Source: Podarcis liolepis
Taxonomy: Eukaryota
Reading direction: 5' to 3' (one strand)
DNA length: 64,000 nt
Assembly (NCBI GenBank): GCA_965112155.1
Contig: OZ218098.1
Part shown: positions 1 to 64,000 of the stretch, piece by piece
How the letters are laid out: every line of letters starts with the position of its first letter
Numbering within the stretch: the stretch's first letter is position 1
Made by a program: the position numbers and the translations under genes
Notes under the pieces: generated by a model
What the model was told of the DNA's origin: nothing
The model's input: only the letters and a program-made list of their open reading frames with translations
Database searches by the model: none

Positions 1-160
1 CCAGAGGGGCTTCTGTTTGTTGTGCTAGAGAGACCCACTGGATTAAGTTTATTGATCCTCTGCCACTCTATGGTTAAGATGCAAGTGAATCATCTGTGGT
101 CTAGCCTGGGAGGTGAACAAAACTGTGTAAAGTGAACAGCTCTAAGCCTGGAGCAGCAAA

Positions 161-161
<1 letters not shown>

Positions 162-192
<31 letters not shown>

Positions 193-199
193 CACACAA
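162..199. repeat. (CA)n microsatellite
   Basis: Direct reading. Confidence 0.95.
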
Positions 200-220
200 A
201 ACCTAGTAGTAAAGTGTCTG

Positions 221-359
221 GGGAAAGCTCAGTTGCCTAGAGCATGGTGCTGATAATGCCAAGGTTGCAGGTTCGATTCCTGTATGGGACAGCTGCATAT
301 TCCTGCATTGCAGGGGGCTGGACCAGATGATACTTAGGGTCCCTTCCAACTCTATGATT
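221..359 (+). mobile_element. SINE with tRNA-Ile-like head and CR1-like tail
   Basis: agctcagttg..agagcatggtgctgataatgccaaggttgcaggttcgattcc (A/B boxes) plus ggtcccttccaactctatgatt tail. Confidence 0.85.
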
Positions 360-636
360 TAAAGTTCTGTCCTCATCTCCTAGTGTGAGTCCTGCAAAAT
401 GGGAGGGAGGAATTCCCCCATTTCTGCCATCTCCACTCTTTGGTGCTAGTCTCTTTGTCAATTAAATAGTATGCAACTCCAACCCTTTAGCCACATGTTT
501 ACCTCAGCCTATAGGTACCATGTATGTTCATTCCATGGCATACTTACTCCACAAGCAGTTTGCCTTGCCCAAAAAATCTCACATACATCCTCCCCTACCC
601 AATCTTCTGGTATGCCAGTTCCATAAAGATACTCAC

Positions 637-860
637 CCATGTACTCCAGTGTGCCAACACGACGCCCCAGCTGGCGCAACACCAGTGGGTTGTAGGTCTG
701 GGCACTGCCAAAGTCAATAATTTTTAATGTGTTTGTGGGGCTGACAATGATGTTATCAGGCTTCAGGTCGAGATGAATGATGCGTCGTCCATGCAGATAT
801 TCTAGTCCTTGGAGGATCTGTGTTACGTACCCCACCACATCATCCTCTGAGTAACGGAAC
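637..860 (-). CDS. SPEG: SPEG exon ~38 (kinase 2 catalytic loop/DFG)
   Basis: FRYSEDDV...HLDLKPDN...IIDFGSA...GTLEYM|gtgagt, 224 nt. Confidence 0.95.
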
Positions 861-3800
861 CTGTAGAGTAAAGCATGTCATTGAAAGGATAGAGCGAAGG
901 ACACAAGAACCCTTCCCTTGCACTTGTACTGGTACAATTAAACAACAATATGGTACCATTACTCCTAAATAAGCACACTGGTGACTTTATGTTATACACA
1001 GTGCAAATCCATGATTATATTTTCTATTTTTAAAAAACAGCTTATACATCTATTTTTGTTTCTGTTTCATGCATTTGTTGAACTGATCTTTTCTTTAAAA
1101 ACTTTTCCCTGTCTGTACAACCCCATTCAAGGCCCACCTATGATGTCTTTTGCTGACAGTGGTCGGAAGTTAAAATTTTAACCCCACCCCAACCTCATAC
1201 TTGTGTGTTGCTGTGTGACAACGGGGGACATTAAATGATCAACGACTGATCAGTATGTTATTTTCTTGTTTTCATTTTTACTTTCAGTCACTTCACCACC
1301 ACCCTGTTTCTGTTCTACATTACTTTGCAATTTCCTTTGTTCCTGCTGCTTCGGCTTTGCACGTGCAATCAAAATAGCACTGCCCCCACACAGGAGGGAG
1401 GACAGGGACTGGACAGGGACGCCCCAAAGGACATCCCAGTGAGGATTAAGTGGACTTAGCAGCCATGGAATTTTGACCGATGGCTGGAGGGACATCAGAG
1501 AAATGGGTGGAATGGAAAATGGAACAAAGGCACGAGGGGCTGACTGAACAGAAGCACTCCACACTGCAGCATGTTGCTGTAGGTTCCACTTTTCGCGACT
1601 AAATACCACCACCAGATTCCTTCTCTCATAATGCTAGAGCTCGTGAACATCTGCTGAAGCTGAATGTTGGAACATTCAGGACAGACAAAACAAAGTACTT
1701 CTTCATGCAGCACCAGCCAAGCTATGGTGCTTGCTCTCACAGGAGGCAGTGAAGGCCACCAAGTTGGATGGCTTGAAAAGAGGATGAGACAAATTCATGG
1801 AGAAGGAGAGGGCTATCAGGTTGCTAGAACCACAGGAGGGTTTGAAGAATCACATGGAGTCTGAAACATGGAGTCGAGGCAGCCCCTCAACCCTTTAGGG
1901 AAATAGGCAGCAGTTACTTCTAGTTGTCTTGTGTGCACTTGGGGTTTTCTGTCCTATGTTTTATCCATTTGTTGGGTTTAGTTGTTTTACCCCCAGCCCA
2001 CCCAATGCTCCAACTGATTGTGATCTTTCTGATTTGAATCATAGCCTAAACATTTTTCAATTCCTTCCCCCACCCACTCTGGTTCTGTATCATCAGCAAA
2101 ATCTAATGTTTTATTGAAGTCATTAATCATAATATTGAACAGTGCTAGATCCAGGACAGAGACAAAGAAATTTTGGCTGCCAACATAAAAAAACACCAAA
2201 TGCATTAAAATTAAAATAAGAGGCTCTGGAAATCTGTGCTCTATACAGACTGTTCTGAAAAAAGAAATTCCACTTAAAAGTGTTGCAAGGAGTATCAGTT
2301 GCATAACAGAAAGCCACTTATGATCCGATGAAACAATAAAATGTAATAATAATAATAAGTAGTAGTTGTTATCATCATTATTATCATGATATACTACTAA
2401 TTAGTATACTACTATTTATATATATGGGACGTGACAAAATACAGTATCTCCTGTCAGGATACTGCATTCCATTTCTACCCATCGGTCTGCATTCTATGCC
2501 CACTGAGCACGTTCAGTTCTTATTGGGCTGTTTAGGTCTCCCCACCCCCACAAATGATTTGTACTTTTGCAAACCTTGAGGCTTCCCTGAGCCTTTTGTT
2601 CATGGGTGGCACTGTTTTAGCTACATGAGGACTGGCACTCAGAGATCTGAGGTAGCTGCCAGTATATGATCATGATGGCAGTGCCATCAATTTACATGGT
2701 GCTTTATAGCAGGGGTGGGGAATCAGTGGCCCTCTAGATGTTTTTGGGACTCCCAACTCTCACCAACTCAGCCATTGGCTGTGCTGATGAGAGGCAGAAT
2801 TCAACAGCATCTGGAGCGCCACGAATCCTTCACCCCTTTTCTTATGCAAAGCAACAACAAAAAAGGTCTTTGCCTCAAGGAACATATACTATGCATTTCA
2901 GCCACAAAAGGAATAGGAGAGGCAAGGGTTAACCACTAATGACTGTAAGCCCATCAAGTTGCACATTCACAGGAATCCGCTCATGTCAATCTCATGAACA
3001 TCAAAGCGTAGGAATGGTTTATATCCATTTATCTTTTACATATTCACAGAAGTAAGATTGCAGAAAAAAAATTCCTCTGTATAATGTGGTCCTCAGTCAC
3101 TCTTCATTCAAGCCAGGCCCTTCCTTGAACCATCTAGATGTATTTTACTAAAGGTGTCCTGCAGTGTCTTAAAGCATAGTATAATTTCCTTGTCTTTTGC
3201 TGTTCCAGATTATAAAGCAGAAGATGACAAGGAATAGGTTCAAATGCTTGGGTTGAGCGGAGGTATCTGGACTGTGTTACTTTTATTTCCCTTCAGCTCT
3301 ACTATTCTGACTCAGTGGCACAGTTTGCCCTCTTCAATTGCCCTGTTGTGAATTGGCCCAGTTATCACCTCTGCCATGGATTTTCTGGTCAACTAAAAGT
3401 GATTCAGGCCCACAAACTGATTCATGCCCCCATTGCGTGTGACTAGACCAACACTTCTGTCTCGTCCTGGTTTTTATGTTTGCAACTCTCTGTTACCTTG
3501 CTAGTTAGCCAGACCCCTCTGTGGCCCCATGCTTGGCCCTCTCAGACACAGAGCTTCTCCTCTTATCATCCTGGAGTCCCACCCCTAACCCCCAACAAAC
3601 CTGTCAACAAAGTGGTAGAGGATCTCCTTCCCAGGGCAGTGTTCAGCTATCAGCACCAGATAGCGGGGGGTGATGTAGGCCTCGTGCAGAGTCATGATGC
3701 GATCGTGGTGTAGGCCCTTTAGGATCTCGTATTCCTGGAGGACGCTCTGCTTGCCTTCCGTTTCATAGGGCACAATCTTGGCCATGAATCGCTTGCCCGT

Positions 3801-6800
3801 GGCATTCTCCTTACATTCCCGAATCACTCCAAACCGGCCCCTGCACATATATACATGGAGCATGCTAAGTGCATATCTGGACGCTTGCTAGACCTGCCTA
3901 ACAAAAGCTAAGGCACAGTGTACATAGCCTCTGTTACACAGCACTGCACATGTAACCACAGAGTTCAATGGATATGACAACAGTTTTCACATAGTTAAAT
4001 TACCCAGGATTGGCTGAGACAGAGTGGGCCAAGATGCAATTGTGGGCTGGAGGTTCCCCATCTGCTTTACAGAGTGAGACTATAAGACTGTGATAGTACA
4101 GTTTTGGACAGGACCACTCCAGGTCACAGCTGCGAAGGGGTCACATTTTTGAATGCTCCATCTTGTAACAAGTTCATTGCATGTAGTAAGCAAGCACATT
4201 AAGAAGAGAGTTTATAACTAAATGTTTCTGACAAGCTAGTTTAGTACATATAAGGTTTTTTAAAAGCACTGGAGGGAACATTCAAAGATATGTGTTTCCC
4301 AGGCACAGCAGTATGAAGTAGTGCAATCCAGAATTCTACCACTTTGGTCTACTACTTCAAACTGCATAATGCGTAGAAAGAGCTCTTGAATTTGTTTGAC
4401 AACTTTAATCTCCGTCGGCTTAGTTGAAATGAAACTGCTGCCATATGATTCTTGCCATTTTCATGCAATAAACATGGTTTTGTGATTGGGCCTGTGGAGA
4501 TGAGAGTCAGAGAGTCAAGTGCATGACTGAAATGTACCACAAGGAAATGGAAGGGGGTTTAGCATCCCTTGGGCACAGAGGAGAAGGAGGGCTTCTGGTG
4601 TGGGGTCTAAATCTCTGAAGATACATTGGAGGCCGTGGACGGGGGCAAGGGAGGCTGCTAATGCTATGGCCACAACATGAGAGGCCTTGGTTACATCCAG
4701 GATCAGAGAAGGTCGGTTGCTGCACCCAATGCTGAGAAATTCCTGGTCCAGAAATGGACTAGAGGGAGGCATCATTCTGTGCTGCTTTGCATGCTATCTA
4801 GGAGAAGGTCTCAGGTTCAGAACCTGACATATCCAGGTGCAGGGCAGGGAACAAGGTTTTCTCCTTTGAACCTGGAGCACCAACAGCTAGATAATAGTGG
4901 ACCAGAATGACCACTTCCTGCACCGGGCTGTCAGCTTCCTATGTCTCTATGAAAGATCTCTTACCTTGCTTTCTCATCCAAGAAGGTGTAGGGTTTTTGA
5001 GGGACCCCTTGGCGCAACGACGACTCGTCCTTGGAAGTTGCAGTGAGCCTGCCCTGAGCCCCACTCCCAGCGTCCCGGCCAGGGGTACTGCTGCGGCTCA
5101 GGAAGCGAGTGTGAGAAGGCCCCTCTTCTGGGCTGGGGGTAACTGGCTGGCTGTGTGCACCTTCCGTTGTGCTGGGCACCCTTGGTGGGATGGAGATGAA
5201 AGAGGTGGCCATGTAGGGAACAGCTTTCGGGGAGACGGTCACTGGCGAGTCTGCCGCAGGGGTTGGTAAGGCAGGAGAGATGGGCGAAAACTTGGAGACG
5301 GAAGAGCCAGGGGAGGGTGCCGCAGCAGGTGAGACCCTGGTGGGCACTGAGGCACTGTGGGTGCTGAGAGAAGATGCTGTTCTGGAAGGCTTCGAGTCTG
5401 GCTCTGGAGAGGTGGATGGCGCAACAGCTGGAGGTTCGGAAGACGAGGCCTCCTTGGAGGATGGAACCAGGGCCGCAATCGGGAGCTTGGCCTTCACTGT
5501 GGCCAGAGGCTTTTCCTCAGGTTGAGTCAATTTTGGGGCAGCAGGAGCCTTGCCCCCCTGTGCCTGCACTGCCCCCTTGTGCTTCCTGGGAGGGGAGGAT
5601 GGCAGGGGACCTGTATTTCTGCGCACAGGTTGCGGAGACTGGTCAGTGAGGGTCTGGGTGGATCTGGTGAAAGCGGCTTTCTCCGGGGCAGTTGTACTCT
5701 TTTTGGCAGTGAGAGCTGAGAAGGCAGTCTTGGGTTCTGGGAGAGGAGAAGAGGCTGATTTAGGCTCAAAAGAGGAGGGCCTGCCTCTTTCCAGAAGGCA
5801 AGGGAAAATCTATAGAGGGAACCCCTCTCAGCTACCAGATCTATAGAGGGAACCCCTCTCAGCTACCAAACAGTGGGAATCCCAACTATAGCAGAGCCAG
5901 CTCAATAAAAGAAATATCCTCTCTACTGAGGGCAGCTGCACCTTGATACCATTTGGTGGGCTTGCAGCCAGAATTTAGGACATGGCTTGTGGAGTACTTG
6001 CAAGCACAATGGCTGCATGCACACCATTCAGTTTTTGAAGCATACCATATATCTGAAACAAATCCCCCCTCAAGAATCCTGGGAACTGTAATTTGTTAAA
6101 GGTCCTGGAGGGGTAAACAACCGCTCCTAGGATTCCTAGTAGTGGTGGGAATGTACTTTCAATGTATGGTGTGTACACAGCCCCGGCAACCTATTGGTTG
6201 GTTCAGGCTGTCAGGACTAAGAGCACCTCCCTCGTCCTCACCTGCACCCTCAATGAAGACCTTCCCCGAGGGGTTGCTGTAGGGGCCTTGTCCGGCCTTG
6301 TTAGCACAGGCAACACGAAACTTGACCATGCTCGCAACGGGGAGATCTGTCACGTTGAAGTAGCAGTCAGCAATGCCTGAGCTTACCAACTTCCACTCAT
6401 GTTCTCCTGGGGCGGGGGAAGGAAAACATCAAAGCTATCTGCAGTAAATATAACACATTAAAGACCAAACAAAACCAATGCTGAAAACCAGAAACAAACA
6501 AACAAAAACAACAACCACAGAATGCAGGGAAAAAATCAAAATGAAAACATGGTGCAAGAAAAAAAGATTTGGCATCAGACTGAAACGCAGGTAAAGAGAG
6601 GGTTGATTAGGGCAGAGCAGGGAGCTCCACAAAGCATGGGGAAGAATGCAAATGAGATAGGACTGTTGATAGCTTGGTCCCAAACTGTTTTGGGGCTTTG
6701 TAGTCATAACCAGGATTTTGAACTAGGAACAGTTAGCCAATGAACAATATTGGAGTCATATGCTCTGATAAGCACCATCCTAGCTACTGAATTCTGCACC

Positions 6801-9800
6801 AGCTGAAGTTTCTGAACCTTTTCTGGAATCAGCTCCACGTAGGGTGTGTACCATATCTGCCTAATCTGGATCATGTTACCAAAACATGTGTGACAGTGGC
6901 TGGATATTGCCTCAGGGAGGGGGGGGGGGCTCACTGGAAGAGGCTGTGCCTTGCATGAAGATTGAACCTAGTCTTGAAAACACCCATCTGTACAGAAAGG
7001 TGATGAACTCCGTATCTTGTCCTCAGATTTGGGCTGAATCTGTAACTGAACTGCATATAATGCAAGAGGATGGGGAAGGGAAACTACTAGGAAGCAATAC
7101 TTTTCAGTCTTGTACCTCCAGCTGTTTGGGAATGGGCAGGCAACTAAAGGAGTAGGAATGAGAAGATGACTGCGAGTTGCACTGTAGCCTTATTAGAAGA
7201 ATAAAAAATTCTGCACATGTGAACATGGAGGTGGTGGATATGGAGCCCCAGAAGGTCCATAAAGAACCAGGGGAATGCATGTGACGACTAGAGCCTCTGC
7301 AAAGGAAAGGGCAGAAAGCAGCTGGCAATATTTTCCACATCCCACCAGTTCATACCATCCATCTTCCGTTCCAGCGTGTACGTGCAGGGTGCCTGAGTAT
7401 CCGCTGGCCTCCATAGCACCAGGACTGTGTTCCTGTACTTCTGGGGGATTTCTGGGGTGCCTGGTCTCCCAGGAATCTCTGTTAGGAACAGGTTTGAGAA
7501 AAGAGAAATAAATGGAAGAGCATGAAATAGTAACCTATGAGATATGGGATGGAAGGATCTGTCGATTTCGTTTCTCACAGTTTCTAATTTTTCCAGTCTT
7601 AAATTCAGTTCTCCACATTTTGCAGGAATTTGTGGATTTAAAAAAAAACCTCATGTACCATCATTTCAGTACAAATTTCTCTTGATAAATTTCTGCATGC
7701 ATTTTTTTTTAAACTAAGGTACACGTATTTACACAAATATCTTCATTTTTATGCATATATTCCTATAATACATGCATTTTTGTAAAGATTATTTGGTTGG
7801 AGAACTGCACTTCAGAATTCAGATGAGTGTGAATGCAAAGGGAGAGCTGTTTCAGAATAGGTGAATTTTATAGATTCGGTTGTCAATGCACACTGAGTCA
7901 TATTTCTCTTCCATTGCTACATGAGATATATTGCCGCTCATAGATGTTTGGTTGGGGTGGTGGGGAACCACAGCGCACTCTTTTTCTATCCTTACTTGCT
8001 ACAGCCAGGGTGCAGGAACTGGTGGCAGTGCCCAGCGCATTGGTAGCGTTGCATTCATACAAGCCTGCATCCTTCTTGGAGACTTTGGAGATGGTGAGCA
8101 GCTGGCGGCCATCTTTACATGCCACAATGTTGAGAACACCCTCTGATACCAGGGTGTTCTTATCTGCAGAGGACAAGAAAACCGATCCGTACAACCACTC
8201 TAGGTATATCAATATTGCACACTGCCTTACATCCTCCTCCTGTAGCTTGTGCTCTAATGCATCTTTGCCACAGAGTTCATACTCAGTTACTCAAACATGT
8301 GAGCTTCATCAGAAGTCGGAGCACCTCTTTGCCTGGCTGAACCCAAGGGGTCCCTATCCCAACAGAGTTCGGCACTTCTGAGTTCCAAGAGAATGTAACC
8401 ATTTGGATGGCAACCAGTGCAAGGATACGCAATTTGCATCATGGTGATGCAAGGGTATACAGCTAGGTCTGTCTGCATGGACGCCCAAATGGCAGCTCAG
8501 TTCTGGGCTTGACCTCTCCTAGCTCTGTGGCTGAACCTGCCTTGGGTGGCATTGCATCATGGCTGTCTGGTAAGATAACTGTTAGGAATCACACACTGGG
8601 AAACAACTCGGCAGGTATCAGGCTCCACCTTTCTGATCTTGAGAGTCAAGAAGCTATATTGCTTCTTCCACTCCCAACATGCAGACACACGCGCTCCTTG
8701 TGACACAATGCTTACCTTTCATCCACAGTATGCGAGGGGCAGGGCTGGCTGCAGGAAGGCAGCAGAGCTGCACTGCCTCTCCCTCCAGCAGTACCTGGTC
8801 CTTCAATTTTATGTGGAAAACTGGAGGGAAGTCTGCGTTGGACAAAGAATAAAAGGGGTAAATCCGAGGCTGCTTCCAAGTACCACATAGATGGTGCTAA
8901 AAGGCTTGGCAGGAATTCCATCCCCAGCATAGAAATGATCCCCTGCAACAGGGTTGGGGAAACCCCAGGTCTGGGGGCCAATTGCAGCTCCACAGGACTC
9001 TCTGCCTGGCCCTCAGAATTCTACACAGCCAATGCCTCTCTCCATAGGCCCCACCCCCTTTTCCCACGCTCCACCCCTCACTGGTCCTGCTCCATGGTTT
9101 CCTTGAGTGTTTTTGCCTAGCTAGAATGTGTCCCTTAATGGTAATAATGCCTCTTGCTTGCCTGGTCATTTAGAGGTGTGAGGAGTAACCTCTGACTTTT
9201 GCATGACTGGAATCTGGCCTGCTCTAAGGAGTCCCACCTCTTCCACTCCGTTTTGCCCCTGGCTGTGCCCACCACTGACAAGCAGCCCACGTGGGAATAT
9301 GGCCCTCCGACTGAAAAAGGTTTCCCACCCCTGCCCTATAGAGTGGAGTGGAGTCCTTTGCCATCACGTTTCCCTAGAACGGCCCGCTCTAATTGCCCCG
9401 GCAGCTGGAACTTTCTGGCGGCGGCTGGCTTCCACTGGCCAGCCACACCAGGCTGAATTTATCTCAATGGCAGCCCCACACTTCTTCGTGGGCATACCTG
9501 ACTCGCTGAGCACATAGGGTTGGCTCATAATGACAACACCGTCCCCTCTCAGGCTGGCAGGAATGTTGGGCTGTGAAGCAACCTTGTCTTTCTTGGATCT
9601 GGACAAGCTCCAGCGTTCCCAGCGAGAACCGCGCCGCTGGCTTTCACCAGGACCTGTGAAAATGACAGATATGGGTGGGCTCTTTCTTGCGTAAGCCAAG
9701 AGAATCCTGGGAAATTGTTGGGGTGCCTGATTGACGCAGTGCTTGCTTTAAAGACTGTCTCAAGGCAAATCTTTAAAAATGTAGTATAAACACTGACAAC

Positions 9801-12800
9801 TGGGAAACAATGGCTTGCGAGCGCTCCAGCTGGAGAACAGCCTTTACCAAAGGTGTCACGGGCTTTGTAGACACTCAAACTCAGGACGCAAGGGAGAAAC
9901 ATGCTAGGAGGAAGGCACGCTTGGCAAATCCACACCGTGATCAACTCCCACCCGGAAACCAATGTCCTCACTGTGGAAGGATGTGTGGGTCCAGAATTGG
10001 CCTCCACAGTCACTTACAGACTCATTGTTAAAACTGTGTTTATGGAAGACAATCTTACTCGGCTATGAGTGATCGCCAAAGAAGAAGCTTCTACTGGATG
10101 TGTGGTGTGCTCAGAGCAGGATTAGTCACTCTCAGATCACACATACTCTTCCACCTCAGCTGTGTTAGCATCCTCTAAAATATCCAACTTATTCTTCTCT
10201 CTTTTTTCTCTCTTCCTTGATCCCTAGTTCCTCCAGCATTTTCCTGGAACTTGTACCACAACCAAAAAAGTGGCCAACAAGTTGGTGGAACTACAATTTG
10301 TAAGCCTCACTCCCTCCCCCACATTAAAAGTCATACAGCAATTATAAAGGATGCCTTTAAACATGCACAGAGGAGCCATGCTCCCTCAATGGAGAAACAT
10401 CAACCATAACACACACATGCTTTCCCAGGTGGGAAATGGTTGTAGACCATTGCTCACCGCTGCCTGTGGATGTGTCAGACTGGAAGGACTCTGTGGAAGG
10501 GACACTTGCAGACTGGGCTGCCAGCTGGTTCTGCGGGATACCCACTTGACGCAGGTTTTCCCCCTCTGAAGTTGCACGGCGCAGGTGAGAGAGGAAAGGA
10601 GCTTTTTTCTCAGGCTGCCTGATACGGTCGCCACCAGCAGCAGCTGCCTGGTCTTCTTCGCCACGTTGTGAGTGGCTGCGCAGATGCGTGGAGAGGCGCC
10701 CCATGGTGGTCCCGATCTTCCTGCGCACAGCCATGACGGGTGACTCATTGGAGCCAGGCTCCGACAGCTGGCTGTCCGAGTCCTTTTTGTCCTTGGAAGC
10801 CAGGCCCCCAGACAGCCTCGCCCCCCCTCCTTCCTCCTCCTTGGCCTTCCTCCTCTCGACGGGAGGCGTGCGTCGGAGTCGCATTGACATCCTGCGGATG
10901 AAGCCGCCCTCCTTCTCCACTTCATGCAGGTCCTGCACAGAACGAGAGCGCTCGCCCAGGTGTCGAGAGACCCCAGACTTGGACAGCTCCAGTGGGGCAC
11001 CCACAGGGCCTGGCCGGTAGATGCCCTCTTCCCGCGGCCCGGCCAGCTGCCGCTCCTCAGACCTGGAGAGCAGCTTGCGGCCCCTGCTGAGGGAGCCTTC
11101 CCTGCCCCTCTTGAATTTGGCCTCAAAGACCTCTTCAGAGTCAATGTCCAGAATGTGCTCAGCGCTGGAGGAGCGAACTTGGGGGGAGGGTTCCTTGCTG
11201 GGGGTCTGCGCAGCCTTCTTGGCAAAGGCAGCAGTGGGGTGGGACTGTGTTGGAGCTGGAGAGGTTTGAGGTATACCTTCTGAGGCAGCCGCAGAAGGTT
11301 CTGCAGCCTCCCTGTGAGGGACCTGGGATGACTCGCCAGCCAGGCTCTGCATGACATCAGCGTAGGCCGAACGCTTGGGGGCCGAGCTGCCTGGGGTGGG
11401 TGAGATGGGTGTGCGAGTTGTTGGCTTCCTTGGAGAGCCTATGGCTTTCACAGCTTCTGGAGCATCAGGTTTGGACAATCTCACCAACGCCTTTTCCTCA
11501 GGTCCCTTGGCGGTTGGTCTCCTCAAGCTAGCCCTGCTGATGGGCTTTGTTCCCACCTCCGCCTCAGGGGTAGGTGGCTTGGAGGGAACCTCGTGTGGCG
11601 TGTGGGGCCTGGATTCATTCAGAGCGGAGAGGGACGGTGTCTCTTTCAGCCTCTGGACTTCGGCCTGGGCTAAGGGGATTTCCAGCGGTGCTCCAGAGCG
11701 GCGGTGCAGGGTGACAGGCTCCCCGTCGCCTTGGCTGAAGGAGCTGCTCTTTTGGAGGAGGCGCCCCTCAGGGGGCATGTGCTGCGGAGCCGTCTCGATG
11801 GAGGCTGCGCGCACCATCTTGTGCCCAGGGGACAGCTGCTTCTCCAGCCTGGGAGGCCTCAAGCCCTTTTTCTCAAGGCCGAGGGTCTCCAGCAGCGGCC
11901 CCCGCAAGCCGCTCAGCTTACCGTCCACGGGGCTGCCGTGCAGCAGGCGCTGCCGCATGACCTCCAGGCGCTGGGTGTATTCTTCCTCTGGCAGCCCGCC
12001 CTTCCTGCGGTACAACGTGCCGGGGCTGGGGCTCCGACGGGGCAGCTCCATGGAGGCTGCTTTGGTCAGGCGTTTGCGGGAGTGGGGCTCCGCTTCATCC
12101 GAGGGGAGACTAAGCAACAGGGCGCTGTCGGCAGAGCTGCCACGGCGCAGCTCCCCCTTACGCGAAGCTTTGTCAGATGCTTCTGGGGAATCCAGGCTGG
12201 AGCCTTTCTTCAGCGCCTTCCTGGGGTACTCTGGCCTTTTCTGGGCCTCGCGAGTCTCCTCGTCGGAAGAGCCAGGCTCCTCAGCCTCTGTGGAGCGCTT
12301 CCGTGGCAACGTGCCCTTCTGCCTCCTGAAAGAGAGCTCTGCTTCTTCCTTTCTCTTGGGATCCACCACAGCTCCCTGCCCCTCATCATCCTGCCACTCC
12401 ATCAATGTGCCCTCTTCATCTGCTGGAGCCCCCTCAGGGCTGGGAGGCTCATCATCTGTTGGGATCTCAGTGAGGGACATGCGGGAGCCAGAAAATTCAG
12501 GCTGATGGGGCATGGGAATGTAGGGCAACTCCTCTGGGTCATCAGAATCCGAAGAGGAGGACAACACCGAGGTCTCCTTGAGGAGGCGAGGCACAGCAAT
12601 AGACAAGTGGCTGGATGTGTCCTCTAGGAGCTCAGGAATTGGCCGTGGCACCATGTTGCACTTGTAGCTGATCTGGGAGCGCTGGGGAAAGAAAGCACAC
12701 ACTGAGGGGAGAATAGGATGGAGCTCAAGCAAAGACCCAGAGAGCCTCTGTTCCACCCACACCTCATTTCACAGGCTTGGCTGCCCACCCTCTTGATGAG

Positions 12801-15800
12801 GTCAGACTGTAGCTCCCATCATCCCTGACCACTGGACACGTTGGTTGACCAACAACATCTGAAGAGCACCATGGAAAACTGTCAGGGCCATATGCACACA
12901 CAGACACTCACAATTACACACACACCACTTGTGCTCCACGGCAGCATTTTCTGCACAATGGTGTCCACCTTACCACCCACCTCCTCCTTAATTTTGCTGC
13001 TGGAATTCACAACCACAAATCAACCAATCAATAAATTGCCAGCACGCTGACAGGTACCAAGTTTACCTGCCATTTCCGGCGAGATATGAAGAGCTTGAGA
13101 TGATCTGTACTGATGCTCTTGCCCTTGGCTAATGTCTGAAAGGAAGGGTGGAAGCAGGCAGGGTCAGAAGAACAAGCAGAGCTCTGTAGCCGGGTCAAAA
13201 CAAAGGCCTATCTAGTCCAGCCTGTTTCCCACAGTGGCCAAAGAGATGCCTCTGGCTCAGGCAGCTGGAAAGAGTTGCTTTTGCTCCCTGCATGTGTGGC
13301 AGAAGCCTTTGCTTGAAGGAACCTCTCCCACTTTGAGCTACCAAGATTTTTTCCTGCCTGGAGAAAGGCACCACCACCCAACATGGGCCCCACTTCTCTT
13401 TCTAAAGAGGCATCAGCAAATGGACTTACCTTGAACCAGGGGTGTTCCAGGGTCTGATCTGCATTGGGTCTCCTGGGAAGGAAAACAAGAATGAGTCAAT
13501 ATGTAGATACAGCATTTGCTAGTGTAGAGGAAAGCTGCAGCTAAAGCCCACACACCCCACACTTCCATACACTGCTCCTCAGCATGTCCTTTTCCTTTCC
13601 TTCTGCTTCCTCCAGCCCACCTCCAATCACTCTCCTCTCTCCCACCAAAAGCAGAATGGCTTCCTCTGATTACTTGCCTTCCAACGCTCCTTCTTCCCAG
13701 GCTTGAATCAAAGGACTGCGAGAGCATTTCCTTGCTTTCTAGAACAGCTAACAAACCTCACAGCTTAAAAAGAGTGGGATCACTCTTGCACAATCACCTT
13801 CCCCCCCCCCAAGAGGTAGGATTAAAATACATTAAATAAATAAATAAATAACACACTATTCTTGCTTTTTGGCGGGGTGGGGTTGTCCCCAAGCATTGTG
13901 TGTCTTTGGCCTCCTTCAGACAACTTTACTGAGCTGTCATCCTGATTTGCTTAAACAAAGCTTACATAGACAGAGGTTATGCCATGTCTGGTCTTCATTC
14001 CGATTTGTTTGTGGGGAGATTATACAACAATGATCGTTCATCCTCATTTGCTAGTTTGGGGTTCTTATATCTCCTTAACCATTCATTCGTCCCACACTTT
14101 CCAGTGCATTTCTCTGTAATTTTCCTAAGTGCAAAAGGTGTGTTAAAGTGGATGTAGTGCGTGTTGGCCCCTTTGGGCAGTTGTTTGGGCAGTTGTGTGT
14201 GTGTGTTCTGCAATATGTTCTTGGCACAATAACAGTCCATTAGAGATTTATTTTGGTTTCCTTTGACTTCTGTAATGCTTCCTCAATGCTATCACATTAT
14301 TGCCACCTGTAGGGGTTATAAGACTACAAAAGCTGAACAAAAGTATACCAGAATCGTTGTGGTATAAAAAAAGTCACAGGATTTCAACAGGAAGCCACAG
14401 GATCATGTGTGGCCCCCCTGAGAGCATTCTGAGCACAAATCATCATCAATACACAATAAAAAGGTAGGGGAGGCCTGGAACTCTCTTTGGCCCCACTCTA
14501 AAGTGGCTTTTCTTTCTGTGCCTCTGGACACATAGCTTTCCCTTTCTCAGAGGAGGAATAATTATAGTTGTTTTTTTACTCTCTCTGCCATGGGGGCGGG
14601 GAGTTTGTGTGTGGGGAGTCCTCTTTGCATCCCACACAGGTAAATGCCTCTATCTAATCCTCAGGGAGACCCTTAATATACCCTATTACTTACAGGCGGT
14701 CATTAACCAGTACTTTGATAACAAAGCCTTTAGCCTCTCTCGTCAGTCCTGTGAACATACTCTCCTCAAAAGCCACGTTGTAGTTGCGGATGTTCATGAG
14801 TGTGGTCTTGTCGTTCTCACCCACAAACGGTGAGATCCCTGTGAGACTGAGAGAGGGAATAGTCAGAAAATCATTGGCTGGCAGGCTTGGGGCAAGCTTT
14901 CTGGGTTTCCTATGCCCTTGCATGCAAGGATGTAGTGATGGGGTGAGGAAATTTACCAGGGTAGCTTTTCAAGGTTCCCCAAGCCATAATTCACACCCTG
15001 GAGACAGTAGAGCATGGCTCTCTGGAGAGCTGAATGGGAACACTATGTCAAAGCATAGTGGTGGAATTATCTGCTTCCAGGACAAGCAAGAGCCCTGGTA
15101 TTTCTCATTGTGCCTTCTCTTTACCATAATATGGTAGAGCTGCAAGGGAGATGGGAAGAACCTGAACAGTCCTAGCATAGTCCTCCAACCTGAGGCTTAC
15201 CATAGATATGTGATTACTCCCACTGGCCTGTAAAAAAAGAACAGACAAAATTTCAGTGCTTTGACAGGACATCTCTAGGAGGAGTTAAGTTATATGATCC
15301 AGGTGGTACCTATACTTAGTGATCTTAAGGATAGATAGATTAAATGGGATAATGGTATCAGGGTTGAGCTGGTTGAGGTTCTTTCCAACTCAATGATTCT
15401 GTGATTGTAAGGTTAGAGTCTGGACAATAGAAGGGCTATTTCAGTTGTCAGCTAAGGTGTGGTGGCTTTGTTCTGCAAAATACAGTGGTACCCCGCAAGA
15501 CGAATGCCTCGCAAGACGGAAAACCCGCAAGACGAAAGGGTTTTCTGTTTTGGAGGCGCTTCGCAAGACGAATTTCCCTATGGGCTTGCTTCGCAAGACG
15601 AAAGCCCATAGGGAAATCTCCGGGGACCTGTTTTAAATTGCTGGCGGTTGGGAGCAAAGACTTTTGCCCACAGCCGGCCTTCAGAAGAGGTCCTGGACCT
15701 CTTCTGAAGGCCGGCGGGGGGCAAAAGTCTTTGCTCCCCCCCCGCCTGACTTCCCGGGACAGCGGAGACTTCTCCGCTGCCCCGGGCGATCTTAAAATGC

Positions 15801-18800
15801 TGGCGGGCGGGAGCGAAGCGTTCGCTCCCGACCCCCAGCATTTTAAAATCTCCCCGGGACAGCGGAGGCTTCACTCCCGCCCGCCAGCATTTTAAAATCG
15901 CCCCGGGACAGCAGGGGCTTTTAAAATGCTGGCGGTCGGCAGCAAAGCCCTCCTGTCCCCGGAGCTTGCGGGGCGGGAGGTGGGAAGAAGGGCTTTTCTT
16001 CCCACCGCCAGCCTTCAGAACAGCCTTCTGAAGGCTGGCAGTGGGAAGAAAAGCCCTTGCCCCCCCCCAGCCTTCAGAAGAGGTCGGGGGACAGACTGTC
16101 CCCGGACCTGGTCTGAAGGCGGTTTCCCTAGGAACGCATTAATTGATTTTCAATGCATTCCTATGGGAAACCATGCTTCGCAAGACGAAAAACTCGCAAG
16201 AAGAAAAAACTTGCGGAACGAATTAATTTCGTCTTGCGAGGCACCACTGTACGGTAGATGGTCAAGTAGAAGCGATCTGTTTCTACAGGAGCTAAAGGCT
16301 GGAGACCCCTCTGCCAGAAGAGAGCCTTTTGGGAAGGGGGCTTACCTTCCCTCTCCCAGTTGTGAAATGTGCTAACTCATATGCCTCTGTTTTTGCTCTC
16401 TGCAAGAATACTATGTTGCTAGTGGCCCCCCTAATCTGATGAGGGAGAAGCATCTGCTGGAGTGTGTTTAATGCTTTGAAACTCCACCTATGTTCAACTT
16501 GTACTGTATGCATGTGAAAATAAACCATATGTCACAAAACAAAAGCAAGCCTTCAGAAATCAAGTTTATGACACACCCCTGGAGTTCTCACTGCTTTGAG
16601 CCTTGGGGTGCATGTAACGATAGATAGATTAGATTAGCCCCGGCTAGCAAATGGTATGACTCCATGATCAGGGAGTCCAGAGCACCAGGCCATTCTAGGG
16701 TCTGCAGTGTTTGGATTTGTAACCGTCTTCAAGAGGTCGGGATCCAACTTAAGGTTGAAACAAATACACTACAGTAGAATGGACAATAATGAGCCAGTGC
16801 ATCATGCTCACACTCCCCAAGTAAGACTTATACAAAAGTGTTTTGCACTGTCCTTAAAGGGAAACAGCATGGGCTGATCTGCAAGAGTCAACGCAACAAA
16901 ACAAGCTGCACAGTCCATGACAGGGAGCAACCCTGATGCCTCTCTTGTGCGGATTCTGCCCCATGCAAACCAGCAATTGCAAGCCCAGGTCAATTGAGTT
17001 TGTTCTTCCAATAGGCATCCCACAGTCCCAGAAAAAATCTTCTGGACTACAGGTTAAGCAAGGGCCTATCCCAGGAATTCCTCCTCCCTGAAATTGCCCA
17101 ATACTCAAGCTCAGGAATTCCCCTTTAGCTTTTAATTTCTCCTTTCTGGTGCTCCTTTCAGAGATGTGTGTGCACAGACATACATCATATTGTGCAGGTG
17201 CATCTGTTTACCAGACATCGGTGACACCGGAGACTGGACTCTGGCTGACAATCTCGGGGCCCACAAATTCGGGGGTGCCATACTTGCAGTACTGCAGCTC
17301 ATCCGGAATCAGCTCTTGGGCATTGCCAAAGTCACAGATCCGCACCTGATCGCTGCCGGGTTCAGCCAGCAGCAAGTTTTCAGGCTGTGGGAAAGGCAAG
17401 TGGAGAGGTATTAAGGAGGTGCCCCGAGAAAAAGCTGCTAAGTAAGCGAAATAATTCACAACTCTGAAATGTGACAGATACTCACCCACAATAGGCACAG
17501 ATTACAGAAATCATTCCCTTCTCCAGGGGATTCCCTACAGCCAACATTGCATTATTCACACCAGTGAGCTATGCTGTGGTCTTCAGAAAGGTGTCTAGCC
17601 CCTTTTCATGTCTACTGCTTCCTCAATGTCATGCATGCTTGTAACTATTTCCAGCAATCTCCTGAATGGAGGAGCATGTGTGTTTATTGATCGCTTAGAT
17701 TTGCACAAATCCAGAGAACTGTACCAGCAGGTCACATAAAAATTTTCAATGCCATCCATCTCCTCCAGGTTGTATGGATGGAGATCGGAAAAGTGAACCA
17801 CAACCTACCCTCCAGAGGTGGCACAACCAGGTATGGCAGGAACCTTTATCTGAAAAACGCACCCAGCCAAAGGTGAAATAAAAAGTGGCAGGTTCCTTTT
17901 CTCTCTCTTATAATAATTACAGGGTGGGGGAGCCTAGGCCACCTCTCTGTCAACAATTCTTTTGGTGAAGTGTGATATCGTAGGTGGGGCGGCATCATTT
18001 CTTATCGTGTCCCATAGAATGTGCATGCCTCCTGCCCCCATTTTCTTTCATTGTTTTGTGATATATGTGTCCTAATGGTGAGATTGTATACAAGGTGTGT
18101 CGTCTTCCTGGTGTTATTCCCATTCTGGACAGGGGATGGAGGGGTTCGTTCTTTCCTTTTCTCCCCTGTTTGGGGTTCTCTGTATACTATTCTTTACATT
18201 TATGTACTATGTGTGCTGGTTTACATGTTGTTTTGGTTTTATTGTACGGTTCTTGAAAAATCTCAAATGTGTTTCTCAGAATAAAATAACCAGACCCAAT
18301 AATTTGTTTTGAGTAAGAGAACAAAACAGAGCTCACAATCCTTTCACACAAAAATCCACTCCTGGTTATCCTCCCACCCTAAAAATGTTTTTTCTTCATT
18401 TCAGCAGTATAATTAAGGGAGGGATGCGACAGGCACCCATTATCTGCACTTTCCGGAAACAACTGAAGACATTTTTGTTCAGACAGGCTTTCCCAGCTGG
18501 ATAAATGGGTCTTTACCACAAGTGTCTACATTATACGGTTTTAGTTTTGTTTTAAATGTGTTTGCTTTTTTGTGTTTTTAACTGTTTCCTATTATCTTTA
18601 GTGCACATTGTCTTGAGACAGCTGTTCAGAAGGCAACTGACAAATCAATGATGGCAATAATAATTTTGTTGCTGTCATTGTTAAACAATTGGGGAGTCAG
18701 AAATCCTTGCCAATCTACATCAAGTGACCCAGAAATCTACTAGTAGATCACATTTCCCCTTCTGCTCACCCTTACTGTAGTTTTAATAGAATTCAAACTA

Positions 18801-21800
18801 TACACATACAGTTTTTTATTTTTAATCTGTAAGGTGCCTTGAGTCCCACCAGGGGAAAAGGCAGGGTATAAAACAACAACATACTATCGATTACAGGTAC
18901 CTTGAGAACATCACTCTCTCTATTTAACAAGCATATATTATAAGGGGGTTCTGCCATCAACCTCAGGTTGTTTGGAATTTTTGTTCTCACAAGGCAGTGT
19001 GGCACCTTTGGCTACCCAAGCTGGTTCTTACTCCATAAGCTCCCCAGAACCTCCTTGCAGCCCATTCATTAGCCCAGTGGAGATCTGGTGGAAAGCCAAG
19101 GATGTTAGGGAATTGAAAAGCAAGGGAGACAAGCCCGGGGCCTTCCAATTGTTTCTGCAATACAGGATAGCAGTTCTCACCAACACATTTCTTGAGCAAA
19201 GTCTAATTCCACAGCATCAAAGATCATATTAGTTTAGCCATTCCCTGTCAGGGCAGGGCCTGACAGACAACAAAAGGACTGCTGCCCAGGAAGGAAGGAA
19301 CACCTGCTGAGAGTCTGAGGGTCCTGCTCCTGCCTCTCTCCACCAGGCCTAGGGCGGGGCCTGAAAAAAGGACTGCTGCTGCCCAGCAGAGAGTACTGTT
19401 TACATTCTTTAAAACTGCTTTTAATTGTGTTTTTTATTTTTATTTTAAAAAGTAAATTGTTTTTAACTGTTTTTATATGTTGGGGTGTGTGTTATTCAGC
19501 TGTTTCTGTTGATATTTTGATTACCGTATTTTTCGCTCTATAACACGCACCTGACCATAACACGCACATATTTTTTAGAGGAGGAAAACAAGAAAAAATA
19601 TTCTGAATGAAACAGTGGATGTATCATTTTTGTGCTTCATGCTGTGGCCACAGACTTGTGATTTGACGGTGAGTTTGGGGTAGCCCAATGCAAAAATCCT
19701 GAGGATCCATGTGGATCTGTGCTTTGTAACCACGTTTTTGCACCATTGTGGCCCCAGGCAACAGTGGGTGCGTGATTTTTTTGGTGCGGGCTGTAGCCAT
19801 AGACATGCTATGTGATCTGATGGTGAATTTGGGGTGACCCTGAGGCAGAATGCAGGAAAGCAGCAGCCTCCTCTACAGCTTTCCCTCCTCCGTGACGCAG
19901 GATCTGATTTTTGCCTGATTTTTGCCTCTGCACTCGGACCAGTCTGCTCCAGGGACCACACATTCGCTCAATAACACGCACAGGCATTTCCCGTTACTTT
20001 TTAGGAGAAAAAATGTGAGTGTTATAGAAAGAAAAATACGGTATGTATTTTGTGTTTTTTATATTGTAATTTTATCTTGTGAACTCCCCTGAGACCTGCG
20101 GATACAGGGTGGTACAGTGGTGCCTCGCAAGACGAAAAGAATCTGTTCTGTGATTCTCTTCGTCTAGCGATTTTTTCATCTTGCGAAGCAAGCCCATTGA
20201 TGGATTAGCGGATTAGTGCTATTAGCGGCTTATCGGATCAGCTGATAAGCGGCTTAGCGGCTTAGAAAAAGGGGGGGAGGAAAAAAAACCCGCAGGAACT
20301 CGCAATACATTTTCGTCTTGCAAAGCAAGCCCATACGAGATTCATTTTGCGAAGCACCTCCAAAACAGAAAACTATTTCGTCTAGCGAGTTTTCCGTCTT
20401 GCGAGGCATTCATCTTGCGGGGCACCACTGTATATAAATTTAATAAAGAATAATAAGGAATAATAATTTTGCTGCACCACACTAGGTTCCTTGGGAAGGA
20501 CTGGTTGTTAAACTACTCTAGGAATCATAGTTCTGTGAGGGGAGCAGCCTTAGCAAACTACATTCCCCAGGATTCTTTGCTCGGAAGGAAGCCATGACTG
20601 TTTAAAGTGGTATCGTAGTACTTTGAATGTATGACGGGACCCATGATTTCAGTCTGTACAAAGGAAGAGTTGAAGCCCAACCCGGCTGAGCCAAATGCTC
20701 AGGGAATACAGATGAGGGCCAAGGCTGACCACAGAAGGACACGCCAGGGTGCACTCACCTTAATGTCAAGGTGCAAGATGCCATGATGGTGGAGGTAGCT
20801 GACACCCTCCAGGACCTGCCGCATGTAGCAACGTATCTGCAGGGGAGTAACCCAGCAACAGTCAGAGTAAGGTACAGTCAAAAAGAGAGGCATCCAACTA
20901 GACACACACAGAAGGTGGGATTGGAGCCCAAACCACCAACTTGTCATTGCTATGGAAATCTGCTCGTCCTTGTCCCTGGTACTTGTTTAGCTAGGTTTTG
21001 GGTTTTTTATCTATTGCTTTTCAATCATTTTCAAACTCTATGAGTTTACTTTACCTGCTGCTTCACTGCCTGTACAATTGTTTTCTTTTGCTGTGGTTTT
21101 TTTATTATTGCATGTAAACTAATAGGAAAGCCATACAGGTTGAAAAAGGGGCGTTAATACATTTTCTAAGAAATGAAGCTCTCCCAGGACAATGAAGATA
21201 AGATGGCCTTGAGGGCCTGTTCCCATGACAGCAGCCTGCTCTTACTTCAGATTCGCTCACAGAGGTCTTCCTCGCAATCCGCTCTAGCACTTCTTCTCCT
21301 GTGCAGCTGTGTAGTCCGTCAAGGGAAATGTCATGTAAGTAGAGACCCCACCCTGCCTGCTTCTTAAAAGCAGTGTCCTCCTAGGAGTCCCTCATAACCA
21401 TTACGAAAAAATAAAAAATATATTTTTTAAATGGCCTACTGCCCTGGATATTGGGTCTCCCAAGCACCACCAGATCTCCCAAATAGAGGATACAACTCCA
21501 TGACAATGATGATGGCATTCCTCTTCTCAAAGGCATCATGGAAGTAGACAATGCGTTCATGGTCCAGCTGAGCTATGATGCCAAGCTCACGGCGTGCTGA
21601 TTTCTTAGCTTTGGCGCGGCACGGGATGAACTTGGCGGCAAAGGCCAAACCGGAACTCTTCTGGGTCACTCGCCGAACGTACGAGAAGGCTCCCCTGAGG
21701 AACAGCACAGGTCATCATGAGGCACCACCCAGACCCATTCCTTGCTCTTCCCCTTGTTTTGTTGAGTTATGGTCATCCTGTTTTGACCTTGGCCCAGCTG

Positions 21801-24800
21801 GTCAAGGAAAGAGGTCAGAGGGCATGGCAAAGTGACTTCTCCTGTGAGGATGGAGGAGTGATGGAAAAGCAAAGGGCGTTCTCGAGAGAACAGGCCCAGC
21901 CCCTGCTGTTTTCTAGTCCTCTCTAGAAAACTTGTTCTAAACCTGAAGGGAGAGGCCTCCAATTAATATATCAATTAAATGCTGGTAAAGCACAGGCTTT
22001 TACCAAAGCAACATGAGAAGTCTCGGTGAAAGGCTGTAATTCCAGAGCAAACTCCCAGGGTTGAGGCTGTGGCACTATCACCAGCAGAGTGTTCTGGAAG
22101 CCGGGAGGCTTTGCCACAGTTCAGGGACAAGGTGGTAGTAAGGCAGGTGTCTGCTGCGTCCTTCCACGTGCCTGGGAGTGAGAGGTAATTGCCCCCACTC
22201 CCCCAGAAGAATCGATTCAGATTAAATCCCCATATGTGAGCAAAGGTGGAAAAGCAGCAAGATGCTGCCACTGCCTTACTGTGTGAGCTTCTGACAAATG
22301 CACTGAGCCCCAGGGATCAGCAAACTGGGGACAAACCTGGTCAACCGATGGGTGGACCTGTGTTTGTAAGTCCAACAAAACTCCTGTGGCCAAGTAGTGC
22401 ATCCGTTCCTTTGCATGTCAGGGTGACTGACCTGTAGCCCTGCAGACATTGTTTTACTATAGTTTCCATCACTGACCATGTTGGCTGGGACTGATGGAGC
22501 CCAACAACATCTCCATGGTCACAGGTTTCCCATTCCTTTTTAAGGAGCTTTCAAGCCTGAGCCACCTCACACCAAGAGGAAGGCCCAGTATAACCTGCCT
22601 TATCTTCCCTGAGGACTCCCTCACCTGCCAATCTCCTCGTGGACATCGTAATATTCAGCCAGGCGACGAGCTGTGTGTGCGGCTTCTTCTGCCCGTGCGG
22701 CGTCAGCATCTGGCACAGCTAGAGAGAGCAACAGTGGGAGCAGCAGTGATAGATCAGGGGTATTTAGAGTGGGGGGGGGGAGCATAAGCAGCACAAGACC
22801 ATGACTCCTCCTGTCCCCCTTTGACATTCACCTGGGAAGCTTCATCATCCTCATGCAGAGCTAACTCTTATCCTATTGGCCCACACTGGTACAATATTAT
22901 GAGAGGAATAAGGATTGTGCAAATCTTTATGGGTTGTGCAAATCTTTAGTAGGAAGTCCATTATGAGAGACTCCCTTATGGACTTGGGTTTAAATTAGTG
23001 GTTCCCAAATCTTTTCACCATGGACCATTTGAAAATTTCAGAGCATCTTGTTGGACCACCACATCATTTTTCTGCCTCGTGTAGCAATTATGATGTCTTT
23101 CTTATATATTGTTATTCCATGGAATTCAAACTTTAATACAATAAAATACAAGATGAGAAATAAAAGAAGCAGTACAAATACAATTAAAAATCAATATCAC
23201 TATTTAATGCAATGGGTGCGCCATTCCCCATCTTCAACTGCAAATCCACGGGCACACCTGAATGAGTGAATTCCTGGCTTAAACATCATTAGGGAGGGGA
23301 TGAGCATCCGCATTCACACTCTGGGTGTGTTTCCAAATTCACATTTGACAGCGTAAGAACATGACAAGGCTCCTGCTTAATCAGGCTAAAGGACCATCTG
23401 GGGTAGGACTCTGTTCTCACAGTGGCCAACTGGGCACTGTAGCTCAGCAGTAGAGTACGTGCTCCACATGCAAAAGGTCCAAGGTTCAGTTCCTGGCATC
23501 CCCAGATAGATCAGGGAGAGACACCTGCTTAGAACTCTGTAGACAATACTGTGCTGGATTTTATAAACTGGTCTGATTGTATAAACCAGTTACCAATGTT
23601 CCATGTAGGGCTCTTAGGCTGGAACAGAGCAGAGATGGTCAATATAGCTCCTGTGATGGGCAGGCAGTCTCTGGTTTGGTCAGGACCACTCTCAGTATGA
23701 GAGGAGCGTGGCCTTCTGCCCTTGCCTAGTCAAGTCAATGGAATCTTCTGCCTCTTGTACTAAAGCCTCCAACTCCACCAACTGACCTCAGAGATACTGG
23801 GTTGGACAGCACACATGCCATCTTGAGATTTGAGCATTGCCAGTTGCAATTCTAGCCTTGCCTTCACACCCACCATGGTCCAGTAGGAGACCCACAGCCA
23901 ACACTGCTTTTGCAGTCCTGGCACCTAACTAAAGCCCAGCAGCTCTTATGACTAGCACGATATCACGTACCTGCATGGACGACCAGCTCAGCCTTGCAAG
24001 ACACTTCTCCAGCCAGGTTGCGGGCGATGCACGTGTAGACCCCACTGTCCTGCTCTGTAGTGTTCAGCACAACTAGCGAGCATTCGCTCTCCTCGTACAC
24101 AAAGCTCAGGTGGTTGCTTTCCGTCAGGAGCACCTCATCCTATTGGGGAGGTTTCATCAAGACAAGCCACTTGCAAACATCAGGCAGGCGGAACCATTTC
24201 ATGTGGCAGGCTTCCCCAACCTGTTGCCCTCCCGATGTTCTTGGACTACAATTCCCATCTTCCCTAAGCACAGGTTGAGGAAATCTCCTTTATGGCTTTT
24301 TCTTACTGTGCTGTTACAGGCCCAGTTTTCTTCAGGAAACTGTAAAAGGATCGAGCTTCTCTTTGAGACGCCCTGTCCAAGGCCCTTTCCTCAATTGATT
24401 CTCTTTCTGAACAAACCCAAGTGTCTCTACTTAGTTGTACTACTCAAGATGCAGGGAAAGAGAATATTAGGCAGGCCTTAATTCCACACCATTGGGCTTT
24501 GGCTATTCACATGAAAGGACAGAAGGCACATGCCCCGCTTCCAAGCACCTAGTCACTGAGACTCCTGACTATCTCATGTCGGGCCAAGAAGCCCTTGAGT
24601 TGGTTAGGATTGAGAGGAATCTGCTCCACTGAGGAGAAGGCCATGGCTGAGATATCATGGGCCCTAGGAGTTAAAACTGAGAGCCACTGACAGGGTGGAC
24701 ACAGTAGACACATAGACTGAAGCTTAGGAACATCCTTCAGTCACAGGCAGCCTCCCCAAGACCAAGACCCACACTCACCTTGTACCACATGATGTCCGGG

Positions 24801-27800
24801 AGGGGTTTGCCCTCCACCACCACAGAAAACTGTGGCGTCTCGCCCACCCCAATGTCAATGTCTTCCATGATTGATTCAAAGCGGGGCGCCTCTGGGGACA
24901 GAAACACACAATCTGTTGAAGCAAGGGAAGATCCCCTCCCCTCCCTAAGTGACCCCAAAATAAATAAATTTCCCAGCTTAGTTCACTAAAGAAGCTGCAT
25001 ATCTTCCTCCCTCTCTCCCTCTGGGGAAGACCTTCTCCTCTGGCCTTGTGATATCCAGCTTATGTGAAAGCCTAGGACTGAGAGCAGACTGCTGCCCCTT
25101 GTGATACCTGGCTGTGGCTTGGGTGAGTCCTAAGTTTGCTTCCAGATTCTGGGAAGAGCTTAAAGGCAAGTTCTATCCTAATAAGTGAGGCTGTGACCCC
25201 ATATATAAGGATGTGGGGCATGGTCGTCAGCGGAGACACGGCCGAGAGCCAAGACTGGGGATGAAGTTGGAGCATGTCAGGGGTTCTGGGCATCCCATAC
25301 CTGCCAACTCCAAGCTGATGAAGCAGTGGTCATATCCATGCTGGTTGCTCACCTCGCAGGTCATTTCCCCCACATCCCCCCTGCCCACCCGGAAGAATCG
25401 CAAGGCGTGCTGGTCATCATCGGGCATGCTCATCTCCCAGCTGGCATCGCTGTCCTTCAACACCACACCGGACCTGGCAGGGACAAGGCAGAAGAGCATG
25501 GGATGGGAGGCTCAGGGTTGTATTCAACATAGTGCTAAGTCAGGCGCCTGCTAGCAGCACAAGGATTACTGCTAGTACAAAAGGACTACCCCCCTGCACA
25601 CTCACCCTTTATCTGTTCTAGGGGTTCTCCCAGGCTGGCACCTTCTGCATGCCAAGCAGGTGTCCTACCACTGAACTATGTCTCTTCCCCAAAGTGGTAG
25701 GACCCATAGGGTGGGATTCTACTAATAGCTCAAGAATTTCCACTTGCACAATGGGAGTTAGTAGAAGACCACCTTATAAATCCCACTACTTTGGAGAAGA
25801 GACATAGTTCTGTGGTAGAGCATCTGCTTGGCATGAAGAAGGTCCCAGGTTCATTCCCTGGTGTCTCCAGGTAGGGCTGGGAATGTTCCCTGTCAGAGAT
25901 CCACAACCAGGTAGTATACACAACCCTGAACCAGATGGATTGCCAGTCTGACTCGGCATAAGGGAGCCTCCTCTGTTGCACCCCTTTTGCCACTAGCAGT
26001 TCCTTGTCACCTTGCCTCACCAACTGCCTCTGTGGCTTCATACCAAATCCAGGTTCCTCAGCAATTAAGAGCACAGCTCTTGCTTCTGTTCAGAATCTTA
26101 ACACTGAGCTCCTGATGAGAAGCACGACATATTTCATGGGGGTGACTCATAACACAGCTCTTTTGATTAATTTGAAACATAAACATTAGCAGCATGAGGA
26201 GCTATTGAGTCACACCTGAAACTAAAGTTATACAATATAAAAAATGTGTTATAATTCCTTTTCATGCATATTCCAATAAATTAAAAGATGGTGAGAATGA
26301 ATGTTCAGCCAAACACTGTATAACCCACTCAGTGCCGTAGGTTGCTTAAATTGTGACTATTTCATCCTTGGCATCCACCTAATATATTTCAGCCATATAT
26401 CTGAAAGTGGGAACATGAGACGCACAGGTGTTTGCAGAGACCCATTAGGGTACTGTTAGGGGAGAAAGCAGGGAGTCCAAACTGTGGGTGGAGCCAGAGG
26501 CAATGACAGACAGAGCTAACTAATCCTAGTTTGGTACCCATCCTTCCTGTAAAAAGACTAAGGAGGAAGAAACTGAGAGCCAGTACCATCTCCTGGACTG
26601 TTTGTAACTACAAAGACAGACAAGTAGGGGCTGGGATTGATGGCAATCTGGGATTGTGGGGCAGCATCCCATTCTCCTTTTTTTTTTTAACCATTACAAA
26701 TTGTTTGGTTTTATTCCCATTTCTTGTCAGAAGAGGAGTTTTCTAAACATATGGGTTGATATACAATGCTTCCCTCCACTGACACAAGGCGTCTATCAGA
26801 GGAACTGAGAAGTGGGGCAATTTTGGGTAATTTGGTTGAGCCTTTGCGGTTCCCTGAACCGCCCCCTCAAAATCTTCTCCAGAGGGTTATAGAGCAGATT
26901 AGGTGGAGGGGGGGTTCCAAAGGGGAGGAGGAATTGCCCAAAATTGCCTTCACCCCCTGTCCTATTTGCAGATGCCTTCCGTCAGCAGAGGAGCATCCCA
27001 TTCTTCTAATGGACCAGCCTCCACTGCAAAGACCTGTATCAGATAGGTGGACTCACCAAAAAGGACATGATTTGCCACTGCTGATTTCAACATTTGATGG
27101 CAAACCCAGGCTTGCCCTCCAAGCTAAGGACAAAATGGCCTTTAAATTGTGAGTCCTTCAGCGACATCAGATTTTCTGGTGAAATTATTCTACCTCACCT
27201 TGAGCCTGGAGACTAGGGTAGGCTATAAACAAGCAATGAAATAAAACACAGCAAAAGCCAAATACCTTCCTCTTAGAAAAAGTCCCTCCTTCATTTATTT
27301 TTTCTTTCCCTTTCACCCTCCTCCTCCCTTTCCCAAAGATACAAGGCAGCTGGTCTCATCCCAGGTCTTAACATCGTCATGGCACATGCAGTTGACTCAA
27401 CCGCCTACCAAGAAGTCTGTGAGCTGGATTCTATAGAAGTGTAACTTGGGAGCTTCCCTACCTTCTCCAGGTGACAGCAACCTCTACATGGTTGAGGGTG
27501 ACGGTGATGCTGGCCGGCTGCCCCTCCACCGCATACACCACATCCGGCTTGTCCAAGATCATGGGGGCCTCCGCTAGGTAAGGCCCTGCAAGCACAGCCA
27601 CCATAGCAGACAACACAAGGAGGTCAGTTTGCTGTTCTAGATCGGGAATATGGAACCTGTGGTCCTCCAGAGGTTGCTAGACCACAGCTCCCATAATCCC
27701 TCACCATTGGAAATGCTGGCTGGGACTGCTGGGAGTGGAGGCCAACTTCTGGAGGAGACACAGGTTCCCCACCCTGGACCATCAGTATGTAGGGGAGTGG

Positions 27801-30800
27801 ACAGATATCCAAGTTCTCAGCTAGCTAGGTTAGATTCCTGTTTTGACACATCAAACAGGAACCCTTCCTTTGGGGGTTCACATTCCAGAGGCAATTCCTG
27901 AATAATTCCTGATTTACTGTACCCAGACACTGAGCCCGGAGCCGAATCTCCTCTTGCCCAGAATAAGCATTATGCCAAAAGTGCTCTGATATGGGCTCTT
28001 GGCCGCAAGGGGGAAACCCACTTCTAGCAGTTCTTTCGTGGGATTTTCAATGTGTATAGAGAACATGCCAAGCAAAGGATTCAGCAACTCTACTTCAACA
28101 GAGGAGCTACTACAAAGATGCTGGAGGTGGCAAGCAGTTCCCCCAAAGGAGAAAGCATTTATGGCTTTCTGCCATGGGCTCTGGAGAAACAATGACATTG
28201 ATTATATCAGAATCTTTATATTTAGGATTAGAACCCGAGTAAACCCTGCGGCCTAATTATAAGACTAGAAAGGAGCAGAAAGTTAGAAATGCAACCTTTC
28301 CTTCGGTTTTGTTATGGGCCTTTGGCTATTTGCTTCTGTCTGATTCTATCTAAATATGTTTCTTGTTTAACCACCAGAGCATCAGACTGAGACTGGGAAA
28401 ATCTCATTTGCCCTCAGGCATCATCACTGCGGCTTGGGGTATGTGTGTGTGAGGAGACTACCATAGTGCCAGCTTCTTTTCCATTTCCCTCCTCCTAGTT
28501 CCCCGCCTCCTGCCACCTGCCCTCTTCCCCTTTCCCTGCTTTGACGCTGCCTTACCACGATCAAGGAGCTGCACAGCCTCAGTGGGTGGAGAGGGCTTGC
28601 TATTAGCCTTGGCTGTAGCTGTGAGTACACGGAACATGTAGCGGATGCCCTTCTTCAGAGCCAGGACGGTGTAGCTGGTGTCATGCACCCCCGTGGCAAT
28701 CACAGTCCAGTGGCTGCTACCCAGGACTTGCTGCTGGATGGTGTAAGTCACAGCTGCAGGGTCTGAGAACAGAAGAAGAGAACTTCCAGCAGAAAGCTAG
28801 TGAGGCTATGCATCATTTGTCCAGAGTCAGGACTTTGTGCTTTGTTTGTATGCCACCCCCCCCCTCAATACTACAGTAGTGGGGAGGCAAGCAGCTGTCT
28901 GTGAGTAACAAGGATATGGCAGGCTGTTGGGGAAACTGGATAATACTCACCCTCTGGATAGTTTCTCGCCCTTAAAGCTAATTGATGCCCTTTAGATTCG
29001 CATGAACAACAGCTTTTGGTCAGCAACAACAGAAGTAAAACAGCAAAGTAAGTTTCTAGTCCTTATGGGCTAAGTAGGATATGCTTGGAAATGTGTGAGT
29101 AACACCACCTGAAATTTTCAGGTAGCTGTATAAGATTTGTGGTAAACTGTTTTACCGGCCTGCACATATTTTGTATACCATAAAGTATACAAAATAACAG
29201 CAATTGTGCAAATTGGCTTAATTTGCAAAATGCAGCTTTTCTGAGGCACAGCTTTGTATGTGTGGGATGTGTGTGTGAGAGTGAGTGAGTGTGAGAGAGA
29301 GAGAAGCAGATACACTCCTAACAACAACCCACCAGTGCTAATGCGAATGCATTTTCCAGTCAGTGTATGCAAATGTGTAATGCCCCCTTTGCCTGCCAGC
29401 AGCACGCAGAGAGAGTGGGCTGTACAACACATCAATGGCAGCTGTCAGTGAGAGCGGGGGCCTCACTTGCAATCGCAGCACCAGATTGCGCACCCACCTG
29501 CCCAGTGACAACTGCCAGGCTGCCCAGCAGAGGAATCCAGTTATGTGGAATGGCCTGCCCTCTAAGATGCATTTGCCCTACAGCAGGAGAGACTGGGGCA
29601 CCAGCTCCTGCATCTGACACCAAATTCTCCCAATTGGTACCTCAAGCAGCTATTTCTTCACAGCCCAGCTCCTTCTCTACCCGGCTGCCACTACACTGCC
29701 ACTTGCCTTCCTGGCCCTGCTTACCAATAGCTGAATCCAGCCACTTGGGCTTGTTCCATTTCAGAGTGACTGCTCGGCCAGTGACAGCAGCTATGGCTGG
29801 CGGGCCATCAGGGGGTGTGGGCACCACATCTGTAAAAGGCAAGCATGGAGGTGGGTGAGGACCCATCAAGAACACAGGGGAAGATGAGGAGACAGGGGTA
29901 AATGTACACATTATTCCTTTAAAGCACATCTGAAGCATGTTATTTCCCTCCAAGAATTCTGAGCCCTGTAGTTTGTTAAGGGTTGCTGAGAATTGTAACA
30001 AAGTGAGGGGTAAACTGTAGTACCCAGAATTCTTTGAGGAGCAGGGAAATGTGCTTCAAATGTGCTTTAAAATATTGTGTGTACACAGACAGTATGCTCT
30101 GCTTTCTGATCAGGATCACCTTTGCCTCCTTCCCTAGGGGATTCTGAGGCTTGGGTACTAGTCTATGTTTTTAATTAGCGGGTGCTTAAGTCACTCTTTC
30201 TAGAGTGAGTTCCAGGACTCAATGATATTATGTGGTCTCCTACATGTTAAAGGTTCAAACAGCAGAGAGCTGGAAGACATCTGAAGCCCTCTATAGATGA
30301 CTTTCTTGCTCCACCAGAAGATAGCTCCATGACCAGTTAAGAATGGAATCAGGCCCTTAGACTTCACATTTGCCATCCTGGGAGAGAATGATCCAAAATA
30401 TTACAGAGGGGCATTCCACACTAGCACTGAGAAGATGTGTGGGGCTGCATGCCTGCAATGGGCATGACCAGAGGAAGAAGGAAAACAGGACCAGAGTCAA
30501 AAGTGACAGATCAACAGATGTGGCTCTTACCTTTGTCAAATAGGCTGCGTTCCAGCCATGCAAAAGTCAGAACTTTCTACGCCAACCCACCCTCACAACT
30601 CCAGGCAAGTGACGGGCATTGTTATAGTTCAAGGACTATATTCTAGTTCAAAGACACATTCCAGCCATGCAAAGGCACTTGAGGGTATGGAGCAGGGCAA
30701 GTGAGGGATGGGGCCTGGGAAGTGTCCCAAGGGTTGGACAGAGAGGTCTAAAGGGTCATAGTCAGCCCTCAGGCCCAAGGTTCGCCATCCCTGGGCCCAG

Positions 30801-33800
30801 GCAAAGCACCTCATGGGGTGCTGATGCTGAACAGCAGCTCCTCTCACTGTTTCCCCATCCTTACCTGTGACGTAGAGGTGAGCATAGCAGGTGGCCTTGC
30901 CCAGTTTGTTGGCAATGACACTTTTATAAACCCCGGCGTGGGCGTGACTGACAGAGATGAAGACCAAGCGATGCACATCCTTGTCTGCAATGGACGGCGG
31001 AAGGAAGGGAACAGAGAACACGTTACAATCTTTGTACAAAGGAACAACCAGTGAGAGCCAAAGCATACAGGTACTGACATGTTTGCTAGGGAAATGATAT
31101 TAGGGACATGGGGAGGGAAGGTGTAGCGATGTGGGGGGGGGGTTAGAATCCTGCAACCCTGCCTTATTTTCACTGGGAAGGGCTCAGCAAATTGCCTCCC
31201 CAGCTCCAGCTGGTGCTTCTATATCAAGGTCAGTGTCAGAGGCTGGCACAGTCGGGCATCCGCTGTGACCTATGGCTCTGCAGAGGTCCCACTGCCAAGA
31301 GACTCAGGCCCCTTCCCCTTTGCCTCCTTGCCACAGAAACCTTCCTCTGGCCCAGAGGGGGGTGAGCTGAGCAAGGAAACAATGGTGGCAAGAAAGGAAA
31401 AAAAGAAGCTGCTCACATAGCCACCTATCCTCCAGCTCTTTACTGGGGAAGTACATCCCCCCCCCAAAAAAAAAGTCTGGAGGGGACCTGTTTCTTGAGC
31501 AAAGCAGCTCACAGATGAGATAAATTACAATCATCGCAACAACGAGGAGGAGGAAGAAAGAGGTGATGGGAGTGCACAGAGGCTGCCTGGTCCAAGACCT
31601 CCCTGCTCTGGATCTGGCCCTGTTTCATGAGGCAGCTCCCTTATGCGCATGGGGGAAATGCAAGGAGAGAAGCCTACACTGCATCATCCTGCGATCATCA
31701 GTGCTCTCGATGCGCCGGCCCTTGTGGAACCAGGTGATGGCTGGGTAGGGCAGCCCAGCCACTTGGCACTCAAGCACAGCCTCCTTGGATTCCACCACGT
31801 CCAGGTCATGCAGCGGCCGCAGAAAGTCAGGCATGGTGAAGCGCTCCACTTCGCTCTCCCCTTGTTCCGGCTCTTCGGGGATAGAGGGCATCTTCTCCAG
31901 CTTGGAGCTGCAAGGCCAAAAAGGGAGAAGAAAGAGAGGTCTCAATCAAAGCAGCCAGCCCAGCCGCAGGGCTGCCCTGCTCATGGGACTCTACAGCCAC
32001 ATCTCACAAAGGATCACAGCCACAGATATGATAAGTCGGAGGTATCCTATTGGAACAGGAAAAGCCATCTCCGCAGGCAAGCCATGATCAGGTTTCACAG
32101 ATGCAGGCATGGTGGAGAAAAGCCATAGGGGAGTTTCTTGCAAACATTCCCCAGGGAAAACAAGCAGCAGATAAATGAGGATTGGGAAGTGCTTCCATTG
32201 TTACCGAAGGGGAGATCAAGTGATCCCAAAGGAGCTGCAGAAGTATGAAACAAATGTGGATTATGGAGTGATTGCAGGGGGAAATTACAGATCAATATCA
32301 TCCAGTGTGTGGCTGGGAAATGAGGATCCCTAACTACTTGAGTTTGATAGTGACTATACAGAGATAAGGAACCATGCCAAGAGAAATCAACCAGGCAAAA
32401 GCAGCTGGCGAATATATTTCCTCCTGCTCCACAAACAGAAAACTGTAGGTGTATAAGGCAGGAAACGCCATACTTTCTTGGAGCAGTTTTTGATAGCCAT
32501 AGGAAAATCTGCTGGTTGTATGAAATAGGTAATATATTGGATAATAAACTGGGAAATAACATACAGTACTGAACCCAACCCAGTTCAATCGCTTCAGGGT
32601 TTTGTCCACGCTTAAAGAGGAATGGAAAAACATTTGCCTTTAACTAAAGTTGAGATGTCTTTGCAATCAATCCAACAGCTTGGCTCTGGGGAGGGATAAT
32701 GCTTTTCATTGCCCTGGAATAACCAGATAACTGCCTGTTTGCATGCAGTGCCAGGGATATCTGCTATTCTGCTACAACGGATTGACTCTCCTTTTTTATA
32801 TTACATGTAATCGGTTCAATTGGCCTTAATATAAAATGCCTCTATTTTGTCTGGCTAATGTCCCTCGTTTTAAGCATGCTAATTATAGTTGCTGATGCAT
32901 TGAAGGATTTGTGCTCTGAAAGAGCATGTGCACTTATAAGACCTGGAACAGGAATACAAGAGCAGAGTATGTTGGGAAAGACTGGTAAGGCCACAGGCAA
33001 AGCTGATTCTCACAAGAAGACAGCAAGAGCCCTCTGAGAGTGACTGTGTTTGAGGGCCACTCTGGTTTGGGCAACGAGCCAGGCTGTGACGGGGCCTGCA
33101 TTCCAGGGAACTTCCTGTGAGCTTGGGTCAGTGAGAACAGAGGCCGGGTCTGGTTCTCATGAATACAGAATTACTCCCAGGTTGAGGAGTTTCCCCCTCA
33201 TATTAGGATTGCTGGGCCAGGGTGGGGAGCAGCTATCACCACTCATTTACAAATGTCAGTAAGGCAATGCATTTGAAACACAGAAATTAATATCACAGAC
33301 AAACAACTTCTGGCTGTTTATTGCCTGACATTAATATGGAACTTGGGGGTGGGGTGAAGACACACTGTGTAGTCAAAAGCCAAAGAAAACAAACAGCATT
33401 TATTCCATTGGTCAGGATAGTTTAAAAATGGCCCAGGCCTTAGATGTGCCCTCCCCACAAAAAAAGATGCAGTGCCAGGGCACAGTGCAAGCTGAATTAG
33501 GAGTACATTCACATAAGCAAATTAGCACAGGAAGATAGCTGGTGCCAGAACATTGGCTGTAAGAAATATTAAAATGCCCACAACTGACTGTGACCCAACA
33601 CCTAAGGCAAGTGGTAGGGAACTTTAGGCCCAGGGTCCAAATGTGGCCCTCCGGGTTCTCTACCTGGCCCTTCGGTCTCACCCCAGACTACTACCACCCC
33701 ATTCCTCAGGCCCCAAGTGCTTTCCCCCTCTGACTGGAATATGTTCCTGAACTGTAAAAATGTCCCTTGCTTGCCTGGAGAGAGGATGGAGAAAGGTGTG

Positions 33801-36397
33801 TGTTTGGGGGTGCAGAGAGAAAGAGAGAGAACACTCTCTGACTTTTCTGTGGCTGAAACGAAGCCTACTATATATAGAAAGGTTACCTACCACCCATGGA
33901 ACCTTTCACTCCATGTGCTAATGTGGTCATTGAGCTGAAAAAAGGTTCCTTGCCCCTGATTTAATGGGATATCCTGGCACCCAGCTCTAGGCCCCATCCT
34001 CAGCCCTACCTTTCTCCTCATACTCACATCTGAGAGCTGGTTGCTGGTCTCGGCTCCTCCACATACAGCTCAGCGGTGCACTCGGCTCGGCCATGTTTGT
34101 TGCTGGCGCTCACTCCGTACTGGCCCTCGTCCTCGGAGCTCACGTGCAGGAGCAGCAACGAGTACAGCCCGCCGTCCCGCTGCAGGCGCATGGTTTCCCC
34201 CTCTTGCACAGGCTGGCCTGCATCAGACACATCTCAGTCAGAGAGCCCTGGTCCGAAAGCAAGAGGAACCAAGGCAGGCATTATCCTGAACGAAACCAAG
34301 CCTTCCACTGGTTTAGGGCCTGGAACGGGGAGATGGCATCCCTCTATCCCTTGGGCCACGATAGGGAACGGAAATAAAGAGGGAGAGGCCTTGCCCAGCC
34401 CCACCCCAGAAGAGTAGCTATACTGAAATTTATGACATGGAGTAGGTAGGCCACACTGCCCTACACATGCTAGTCTTGCTACAAATGTGGGAGAGTTCTT
34501 TTGCCAGCAACCGGCTCCCAGTCTGAAGAAGAGGGCGGCATCCAGCACAGCTCAGGATCCTGAATAAAAACTTGTAGATCAACTTTGTCATCCAGAGCAG
34601 CGGCTGAGTTCGTAGCTGGAAGTATGCAGAAAGGCCTGCTGTGCACTTGAGAACTGTGGACACTCCAACAAGACAGTGAAGAGAACGCTGCAGAGGCATG
34701 CACATGGGTGCAACCCCAGCCAAACAGCATAGATACTGAGAGGTAGGGACTCTGTGCCCAGTCCTTAGGTGGACACATTTGACCATAATCAGATGTGCTG
34801 GTTTCAATTCAAGACGCTGATTGATGGTCTGCCCCTGCCCCCTCCTCCCAGTTGTCATGGTTTCCAAAAAGGAACATGGAGTGGGGAGCAGCTTGACCCT
34901 GCGGCCTGATCTCTCTGCAACATCAAGGCCACCATGAATAGCTGGGCACCGATCCCACACTCTATTGTCCTCCCAAACCCCCAAAAGCTGATTTTTGAAT
35001 TCCCTGTTACCCAGAGCCTCCTGTACTGCGAGATGGAGGCTATTACCGAAACGTGTCCAGGTAACAACTGGTGTGGGTTTGCCGCTGATCTTGCAGTCGA
35101 ACCGTGCCATCCGCCCCTCTACCACAGCCACGGCCTCCAGCTTGCGGGTGAAGAGTGGCTGCTGCGAGGGCAAGACCGTCAGCTTGGCGCTGCATGTCAG
35201 CTCATCTGCAAGGCACAGCGAAGGGTCAGCTACAGTGGAGGGCCCTGGAAAAATCTTCCCTTCCCTTCCGAAAGCAGCCTCAGTGTCATGGATGGAAGGC
35301 ACAGTAGGGGAAGCAGCTGGCAGCAGATTGTGTGACTGGACTGCTATACCCTTGGGCATGGGACGGTTGTGAGAAGTTGTGAGCAAGGGAAAAGGGGGCA
35401 AAAGAGCAGGAAGGAAGTTCTTTGGGCATAGGGTTGGAGTTATTAAGGAAGAGGAGAGTTCATAAGCTAATTGCTCCTGCTTCTTTCTGGGCACTGTCTT
35501 AAAGCTGACCCTGGCTTCCAATTCTCCATTAGATCCTAATGCTTGGAGGTAGGTTATTTTTATTATTCATTTACTTATTAATGCAATATAATTATTTGCT
35601 ATTCTTCCTTGTGAAAATTCTTGCTAATCTTTTGATAACACCTTGAGCCAGTTTGGCTAATATCTTGTGAGAAAGCAGCATACAAATAAGCAGGCGAATG
35701 AATGAATTATCCAACTTTTTAAATGGTTCTGCTTTGTGGGATGTAAACACAGGAGCAGTCAATGACAACATTCCTAGAGTGTACATGTTAGAACATGGGG
35801 AGGGATGTCTGTCCAGCAAGCAGGTAAACTTCCTGGGGACGGACTTCCTCCGCATGTGGCCAGAGGTGGGTGTGGCCTCACCTGTGCAGGTAATGACAAA
35901 AGCACAGGGCAGGCAGCCATCTCTCTCTCTCTGCCATTTTCCTTCGATGAGGAAGCATGTAAAGATGCCCTCTTGGCTCTCAGCCAAGAGAGGAGATAAG
36001 GTCTATCTTGCAACAAGATAGATTCTAAGTATGTGTAACTTTTTAAGCCTGTCTGCCTTCTGGGATCATGTTATGAACAGAACGTGAGTAAACTCTTTTA
36101 TACTTTTATAAAGACTGTGTTGTGTCTTGTATTTTAAGAGGGAACAAAGGGGAAATTACCAGAGTAATTATTATAGAGGTTCTAGCGAACCTGTGCACAC
36201 GTTACCGTTGCGAACTTAAAGGGGAATGTTTATAAACTCTGCTGATATTTTGGGAACTTGTTAGCACAAGTTGGATAAGGATATAATTAGTCAATATATC
36301 CTCTCCTGCACCCCAGAACATTCCCACACTGCTCTTCTGCACTGAATGCCACTCTTTCTGATGCACAGAAATGAAACAGGAAAAGGTGCTTGCGCTT

Positions 36398-36459
<62 letters not shown>

Positions 36460-39400
36460 TGCTTTATCTCCAAAGCACAAAAATCCTCAGCTGCTGAATT
36501 TCTGCATGTCAGGTTGCTGTTAAAGGCACAGGATCCAGGCTAGGGTGTGGGTAAGAGGAGAAAGTGGCAACAACCCTCCTTAGAACATTCCTGCAAAAGC
36601 TGCCAGCCTCTGTTCAAATCACTAAGGTAACAGAATCTAAGCCCCTTTGTATGGGTAGGCGTCAGGTTTGCCAGTTTCCCTCCCCTCCTCTGCAGCTCCC
36701 TGCAACATCTGTTCATTGGCTTTGAATCTGTCATCTGACAGGGCTGTCAGAGGATGTACTTGAGCATGTCCGAGACTAGGAGAGAGGAGAATGTAAATAA
36801 AAGTCATTTGCCTCCCTAATCAGGTTGCCACTACTACTGTGCAGGCCTCTCTAATAGTGACAGCCACTGTAGCGTCATCATTACTAAGACACTGGGCACT
36901 ACCAGAGGTGGGTTTAATTTGCAAGCAGATTGTTGGTGATAAGTACAACCCCGAAAGGTAAAATTGTATTTTTTGTTGCCAGTGATAAGCACTTCTGGGC
37001 AGTGTTGGCTGGTTCCCATTGGAATTGATGGGGCAGACGGGAAGGAGGCCCAGCAATTGGTGGAGCCAGAGCCAGTAACAGGCAGAGTCAGCAAATCCCC
37101 CATCATCCTCCCTGCTTCGTTCTGCAAGGGAAACCCTGTTAAGACTAAGGAGGAGGAGACTAAGGAGAAGGAAGCCAACAGACCATTTTGCCCCCTGGAC
37201 AAGCAAGCCAGTGAGCAGTGGGGATTGGCTGAGGACGGACTGAGGCTGGCAGCCCAGTGCTCCATTCACCCTATTGGACCACCCTCCACTGCTTATGGGG
37301 ATTTTCTCCCTCAGGTGCCAATATAACTTGTCTCGCCTTGCTAAGCCGCTTGCACTCAAACAAGGTGCTGTTTTTAAAGCCAGCCCCACCACTCCTGCCA
37401 CAAAGAGGTGATTGTGGCAAGAAATGGGTAACAAGCAATGCCATTCCAGGCCCTACCTAATCCCACACCACTTGGGGAATTCATCCAAGCCACTGAACAG
37501 ATTCCAAAGGGGTCTGGGGTGTGTCTGAGGCAAATTAAATAGGATTGCTCAGCTCCTTTCTCTCATGGAACTCCCGCTCTGGGGCTAGAACTCTGGTGCC
37601 TAGCTAAAAGCACCAGTGGAGTTCCTTATTGCAACTGTTTGATAGCAGAGTAGCTGCACATGGCCTTGGGTGCTAGAGGGCACGACAATGACATAGCATC
37701 TGAGTGACAAACAGGTTCAAGACTGGGTGCAAACTCTTAGGGGTATGGTGATCCCCTTCCCTGGAAAAAGAAGAAGGAGGGATTGGATGTCTTCTGCTAC
37801 ATACACACCGTGTCTTTAAAGCACATTCAAAGCACTTCCCAAGGATTCAGGGAACCGTCACAGAGCTACCATTCCCAGTACCCTTAGCAAACTACAGTTC
37901 TCAGGATTCTTTGGGTGAAGGGAAGGTGCTTTAAGTATGGTTTGTACACAGCCTTCTTTTCTGAATGTGAACTGTGTGCTCATATGAGCATAGGGTGGGG
38001 GCTTTCCCTTTGCCCACTTTTGCAAGCTAGCCGCTCCGCATGTAACCTCTCCATGCACGAAATGACCTTTTCAGCCTGGCCACATAAAAGCAAGCAAGCA
38101 AGCAGGTCTGTGGAGGTTATTCTTGGCTGTATTATTTATCCTGCCAGTTCAGAAGCTCGGTACATACCTAAGGTATAAGGCCTACTATATTAATATATTC
38201 CTTTCCTTCTCTGCTGAAGCTTCTTGTCCCTTAATACAGGTCCAGAAAGCAACTCTTAGCTAGGGCTAGGGACTCAAATTCAGGATTGTAACCATGAGAG
38301 GACTGGCAACCACACAGTTGCATCCTTTACTATACCTCTTGCCCCTTTGACTCCCTGCCCCCCAACCCATAAATTGCCCAGGAATTTATCTCAGCTCATC
38401 AGTCTGGAATGTCTTTTTATCTAACACCAACTCAAGTGCACTGTGTTTGAGAACACACTCTACAGTGAAAGCACATTTAAAGCAAATGACTTCACTCTCC
38501 CACCAAGAATCCAGAGAACTGTAGTTTGTTAAAGGTGCTGGGAGTTATAGCTCTATGGGGGTAACCTACAGTTCCTAAAATTATTTGGGGGAAATACATG
38601 TGCTTTAAATGTATGGTGACTACTGAGCCCTAGATAGCTCTGCATACGAAAGGAAATGGGGAAGCTCTTCTCTACCCCACACCCTAAAAACAACCAGGTG
38701 TCTGTTTGGTCCTTGCAGGAGAATTGTAATGAACTAGTAGCATAGAAAAAAGACTGGCAAGGGAATTCCCACAACATGCCATTATATTTTTTGTGCTGTT
38801 TATTTGGTTTTCTGTCGATTGACATTTGTTCTGATTCAGCAGGAAACAGCGGGTTTTCCCAGGGAAAGTAGGAGGACAAAATGAAACCTCTCAGACCTGT
38901 GATTAGAATCATGGGACAAAGAAAAGTGTGGATTGGCCCTAACTTGTGCTGTATAACCCTTGGCCATTTGGACAGCAGGCTGGGCTGCTGTTCACCCCGT
39001 ACAGGAGTGGTGACATATTTCATGTTGTTAGGTGATTTCTCCACTCCCATGACCCACTTTGCATGAACACTTTTAGTATTCTTATATTTGTACTCTTTTT
39101 ATTGAATTTGTTATTGTATTTTAAGTCACTTTAGGATGTCCATAAGTAAACTAAACTAAATTTGTTCTGCAGTTGCCCCTATCCAATCCAGCTGCCCTTC
39201 CCCAGCCTTGATATATATATATATATTTGATTTACTAAATCTGTGATGGATACAACACTATACACATCTATTCAGAAACAAGTCCCACTGAGTTTAATTT
39301 GTAGGACCTTCTCTCAAATGGGTACACAGAGTTGGAAGGGACCCGGAGGGCCATTTAGTCCAACACCCTGCAATGCATGAATATTTAATTGTCTCTTACA

Positions 39401-42400
39401 GGAATCAAACCTACAACCTTGGTATTATCAGCACCACACTCTATAACCAACTGAGCTATCCAGCTGAACAAATCTACGCAGAAGAAAGTCCATCAAGTTC
39501 AATAGAAAGCTCTCCCAAGTAATGTGTGCCTAGGATTGCAGTCTCAATGCGTTTTCTAGGTAGCAGGGAAGCAGATAGGGTGATGTGAAGGTTCTTACAT
39601 TGGTTTAATGAGGCATGCCAGCCCCCAGGGCCTAAGGCAGCAGGCTATTCATGCTTCCTGCTTTAGTATAAGGAATGAATTGTAACACTTTAAACATGTG
39701 TGCCTATTTTGAATGGTCAAATAATTATGGAATCTTAAAACTTCAGCATCACAGAGACACCATCCCCCCACCCAATTATATCAGTGCAGTGATGACCCTG
39801 TTGAAAATAGGGTTGCCAGCTGACCAGAAAAAAAACTGAGCCCAACGTGCTCTCGTGCCTGTTAGAGCACCTGAATATGGAGGAACAAGCAGGTTAAGGG
39901 TTTCAAGGGATGGAGATAAACATCACCTATTTATATATGTTCATCACACTGCTATTAAAGGCACTGTTACAATGGTTGGTTGAAGGTGAGCAGCCAGTTA
40001 CAAGCACCCCCTTCTTGCTCCTGGACCACCTTGACTTCTCCCAGTGCAGCATTTCCTCCTTCCTTACCTTTAGCTGTGCTAAGCTTGCACGTGTAGATAC
40101 CACTATCATCCTCATGCACAGAGGTAAGCAGTAGCTTGCACTTGCGCCCATCGAAATGCATCTTGCACTGGAGCAGAGCAGGCTGGAGCAGGCGCCCCCG
40201 CCATAGCCAGTCCACATCCACATCAGGTGGGCCAGACACCAGGCACTCGAAGAGAGCTGCATCCCCAGCCCCCACCACCACGTCCTGCAGGGGGGCCAGC
40301 ACTGCCAAGGACTGGGTCTCAGGGTGCACTGGGGAAAAGGAGGGGAGGGGGAAGGGAGGAGGAAACGGAAAAAAAGAGAGAGAGAAAGAAAGATGCGTCT
40401 CTGAGCAATGGAACAAAAACAGGAAAAGATGCAGGGCACAAGGTGGGGGAAGCATGTTGTGAGTATTCATGGCTAAGTGAGATTGCCAAGCTGGCCAACA
40501 TCTTGTTGATTGCCAGCAAGAGTAAAGGGTGTGATCTCTTCCCCATCCCTACTGTTAAGTGTCATGCAGTACTCTGACTCCTTTGGTTCAATATTCTCAT
40601 AAGGATAATAATGCTAAGCTAGATTAAACTAGCAATGACTGACTTCAGTGTGCTGAAACTTCACTCACTGCATTTCTGGCTATGTTCAATGTCTATTAGT
40701 TTCTTCAATTGCATAAGTATAATAAACAAAAAAACCCTAGGGCTTCTGCACTCTCCCAGAGTAGCTCTGAGGCATGGCTAACTTTCTACAAGACCTGCAC
40801 AACTCACTGGGGGTAACTAATACCATCACCTTGACAAATAACTTTAAGCTGCTCAAGATGCAAAGGAGGAGGAAGCATATGTATCTTGCACTGCCTGTTC
40901 CTCCCCTACATCTCAAACACCCAAAGCCACGATAAATGCTGAATGGAAAAACCTGATGCAATAACTCCAGTTCTAGTGCTAAACCAGGATGCAAGACTAA
41001 GAACTAAGGAGAAGGAATAAGTTGCTTCCCCCATGGCCCAGTGTCATCTTTCCTCCACACGTCAGGGAACCAACGGCCTGTAAGTTTTGCACACTTCAAA
41101 CTACCAAGTTAAGACAAATCCGAGCAAATACTTCTGTGTGTACTGTGTTTAATACTTCAACAAAATACTACTTGAGGCTGGCAACCCATTAACCACTGCA
41201 ACCAGGAATGAGTAGCAGGAGAGAGGAAGGCAGCCATATTCAGAAGCAAATTAAATGTGAATGAAAGAATGATGGGGTGTGGAGAACACAAGAGCAGGAT
41301 ATTGGGGTAAGAAGGGGACGTGGGGAAAAGGGAGACAGGGGTCTGCGCTAGGAACAAACCACACAGCACTTTTACCAAACAAAACAGACTTTATTTCTTC
41401 TACAAAAAAGGGGTTCACTGTAGCCCAGCCCCTGTGAGACCTTCCCAGAGCGGGGTGGGCACAATGGTAGTAAGAGACTGCATCCCTGGCCTCCTTCATT
41501 AAAGATGCTCCGTAGCCCAGCAGGCTCAAGTCTAGTGGGGTGCCATTATTTCCCTGAGCCCTCCTCCATCCCACACAACTCAGGGGCAAAGGTCCCTTCC
41601 CAGTGAGCTTGTGCTGTCCAGACTTCGTGCAGATAAGGATGCTGCCTTGCGTAAAGCTGAGCATGTAGTCTTCTGCCCACAGACACCTTCTTGGATTTGA
41701 GGGAAAGCAAGGCCTAGATTGGGCCTCCTCCTTCCAAAGCTGCCTCATTTTAGTGTGTGTGGTCCATGGGTGAGCAGCACAAGCCTCTAGAGAAGCTGGC
41801 CAGGGAGCAGACAAGTTAGTGCTCTGCCCCAGGCCCCTGGAAACAGGAGTGTGGAAACGGGGGCAAGAAGACATGGACACATGGAAGAAACAGAGAGCAC
41901 CACACATTGGCCACAGTTCAGGCCAGACAGAAATGGATGCCGGCACGGGGATTAAACACCATCAGCACCTAGAGGTGTAACACCTGGGTACAGGCACAGT
42001 GCCCACCACTGAGATTATATGCCCTAGAGTGGATCACATGGAGACTCGATTGTACAGAGAGGCTTCCTGCCCACGCACTAAGGAGATGCCACAGATTGGT
42101 TCAGCTCACGCAGCTAAGGGCAGCCCAGAACTACTCTCCCACCCACAGTGGCTCACTCCTCCAGCTGCAGCCAGGCCCTGTGGGTCCAGGTGAGTCTCGG
42201 CGCTGGCCATCCAGTGGGTGGGGGCAGGAGCCAAGCCTTGCCAGTCTGGTTTGTTCAGTCAACGCTGGGAGCAGAGGCAACTGCCCAAGTTGTCTGGCTA
42301 GAGCGGCCCAGGGGCCAAGCAGTACCTTAGCTCACTCCCCCTGTACAGACAAAAACACAGTCAGCAAGCAAAGGGTTAGTGTAGCATGGTGGACACAGAG

Positions 42401-45400
42401 GCAAAGCACAGACAAATTCATACATGCCTGGTCAAAGCAAAGGGTTTGCCTGGCAGATACACAGATGTAGACACTGTCTGGCAAAGCAAAAGAGCAAGCA
42501 CAGTGCATTTACACACAGACACACACTCCCATTTGCCTGACAGTGTCCCCTTCTTCCCAAGCCAACCAGTCCAACACTGAAGCCAGGCAGAACCCATTAT
42601 AGGAAGTGTCAGACTCTTCTTCCTATCTAGGTAAAACATGCCACCTGGGAACATTCTGCAGATCCAGTGATCCTAGGAACAGACCCTACAAGTCCTGTTC
42701 ACTCAGGACCTGAAAACAGCCCTGCCTCTATTTCCCTAAAAGGTGATGCAATAGGCCAATCAGAGGGATTTGCATTCAGAACAAGGAGGCAGCAAGAGAG
42801 GCTGATCAAAGTGGAAAGGGCACCTTTTAAATGGGTATAGGGGAAAGAACCAAAAGTCCTGCCAGACTGAGGTGAGCCAATACTAGCATATGCCCTCAGC
42901 TACCAATGACAGAGAAAAATACAGTGCTGGTTCCTTCCAGCCTGCTCCAGTTCCTCCCTACACAAATCCCACTCAGGCCCATATTAGGCATTATGGGGTC
43001 AGGTAACAGAGGCTGAGAAGGGAGCCTCTCCTTTTACTAGATGTAACCAGCATGGGGATAGCATCCCATTTAGGCTCACAGGCACTGTAAAGAGATGCCC
43101 ATGTGGACAGGAGCTGGTTGCTCCAGTGCCAGTCCTACCATTAAGCAAAGCGAGGCAGCTACGTCAGGCAGGAAATGCTGGGGTGGCAACAGCCCCACTA
43201 CAACCATTCTGCCCGAGTCCTATCAACTAGCCTGCTCTGCGCCCTGTAAAGCAACCTGCAGCCCTCAGGTACAGTGGAGGATGCTGCCCCAGCATCAGTA
43301 CTGAAGAAGTAATTTTACTGTAAGTGGTCAGATTCGGTACATGGAATGGGGAGGCACATCCTGCCTTTTGTCTCAGGCAGCAAAATGCCTGGGGTTGCTC
43401 CTTCACCTGGTGGTAGTGACAATGCCTGGCGCATTGCCCCATCTGCACTATACATTTAAAGCAGTATCATAACACTTAAGCCTTAGCTTCCCTAAATAAA
43501 ATCCTGGGAAGTGTCATTTATTAAGGGTGCTCAGAGTTGTTACCTCTATTCCCTTCACAAAGCAACAGTTCCCAGAGTGGCTTAACAATAGAACTCTCTT
43601 CCTGGCAAACTCTGGGAATAGTAGCTCTCTTGAGGAGAGTAAGAGTTTCCTAATACCTCGCAGCAACCTTGACAAACTACAGTTCCCAGGATACTCTGAG
43701 GGAAGCCATGGCTGTTTAAAGTGTTTTGAATGTATAGTTTCTGCTGGAAATGAACTGGAAAGGTGGCAGACCACCACTGGGACCCAGTTCTGGGTACCAC
43801 AGGTTGGGGGGGAAAGGCAGAACCAAGCCAAGAAGAAAAAAGCATAGTAGGATTGAGGGGTCAGGGAGGAGTACTGAGTACTGAGAGCTGGCGGTAAAAC
43901 TTGCTGCTGCTCATTGCCCCAATGATTAGCGTGGAAGCCACTGGCAGAGACAGAGGCTGTCTTTATGGGAATGTGGGAGCAGTACATTGGTATACACAGC
44001 CATCAGGCCCCCTCAGTGGGCTATCTCTCTCGTCTCTTTCCTTTCTGAGCAGAGGCTCACGGTTCCTTTCTCCAAAATTCCACAGCAGCTGCCACTGTTT
44101 CAGCTCAAGGTGGGACGGGGGAGGATTGGGAGAACACAGGCAGTTGGTGCTCGGTTGCTAAGCAACAGCTGAATGCTCTTCTTCCCATCTGGAACAGGCC
44201 TCCAAAGGGTCTCAAGGCAGTTGCGCTTGCCATGCTCAGAAGAAGGCAGCTACCTAGGGAGGGCTCCTCAGGAGAACAAGCCTAGCCTAGTGCAGGGACG
44301 GTCCAACTTTTCCTACCTACTTCAATACGGAACCTGCGGGCCGCACGCTGTCTTGTTGTGCCAGGGTGGGGGAGAGCGAAAGGCCAAAATTTGACACCTC
44401 ACCCCGCAACCTCATGCTGCCTGGAAGGAGGCGCAAGGCTTTGGGCAGTCTCCTAAGGCCCTTCCAGCTTCTTCTCAGAGCTGAGAAAGTGCTAACTTTC
44501 TGACCCTGTCAGAGCCCTCACACTTCCTTCCCAAAGCCCAGAGCCTTTGGGAAGGCAGTGCAAGGGCTGGAAGGGTGAGAGGGTGTCAAATGTTGCTGAG
44601 GATTGCCAAAAAACGGGCTTGTGTTGGACTGCCCTAGTGGCTAGTGGCTCAGAGCATGCCCACAGAGCTGAAGAGTAGTGAAGTGGGTGGCCCACTTAGC
44701 CCTTTCCTCTTTGTTTATTCACACACACTGTCCCCACCCACAGCTTTCCCACCCATGGGCGGGTGAAATTTTGAGTGTACAAATAAATGGAATGGAGAAA
44801 AATGAAGAAGCATCCCCTTCCTGTTGCTGTTCTTACTAGGGTGCTTTCAGATGACTGGTGCTAATTAGCATTCACCCTCATTTGTTTACAGGAAGATTAG
44901 AGGATGTTGGCTATTTAATGAACATTCATCCTGATTTGTTTGTGGGAGGTTAAATGATGTTGCATCATTTAAGCAAGTGTTACCCTATACTACCCAGTGT
45001 GCTTTCCCATCACTTTCCTTATTGGAAAGAGTCCTATCTTTGGGGGGTGTAGAGACCTCCCAACCAACTATAATTGTGCAACCTGAAATTTCCCAGTATG
45101 TGACTGAATCCCACCCAAAAATAGACTGGGAGCACTCCTAATCCCAGCATCAAAGGCTGATCTCAATCCCAGCATCATAAGCATCCACTATCCCAAAACG
45201 AAGTATCTCATCTAGCTTGGCCCCATTCCCTCCTTCCAGGGGTCCCCAGTTCTAAGGAGGCAAGTAAAATTCCCAGGATTCTCTAATGAAAGTCATGAAT
45301 AGTGACAGTCCAAAACATTTTGGTGCCTGAGGCAGGAAATCCAAATCTATTAATTAATTTGTTGCTTTTTAACATTACTTAATAGCTGCTACCAGAGGTG

Positions 45401-48400
45401 GCACACCTCACCCTATCCATGCCACTTAAAATGAAAGAAAAACCAATATAAGCTTGTAGCATAGAATAATGGTTTAGCTTACTGTTGATTTTAATTAGTT
45501 TTAAATGTTTTCTAAGTACCTGTTTAACTGTCTTTTATTTATACTTTTAATGTTTCTTTTTTTCTGGTCAAACAGCTTTGTGGTTTTATTACTATAAAGT
45601 TGTGTAAGTTTTGCTAAATAAAATAAATAAATAGTCAAGTCCCCAGTTCTAATCTGCCTTTTACTACACTGATCTGGAGGCCCTCAGCAAGCCACTATCT
45701 TCTTAACCTCAAGCCCACCTTGGCAACACGGGTATAACTACCATACAAGTCTGCTGTAAGGATTTCGGAAATGCTTTCAACATTCAAAGAGTGTTAAAGA
45801 TATCCTAAGTAGTATTTATGTTCAGGAACTCATGATACCTTCTTGCTTTCAGCTGAACCTCTCTCCTCTCCTTGCCCCATTTACCAGAGTAGTCCACAGA
45901 AACCTGATTGCTTGTGCCTCTTGATAATCTGCTGTTAGGCTGAAGTTCTAAACTGGAGCTCTAAATTTCTTAGACTCATGATGAAAAAAGGGCAAAATTA
46001 AGTCAAGGGCTGTCATGAATTCTAGGGGCAGGAGACAGAGTTACAATACAACCAGAAACAAGCAACCATGGAGCCACAGGCTACTTGTGGGCAGAGGATT
46101 CATATAGGTCACAGGATGTTGGGGGGGGGGGGGAGTCAGAAGCATGCTTAGATGAGTGCGTAAACCAAGGAAATAGGCATGCAAGCAGGATATTCTGGGG
46201 ACAGCCCATGGCAGGCAAGCATTAATCTTCATGCTCTGTGGCTTCCAAAGGTACCTTGTACATCAAGCTTGGCCTCACACTGCTTGGTGCCATACTCATT
46301 GATGGCCTTGCAGGCATAATAGCCAGCATCAGTGCACTCCACCATGCGGATATGTAGGCAGAAAGATCCATCGTCCTCCTCCACAGCAGAAATGCGCCGC
46401 CCATACTTTATTGGATGCCTGTTCTTCAACCTAGAGGACAGAGGAGAGGGTCTGAGAGCCTGCAGTGCTTGCAACTCCATCCAACTTCACAAAATGCTTC
46501 TTCTGTCATCTCATCTCACCATCCCTCCTCCAAAGCAGCATGCCTCAGGAAGAGGCTACATACTTCATTTGGACGGTCAATTCTGCATTGGCCTTCCCCC
46601 AACCTTGTTGCTACTACAAACATAGCTTTTGGTACAATATAGTCAAGGCAGTTCAAGCCATAAGATCAGAGATCCCCCTTTTTTTTTTTGCCATTACATC
46701 CAGTCCTATCAGTCTCAGGTCTGATTCTTGATACATTCTGGAAGGCCGAGGACCTGCTTTCTTTTTGCCATCCCACCACTTACATACAAAACAAACCATT
46801 TTCAGGTTGGATGGGTCTTGTGCCATTTGGAAAGCAGCCTTGTCTGTTTAATATTTTGCCAGTCTACATATCACACAGTTGTTAGTCAGTTGTGGAGTAC
46901 TGAAGGCCAGACAGGAAAAAATAAAATAAACCCAACACTCTTCTTGATGTACGCAAGTTCCCTTACTGGTTGCCTGAGAGAGATTCTTATTTTGCAAAAC
47001 TGGGAAAGCTTCGCCACCCATATCATCCCAGGACAACATGGCTACTTGTGAAGTTATGCTGTATCATAAAACCCACTCACCAGTGCACAATGGGCTTTGG
47101 CTCTCCCTGTACCCGAATGCGCAGGACCACATCCTGCCCCTCCAGTACTTCCTGGTCACTCAGTGTCACCTGCAAGAGAGAGTGTCAGGATCATGCCAAC
47201 TGCAAAGGGAGATGGGAAGCAAGTTCTCTTTAAGGCAGGGGGCAGGGATAAGCAGAGTGCAGGGCAAGCTCTGCTAGGTGCAATACCTTCAGTGGAGTAA
47301 AAGCTGGAATTTACTTTTTGCCTCAAATGTCTGAGCATGTCAAAAGCCCAGGGCCCCCAACCCCAATCCAAGGGAGTGCCGGTTTATAAGCTGAATCCTC
47401 ATTCAAGTATGCAAAAGCCATAGGTTACTTTCCACTGTCATGCCCTCCTGCGCTAGTCTCACCACCTGCTCACCTCAAAGGACGGGGCTGCCTTGAAGTT
47501 GATGCCCACATGCACCGGGGGTGGGCCAATCTCGGATCGGGGTTGCACTTTCATGACAGGGTGGTGCCGCGGGGTGCCAGACTCAGGGAACTCTTCCAAG
47601 GGGCTCAGGTACTCTTCATCTGATGTGACAGGGCTGCTGAGCTCGTGATGGGGTACCAATCGGCTGTGGGACTCTGCGGGAGCTAGACAGGCAGAAGAGG
47701 GTTAGGGCATGGCTTGTGCACAGCACATTGAAGCAGCAAAGCTCTCCAGCTCAAGGGGGAAAGCAGCACCAGGACATAGCCGCCCACCTAGCAGCCAGGG
47801 CTCATATACAGGGATTTTAGTTGACGGTTTAGCCACAAGCACAGAGTAAATGATATAATCTAGCTTTCTACATGATAGCCCAGTGCACCTACAGTGTATT
47901 CTAAGGGATGAGGTTCCCATTTGCTTTTGCTTTTAAAAAAAATAGCACATGAAGAGGGGGCACATACAAAAAGTAATAACACAAATTGACCATTGGAATA
48001 CATTGGTTCCTTCAAAATAGTAATAGAAATCCATTGCAGCAGGAAATGTTTGGTTACTTATGCTATCTTTAGATACTCTTACTGGGGCATTATGGCTACC
48101 AGCTTCCTAGCAGGCTCCATCCCACTCTGCTGATGTGGGATGTAACACATTGTCAACTCTTCATACATGATTTTCATCATTCAAACATTACTAGAGCAGC
48201 CCCAGATGGAAACTTGGGGAAGTGGCAAGCATATAATGTAACAGTGGCCCTGGCCCTGAAACAAAAACACAGACCCTAAGGGTGTGCGATGGTTAGAGTG
48301 TTTTCATTCTTTGCTTTCCCCTGCTCCTTCTTATGTATGCAAGTTTCCAGTTTCCTGCCCCTACCTAAGCCAACTAACACCCCATTAGTTCTTTCCATCC

Positions 48401-51400
48401 TTCCTCTTGACTGTTCCACTATGCCCTATTTTGCAATTAGGACACTGCACTTAGCCTAGCATGAACATTGTTATCTCAAACAGACCTTTGCTGCTTCTGT
48501 GGAATGGAGCCTAGAGGCTGATTTAGAACAGAACCACACAATCAGAAACATCACATGGTATACAGCCCTCCTAGGCCCGTATCATTCAAAATGCAGTTGA
48601 AGGATCACATGTTTGAATGCTACCCGTTTAATTAAATTAACTATCTTTGTAAGTAGAAAAGTAAGAGAGACTAAGTCAGAACCCTCCTTCTTCCTGACAT
48701 ACTTTCCACAGACATGGAGGTTGTTTTGGTTTTTCTTTTAATGACAAACATGTGAACTTCCCTCCTCCTGCATTCTGAAGAGGCAGGACTGCACCATGTG
48801 ACATTTCTGAATTATGTTTGTCTTCATAACTGAGATGGTAAAATCCTTCTGCAAGGATTTTATCAATTCAGTTTTCTATGGAGAGGCTTGTATCCAAACT
48901 CACCCCCATATGACAACTATCAGTTCAAGAAAGAATGTTAGTTTTCAGATATTCATCAGCCATGAAGCTCACCTTGGGCAAGTCTTACCTACCCCAAAGG
49001 GTCATTGTGAGGACAAAACAAAATAAAATTGGGGCTGAGGGGAAACCATTATGTTTTCCTGAAATCCTTGGAGGAGGAGTGAGATTAAAGTGTATTAACA
49101 AATAAATAAACGTAGTAATGACCTACAATTTTTTGACTAATTTTCATGCATTTGTGTATAATGGGGCCCTTTCAGAGAAACAGCTCTTTGTGGAAATCTG
49201 TTGTGGCAAAGTCACGAGGTGAAAAGTTTGGCACCTCAAATATGCATATATGAATCTGCACAAACAACATCTCTATTAGTGTGTAATTTGCATAGTGCAT
49301 TGTTTAGAATAAATAAATGTAAATAATTTGATCATCTGGGTTGTGAAACTCTTCTTGCAGTTAGGCTCTAGTCTATATTCAATCCTCTTACCCAGAAAGA
49401 GGCAGAGTGAAGAAACAGAAACAACATGTCATTTTCTCAGTACTGCTTTAGAAGATATCAAATCCAACACTGCCTGTAACCCTGCCAAGTCCCATGGGCA
49501 TACAGGGAAGCCCACGGCTGATATATATCTATGCCATCTCCATCTGGTAAAAATAAAGACTTTAAACAGTCATGAATCAGGCAACTCCAATCATGGGCGC
49601 CAGTACTCTTTTTCTTGTTGGCAGCATCGTTCCTGGCTTGCTCTCCCTGAAAGGGGCCAAGGTGACATTAGTAGCTGGGACAACTACAACTTGCAGTGTA
49701 TGCATTGTGAGAAGAGCAGGCCTTGTTGTGGGGCCAGTTAGTGGAAATAGTCTTGTGGCAATTTCTGTGGCAATGCTGCCCTTCAAGCTGAGTAAGAATG
49801 GGTGGGGTGTTTACAAGAAAATCTACAGAGACAGGATAGGTTTCTTAGCCCTTTGAACAAAATAGAAGAAAGAAGCAGAGGTGTGTTCGATCCAGACAAA
49901 AGGGTGAGTCTTTCAAAGCCTTCCATCATGCTCTGCTGCAGGCAGGGAAAGATTATCTTGTGTGGATGGGAATGGCCTGCCTTGTAGTTCCTTGCTTCCC
50001 CCTATCCCCAAAGACAAGGTAAAACACCTTAGTATAAGAGTCTCTCTCACCTCCAAGTTTCTGGACAACAAGGTAAGAGGCCTAGAGAGAATTTGAGGCG
50101 GGCTTTCCCTTCTGCAGCCCCATTGCTTTGGGAGGTTATAGCCCAATAAATTCTCAGCCCCCAGAGGGGCACCCAAAGCAGAATCCCATTTCTTCCTACC
50201 TATAGGGCAGATGTGGTGAAGTTGGAGGGTCCCTTCACACCATTCAGTTGTACAAACAAAGGGTTAATGGGAGCAAGAGACACTCTCCCTTCTCCGCTTC
50301 ACCCATCTCTGTTCCTCTCAAAACGCCCACCTAGTTGTTGAAAAGTTGCGTTCCCTCTCCCTGCCGAGTTCCCAGTTCCAAACCCACTAAAGCTGCAATC
50401 CTATACACACTTACCTGGGTTTAAGTTCCATTGAACGCAGCGGGACTTACTTCCGAGTAAACATGCATAGGATTGCAGCGCAAGAACGCAGGGAACAAAC
50501 GGCGCGCCCCTCCCGAGCCTGCAATCGGCGCGGCAAAGAGGATCCTACAGCCATTTCCCGAGGATGATCTCTCTCTCTCTCTCAATCCCCGATTTTCAAA
50601 CACAGCGTCCGACACGGAGGAGATGAGTGGGCAAACGGATCCTCAACGGAGGCGCCATAGGCCGGACAGAATCCAGGAGCCTCTTCGGAACCGCCTTCCC
50701 TTGAGCCACAGCCGAGGAAGGCATCTGCGCTCCAGACAGACGCCGACCCCAGCCCCTCCAGGGCTCACATTTCAGATCAACAGACGGGCGACCTCATTTG
50801 CATCCTTTCGGATAATTCATTTGCACGTGCCCAGGAACGCTTGCAAGCTGCAGGCGCCGCTGACACGGGTTTCCCTGCGGAGTTTGTGGTCCGGAACACG
50901 GATCAGGAATCGGAGTCGGTCCGCCAGCCAGCTCGACCTCCCCCGCCGCCACCTCGTGGGGTTGGTGCTGAAAGCCCAGCAGTCCAGGCCGTCTCTCCCT
51001 TCTTCCCCGCATTCAAGACTGCTGCTGGCTGTTTGTCAGCCAGGCTGGCCTAAACCAAGCCTTGTAGGGTAAAGGCAGCCTCATCTCTCTTTCAGCAATA
51101 GCAGCGGCAGCAGCCTGAGGCACCACAAGGTTGACAGAAAAAGACCTAGCCTAGGATGCTAACTAAGCCCCAAGGCACGAAACTGCTTCTCCCCAAACTT
51201 GGCCTGGGAAGGAATATGACTCTACAACCCTCCCTTGGCCTTCAGGGATTCAGCTGGTCCTCTCTGGGCTGCCTTCACTGCGTTCATCACACACTTATAA
51301 TGATATAATAATAATTTATTATTTGTACCCCACCCATCTGGCTGGCTTTCCCCGGCCACTTACCTGGCCGCACAGTCAAGATGGCACTGCAGCAGGCCTC

Positions 51401-54400
51401 GCCCACTTCATTGGTGGCACAAACTGTGTAGAGGCCGGCATCAGCCGCACGGGCACTCCTGACCAGCAGGGTGTGGCGTTCCCCCTCTGCTTTGATAGGG
51501 CGAGTGGTGCTGCTCCGAAAGGGGACGCCATCCTTTCGCCATGACACTGTGGGGAAGGGGCAAGTGGGTAGGAGATCAGAGCATGTGGGGACACTTCTGT
51601 ACATACAGCACCTCCCCCCATACATGGCACTTCCCACTTTATCCACTGACTGCTGGAACGGTGTCCTTTTCAGAGAGGAGGGGTGAGGAACCTTTTGCAA
51701 CCTGAGAGCCACATTCCCTTCTGAGCAACCTTCCAGAGGCCACATGGCAGTGGTGGGCAGGGCCACAGCCAAACAAATGCATCTCCCCCACTTTGTACAG
51801 TAGGCTAGTTTCTACACACGTTCACACTCCCCTCTCTGGCCTCCATCCAGATAAGAAGCATGATCAGAATTCAAGGACACATTTCAGCCAGGCAAAAACA
51901 CTTGAAGAGGGTATGCAGCAGGGCCACTGAGGGTAATGGCCTGGGATGGTGGTTATTTCCCCTGGGTTATTTCCCAGCCATAATACAGGACTACAGTTTG
52001 GCAGCACCACAGGTGTTGCTGCTGGAAAACTGCATCACAGTAAAAGTTATCAGCTTTTGAAATAGAACATTCTGGTGCAGGGGTAAGGGTTGAATTATTT
52101 GCATGAAAGCAGAGCTAGGCGAAGGGAGGGAAAGTCTAGCAGGATTGTTGCCTGCCTATCAAAGGATTGCAGCTAAAAATAAAATAGCATTGCCCTTTGT
52201 TTTTCTTTCAACAAAAGCAAAAAACCTGGTTAGGCCATCCGCCCTCCCCCCCCCCCCCTTCTAGTCAATTGCACCATTACTTGCCAGTCACATTACTTGG
52301 TACTATTGGGCAGCTGGAATTGCAACCATTTCTCTCCCCCAGCCTTGTGTTTTTCCTCCTAGTGTTGCCACCAGGACCACATGGCTCTGGACCATATTCA
52401 AAGCAGAATCCTTACTGATGTGAGCTAGCCAACATACACAAAAACAAATAAAACCAATTATCCCCAGAGATCTGTGGAAATGAAGACACCTGTGTGATCC
52501 AAGAGACAACAGCAAAGGTAGAGTAGATGGCCCCCCATCCATCTCCTGGCCCCTCTCACACTGACATGCACTGGGCACCCCACAGGTTTGCCTATGCATG
52601 CTCATCATCACTCATCCCACACTCTTCCTGGTACTCCATGCACTTGCCTTCTGGGGAAGGGTTGCCTGTGATGATGCATTTGAACAGCACTTCTGTTCCA
52701 GCTACGACTGTTACATCCTGGATAGGGATCTCAAAGATGGGGCGTTCCAGTGGGTCCTCACCCGCCGAGATGTAGGAATCATCAGAAGATTCTGTGCAGA
52801 GAGAGGGAGAAAGAGCAGCTGCAAAAGAGGTGGTGTGGAGGAGGGGAAAAGGTCCACAACTTGCATGGATATAAAACTTTGCACTGCCTTCTGGGAAGGA
52901 ATGTGTTTAAATCTTAAGCTCTCTTTTTCACATGCACTGGTTCTGTTATGCCCCGAGAGAGTGAGAGCCCTTTTATGTGCTGATGATTACAGTTTGCTCA
53001 AAATCCTTAATCTCCCCAAGTCTCTCTCTAGCACAGTGTGGATTCTTGATCTATTGCTACCTTGCTGAGTCCAAAGGATTAGAGCAGCCTCCTGAGTGGC
53101 ACAGTTCACTCTGCCTTGACGCAGATAGCCACCTTCACAGGTCTCTAAGAATAACTAAAGAGGATGAGCTTCATTTCACTTGTTTAGAGAGGGGGGAAAT
53201 TTAGAACCCTCATAAAACTACTGTTACAGCTCAATGCATTCAAAGCTGACACTAGTCATAAATGTGTCTAAATTTATGATCACTTATTGAGTCAGGCTAC
53301 CTGGGAAGGAAGTTGGAGGACTTATTTTTCTGTCAGTAATTTGGTAGACTCAAGCAGCCCCTTGGTATATACACTACTTCTGTGCATTCAAGATGTGTGC
53401 ATTTCTCAGCCTCACTTCCAGTCTGTAAAATGGGGATACTAAGGCCAGCCTACTTACCTTACAAGGCAGTAGCAAGAATGCATGAGGAATGTACCTAAAA
53501 GCTAAGCAAATGAACAAAACCTGCACTAAAGAGCACGTATTTCCATTCTTGACTCAGAAGCACTGAAAATCCTGTCACAAAACCTGTGTTAGCCATTAGG
53601 AGACTACAGTTCTCTGTAACATACACATAACCACAGTGAACTGTGAACTAATTAACTGTTGTACATGTTGCACCATGTCTTGTATCTGCCAGCTACTTGA
53701 AGGCCCTGATGAAGTTGCCACACTCACTCGGCCGCCTCAGAAACTGGATCTCAAGTTCATGCTCCTCTTTCCAACTTCCATTGATCAGAGGCTGTCCCTT
53801 TGTTTTATGGAAAGGAACAAAAATGACAGAGGGCCAAGGATAGTGAGGAGGGGGCTTATCCACACTTAGCTTTTGCCCCACTTTTTCCAGGCACAGACCT
53901 GAGCTTTAAAGCTCCATGTCCAGCCATTTGTTTGTATTTGCTGCAGAGCTTTCCCTGCAAAAACCTGCTCTTCCCCACACCCTATGCCAGGTGTGGAAAC
54001 CCTTTGGTCCTCCAGATGTTTCTGTACTACAATCCCCATCTTCCCCATGCTTGCCAGGGCTGATGGGAGTTGTAGTTCAGCAACATCTGGAGGTCCAAAG
54101 GATCCCCACACCTGCCCTATGCTAAGCTTATGCACCAATGACTCTTCCAGACAAGGCCTGGCTGAGATTACATCCCAGATGCTGATGACATGGGCAGAAA
54201 TGTGAGAAGCAGTCAGAACAGATAAGGGCAAGCCAAGACTGAGCACTTACCAACCCTCTCGAGGAGCTCATACAATCCCAGGCATGCATGATGCTCTGGC
54301 CTGAATCCTAAGGGTCTTGCCTACAGTGGAGGAAAGGACATTACAGGCCTCTCCATTTCTGTGGGAAGTTGGGTGGAGTTCTCCCCACAGCATACAGCAC

Positions 54401-57400
54401 AGCCTAGCTTGCCAGCTTCCTCCCCAAGGAGACAGCAGCACTTGCCCTGATTCCATACCTGATTCAGGCGACGTTCGCCGCGTCCGGCGCCCTTTGCCTC
54501 TGCTCCGAGTGCTCTTCCCTTCCTGAGGCTGCAATGCGTTGTCCTTTTTCTCTGCCACTTTCCCAGTCTTTCTTTCCAATTCTCTGTTTGCACCGTGGGT
54601 CCCTGCCCTGCTTCTATCTGCTCCTGGTTCCGTCTTGGCCCAGGGCAGGGAATGTCCGTTCTGGCCAGATTCCCGTTTCCGGGCATGCGAGGCTGCACTT
54701 GGACCCTTGGGCTCATGGCTCCCTTTCGCCGCGTTCACAGACCCTCCATCCATGCAGTCATTGCTCTCTGGATGCCCAGCCTGCAGGAGGTCTCTCCTTC
54801 CCAAGGGGGCAGCCAGAGTCAGCGGGCACTGCTCCACCTTCCTCCGCAGATCCTGCCCATTCAGCTCGCTTTCCTTCTGACCCCTGCTGGGCTCTGCCAC
54901 CTGCTCAGCTGTGGCCACACTCCTTGCCAGAGGCTTTTGCGTCCCCTTGGTCTCGTCCCTGGGCCCCACCAGGACCACGCTGGACAACACCAGCTGCTGC
55001 ACGCCGTGGGCATTCTCTGCCAGGGGCAAAGCCTTGAGGGGCTTGAGTTTCCGTGGTGGCGGGACCCTGGGAGCAGATGGCTCGGCGGAGGAACGTGGCG
55101 ACGGTGACCTGAAGAGCTCTTGCGACCGCCGCAGCTGCTGCTGAGACACGGTGCGCTTGATGCGGCCCAGCTCCTCCGTGAACTTGTGCTCCATGTCGTG
55201 CACGCGACTGGAGAAGCGGCCGCGCTCATCCAAGGAGGCCGCCTTCTGGTGGAAGGCCCGGCGCCGGAACGCCACGCCGCCCAGCTCGGAGCGGGTGTCC
55301 TCTTGCAGGTCCTCGTGGGAGACGGCCGAGAGGAAGGGGCTGGCATCGTCGAAGCCGGGCTGGTCAAAAGAGCGCGTCTTGCGTAGCGGCAGCCATGTGT
55401 GCCCCGCAAAAGGGTTCTCGTTCTGCTCCAGGCTTTTGCGCCGCTCCTCAAAGAACTTCAGCTTGTCAAAGATTTTGGAGCCCGTCCGCGGCAGCTTGGG
55501 CGATGGGCGGAGGACGGAGACGCGGCTGGAGGCCTCGCTCAGTGGCGTCTGGGGCCGGGACTCTCCTGTGCAAGCCTGAGAGTAGCCAGATGACTTGGGG
55601 CGCTTCAGCTTCTCGTCCTGTTCCTCGGATGCCGTATCTTGGAACTCAGGGGGCATCAGCAGCTTCCTGCGGGGAGCCACAGGTGGGGTGGGGCCACGGC
55701 CAGCCCCAGGCAGCTGGACGGGGCACTGCCCTGCTCTGGGGGACACTGGGCGCTGGAGAGGAGGCTTCTGTGCTGGTGGGTGGAGGGTATCTGTGCTGGT
55801 TTTGCTGCTGCTGTTGGCATCATCCCTCCGGTACCCACCATGGGGGAGGTTGCTGCAGTTGGAAGGCAAGACATGGCACAGTTTGCTAAGGCAGGACAGC
55901 CTGAAAAACTCAAAAGAAGGTGAGCGGCAAGGGAGCAGGTGCCTATGCTGATGTCTTATTGATGTTTTGAATGCTGATTTACGGAACTTTTGTTGATTTT
56001 ATCCTTATATTTGCTGATTTTATCCTTTTATTGATTTTATCCTCCTACTCCGTCTTGCTACGTTTTTATGAAAGTGTGGATTATACATTAATAAATAAAT
56101 AAATAAATAAATATGGAGAACCAGTACTCTTTTTCTAGAAAAATAGGTGCTGGTACTCACCATGAAGTTGTTACCGTAAGTGCCTCACAACAAAAGGGGT
56201 GTCGGTACTGCGTACCCTTGAGTACCCCCCCTGGTTAAACAAGCACGTGGCCAACTCCTCCTAATGGCAGACCTGGGGTTTAAATTACCCATGGAAGAGA
56301 GAGGTGAGGCAATGAGAAGGAGCAACAGTCGTGTACTTCTGTTCTTAGATGAAGATGTGTGTGCATGTGTACAGGGGAGGGTGTGTGTGTTTGTTTTTGC
56401 CTTCTCCAGCAGTGTGTGGCTTGGCTTACTATCTGAATCTCCTCAAGCTGTTTGCCCCACCTAGACCTTTCTACAGTGCCCCTGCTCTGTGCTGTGGCAT
56501 ACTGTGGTCTGGATTGCATTGCGATGGGTCTTGCCTCATAAAAATGTGGGAATTTTTTTAATGTTTGATGTCTTACTTGTGTTTTAATTTGTTGGAAGCT
56601 GCCCAGAGTGGCTGGGGGGCAACCCAGTCAGATGGGTGGCATATATATAAATAAATCATCATCATATTTGATTCCAAGACTGGCCAGATGGGTGAACTGG
56701 GATTCTCCGCCAAAAGTCCAGGGAAAATACCCACTCTCCCTGGCAAGATCCAACTCCTGGTCTTATCTGCTGAATGAGCCATGCCAGATGCTGCACTAGG
56801 GCAAAGGAAGAGATTGGGGGGAGTTCATCGGGCTGTGCATCAGTGGTAGATGAGTATAGGCTGGCCTGGCTTGAGGAAGCAGGGGAAGACAAGGGGAGGC
56901 CCTGGTGCAGCCAGAAATGCAACAGAAGGCAGAGGATAGGGGAATAGAGAGCTGCATCCTGTACACAGACATGCTGTTTCCCACAGGTACAAACACTAAT
57001 TCATGTGTACATACGAACAGATACATACTTGGCACACATACATTAATTCCAAGGCCAACTCAGTTCCTTACAACAAATGGGCATGCGTGTCCAGCTGCAT
57101 GCACACACGCACACAGTGAGAATTATGCAAGTGTATACTTAGTTAGGTACCATAGCCGGAGGATGATAAGCGTGAGGATAAAGTTGGGAAAGCAAACTCA
57201 GGAGGAAAGAAGAGGGAGATGAGGGAGTCTCAAGTGACCTAACGTAGCTCTGCACCCGCCCTCTCAAAGATCCTTACTACACTCACTGCCTCTGCAGTTA
57301 ACATGGAGTGTGCTGCCATTTTCACAGCATGACGGGTTTCAGCTTTCGCTTTTAAGAAAAACCGCTGGTATCCAGTTTCCCATTATTACAGGGGGGAAAT

Positions 57401-60400
57401 AATAAAAATGTGTGGGCAGTGCCTGCTAATGGCTCAGAAACTGAAATGGATCTATATATGGTATGAGGAAGAGATTTGGCACTCGACACGGCTTATCATC
57501 TCTCCCTGTTTGCCTCCCTGCATCGCTACATTTCTAGAATAAAAGGGGTTCTTAACGGGGGGTTTTAAAATGTGTGTGTGTTGAATTTATCAAAAGTCGC
57601 ATTAGTGTAGCCAAAAGCACCACTACCAAAGAGATAATCACATCACCATCATTACATCATTTGTTGGGTTCTTAATTACCATTCCCTTAAGCAACAGCAA
57701 CCAGTCTCTCTTTCACGTCATCCTTATGGATGAGGTTACTACCTACCTCTGATTGTGCTTCTGTATTCTATAGTTTCTCCAGATTTGCCTGCCTGAAGTT
57801 GTTTAATAATCATAGAATCATAGAGTTGGAAAGGATCCTGAGGGTCATCTAGTCCAACCCCCTGCAATGAAGGAATCCTGCCCCCAGCCATCCCTGGGAG
57901 GTCTTGAGCCCCCGATCTTCTGGTTAACAGTCAGATGCACTGACCTCAGGAATAGGTGAATATAAGAACATATGAAGACCCCAGCTGGGCCAGACCAATG
58001 GCCTATCTAGTCCAGCATTCTGTCTCCACAGTAGTCAGCTAGAGAGAAAAAATATTTGTATCCACTTACTCTACACCAGGCATAATTATATATTCCTGAA
58101 TGATGTGCTCCCTTTACTTTACTTTTCTAAACTAAAATCCCCAAATGCGGATGGTGGCATCGAAACCCTCCTATTTCTCCCCATTAATCTAGGCCTTGGT
58201 GGGAACAGTATAGGCCCCTGTCTATATAACAATCACAACCTCTTGTGACTGTCTCCACCTTTACCTACACCAAGCCAGCTATGGGGGTCTCGTCTCTGTG
58301 TGGGTGAAATCAAACATTCAGATGAAACGGCAATTTCCCATCCAATGGTCCTGTCTCGGTTTGGCTAATTTACATAAAGTGCAATCAAGCCTCAGTACAG
58401 CACTTTTATGTTCCACTAATCTCAAAAGGATTCGTTTTAAGCAGGTGCTTAATCTTCCCTTGAAGTAAATGGAACTCAGAAGTACTTAATATTAGCTCAG
58501 TTGCACTCATAAGTCATAAATTTGGATTTGGGTTATCCAGGATTCGGAGGGCTTAAATTACTCGCTTGGTCATGGCAATTTCTTCACTAGTCCATACCAG
58601 GACTGGTATTCCTTTTGAAATGAAAGGTGATATAGGCATTATTTTACTATCAATTTAAATAATATTGCCATGCGTCAGAAGAGTGAGTGCAGCTCACTGT
58701 GCTTGGGTTCTTGTTTTAAGTGCCGCAATTGATGCCCCAATTAAATGGGCATCTCTCAGAGTTTGGTGTTGGAGGGCCTATTACTGATGCCATTGGCTTT
58801 ATGTGAAACAGGGTCAGCTCCAGGCCAAAGGAAGACAGCAAACCCCGGGGAGGGGAGGAGCTATGGAGACTCTGCTCTCTGTGCTCATTAGGGAGTGGGA
58901 AGCCTGGGCAAGCAGCGGATACCTACCTATGCAGCCCATTGTCCTCATAGCAACATTTTAGGAGTGCGAAGGCAGGAGGCGATGGGGAGGGGGAAGATAC
59001 TGCAGCAGAGGAAGCAGTAGGAGAGACAATGGCAGGATAGTGTGGGTGGCTTCAGAGGGTATAGAGAGTGCAGCGGGGGCTGTGGATGGAGGGTGCCATG
59101 ACATCAGGGATCGGGACAGTGATGATGGGGCTCGGGAAAGTTTCGGTGGTGCCTCGGAATCAATGACTTAAGAGGTTGAGGGTTCAGCGAGGGATTATGA
59201 CTGGAGAGTAGGGGGGAAGAGATGGTCCCAGCATAATGGCCCTTGCACCCCACTCCACGGCCCCACGGCTACTTACACGTGCAAGGAGAGGGCACGGCCC
59301 CGGTACAGGCTGAAGGCACTGCCGTAGGGGTCGCTCCCCAGAGACAGGCTGTCCTCGGACCCCGGGGCCACACCAATCAGCTCCGCCCGTGATGCCCGCA
59401 CCAGCGGCTCCACCCCCAGGTGCCGGGCCTCGGCAGGTGCTTGCCTTGGAATGCTGGGGTGCAGGTAGGGTCCCCTCACCGTGGGGCCAGCCTCTGGGTC
59501 CTTCTCCAACACCGTGGTCTGGCTCCCTGACCAGTTGGAGTGCTCATCTGTCTGGGACAGGCCTGGCACTGAGGTCGGCGTGGTCTTCATGGAGGCATCC
59601 ACCAGCGTGTCCGACTCCCCTGCAAGGAAAGACAGACATGGACTGATCGAGGGGCCTGGGAAGCCCTCCATCTCCCTTGCATCAGATTGGGGCCTGGTAA
59701 CCCGAGATTCTATTGATATTGTTTAATTTAGGAGGCTGTAAAGTATCAGTTTCTTGGAGCATGCAGTGCCACTGCATATATCATGGGTTAGCGTCAGGCC
59801 GTGTTCTTGAGGGCTAAGAATAAGCATTTTTCTCTCAGCTGGAAAGGACAAAGAAGAGGGGCGAAGAAGGAAAAGAAGACAAGGCCAGGTTGGTCACTTA
59901 ATAACTCAGCCACCAAGATGATGCGGCCAGAGTGAAGGGAAACACAATTATGCAACACATAAGGTCAGGCATTTGCAGTGAAGGAAGGAGAGACGAACAA
60001 TTTCTTATTGCAATGATATAAATGAATATTCATGTAGCTCTTTTAACATGCACAGTGCATTGCAATGATTGACTTGTTTATCCTGCTTTGCAAGGTAGAT
60101 CATTGTTCCCCCAACTTTTTAGAGACTAGCTTACCCAAGACTACCTACTGAAGGAAGAGCAGCGATGGAAGGCCAGAACTACAGTGCTCTGTGCCAGGCA
60201 CTGAAGACAAGTTCACTGGGTATAAAGTTGCTCAAACTGAAAATGGGAGCTTATGCCTTGTGTTGTTGTTCCCAGAACCACCCAAAAAGAGGCACCGGGA
60301 TGATCAAAACAATGGGAAACCTCTTTTGTGACAGAAAACTGGGACCTGTTTCTTTGTTCAGTAAAAAGAATGTGAGAGAATAGGACTGCAATTTTTTAAA

Positions 60401-61640
60401 AGAGACACTTCGAGAGGAAAGAACGATTTAAACTAAAGGAGAATGTGGAAAGGCAAACAGGTGGCTAAAAGTTGCCCAATGAAAAACTGAGGTTGGAAAG
60501 CCAAAGAAGGTTGCTAACAGTGAAAAGTGCATGGGGAATAATCTCATACATTTACTCAAAAGAATGAATGGAAACTATTCACCTGCTTAGGTGGGTGATC
60601 TCAGGGAAATAAACCTGACTCCCCACACTGCTGACTTCTGAGAATCCAGCTTGCTCCTATCTGCATAAACATGTGCACAGCTCCATCCTGAGTTCTGTTT
60701 CTTTGTCACCTGGGAGTGTGACTGGCTTTTTTATACAATATAACGTTATGCAGAACGATTATATATATATATATACACACACACATATATACACCCATTG
60801 ACACTTAAACCCTGCTTATTAAAGATTCCAAGTGTTGCTCAATTCAGAATACAGCCCCCATTAAGCACAATTTGCTAACTGGGATGCATGATCAACCAAG
60901 GGCTCTATCTCCCCCTGCCCCATTTGCCTAGGCATTCTGTGGAAGCTGCATGAGCACCGTCTGAAGTGACCGTGTACTGAAGGAACCCAGCATGAGGAGG
61001 CTATAGTTAAAGGCTGCGATTTTTCAGTTTTATTTCTGTGGAATCTAATGACCTTTATGCTTTGCTGAGTCCTCCTCCGATATAAAGTTGCCCTCTTTAT
61101 TAAATTAATGTTCTGCGTCGGTTAATATGTGCCCTTCTTCCAGGAAAAGGTGATGCCAGGTTGGCTATGTCTCCAGGGAGCAGTAATTCTCATGCTCCAA
61201 TGGTAGCTGCCTGCAAAAAGGAACCCTGAGGAGAGTGTTAAACTCTTTGGCCAATGATCCAAAAAAGCTGGACACTCAGGGACAGAAGAAGACCCTGCTC
61301 ATAGGATTCATGGTGAACAAATCACAGGGGAGTGGGGCTATTTGTGTTGGCATGGTATATGTGACATACCACTCTTGCCTCAGAAAGGGCCAGGCAGCAG
61401 GGAGGCTACAGTCTCAGGATTATGAGGGGATTTGGGGACAGGATTGCTGGGGCGCCAGCAGCAACATCTTTGGTTTGAAATATAGTTCCATGCCCATTCT
61501 GCTCAGAGTGCTTGCCAAACCTCTCCATTCACCTGCCTTCTTCTCCTCACCTGTTGGGGAGCTATAGGTGGTCTCATCCTGGAGCTGGCTGCGTTGGGTC
61601 ACCTGTGTGCTGCTGGCATCATCTTCTCCCGTCTCCGAGT
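637..61640 (-). CDS. SPEG: SPEG, spliced CDS of exons ~2-38 (gene extends past both window edges)
   Basis: 37 phase-compatible exons with AG/GT(GC) boundaries. Domain order Ig x5, FN3, Ig x2, kinase 1, long linker, Ig, FN3, linker, kinase 2. SPEG-type peptides: [52 protein letters not shown]. Confidence 0.97.
1618..1830 (+). mobile_element. CR1 LINE 3' fragment
   Basis: gaatgttggaa..ttcaggacagacaaa..aagtacttcttca..ggatggctt.aaaagagga..agacaaattcatgg. Confidence 0.75.
3601..3840 (-). CDS. SPEG: SPEG exon ~37 (kinase 2 N-lobe)
   Basis: GRFGVIREC...MAKIV...HFVDR, 240 nt. Confidence 0.95.
4965..5736 (-). CDS. SPEG: SPEG exon ~36 (Pro/Ser-rich linker and start of kinase 2)
   Basis: Best acceptor cctcttctcctctcccag|EPKT...; ends [12 protein letters not shown]|gtaaga, 772 nt; acceptor ambiguous (5754/5736/5715). 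Confidence 0.85.
5808..5868. repeat. Perfect 30-bp tandem duplication (period 31)
   Basis: atctatagagggaacccctctcagctacca at 5808-5837 and 5839-5868. Confidence 0.95.
6242..6406 (-). CDS. SPEG: SPEG exon ~35 (FN3)
   Basis: [19 protein letters not shown]...[15 protein letters not shown], 165 nt. Confidence 0.94.
6690..6900 (-). mobile_element. L2 LINE reverse-transcriptase fragment
   Basis: Translates [11 protein letters not shown], the L2 QLVQNAAAR motif. Confidence 0.65.
7356..7478 (-). CDS. SPEG: SPEG exon ~34 (FN3)
   Basis: [14 protein letters not shown]...YTLERKMD, 123 nt. Confidence 0.93.
7996..8163 (-). CDS. SPEG: SPEG exon ~33 (Ig)
   Basis: DGRQLL...[14 protein letters not shown], 168 nt. 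Confidence 0.94.
8716..8832 (-). CDS. SPEG: SPEG exon ~32 (Ig)
   Basis: [19 protein letters not shown]...WMK, 117 nt. Confidence 0.95.
9498..9653 (-). CDS. SPEG: SPEG exon ~31
   Basis: [15 protein letters not shown]...SQPNIPASL, 156 nt. Confidence 0.9.
9748..10087 (+). mobile_element. 5'-truncated RTE-clade LINE 3' end
   Basis: C-terminal C2H2 finger [21 protein letters not shown], short 3'UTR, (gaa)n tail. Confidence 0.8.
10458..12681 (-). CDS. SPEG: SPEG exon ~30, large inter-kinase linker exon
   Basis: ccag|RSQISYKC...STGS|gtgagc, 2224 nt, phase 0-1. Confidence 0.94.
13067..13135 (-). CDS. SPEG: SPEG exon ~29 (post-kinase basic, CaM-binding-like segment)
   Basis: [23 protein letters not shown], 69 nt. 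Confidence 0.93.
13168..13395 (-). mobile_element. CR1-type 3' tail repeat (also ~23355-23432 and ~57963-58040)
   Basis: Shared aaggcc.atctagtccagc...cccacagtggcc motif in three places. Confidence 0.6.
13430..13472 (-). CDS. SPEG: SPEG exon ~28 (end of kinase 1)
   Basis: [14 protein letters not shown], 43 nt. Confidence 0.93.
14694..14846 (-). CDS. SPEG: SPEG exon ~27 (kinase 1)
   Basis: [12 protein letters not shown]...VLVNDRL, 153 nt. Confidence 0.94.
15201..15227 (-). CDS. SPEG: SPEG exon ~26, 27-nt micro-exon
   Basis: tttacag|(W)PVGVITYL(C)|gtaagc, phase 2-2, completes kinase helix F. Confidence 0.92.
15481..16251. mobile_element. Non-autonomous Tc1/mariner-pogo-type MITE (~770 bp), young
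   Basis: TA TSD; TIRs cagtggtaccccgcaagacgaa / ttcgtcttgcgaggcaccactg; CpG-rich internal repeats. Confidence 0.9.
17212..17384 (-). CDS. SPEG: SPEG exon ~25 (kinase 1 DFG/activation loop)
   Basis: PENLL...ICDFG...GTPEFVGPE...TDVW, 173 nt. Confidence 0.95.
18420..18660 (+). mobile_element. L2-like 3' end
   Basis: ctgaagacatttttgttcagacaggcttt followed by a T-rich tract. Confidence 0.5.
19522..20043. mobile_element. Non-autonomous DNA transposon with CCGTATTTTTC TIRs
   Basis: TA-ccgtatttttcgctctataacac ... gagttatagaaagaaaaatacgg-TA. Confidence 0.88.
20113..20432. mobile_element. MITE with the same TIR family as 15481-16251, shorter, opposite orientation
   Basis: TA-cagtggtgcctcgcaagacg ... 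cttgcggggcaccactg-TA; internal ttagcgg repeats. Confidence 0.88.
20759..20836 (-). CDS. SPEG: SPEG exon ~24 (kinase 1 catalytic loop)
   Basis: [11 protein letters not shown]...ILHLDIK, 78 nt. Confidence 0.95.
21246..21306 (-). CDS. SPEG: SPEG exon ~23 (kinase 1)
   Basis: [20 protein letters not shown], 61 nt. Confidence 0.92.
21307..21493 (-). other. U12-type (minor spliceosome) GT-AG intron
   Basis: 5' GTATCCTCT; branch TTCCCTTGAC at 21318-21327; no polypyrimidine tract before the AG. Confidence 0.88.
21494..21694 (-). CDS. SPEG: SPEG exon ~22 (kinase 1 G-loop/VAIK), followed by a U12 donor
   Basis: GAFSYV...FAAKFI...IVME, 201 nt, donor GTATCCTCT. Confidence 0.94.
22625..22718 (-). CDS. 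SPEG: SPEG exon ~21 (start of kinase 1)
   Basis: [15 protein letters not shown], 94 nt. Confidence 0.92.
23457..23602 (+). mobile_element. tRNA-derived SINE copy (second family)
   Basis: agctcagcagtagag..aaggtccaaggttcagttcctggcatc..gtagacaatactg. Confidence 0.7.
23971..24139 (-). CDS. SPEG: SPEG exon ~20 (Ig; not in ORF track)
   Basis: [22 protein letters not shown]...[26 protein letters not shown], 169 nt. Confidence 0.94.
24779..24891 (-). CDS. SPEG: SPEG exon ~19 (Ig)
   Basis: [11 protein letters not shown]...DIMWYK, 113 nt. Confidence 0.94.
25301..25473 (-). CDS. SPEG: SPEG exon ~18 (Ig)
   Basis: SGVVLKD...TCEVSNQHG...LELA, 173 nt. Confidence 0.93.
25799..25978 (+). mobile_element. 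tRNA-derived squamate SINE (second family)
   Basis: gtggtagagcatctgcttggcatg..gaaggtcccaggttc..ggtagggctgggaa..tctgactcggcataagg; related copies at ~23457-23602 and ~4773-4930. Confidence 0.8.
27462..27585 (-). CDS. SPEG: SPEG exon ~17 (Ig; not in ORF track)
   Basis: [41 protein letters not shown], 124 nt. Confidence 0.93.
28556..28762 (-). CDS. SPEG: SPEG exon ~16 (FN3)
   Basis: [12 protein letters not shown]...YMFRVL...QLLDR, 207 nt. Confidence 0.93.
29725..29829 (-). CDS. SPEG: SPEG exon ~15 (FN3)
   Basis: [11 protein letters not shown]...WLDSAI, 105 nt. Confidence 0.93.
30865..30984 (-). CDS. SPEG: SPEG exon ~14 (Ig)
   Basis: YKDVHRL...YAHLYVT, 120 nt. Confidence 0.94.
31678..31907 (-). 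CDS. SPEG: SPEG exon ~13 (Ig)
   Basis: [14 protein letters not shown]...DDRRMMQ, 230 nt. Confidence 0.94.
34028..34217 (-). CDS. SPEG: SPEG exon ~12 (Ig)
   Basis: GQPVQEGE...AELYVEEPR, 190 nt, phase 1-2. Confidence 0.93.
35047..35205 (-). CDS. SPEG: SPEG exon ~11 (Ig)
   Basis: [11 protein letters not shown]...VVTWTRF, 159 nt. Confidence 0.94.
36399..36458. repeat. Compound (CT)n(CA)n microsatellite
   Basis: Direct reading. Confidence 0.95.
39328..39461 (-). mobile_element. Second copy of the tRNA-Ile-head SINE
   Basis: Reverse-complement match to 221-359. Confidence 0.8.
40068..40328 (-). CDS. SPEG: SPEG exon ~10 (Ig)
   Basis: [15 protein letters not shown]...YTCKLSTAK, 261 nt. Confidence 0.95.
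41360..41405 (-). terminator. Polyadenylation signal of the intronic terminal exon
   Basis: Minus strand TTTTTTGTAGAAG-AATAAA-GTCTGTTTTGTTTGG...GTGCTGTGTGGTTTGTT: UGUA upstream, GU/U-rich tract downstream. Confidence 0.65.
41370..42340 (-). other. SPEG: Putative alternative terminal exon (APEG-1/BPEG-type): short coding tail plus ~0.95 kb 3'UTR
   Basis: Acceptor gctgac-tgtgtttttgtctgtacag|GGGGAGTGAGCTAA; stop 42327-42329; AATAAA 41390-41395; 3' end coordinate approximate. Confidence 0.7.
43445..43737. mobile_element. Palindromic MITE family (also ~6018-6178, 20480-20635, 29905-30087, 37800-37950, 38460-38615)
   Basis: tttaaagca..aatcctgggaa.tgtagtttgttaagggtgct...aaactacagttcccagga..tttaaa inverted structure. 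Confidence 0.75.
43900..44175. promoter_or_regulatory. Candidate enhancer motif cluster
   Basis: GGAATG 43968, CAGCTG 44086 and 44166, CAGTTG 44141, X-box GTTGCTAAGCAAC 44154-44166. Confidence 0.35.
46255..46430 (-). CDS. SPEG: SPEG exon ~9 (APEG-1-type Ig, second half)
   Basis: [24 protein letters not shown], 176 nt, weak donor gtacct. Confidence 0.93.
47081..47169 (-). CDS. SPEG: SPEG exon ~8 (APEG-1-type Ig, first half)
   Basis: [14 protein letters not shown]...GEPKPIVHW, 89 nt. Confidence 0.93.
47474..47682 (-). CDS. SPEG: SPEG exon ~7 (contains putative internal start MKVQP)
   Basis: [18 protein letters not shown], 209 nt, tag/gtgagc. Confidence 0.88.
50392..50479. mobile_element. 88-bp MITE with perfect 13-bp TIRs
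   Basis: gctgcaatcctat ... ataggattgcagc; degenerate relative at ~39470-39542. Confidence 0.75.
50480..51060. promoter_or_regulatory. CpG-rich intronic island, candidate internal (APEG-1/SPEG-alpha-type) promoter
   Basis: Locally dense CpG with no recognisable repeat; octamer ATTTGCAT 50796-50803, CACGTG 50824-50829, GC box ~50940; lies between exons ~6 and ~7. Confidence 0.45.
51364..51546 (-). CDS. SPEG: SPEG exon ~6 (Ig)
   Basis: VSWRKDG...[14 protein letters not shown], 183 nt, cag/gtaagt. Confidence 0.93.
52648..52791 (-). CDS. SPEG: SPEG exon ~5 (Ig start), ends at a GC donor
   Basis: cag|ESSDDSY...GNPSPE|gcaagt, 144 nt, phase 1-1. Confidence 0.88.
53985..54115. mobile_element. ~130-bp palindromic MITE family (also ~2710-2840, 12770-12870, 22430-22535, 24205-24275, 27640-27778)
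   Basis: Shared ccagatgtt..ggactacaa.tcccatc...gatgggagttgtagt..caacatctgg inverted structure. Confidence 0.75.
54459..55852 (-). CDS. SPEG: SPEG exon ~4, large low-complexity N-terminal exon
   Basis: ctgcag|...|gtatgg, 1394 nt, phase 2-1; [18 protein letters not shown] and [10 protein letters not shown] motifs; alternative in-frame acceptor at 55900. Confidence 0.88.
57811..57945 (-). mobile_element. SINE with tRNA-Asn-like head and the same CR1-like tail
   Basis: Minus strand ggtcagtgcatctgactgttaaccagaag...cccagggatgg plus cttccaactctatgattctatg-type tail. Confidence 0.75.
59277..59619 (-). CDS. SPEG: SPEG exon ~3 (ESDTL...[15 protein letters not shown])
   Basis: cag|...|gtaagt, 343 nt, phase 1-2. 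Confidence 0.92.
60225..60600 (+). mobile_element. Old degenerate CR1 fragment
   Basis: CR1 ORF2-end-like wording (gatcaaa..atggga, tttgttcag, gaaaaactgagg). Confidence 0.45.
61551..61640 (-). CDS. SPEG: SPEG exon ~2 (DSETGEDD...YSSPTG)
   Basis: cag|...|gtgagg, 90 nt, phase 1-1. Confidence 0.9.
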
Positions 61641-63371
61641 CTGAAGCAAGAGAAAGGACAAGGTGAGGGAGGACCTTGATCAGCACGTCAGTCCACACCT
61701 TCGCCTTGGGTGCTTGTACCCATCCATCAAAACTGTATGGCAGAGTCACAAACAGATCCCGCGAGACTTAGAAGTCCCAAGTAAGATCTTGAAAATTCAG
61801 CTCTCAGTAAAGGGGTGGCTGGATTGTGACAAAATTGACTCCTTTATTGGTGTTATGAAGAGAAGGTACAATATAAAAATTGAATTGCATAAAATAATTA
61901 CTCATTATTGGAAATAATTGTCTATATTTCTGGTGATTCTTTTATCATAAGTGTTTACTAACGTATGGGGGGCACAGAGGAAAAACATACAAAATGGTGT
62001 CAGATGTGCTGCTCCAGCAGAGATGCTCTTAAACCACCGCCAATGCCCAGTTTTAGAGAATCCTGGAGCAGGGTTCTATTATGCTCACAGTTTTATTGTT
62101 GTAGCATTGGAAAGGCATTGAACAATATTTGTTTTAGGGTTTTATTTGTGGCATTCTAGGTCATTTTCTACATTAGTGTGGTTTTATTTTGGGCTAAGGC
62201 TTATCACAGATCATTTTGAATGCTCTGAATGTAATGAAAGACATGATGGCTGGTCACTAAATACAATGAAATGAATCTGATTCTAAGAAGCATTCTCTTT
62301 GTGGAGTTTCCATTTTCTTTCAGGGCTCCCCTGATTTGCAGTATGCCCAACAGCAATGACCTGGAGTCTACCATACTCAGGGAAAGGCATCAAATGGCAA
62401 ACTGTGTTGACTCAGCCATGTGCAAGAACATATGCAGATTATCCAGGGCCCTGCACAACCAGTGGCATCCTTGCAGTGCAGGTTTCAACTCTCAATAATT
62501 TGCTACCCTCTCAGGATCTAGATACTCAGGGCTGCCATAGTGCCTAGAGGAAAACAAATACCAAAGCTGCAAGTAAGGAAGCCTGGAAGGCCCATTCCTT
62601 CTCCCTTGAAAAGAGCCCAAGGGAGGAGGTGATTTGTATCTCTGTGATTCTACCTCTGCGGAATTCCAGAACTTTGTCTGCTAGGTAAACAAGGGCCCTG
62701 AACATTGGAAGAGGCAAGTGGAAGGGGGGGTCCCCCTCCCTTTCTTCTTGCATTTTCTTAGATGCAAATTACTGCCTCAGAAGCCACACTTTGCAAGGGA
62801 AAATGGGCTTTCATGGCAAAACTTCATATTATAGACATATTTTCTCTTTTAAAAAATGAATGTCAGGCTGCAATCTGGATCAGAAGACCTGTGGGTGGGA
62901 AGGAGGTGCTTTTTCCCGGCAGCCATTTTTCTGCTTATAATTGCCTTTCCCCTCCCCCTGCTGCTTTCCTCTCCACAGGGAGAAAGATATGGGAGGGGGG
63001 CTGTAGCTTCTTCCCTGCAGGTGGAAAGAGTAGTTTAATGGGAACTAATCTGAGTGGGAAAACACGCTGGTGGGAATACCTTAAGCCTTCCCAAGCCACC
63101 ATTCCTTTACGCCCAATTACAGCCTCCTGAAATCTTAAAAAGTTACATGCCACTACATATTAACATGTAGGTTATCATTCTGCCCCCCTTGGTTCAACAG
63201 CAACCTCAGAGACATTCCATGGAAGCATGGCAGATTGCTCCCAAGTACAGCCTGGATTGCACATCCCCAAAGAAGGACGGGATAAAAATATACATAAATT
63301 AGTAAGTCATTGGAGTCTAATACTGAGAGCCCAGGAGTCTGCCCCTCTTGGGCATGGTGGCTCCTCCATAA

Positions 63372-63429
63372 AGAAAGGAAAGGAAAGGAAAGGAAAGGAA
63401 AGGAAAGGAAAGGAAAGGAAAGGAAAGGG
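63372..63429. repeat. (GGAAA)n pentanucleotide microsatellite
   Basis: Direct reading. Confidence 0.95.
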
Positions 63430-64000
63430 AGGGAGAGACAGAGACAGAAAGAAGCTCATTTTTCTGGCAGCTGCAGCTCTCCATAGGAGCCTTTACCCCA
63501 CAGCTAAGAAAACCACAGGGAGAGTTGTGAGTGACGCTTGACAGATCAGTGTGGCAGCAAATCGACTGGCAGGTTGAAGAAAGGCCAACAACACAGCCAT
63601 GCCAGGTGAACAGAAGTCAAACAAAAAAATTGGGCCTTTGAGAGCCCTGCTCCTTTTGGGGAGAGGACTTGAAGTGCTGGTGCGTGTGTGAGATTTATTT
63701 TATTTTTATTTGAGCAGAATAATAACTGGAAGGGAATGTGTCAAGCTGCTCCCACAACCGTACCTCCTCAAAGTCTGCTTTCGGTTAAAAAGAGAGAATG
63801 TTGGGGGCAGGAGGGGATCCATGTACAGCGTTGCAGGTCCATCTCCATGGGAAATCGAGTCAGCCCATAATAAGCAAGATTTGCGTGGAGAGACAGAGAG
63901 AACCTTCCGCTATGTACTAGTAGCGCAGGGAAGGGCTGGCAGCAGCGTGGGAAGGGAAGATGCTCAGGCCAGTCATACAGAGAAGCAAAAGGATGCCCAC

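What the first reader, a model, noticed from the sequence alone, without database searches (positions are those of the whole stretch)
42341..42510. Candidate MBNL/QKI splicing switch guarding the alternative last exon
Seen on the gene strand: 11 YGCY motifs in 42363-42500 (about 2 expected at uniform composition), ACTAAC at 42375-42380 and GCATG at 42423-42427, all just upstream of the 42340 acceptor. Known: YGCY clusters bind MBNL, ACUAAY binds QKI (and resembles a branch point), GCAUG is the RBFOX core, and upstream binding usually represses an exon. Inference: a cis-module that makes striated muscle skip the terminal exon (full kinase SPEG) while smooth muscle or brain include it. This is the most mechanistically suggestive element in the window.
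Basis: partly seen in the sequence, partly recalled or inferred. Interest (0 to 1): 0.7.

Follow-up and report, generated by a model that had tools for sequence, protein, structure and literature searches.

The report
Splicing-control patch before SPEG's short ending
In a lizard's SPEG muscle-kinase gene, an unusually dense patch of short UG/UGC words lies just before an early stop exon that RNA reads show is used, and it likely binds common splicing regulators (MBNL, perhaps CELF or QKI) that would tip the choice between the short kinase-less and the full-length protein, an ordinary kind of control that my literature searches did not find mapped for this gene.

Summary
On the minus (SPEG) strand there are 11 YGCY in 42363-42500, the highest count of any 138-nt stretch on either strand and of 30 SPEG acceptors (others: mean 3.3, max 9). 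The 42340 acceptor is real: RNA joins exon 46255 both to it and to the kinase-path exon 40328. It encodes ...QGGVS-stop, as do tegu and Anolis database proteins; human APEG-1 ends ...RGE.

Dinucleotide shuffles give 7.4 YGCY (P=0.014), because the patch is UG-rich; UGU is more enriched than YGCY (19 vs 4.6). ACTAAC is the best branch-point match, single, without a QKI half-site and with a spare CUGAC; published data link that arrangement to weaker QKI repression. GCATG is background (7 of 29 controls). Among close relatives the patch changes slowly (2/220 vs 28/860 sites, P=0.04) and no motif is hit.

SPEG is on a published myotonic-dystrophy polyadenylation list (site and direction unseen), while one human tissue analysis reports the opposite tissue direction. 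Deep orthologues and CLIP data could not be tested.

Verdict: a likely MBNL/CELF-type silencer with possible QKI-SF1 competition before a known alternative last exon. New member of a known kind.

The parts
46255..46430 (-). Last shared SPEG exon (176 nt, second half of the APEG-1 Ig domain); its donor reads GTACCT, weak by consensus
   Evidence: tblastn and junction fit to Zootoca SPEG; match to human APEG-1 1U2H, E 7e-13; RNA joints
42470..42547 (-). Predicted hairpin, 15 of 16 Watson-Crick pairs, enclosing a 46-nt UG- and UGCU-rich loop
   Evidence: Inverted repeat I1; z -2.8 on a window chosen after the fact; 1 of 12 such stems in the window; no substitution in 4 runs; whole 42320-42530 region folds no better than shuffles, z 0.29
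42511..42526 (-). UG-repeat-like tract at the 5' edge of the patch
   Evidence: Sequence; UGU 19 and UGUG 9 in 42341-42530 vs control means 4.6 and 1.9, 0 of 29 controls reach them
42363..42500 (-). Cluster of 11 UGCY (8 UGCU) motifs, candidate MBNL sites; 11 of the 14 GC steps in 42341-42510 sit in YGCY context
42423..42430 (-). Last upstream AG (CAG at 42430-42428, a possible cryptic acceptor) followed by the single GCATG; starts an 85-nt AG-free zone
   Evidence: no read uses this AG (low depth); organism B has TAG here; 2 of 29 controls have AG-free zones of 84-85 nt
42375..42381 (-). CACTAAC: best branch-point candidate (6 of 7 to the U2-pairing consensus, A at -36) and a single QKI core motif without a UAAY half-site
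   Evidence: branch use is inferred, not mapped
42360..42366 (-). TGCTGAC: second branch-point candidate (5 of 7, A at -21) overlapping the last YGCY
42341..42359 (-). G-interrupted pyrimidine tract and acceptor CAG (13 of 20 pyrimidines, against 20 of 20 at the competing 40328 acceptor)
   Evidence: acceptor use shown by RNA joints
41370..42340 (-). Alternative last exon of the short SPEG isoforms (APEG-1/BPEG type): codes G-G-V-S-stop (stop ends 42327), then about 950 nt of 3' UTR; 3' end approximate
   Evidence: Joint 46255-42340 in 3 of 4 runs and in X5; contigs end at 41402 and 41441; translation; tegu and Anolis proteins end GGVS
41390..41404 (-). UGUA (41404-41401) and AATAAA (41395-41390) polyadenylation signals, with a GU-rich stretch downstream
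   Evidence: Sequence; RNA cover stops in this bin; cleavage site not mapped
40068..40328 (-). Competing internal exon that continues to the kinase-containing SPEG isoforms
   Evidence: Joint 46255-40328 in 3 of 4 runs

Best explanation
The roughly 220 nt before 42340 are the 3' splice-site region of SPEG's alternative last exon, which RNA shows is spliced in competition with the kinase-path exon, and its dense UGCY/UG words likely form an intronic silencer that MBNL proteins would bind to weaken this acceptor. Shown: the two competing junctions, the motif density, a weak G-interrupted pyrimidine tract next to a near-perfect branch-point match, and a perfect pyrimidine tract at the rival acceptor 2 kb downstream. 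Inferred: because this acceptor leans on its branch point, proteins loading on the UGCU motifs at -30 to -23 and upstream can block U2AF/SF1 and let the spliceosome pass to 40328, giving kinase-containing SPEG. UG-binding CELF-type proteins probably compete on the same patch. QKI competing with SF1 at ACUAAC is a possible second layer that fits the tissue pattern better than MBNL does, but the site layout is suboptimal for it. Where repression is low, the exon is spliced and cleaved near 41370, giving APEG-1/BPEG. The direction (repression in mature striated muscle) is inferred from MBNL's positional rule and from the mouse fetal-to-postnatal heart switch.
For: Both junctions occur in RNA: last exon X21 4 reads, X24 2 reads, X10 contig; kinase path X23 4, X24 1, X10 contig. 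Highest YGCY count of 30 SPEG acceptors and of all sliding windows; all 11 are UGCY and 8 are UGCU, MBNL's preferred word (PMC13044900 passage). Only acceptor of 30 with ACTAAY near the branch region. Among close relatives 2 substitutions in 220 nt vs 28 in 860 nt of upstream intron, one-sided Fisher P=0.038, none in a YGCY, ACTAAC or GCATG, and no indel. The exon's GGVS ending is shared with tegu and Anolis proteins. SPEG is among the 80 genes with altered polyadenylation in myotonic dystrophy muscle, as re-listed from Batra 2014 in bioRxiv 10.1101/728881. Mouse heart shifts from Apeg1 to Speg-alpha/beta after birth (PMC8199188), the period in which MBNL activity rises. QKI is high in muscle, low in neurons and falls with smooth-muscle differentiation. 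Speg is cited as a CELF1 CLIP target in mouse muscle, site not given.
Against: Dinucleotide-matched expectation is 7.4, so the specific YGCY surplus is modest (P=0.014, post hoc). An apparently constitutive SPEG acceptor (47682) has 9 YGCY and another (35205) has 8. A degenerate 40-nt internal duplication (P about 0.01; 1 of 29 controls scores higher) could have doubled motifs neutrally. Several motifs are predicted paired (mean unpaired probability 0.01-0.7). MBNL is abundant in smooth muscle and brain, which include the exon. SpliceImpactR reports proximal last-exon use in human left ventricle and distal use in cerebellum (figure not seen, so which exon is meant is unverified). In RAI14, strong QKI repression needs two ACUAAC and is relieved by converting one to ACUGAC. 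No Speg event at this exon appears in the Mbnl-knockout or DM1 tables I could search, though rMATS does not score last exons (recalled).
Confidence: 0.5

Rival explanations
1. The functional signal is UG-richness, read by CELF-family or other GU-binding proteins (RBM24/38, TDP-43; specificities recalled); the YGCY count is largely a by-product of many UG steps in an A-poor tract.
For: UGU 19 vs control mean 4.6 (sd 2.8, max 13) and UGUG 9 vs 1.9 (max 6), a larger excess than YGCY; TG steps 34 vs at most 25 in 29 controls; dinucleotide shuffles already give 7.4 YGCY; Speg cited as a CELF1 CLIP target.
Against: 11 of 14 GC steps are in YGCY context, against 101 of 291 at control acceptors; YGCY still exceeds dinucleotide shuffles (P=0.014); CELF and MBNL often share targets, so the two readings can both hold.
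Confidence: 0.2
2. QKI-SF1 competition at the ACUAAC branch point is the main tissue switch, and the surrounding motifs are accessory.
For: Only ACTAAY among 30 acceptors, at -40, inside the -60 to -20 zone where ACUAA is enriched for QKI-repressed, SF1-activated exons; QKI is high in muscle and low in neurons and differentiated smooth muscle, which matches the classical isoform map.
Against: Single ACUAAC, no UAAY half-site within the patch, and a spare CUGAC branch candidate at -21; this layout gave relieved repression in RAI14 reporters. No SPEG row in the 11 of 20 supplementary files of that paper that were searched; 3 papers mention both Speg and QKI and none concerns this by title or abstract start.
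Confidence: 0.15
3. The patch is an ordinary long branch-point and pyrimidine region that gained motifs through a local duplication and UG drift; isoform choice is set elsewhere (polyadenylation strength, elongation rate, promoter context).
For: Degenerate duplication 42465-42431 / 42399-42360; other acceptors reach 8-9 YGCY and equally long AG-free zones; constraint is marginal; no direct evidence of regulation found in 10 paper searches.
Against: The window-wide maximum of two independent motif classes falls exactly before the one demonstrated alternative terminal acceptor; no tandem repeat; the four mouse isoforms combine two starts with two ends (inferred), so the 3' choice needs control of its own.
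Confidence: 0.15

Closest known systems
SPEG/APEG-1/BPEG alternative last exon of mammals (PMC8199188; PDB 1U2H)
   Same: Same gene, same position after the same Ig-domain exon, short tail then stop, kinase-less product; human chain ends ...VRGE at the same junction.
   Different: The lizard tail is GGVS (shared with tegu and Anolis). The cis-elements that control the mammalian exon were not found in print by my searches, and tissue use in this lizard is unknown.
MBNL-repressed exons with clustered upstream YGCY (positional model, PMC13044900)
   Same: Clustered UGCU/UGCC motifs over the branch site and next to the pyrimidine tract, upstream of a regulated 3' splice site.
   Different: Here the exon is terminal, so splicing is coupled to cleavage; binding and response are untested; the patch is also strongly UG-rich.
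QKI/SF1 branch-point competition (RAI14 exon 11; PMC13004596)
   Same: ACUAAC at -40, within the enriched zone; expected skipping in muscle.
   Different: RAI14 has tandem ACUAAC at -34 and -43, both needed for strong repression; SPEG has one ACUAAC plus a non-QKI CUGAC.
MYLK/telokin-type loci
   Same: A muscle kinase gene that also yields a small single-Ig protein in smooth muscle (PMC1352370).
   Different: Telokin is the C-terminal domain of its kinase; APEG-1 also needs early termination at this alternative last exon.

Membership tests
SPEG APEG-1/BPEG alternative last exon | Lies in a SPEG orthologue directly after the APEG-1 Ig-domain exon | tested here: met
   97% identity to Zootoca SPEG over 451 aa and 35 exon-level matches; 1U2H match
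SPEG APEG-1/BPEG alternative last exon | Spliced in RNA in competition with the next internal exon, with an early stop and its own poly(A) signal | tested here: met
   Both joints in RNA; stop after GGVS; AATAAA 41395-41390 where cover ends
SPEG APEG-1/BPEG alternative last exon | Included in smooth muscle and brain, skipped in striated muscle | not testable with these tools
   Runs carry no tissue label; literature disagrees (vs 27, 69)
MBNL-repressed exon | Clustered YGCY (UGCU-preferred) upstream of the 3' splice site, above background | tested here: met
   surplus over dinucleotide background is modest (P=0.014)
MBNL-repressed exon | Motifs conserved across species | tested here: inconclusive
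   Intact in 4 runs of close relatives, P=0.04-0.10 for reduced change; no distant orthologous DNA obtained
MBNL-repressed exon | Direct MBNL binding (CLIP or in vitro) | not testable with these tools
   No CLIP data reachable
MBNL-repressed exon | Use rises on MBNL loss | tested here: inconclusive
   SPEG on a second-hand DM polyadenylation list, site and direction unseen; the Speg event in Mbnl-knockout neurons is at a different exon
QKI/SF1 branch-competition target | ACUAA(Y) at -60 to -20 of the acceptor | tested here: met
   ACTAAC at -40 to -35
QKI/SF1 branch-competition target | Bipartite site (second ACUAAY or UAAY half-site nearby) for strong repression | tested here: not met
   One YTAAY only in 42330-42560; second branch candidate is CTGAC (compare)
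QKI/SF1 branch-competition target | ACUAAC is the branch point used; response to QKI loss | not testable with these tools
   No lariat or knockdown data
RBFOX-regulated exon | (U)GCAUG enriched or conserved near the splice site | tested here: not met
   One GGCATG; 7 of 29 control acceptors also have GCATG; 92 copies on this strand of the window
Decayed simple repeat or mobile element | Tandem periodicity or copies elsewhere in the genome | tested here: not met
   No TRF array; single genomic match (that search skips simple repeats); a short two-copy degenerate duplication is present

The most novel reading that the evidence does not exclude
This patch is an amniote-wide, structured switch (hairpin-presented UG/UGCU loop plus an MBNL-flanked ACUAAC branch point) through which MBNL, CELF and QKI jointly decide whether SPEG is made with or without its kinases, so that MBNL sequestration in myotonic dystrophy diverts SPEG to the kinase-less ending and contributes to triad and cardiac defects.
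Probability: 0.2. Interest if true: 0.62.

Novelty: new member of a known kind. Interest (0 to 1): 0.32.

Why it matters
SPEG loss causes centronuclear myopathy and cardiomyopathy (PMC8199188), and the choice at this acceptor decides whether a transcript encodes the kinases at all. The isoforms have long been described, but I found no paper naming the cis-element or factor behind the 3' choice. A 220-nt candidate with named motifs makes that question testable with one minigene and with existing MBNL, CELF and QKI knockout data. The mechanism class is textbook, so a splicing specialist would find it plausible, not surprising.

Tried and rejected
Orthologous DNA: a scan of metagenome contigs with the 40069-40326 exon gave 1 locus from 210 candidate stretches, L002, a 28-residue 50% match that is not a SPEG orthologue. 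The genome tool has no relatives for this genome. So conservation in mammals and birds is untested.

Mouse Mbnl-knockout lead, rejected: PMC12148930 lists a Speg exon (chr1:75387797-75389104) with dPSI +0.91 in both single-knockout neuron sets. I first took it for this last exon. Its size (1307 nt; human counterpart 1298 nt) and the 144-nt exon after it match the large early coding exon (lizard 55852-54459, then the 144-nt exon 52791-52648), so it does not bear on this finding. It is also absent from the double-knockout sheets.

Smooth-muscle array tables (PMC5062968) hold 8 Speg splicing rows, none at this exon by my reading of the coordinates. No SPEG row in PMC4703843 supplements or in the searched files of PMC13004596. 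Batra 2014, Wang 2012 and Wang 2019 are not held; their tables could decide the MBNL question.

Homopolymer error at the exon start: considered, because one G fewer would give the human-like G-E-stop. Rejected: joints skip exactly 3914 nt, no indel is seen in 4 further runs, and tegu and Anolis proteins end GGVS.

The 169-nt RNA contig over the patch (X10) is not a distinct small RNA: X5 shows similar low cover along most of the intron stretch laid (depth 5-6 vs 70 on the exon), as expected of pre-mRNA or DNA. Rfam gives nothing near a gathering score. Motifs for RBPMS (CAC), NOVA (YCAY) and PTBP1 (UCUU/CUCU), all recalled, are at control level. No listed holder run is on record as RNA, and tissue is unknown, so run-to-run junction ratios were not used for direction. 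Four look-ups of earlier scan findings gave nothing relevant.
Full report
Setting. The window carries most of a SPEG gene on the minus strand. A 451-aa part of its large exon is 97% identical to Zootoca vivipara SPEG, and that protein maps to 35 exon-level matches from 61641 down to 638. The genome is 1.57 Gb. The nearest named proteins are lacertid, so this is a lacertid lizard.

Observation. One of 63,862 minus-strand windows of 138 nt and none on the plus strand reaches 11 (mean 2.1). Base-composition shuffles give 3.0 and never reach 11 in 20,000 trials. For a fairer control I placed the other SPEG acceptors: 29 of 34 junctions fitted the Zootoca protein well and 5 were dropped. They carry 3.3 +/- 2.1 YGCY in 160 nt, at most 9 (acceptor 47682); this acceptor has 11 and is the only one with ACTAAY within 60 nt. 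GCATG is background: 7 of 29 controls have one in 190 nt. There is no tandem array and no second genomic copy. A degenerate 40-nt internal duplication (42465-42431 and 42399-42360; P about 0.01; 1 of 29 controls scores higher) and a 15-of-16-bp hairpin (42547-42470; 1 of 12 such stems in the window) are present.

The exon is real. Reads and contigs join exon end 46255 to 42340 (X21 4 reads, X24 2, X10 contig depth 11.5; none in X23) and to 40328 (X23 4, X24 1, X10 depth 24.5; none in X21). X5 also shows the first junction. Cover runs to about 41400, beside UGUA and AATAAA (41395-41390). The spliced frame ends ...LDVQGGVS-stop. Database proteins of Salvator and Anolis end in QGGVS and an unnamed one in QGRVS; the human APEG-1 chain ends ...LEVRGE at the same junction. 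This is therefore the APEG-1/BPEG last exon, shared at least across lizard lineages. Counts are small, X21 is a single-cell library and no run has a tissue label, so the direction of regulation cannot be read from them.

Constraint. Four runs of close relatives (organisms A twice, B, D) show 2 substitutions in 42341-42560 (220 nt; both in organism B) against 28 in 42561-43420 (860 nt), one-sided Fisher P=0.038. One of 41 difference rows was not displayed, and X5 does not cover 42657-42700. Neither change touches a YGCY, ACTAAC or GCATG, and the first 350 nt of the exon show none. This is mild support. I could not obtain DNA of distant orthologues.

Anatomy and mechanism. Shown: a non-consensus donor (GTACCT), a proximal acceptor with a G-interrupted pyrimidine tract (13 of 20) but the joint-best branch match of 30 acceptors (CACTAAC, 6 of 7, A at -36) and a spare TGCTGAC (A at -21), and a distal acceptor with a perfect tract (20 of 20). 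Two UGCU motifs lie between the two branch candidates and a third just upstream of the first. Inferred: such an acceptor is easy to block. MBNL prefers UGCU, represses from upstream of a 3' splice site by covering the branch site or pyrimidine tract, and can select last exons (PMC13044900, passages). In mouse, Apeg1 marks vascular smooth muscle, Bpeg brain and aorta, Speg-alpha/beta striated muscle, and one study reports a switch from Apeg1 to the kinase forms in the postnatal heart, though others find all four in fetal heart (PMC8199188, passages). SPEG is among 80 genes with altered polyadenylation in myotonic dystrophy muscle, seen only as a gene list re-printed from Batra 2014 (bioRxiv 10.1101/728881, passages and section 6). 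I put about 0.5 on an MBNL-centred silencer.

Against this reading. MBNL1 mRNA rises with myocardin in smooth-muscle cells, though its protein did not change there (PMC9343278, passages), and Mbnl2 dominates adult brain (PMC12148930, passages); these are tissues that include the exon. QKI fits the tissue map better (high in muscle, low in neurons, reduced by myocardin), but in the RAI14 model strong repression needs two ACUAAC and is relieved by changing one to ACUGAC (PMC13004596, passages), which resembles the natural layout here. SpliceImpactR states that human left ventricle uses a proximal SPEG last exon and cerebellum a distal, kinase-coding one (preprint and PMC13478751, passages; supplementary figure not seen). 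Apeg/Bpeg mRNA is measurable in adult mouse heart and skeletal muscle (PMC10502019, passages), so skipping is not absolute at tissue level. A striking Speg row in Mbnl-knockout neurons proved to be a different exon. The UG excess points to CELF-type or other GU-binding proteins (specificities recalled); Speg is cited as a CELF1 CLIP target without a site (PMC5992612, one passage).

Comparison with the known. It works like a standard upstream MBNL/CELF element, possibly with QKI-SF1 competition. Membership as the APEG-1 last exon is met. Membership as an MBNL target rests on motifs only. The bipartite QKI test and the RBFOX test are not met. Ten searches of the held library found no paper that maps a cis-element for this exon; most subscription papers are not held, bioRxiv supplements are closed, and several supplementary files were unread or cut, so this is not proof of absence. 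PMC1352370 was seen as passages; PMC5062968, PMC4703843 and PMC5538435 as supplement searches only; Batra 2014, Wang 2012 and Wang 2019 not at all.

Verdict. Observation confirmed; interpretation partly supported. A credible, testable but ordinary candidate regulatory element before a known alternative last exon. Interest 0.32; new member of a known kind.

Noticed in passing
window 42327-42340 (-): The lizard short SPEG isoform ends G-G-V-S, shared with tegu and Anolis, where human APEG-1 ends G-E; a one-base difference at the start of the exon would account for it.
   Followed up: yes
window 47683-47842 (-): The acceptor of the exon that holds the likely APEG-1/SPEG-alpha start codon also has 9 YGCY (7 UGCU) in 160 nt upstream, the second-highest of 30 SPEG acceptors.
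   Followed up: partly
window 50500-51000: CpG-rich stretch in the intron before the 47682 exon; a candidate for the internal APEG-1/SPEG-alpha promoter. No reads were laid over it.
   Followed up: no
window 41991-42340 (-): The first 350 nt of the last exon show no substitution in 4 runs of relatives, against 10 in the distal 620 nt of the 3' UTR; the UTR holds a second ACTAAC at 41820.
   Followed up: partly
window 50392-50479, 54009-54093, 15570-16240, 43436-43700, 44500-45120: Inverted-repeat or multi-copy stretches that look like short mobile elements in SPEG introns.
   Followed up: no
window 42428-42430 (-): A possible cryptic acceptor 87 nt upstream of the used one ends the upstream copy of the degenerate duplication and stays YAG in organism B; no read uses it at the depth seen.
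   Followed up: partly
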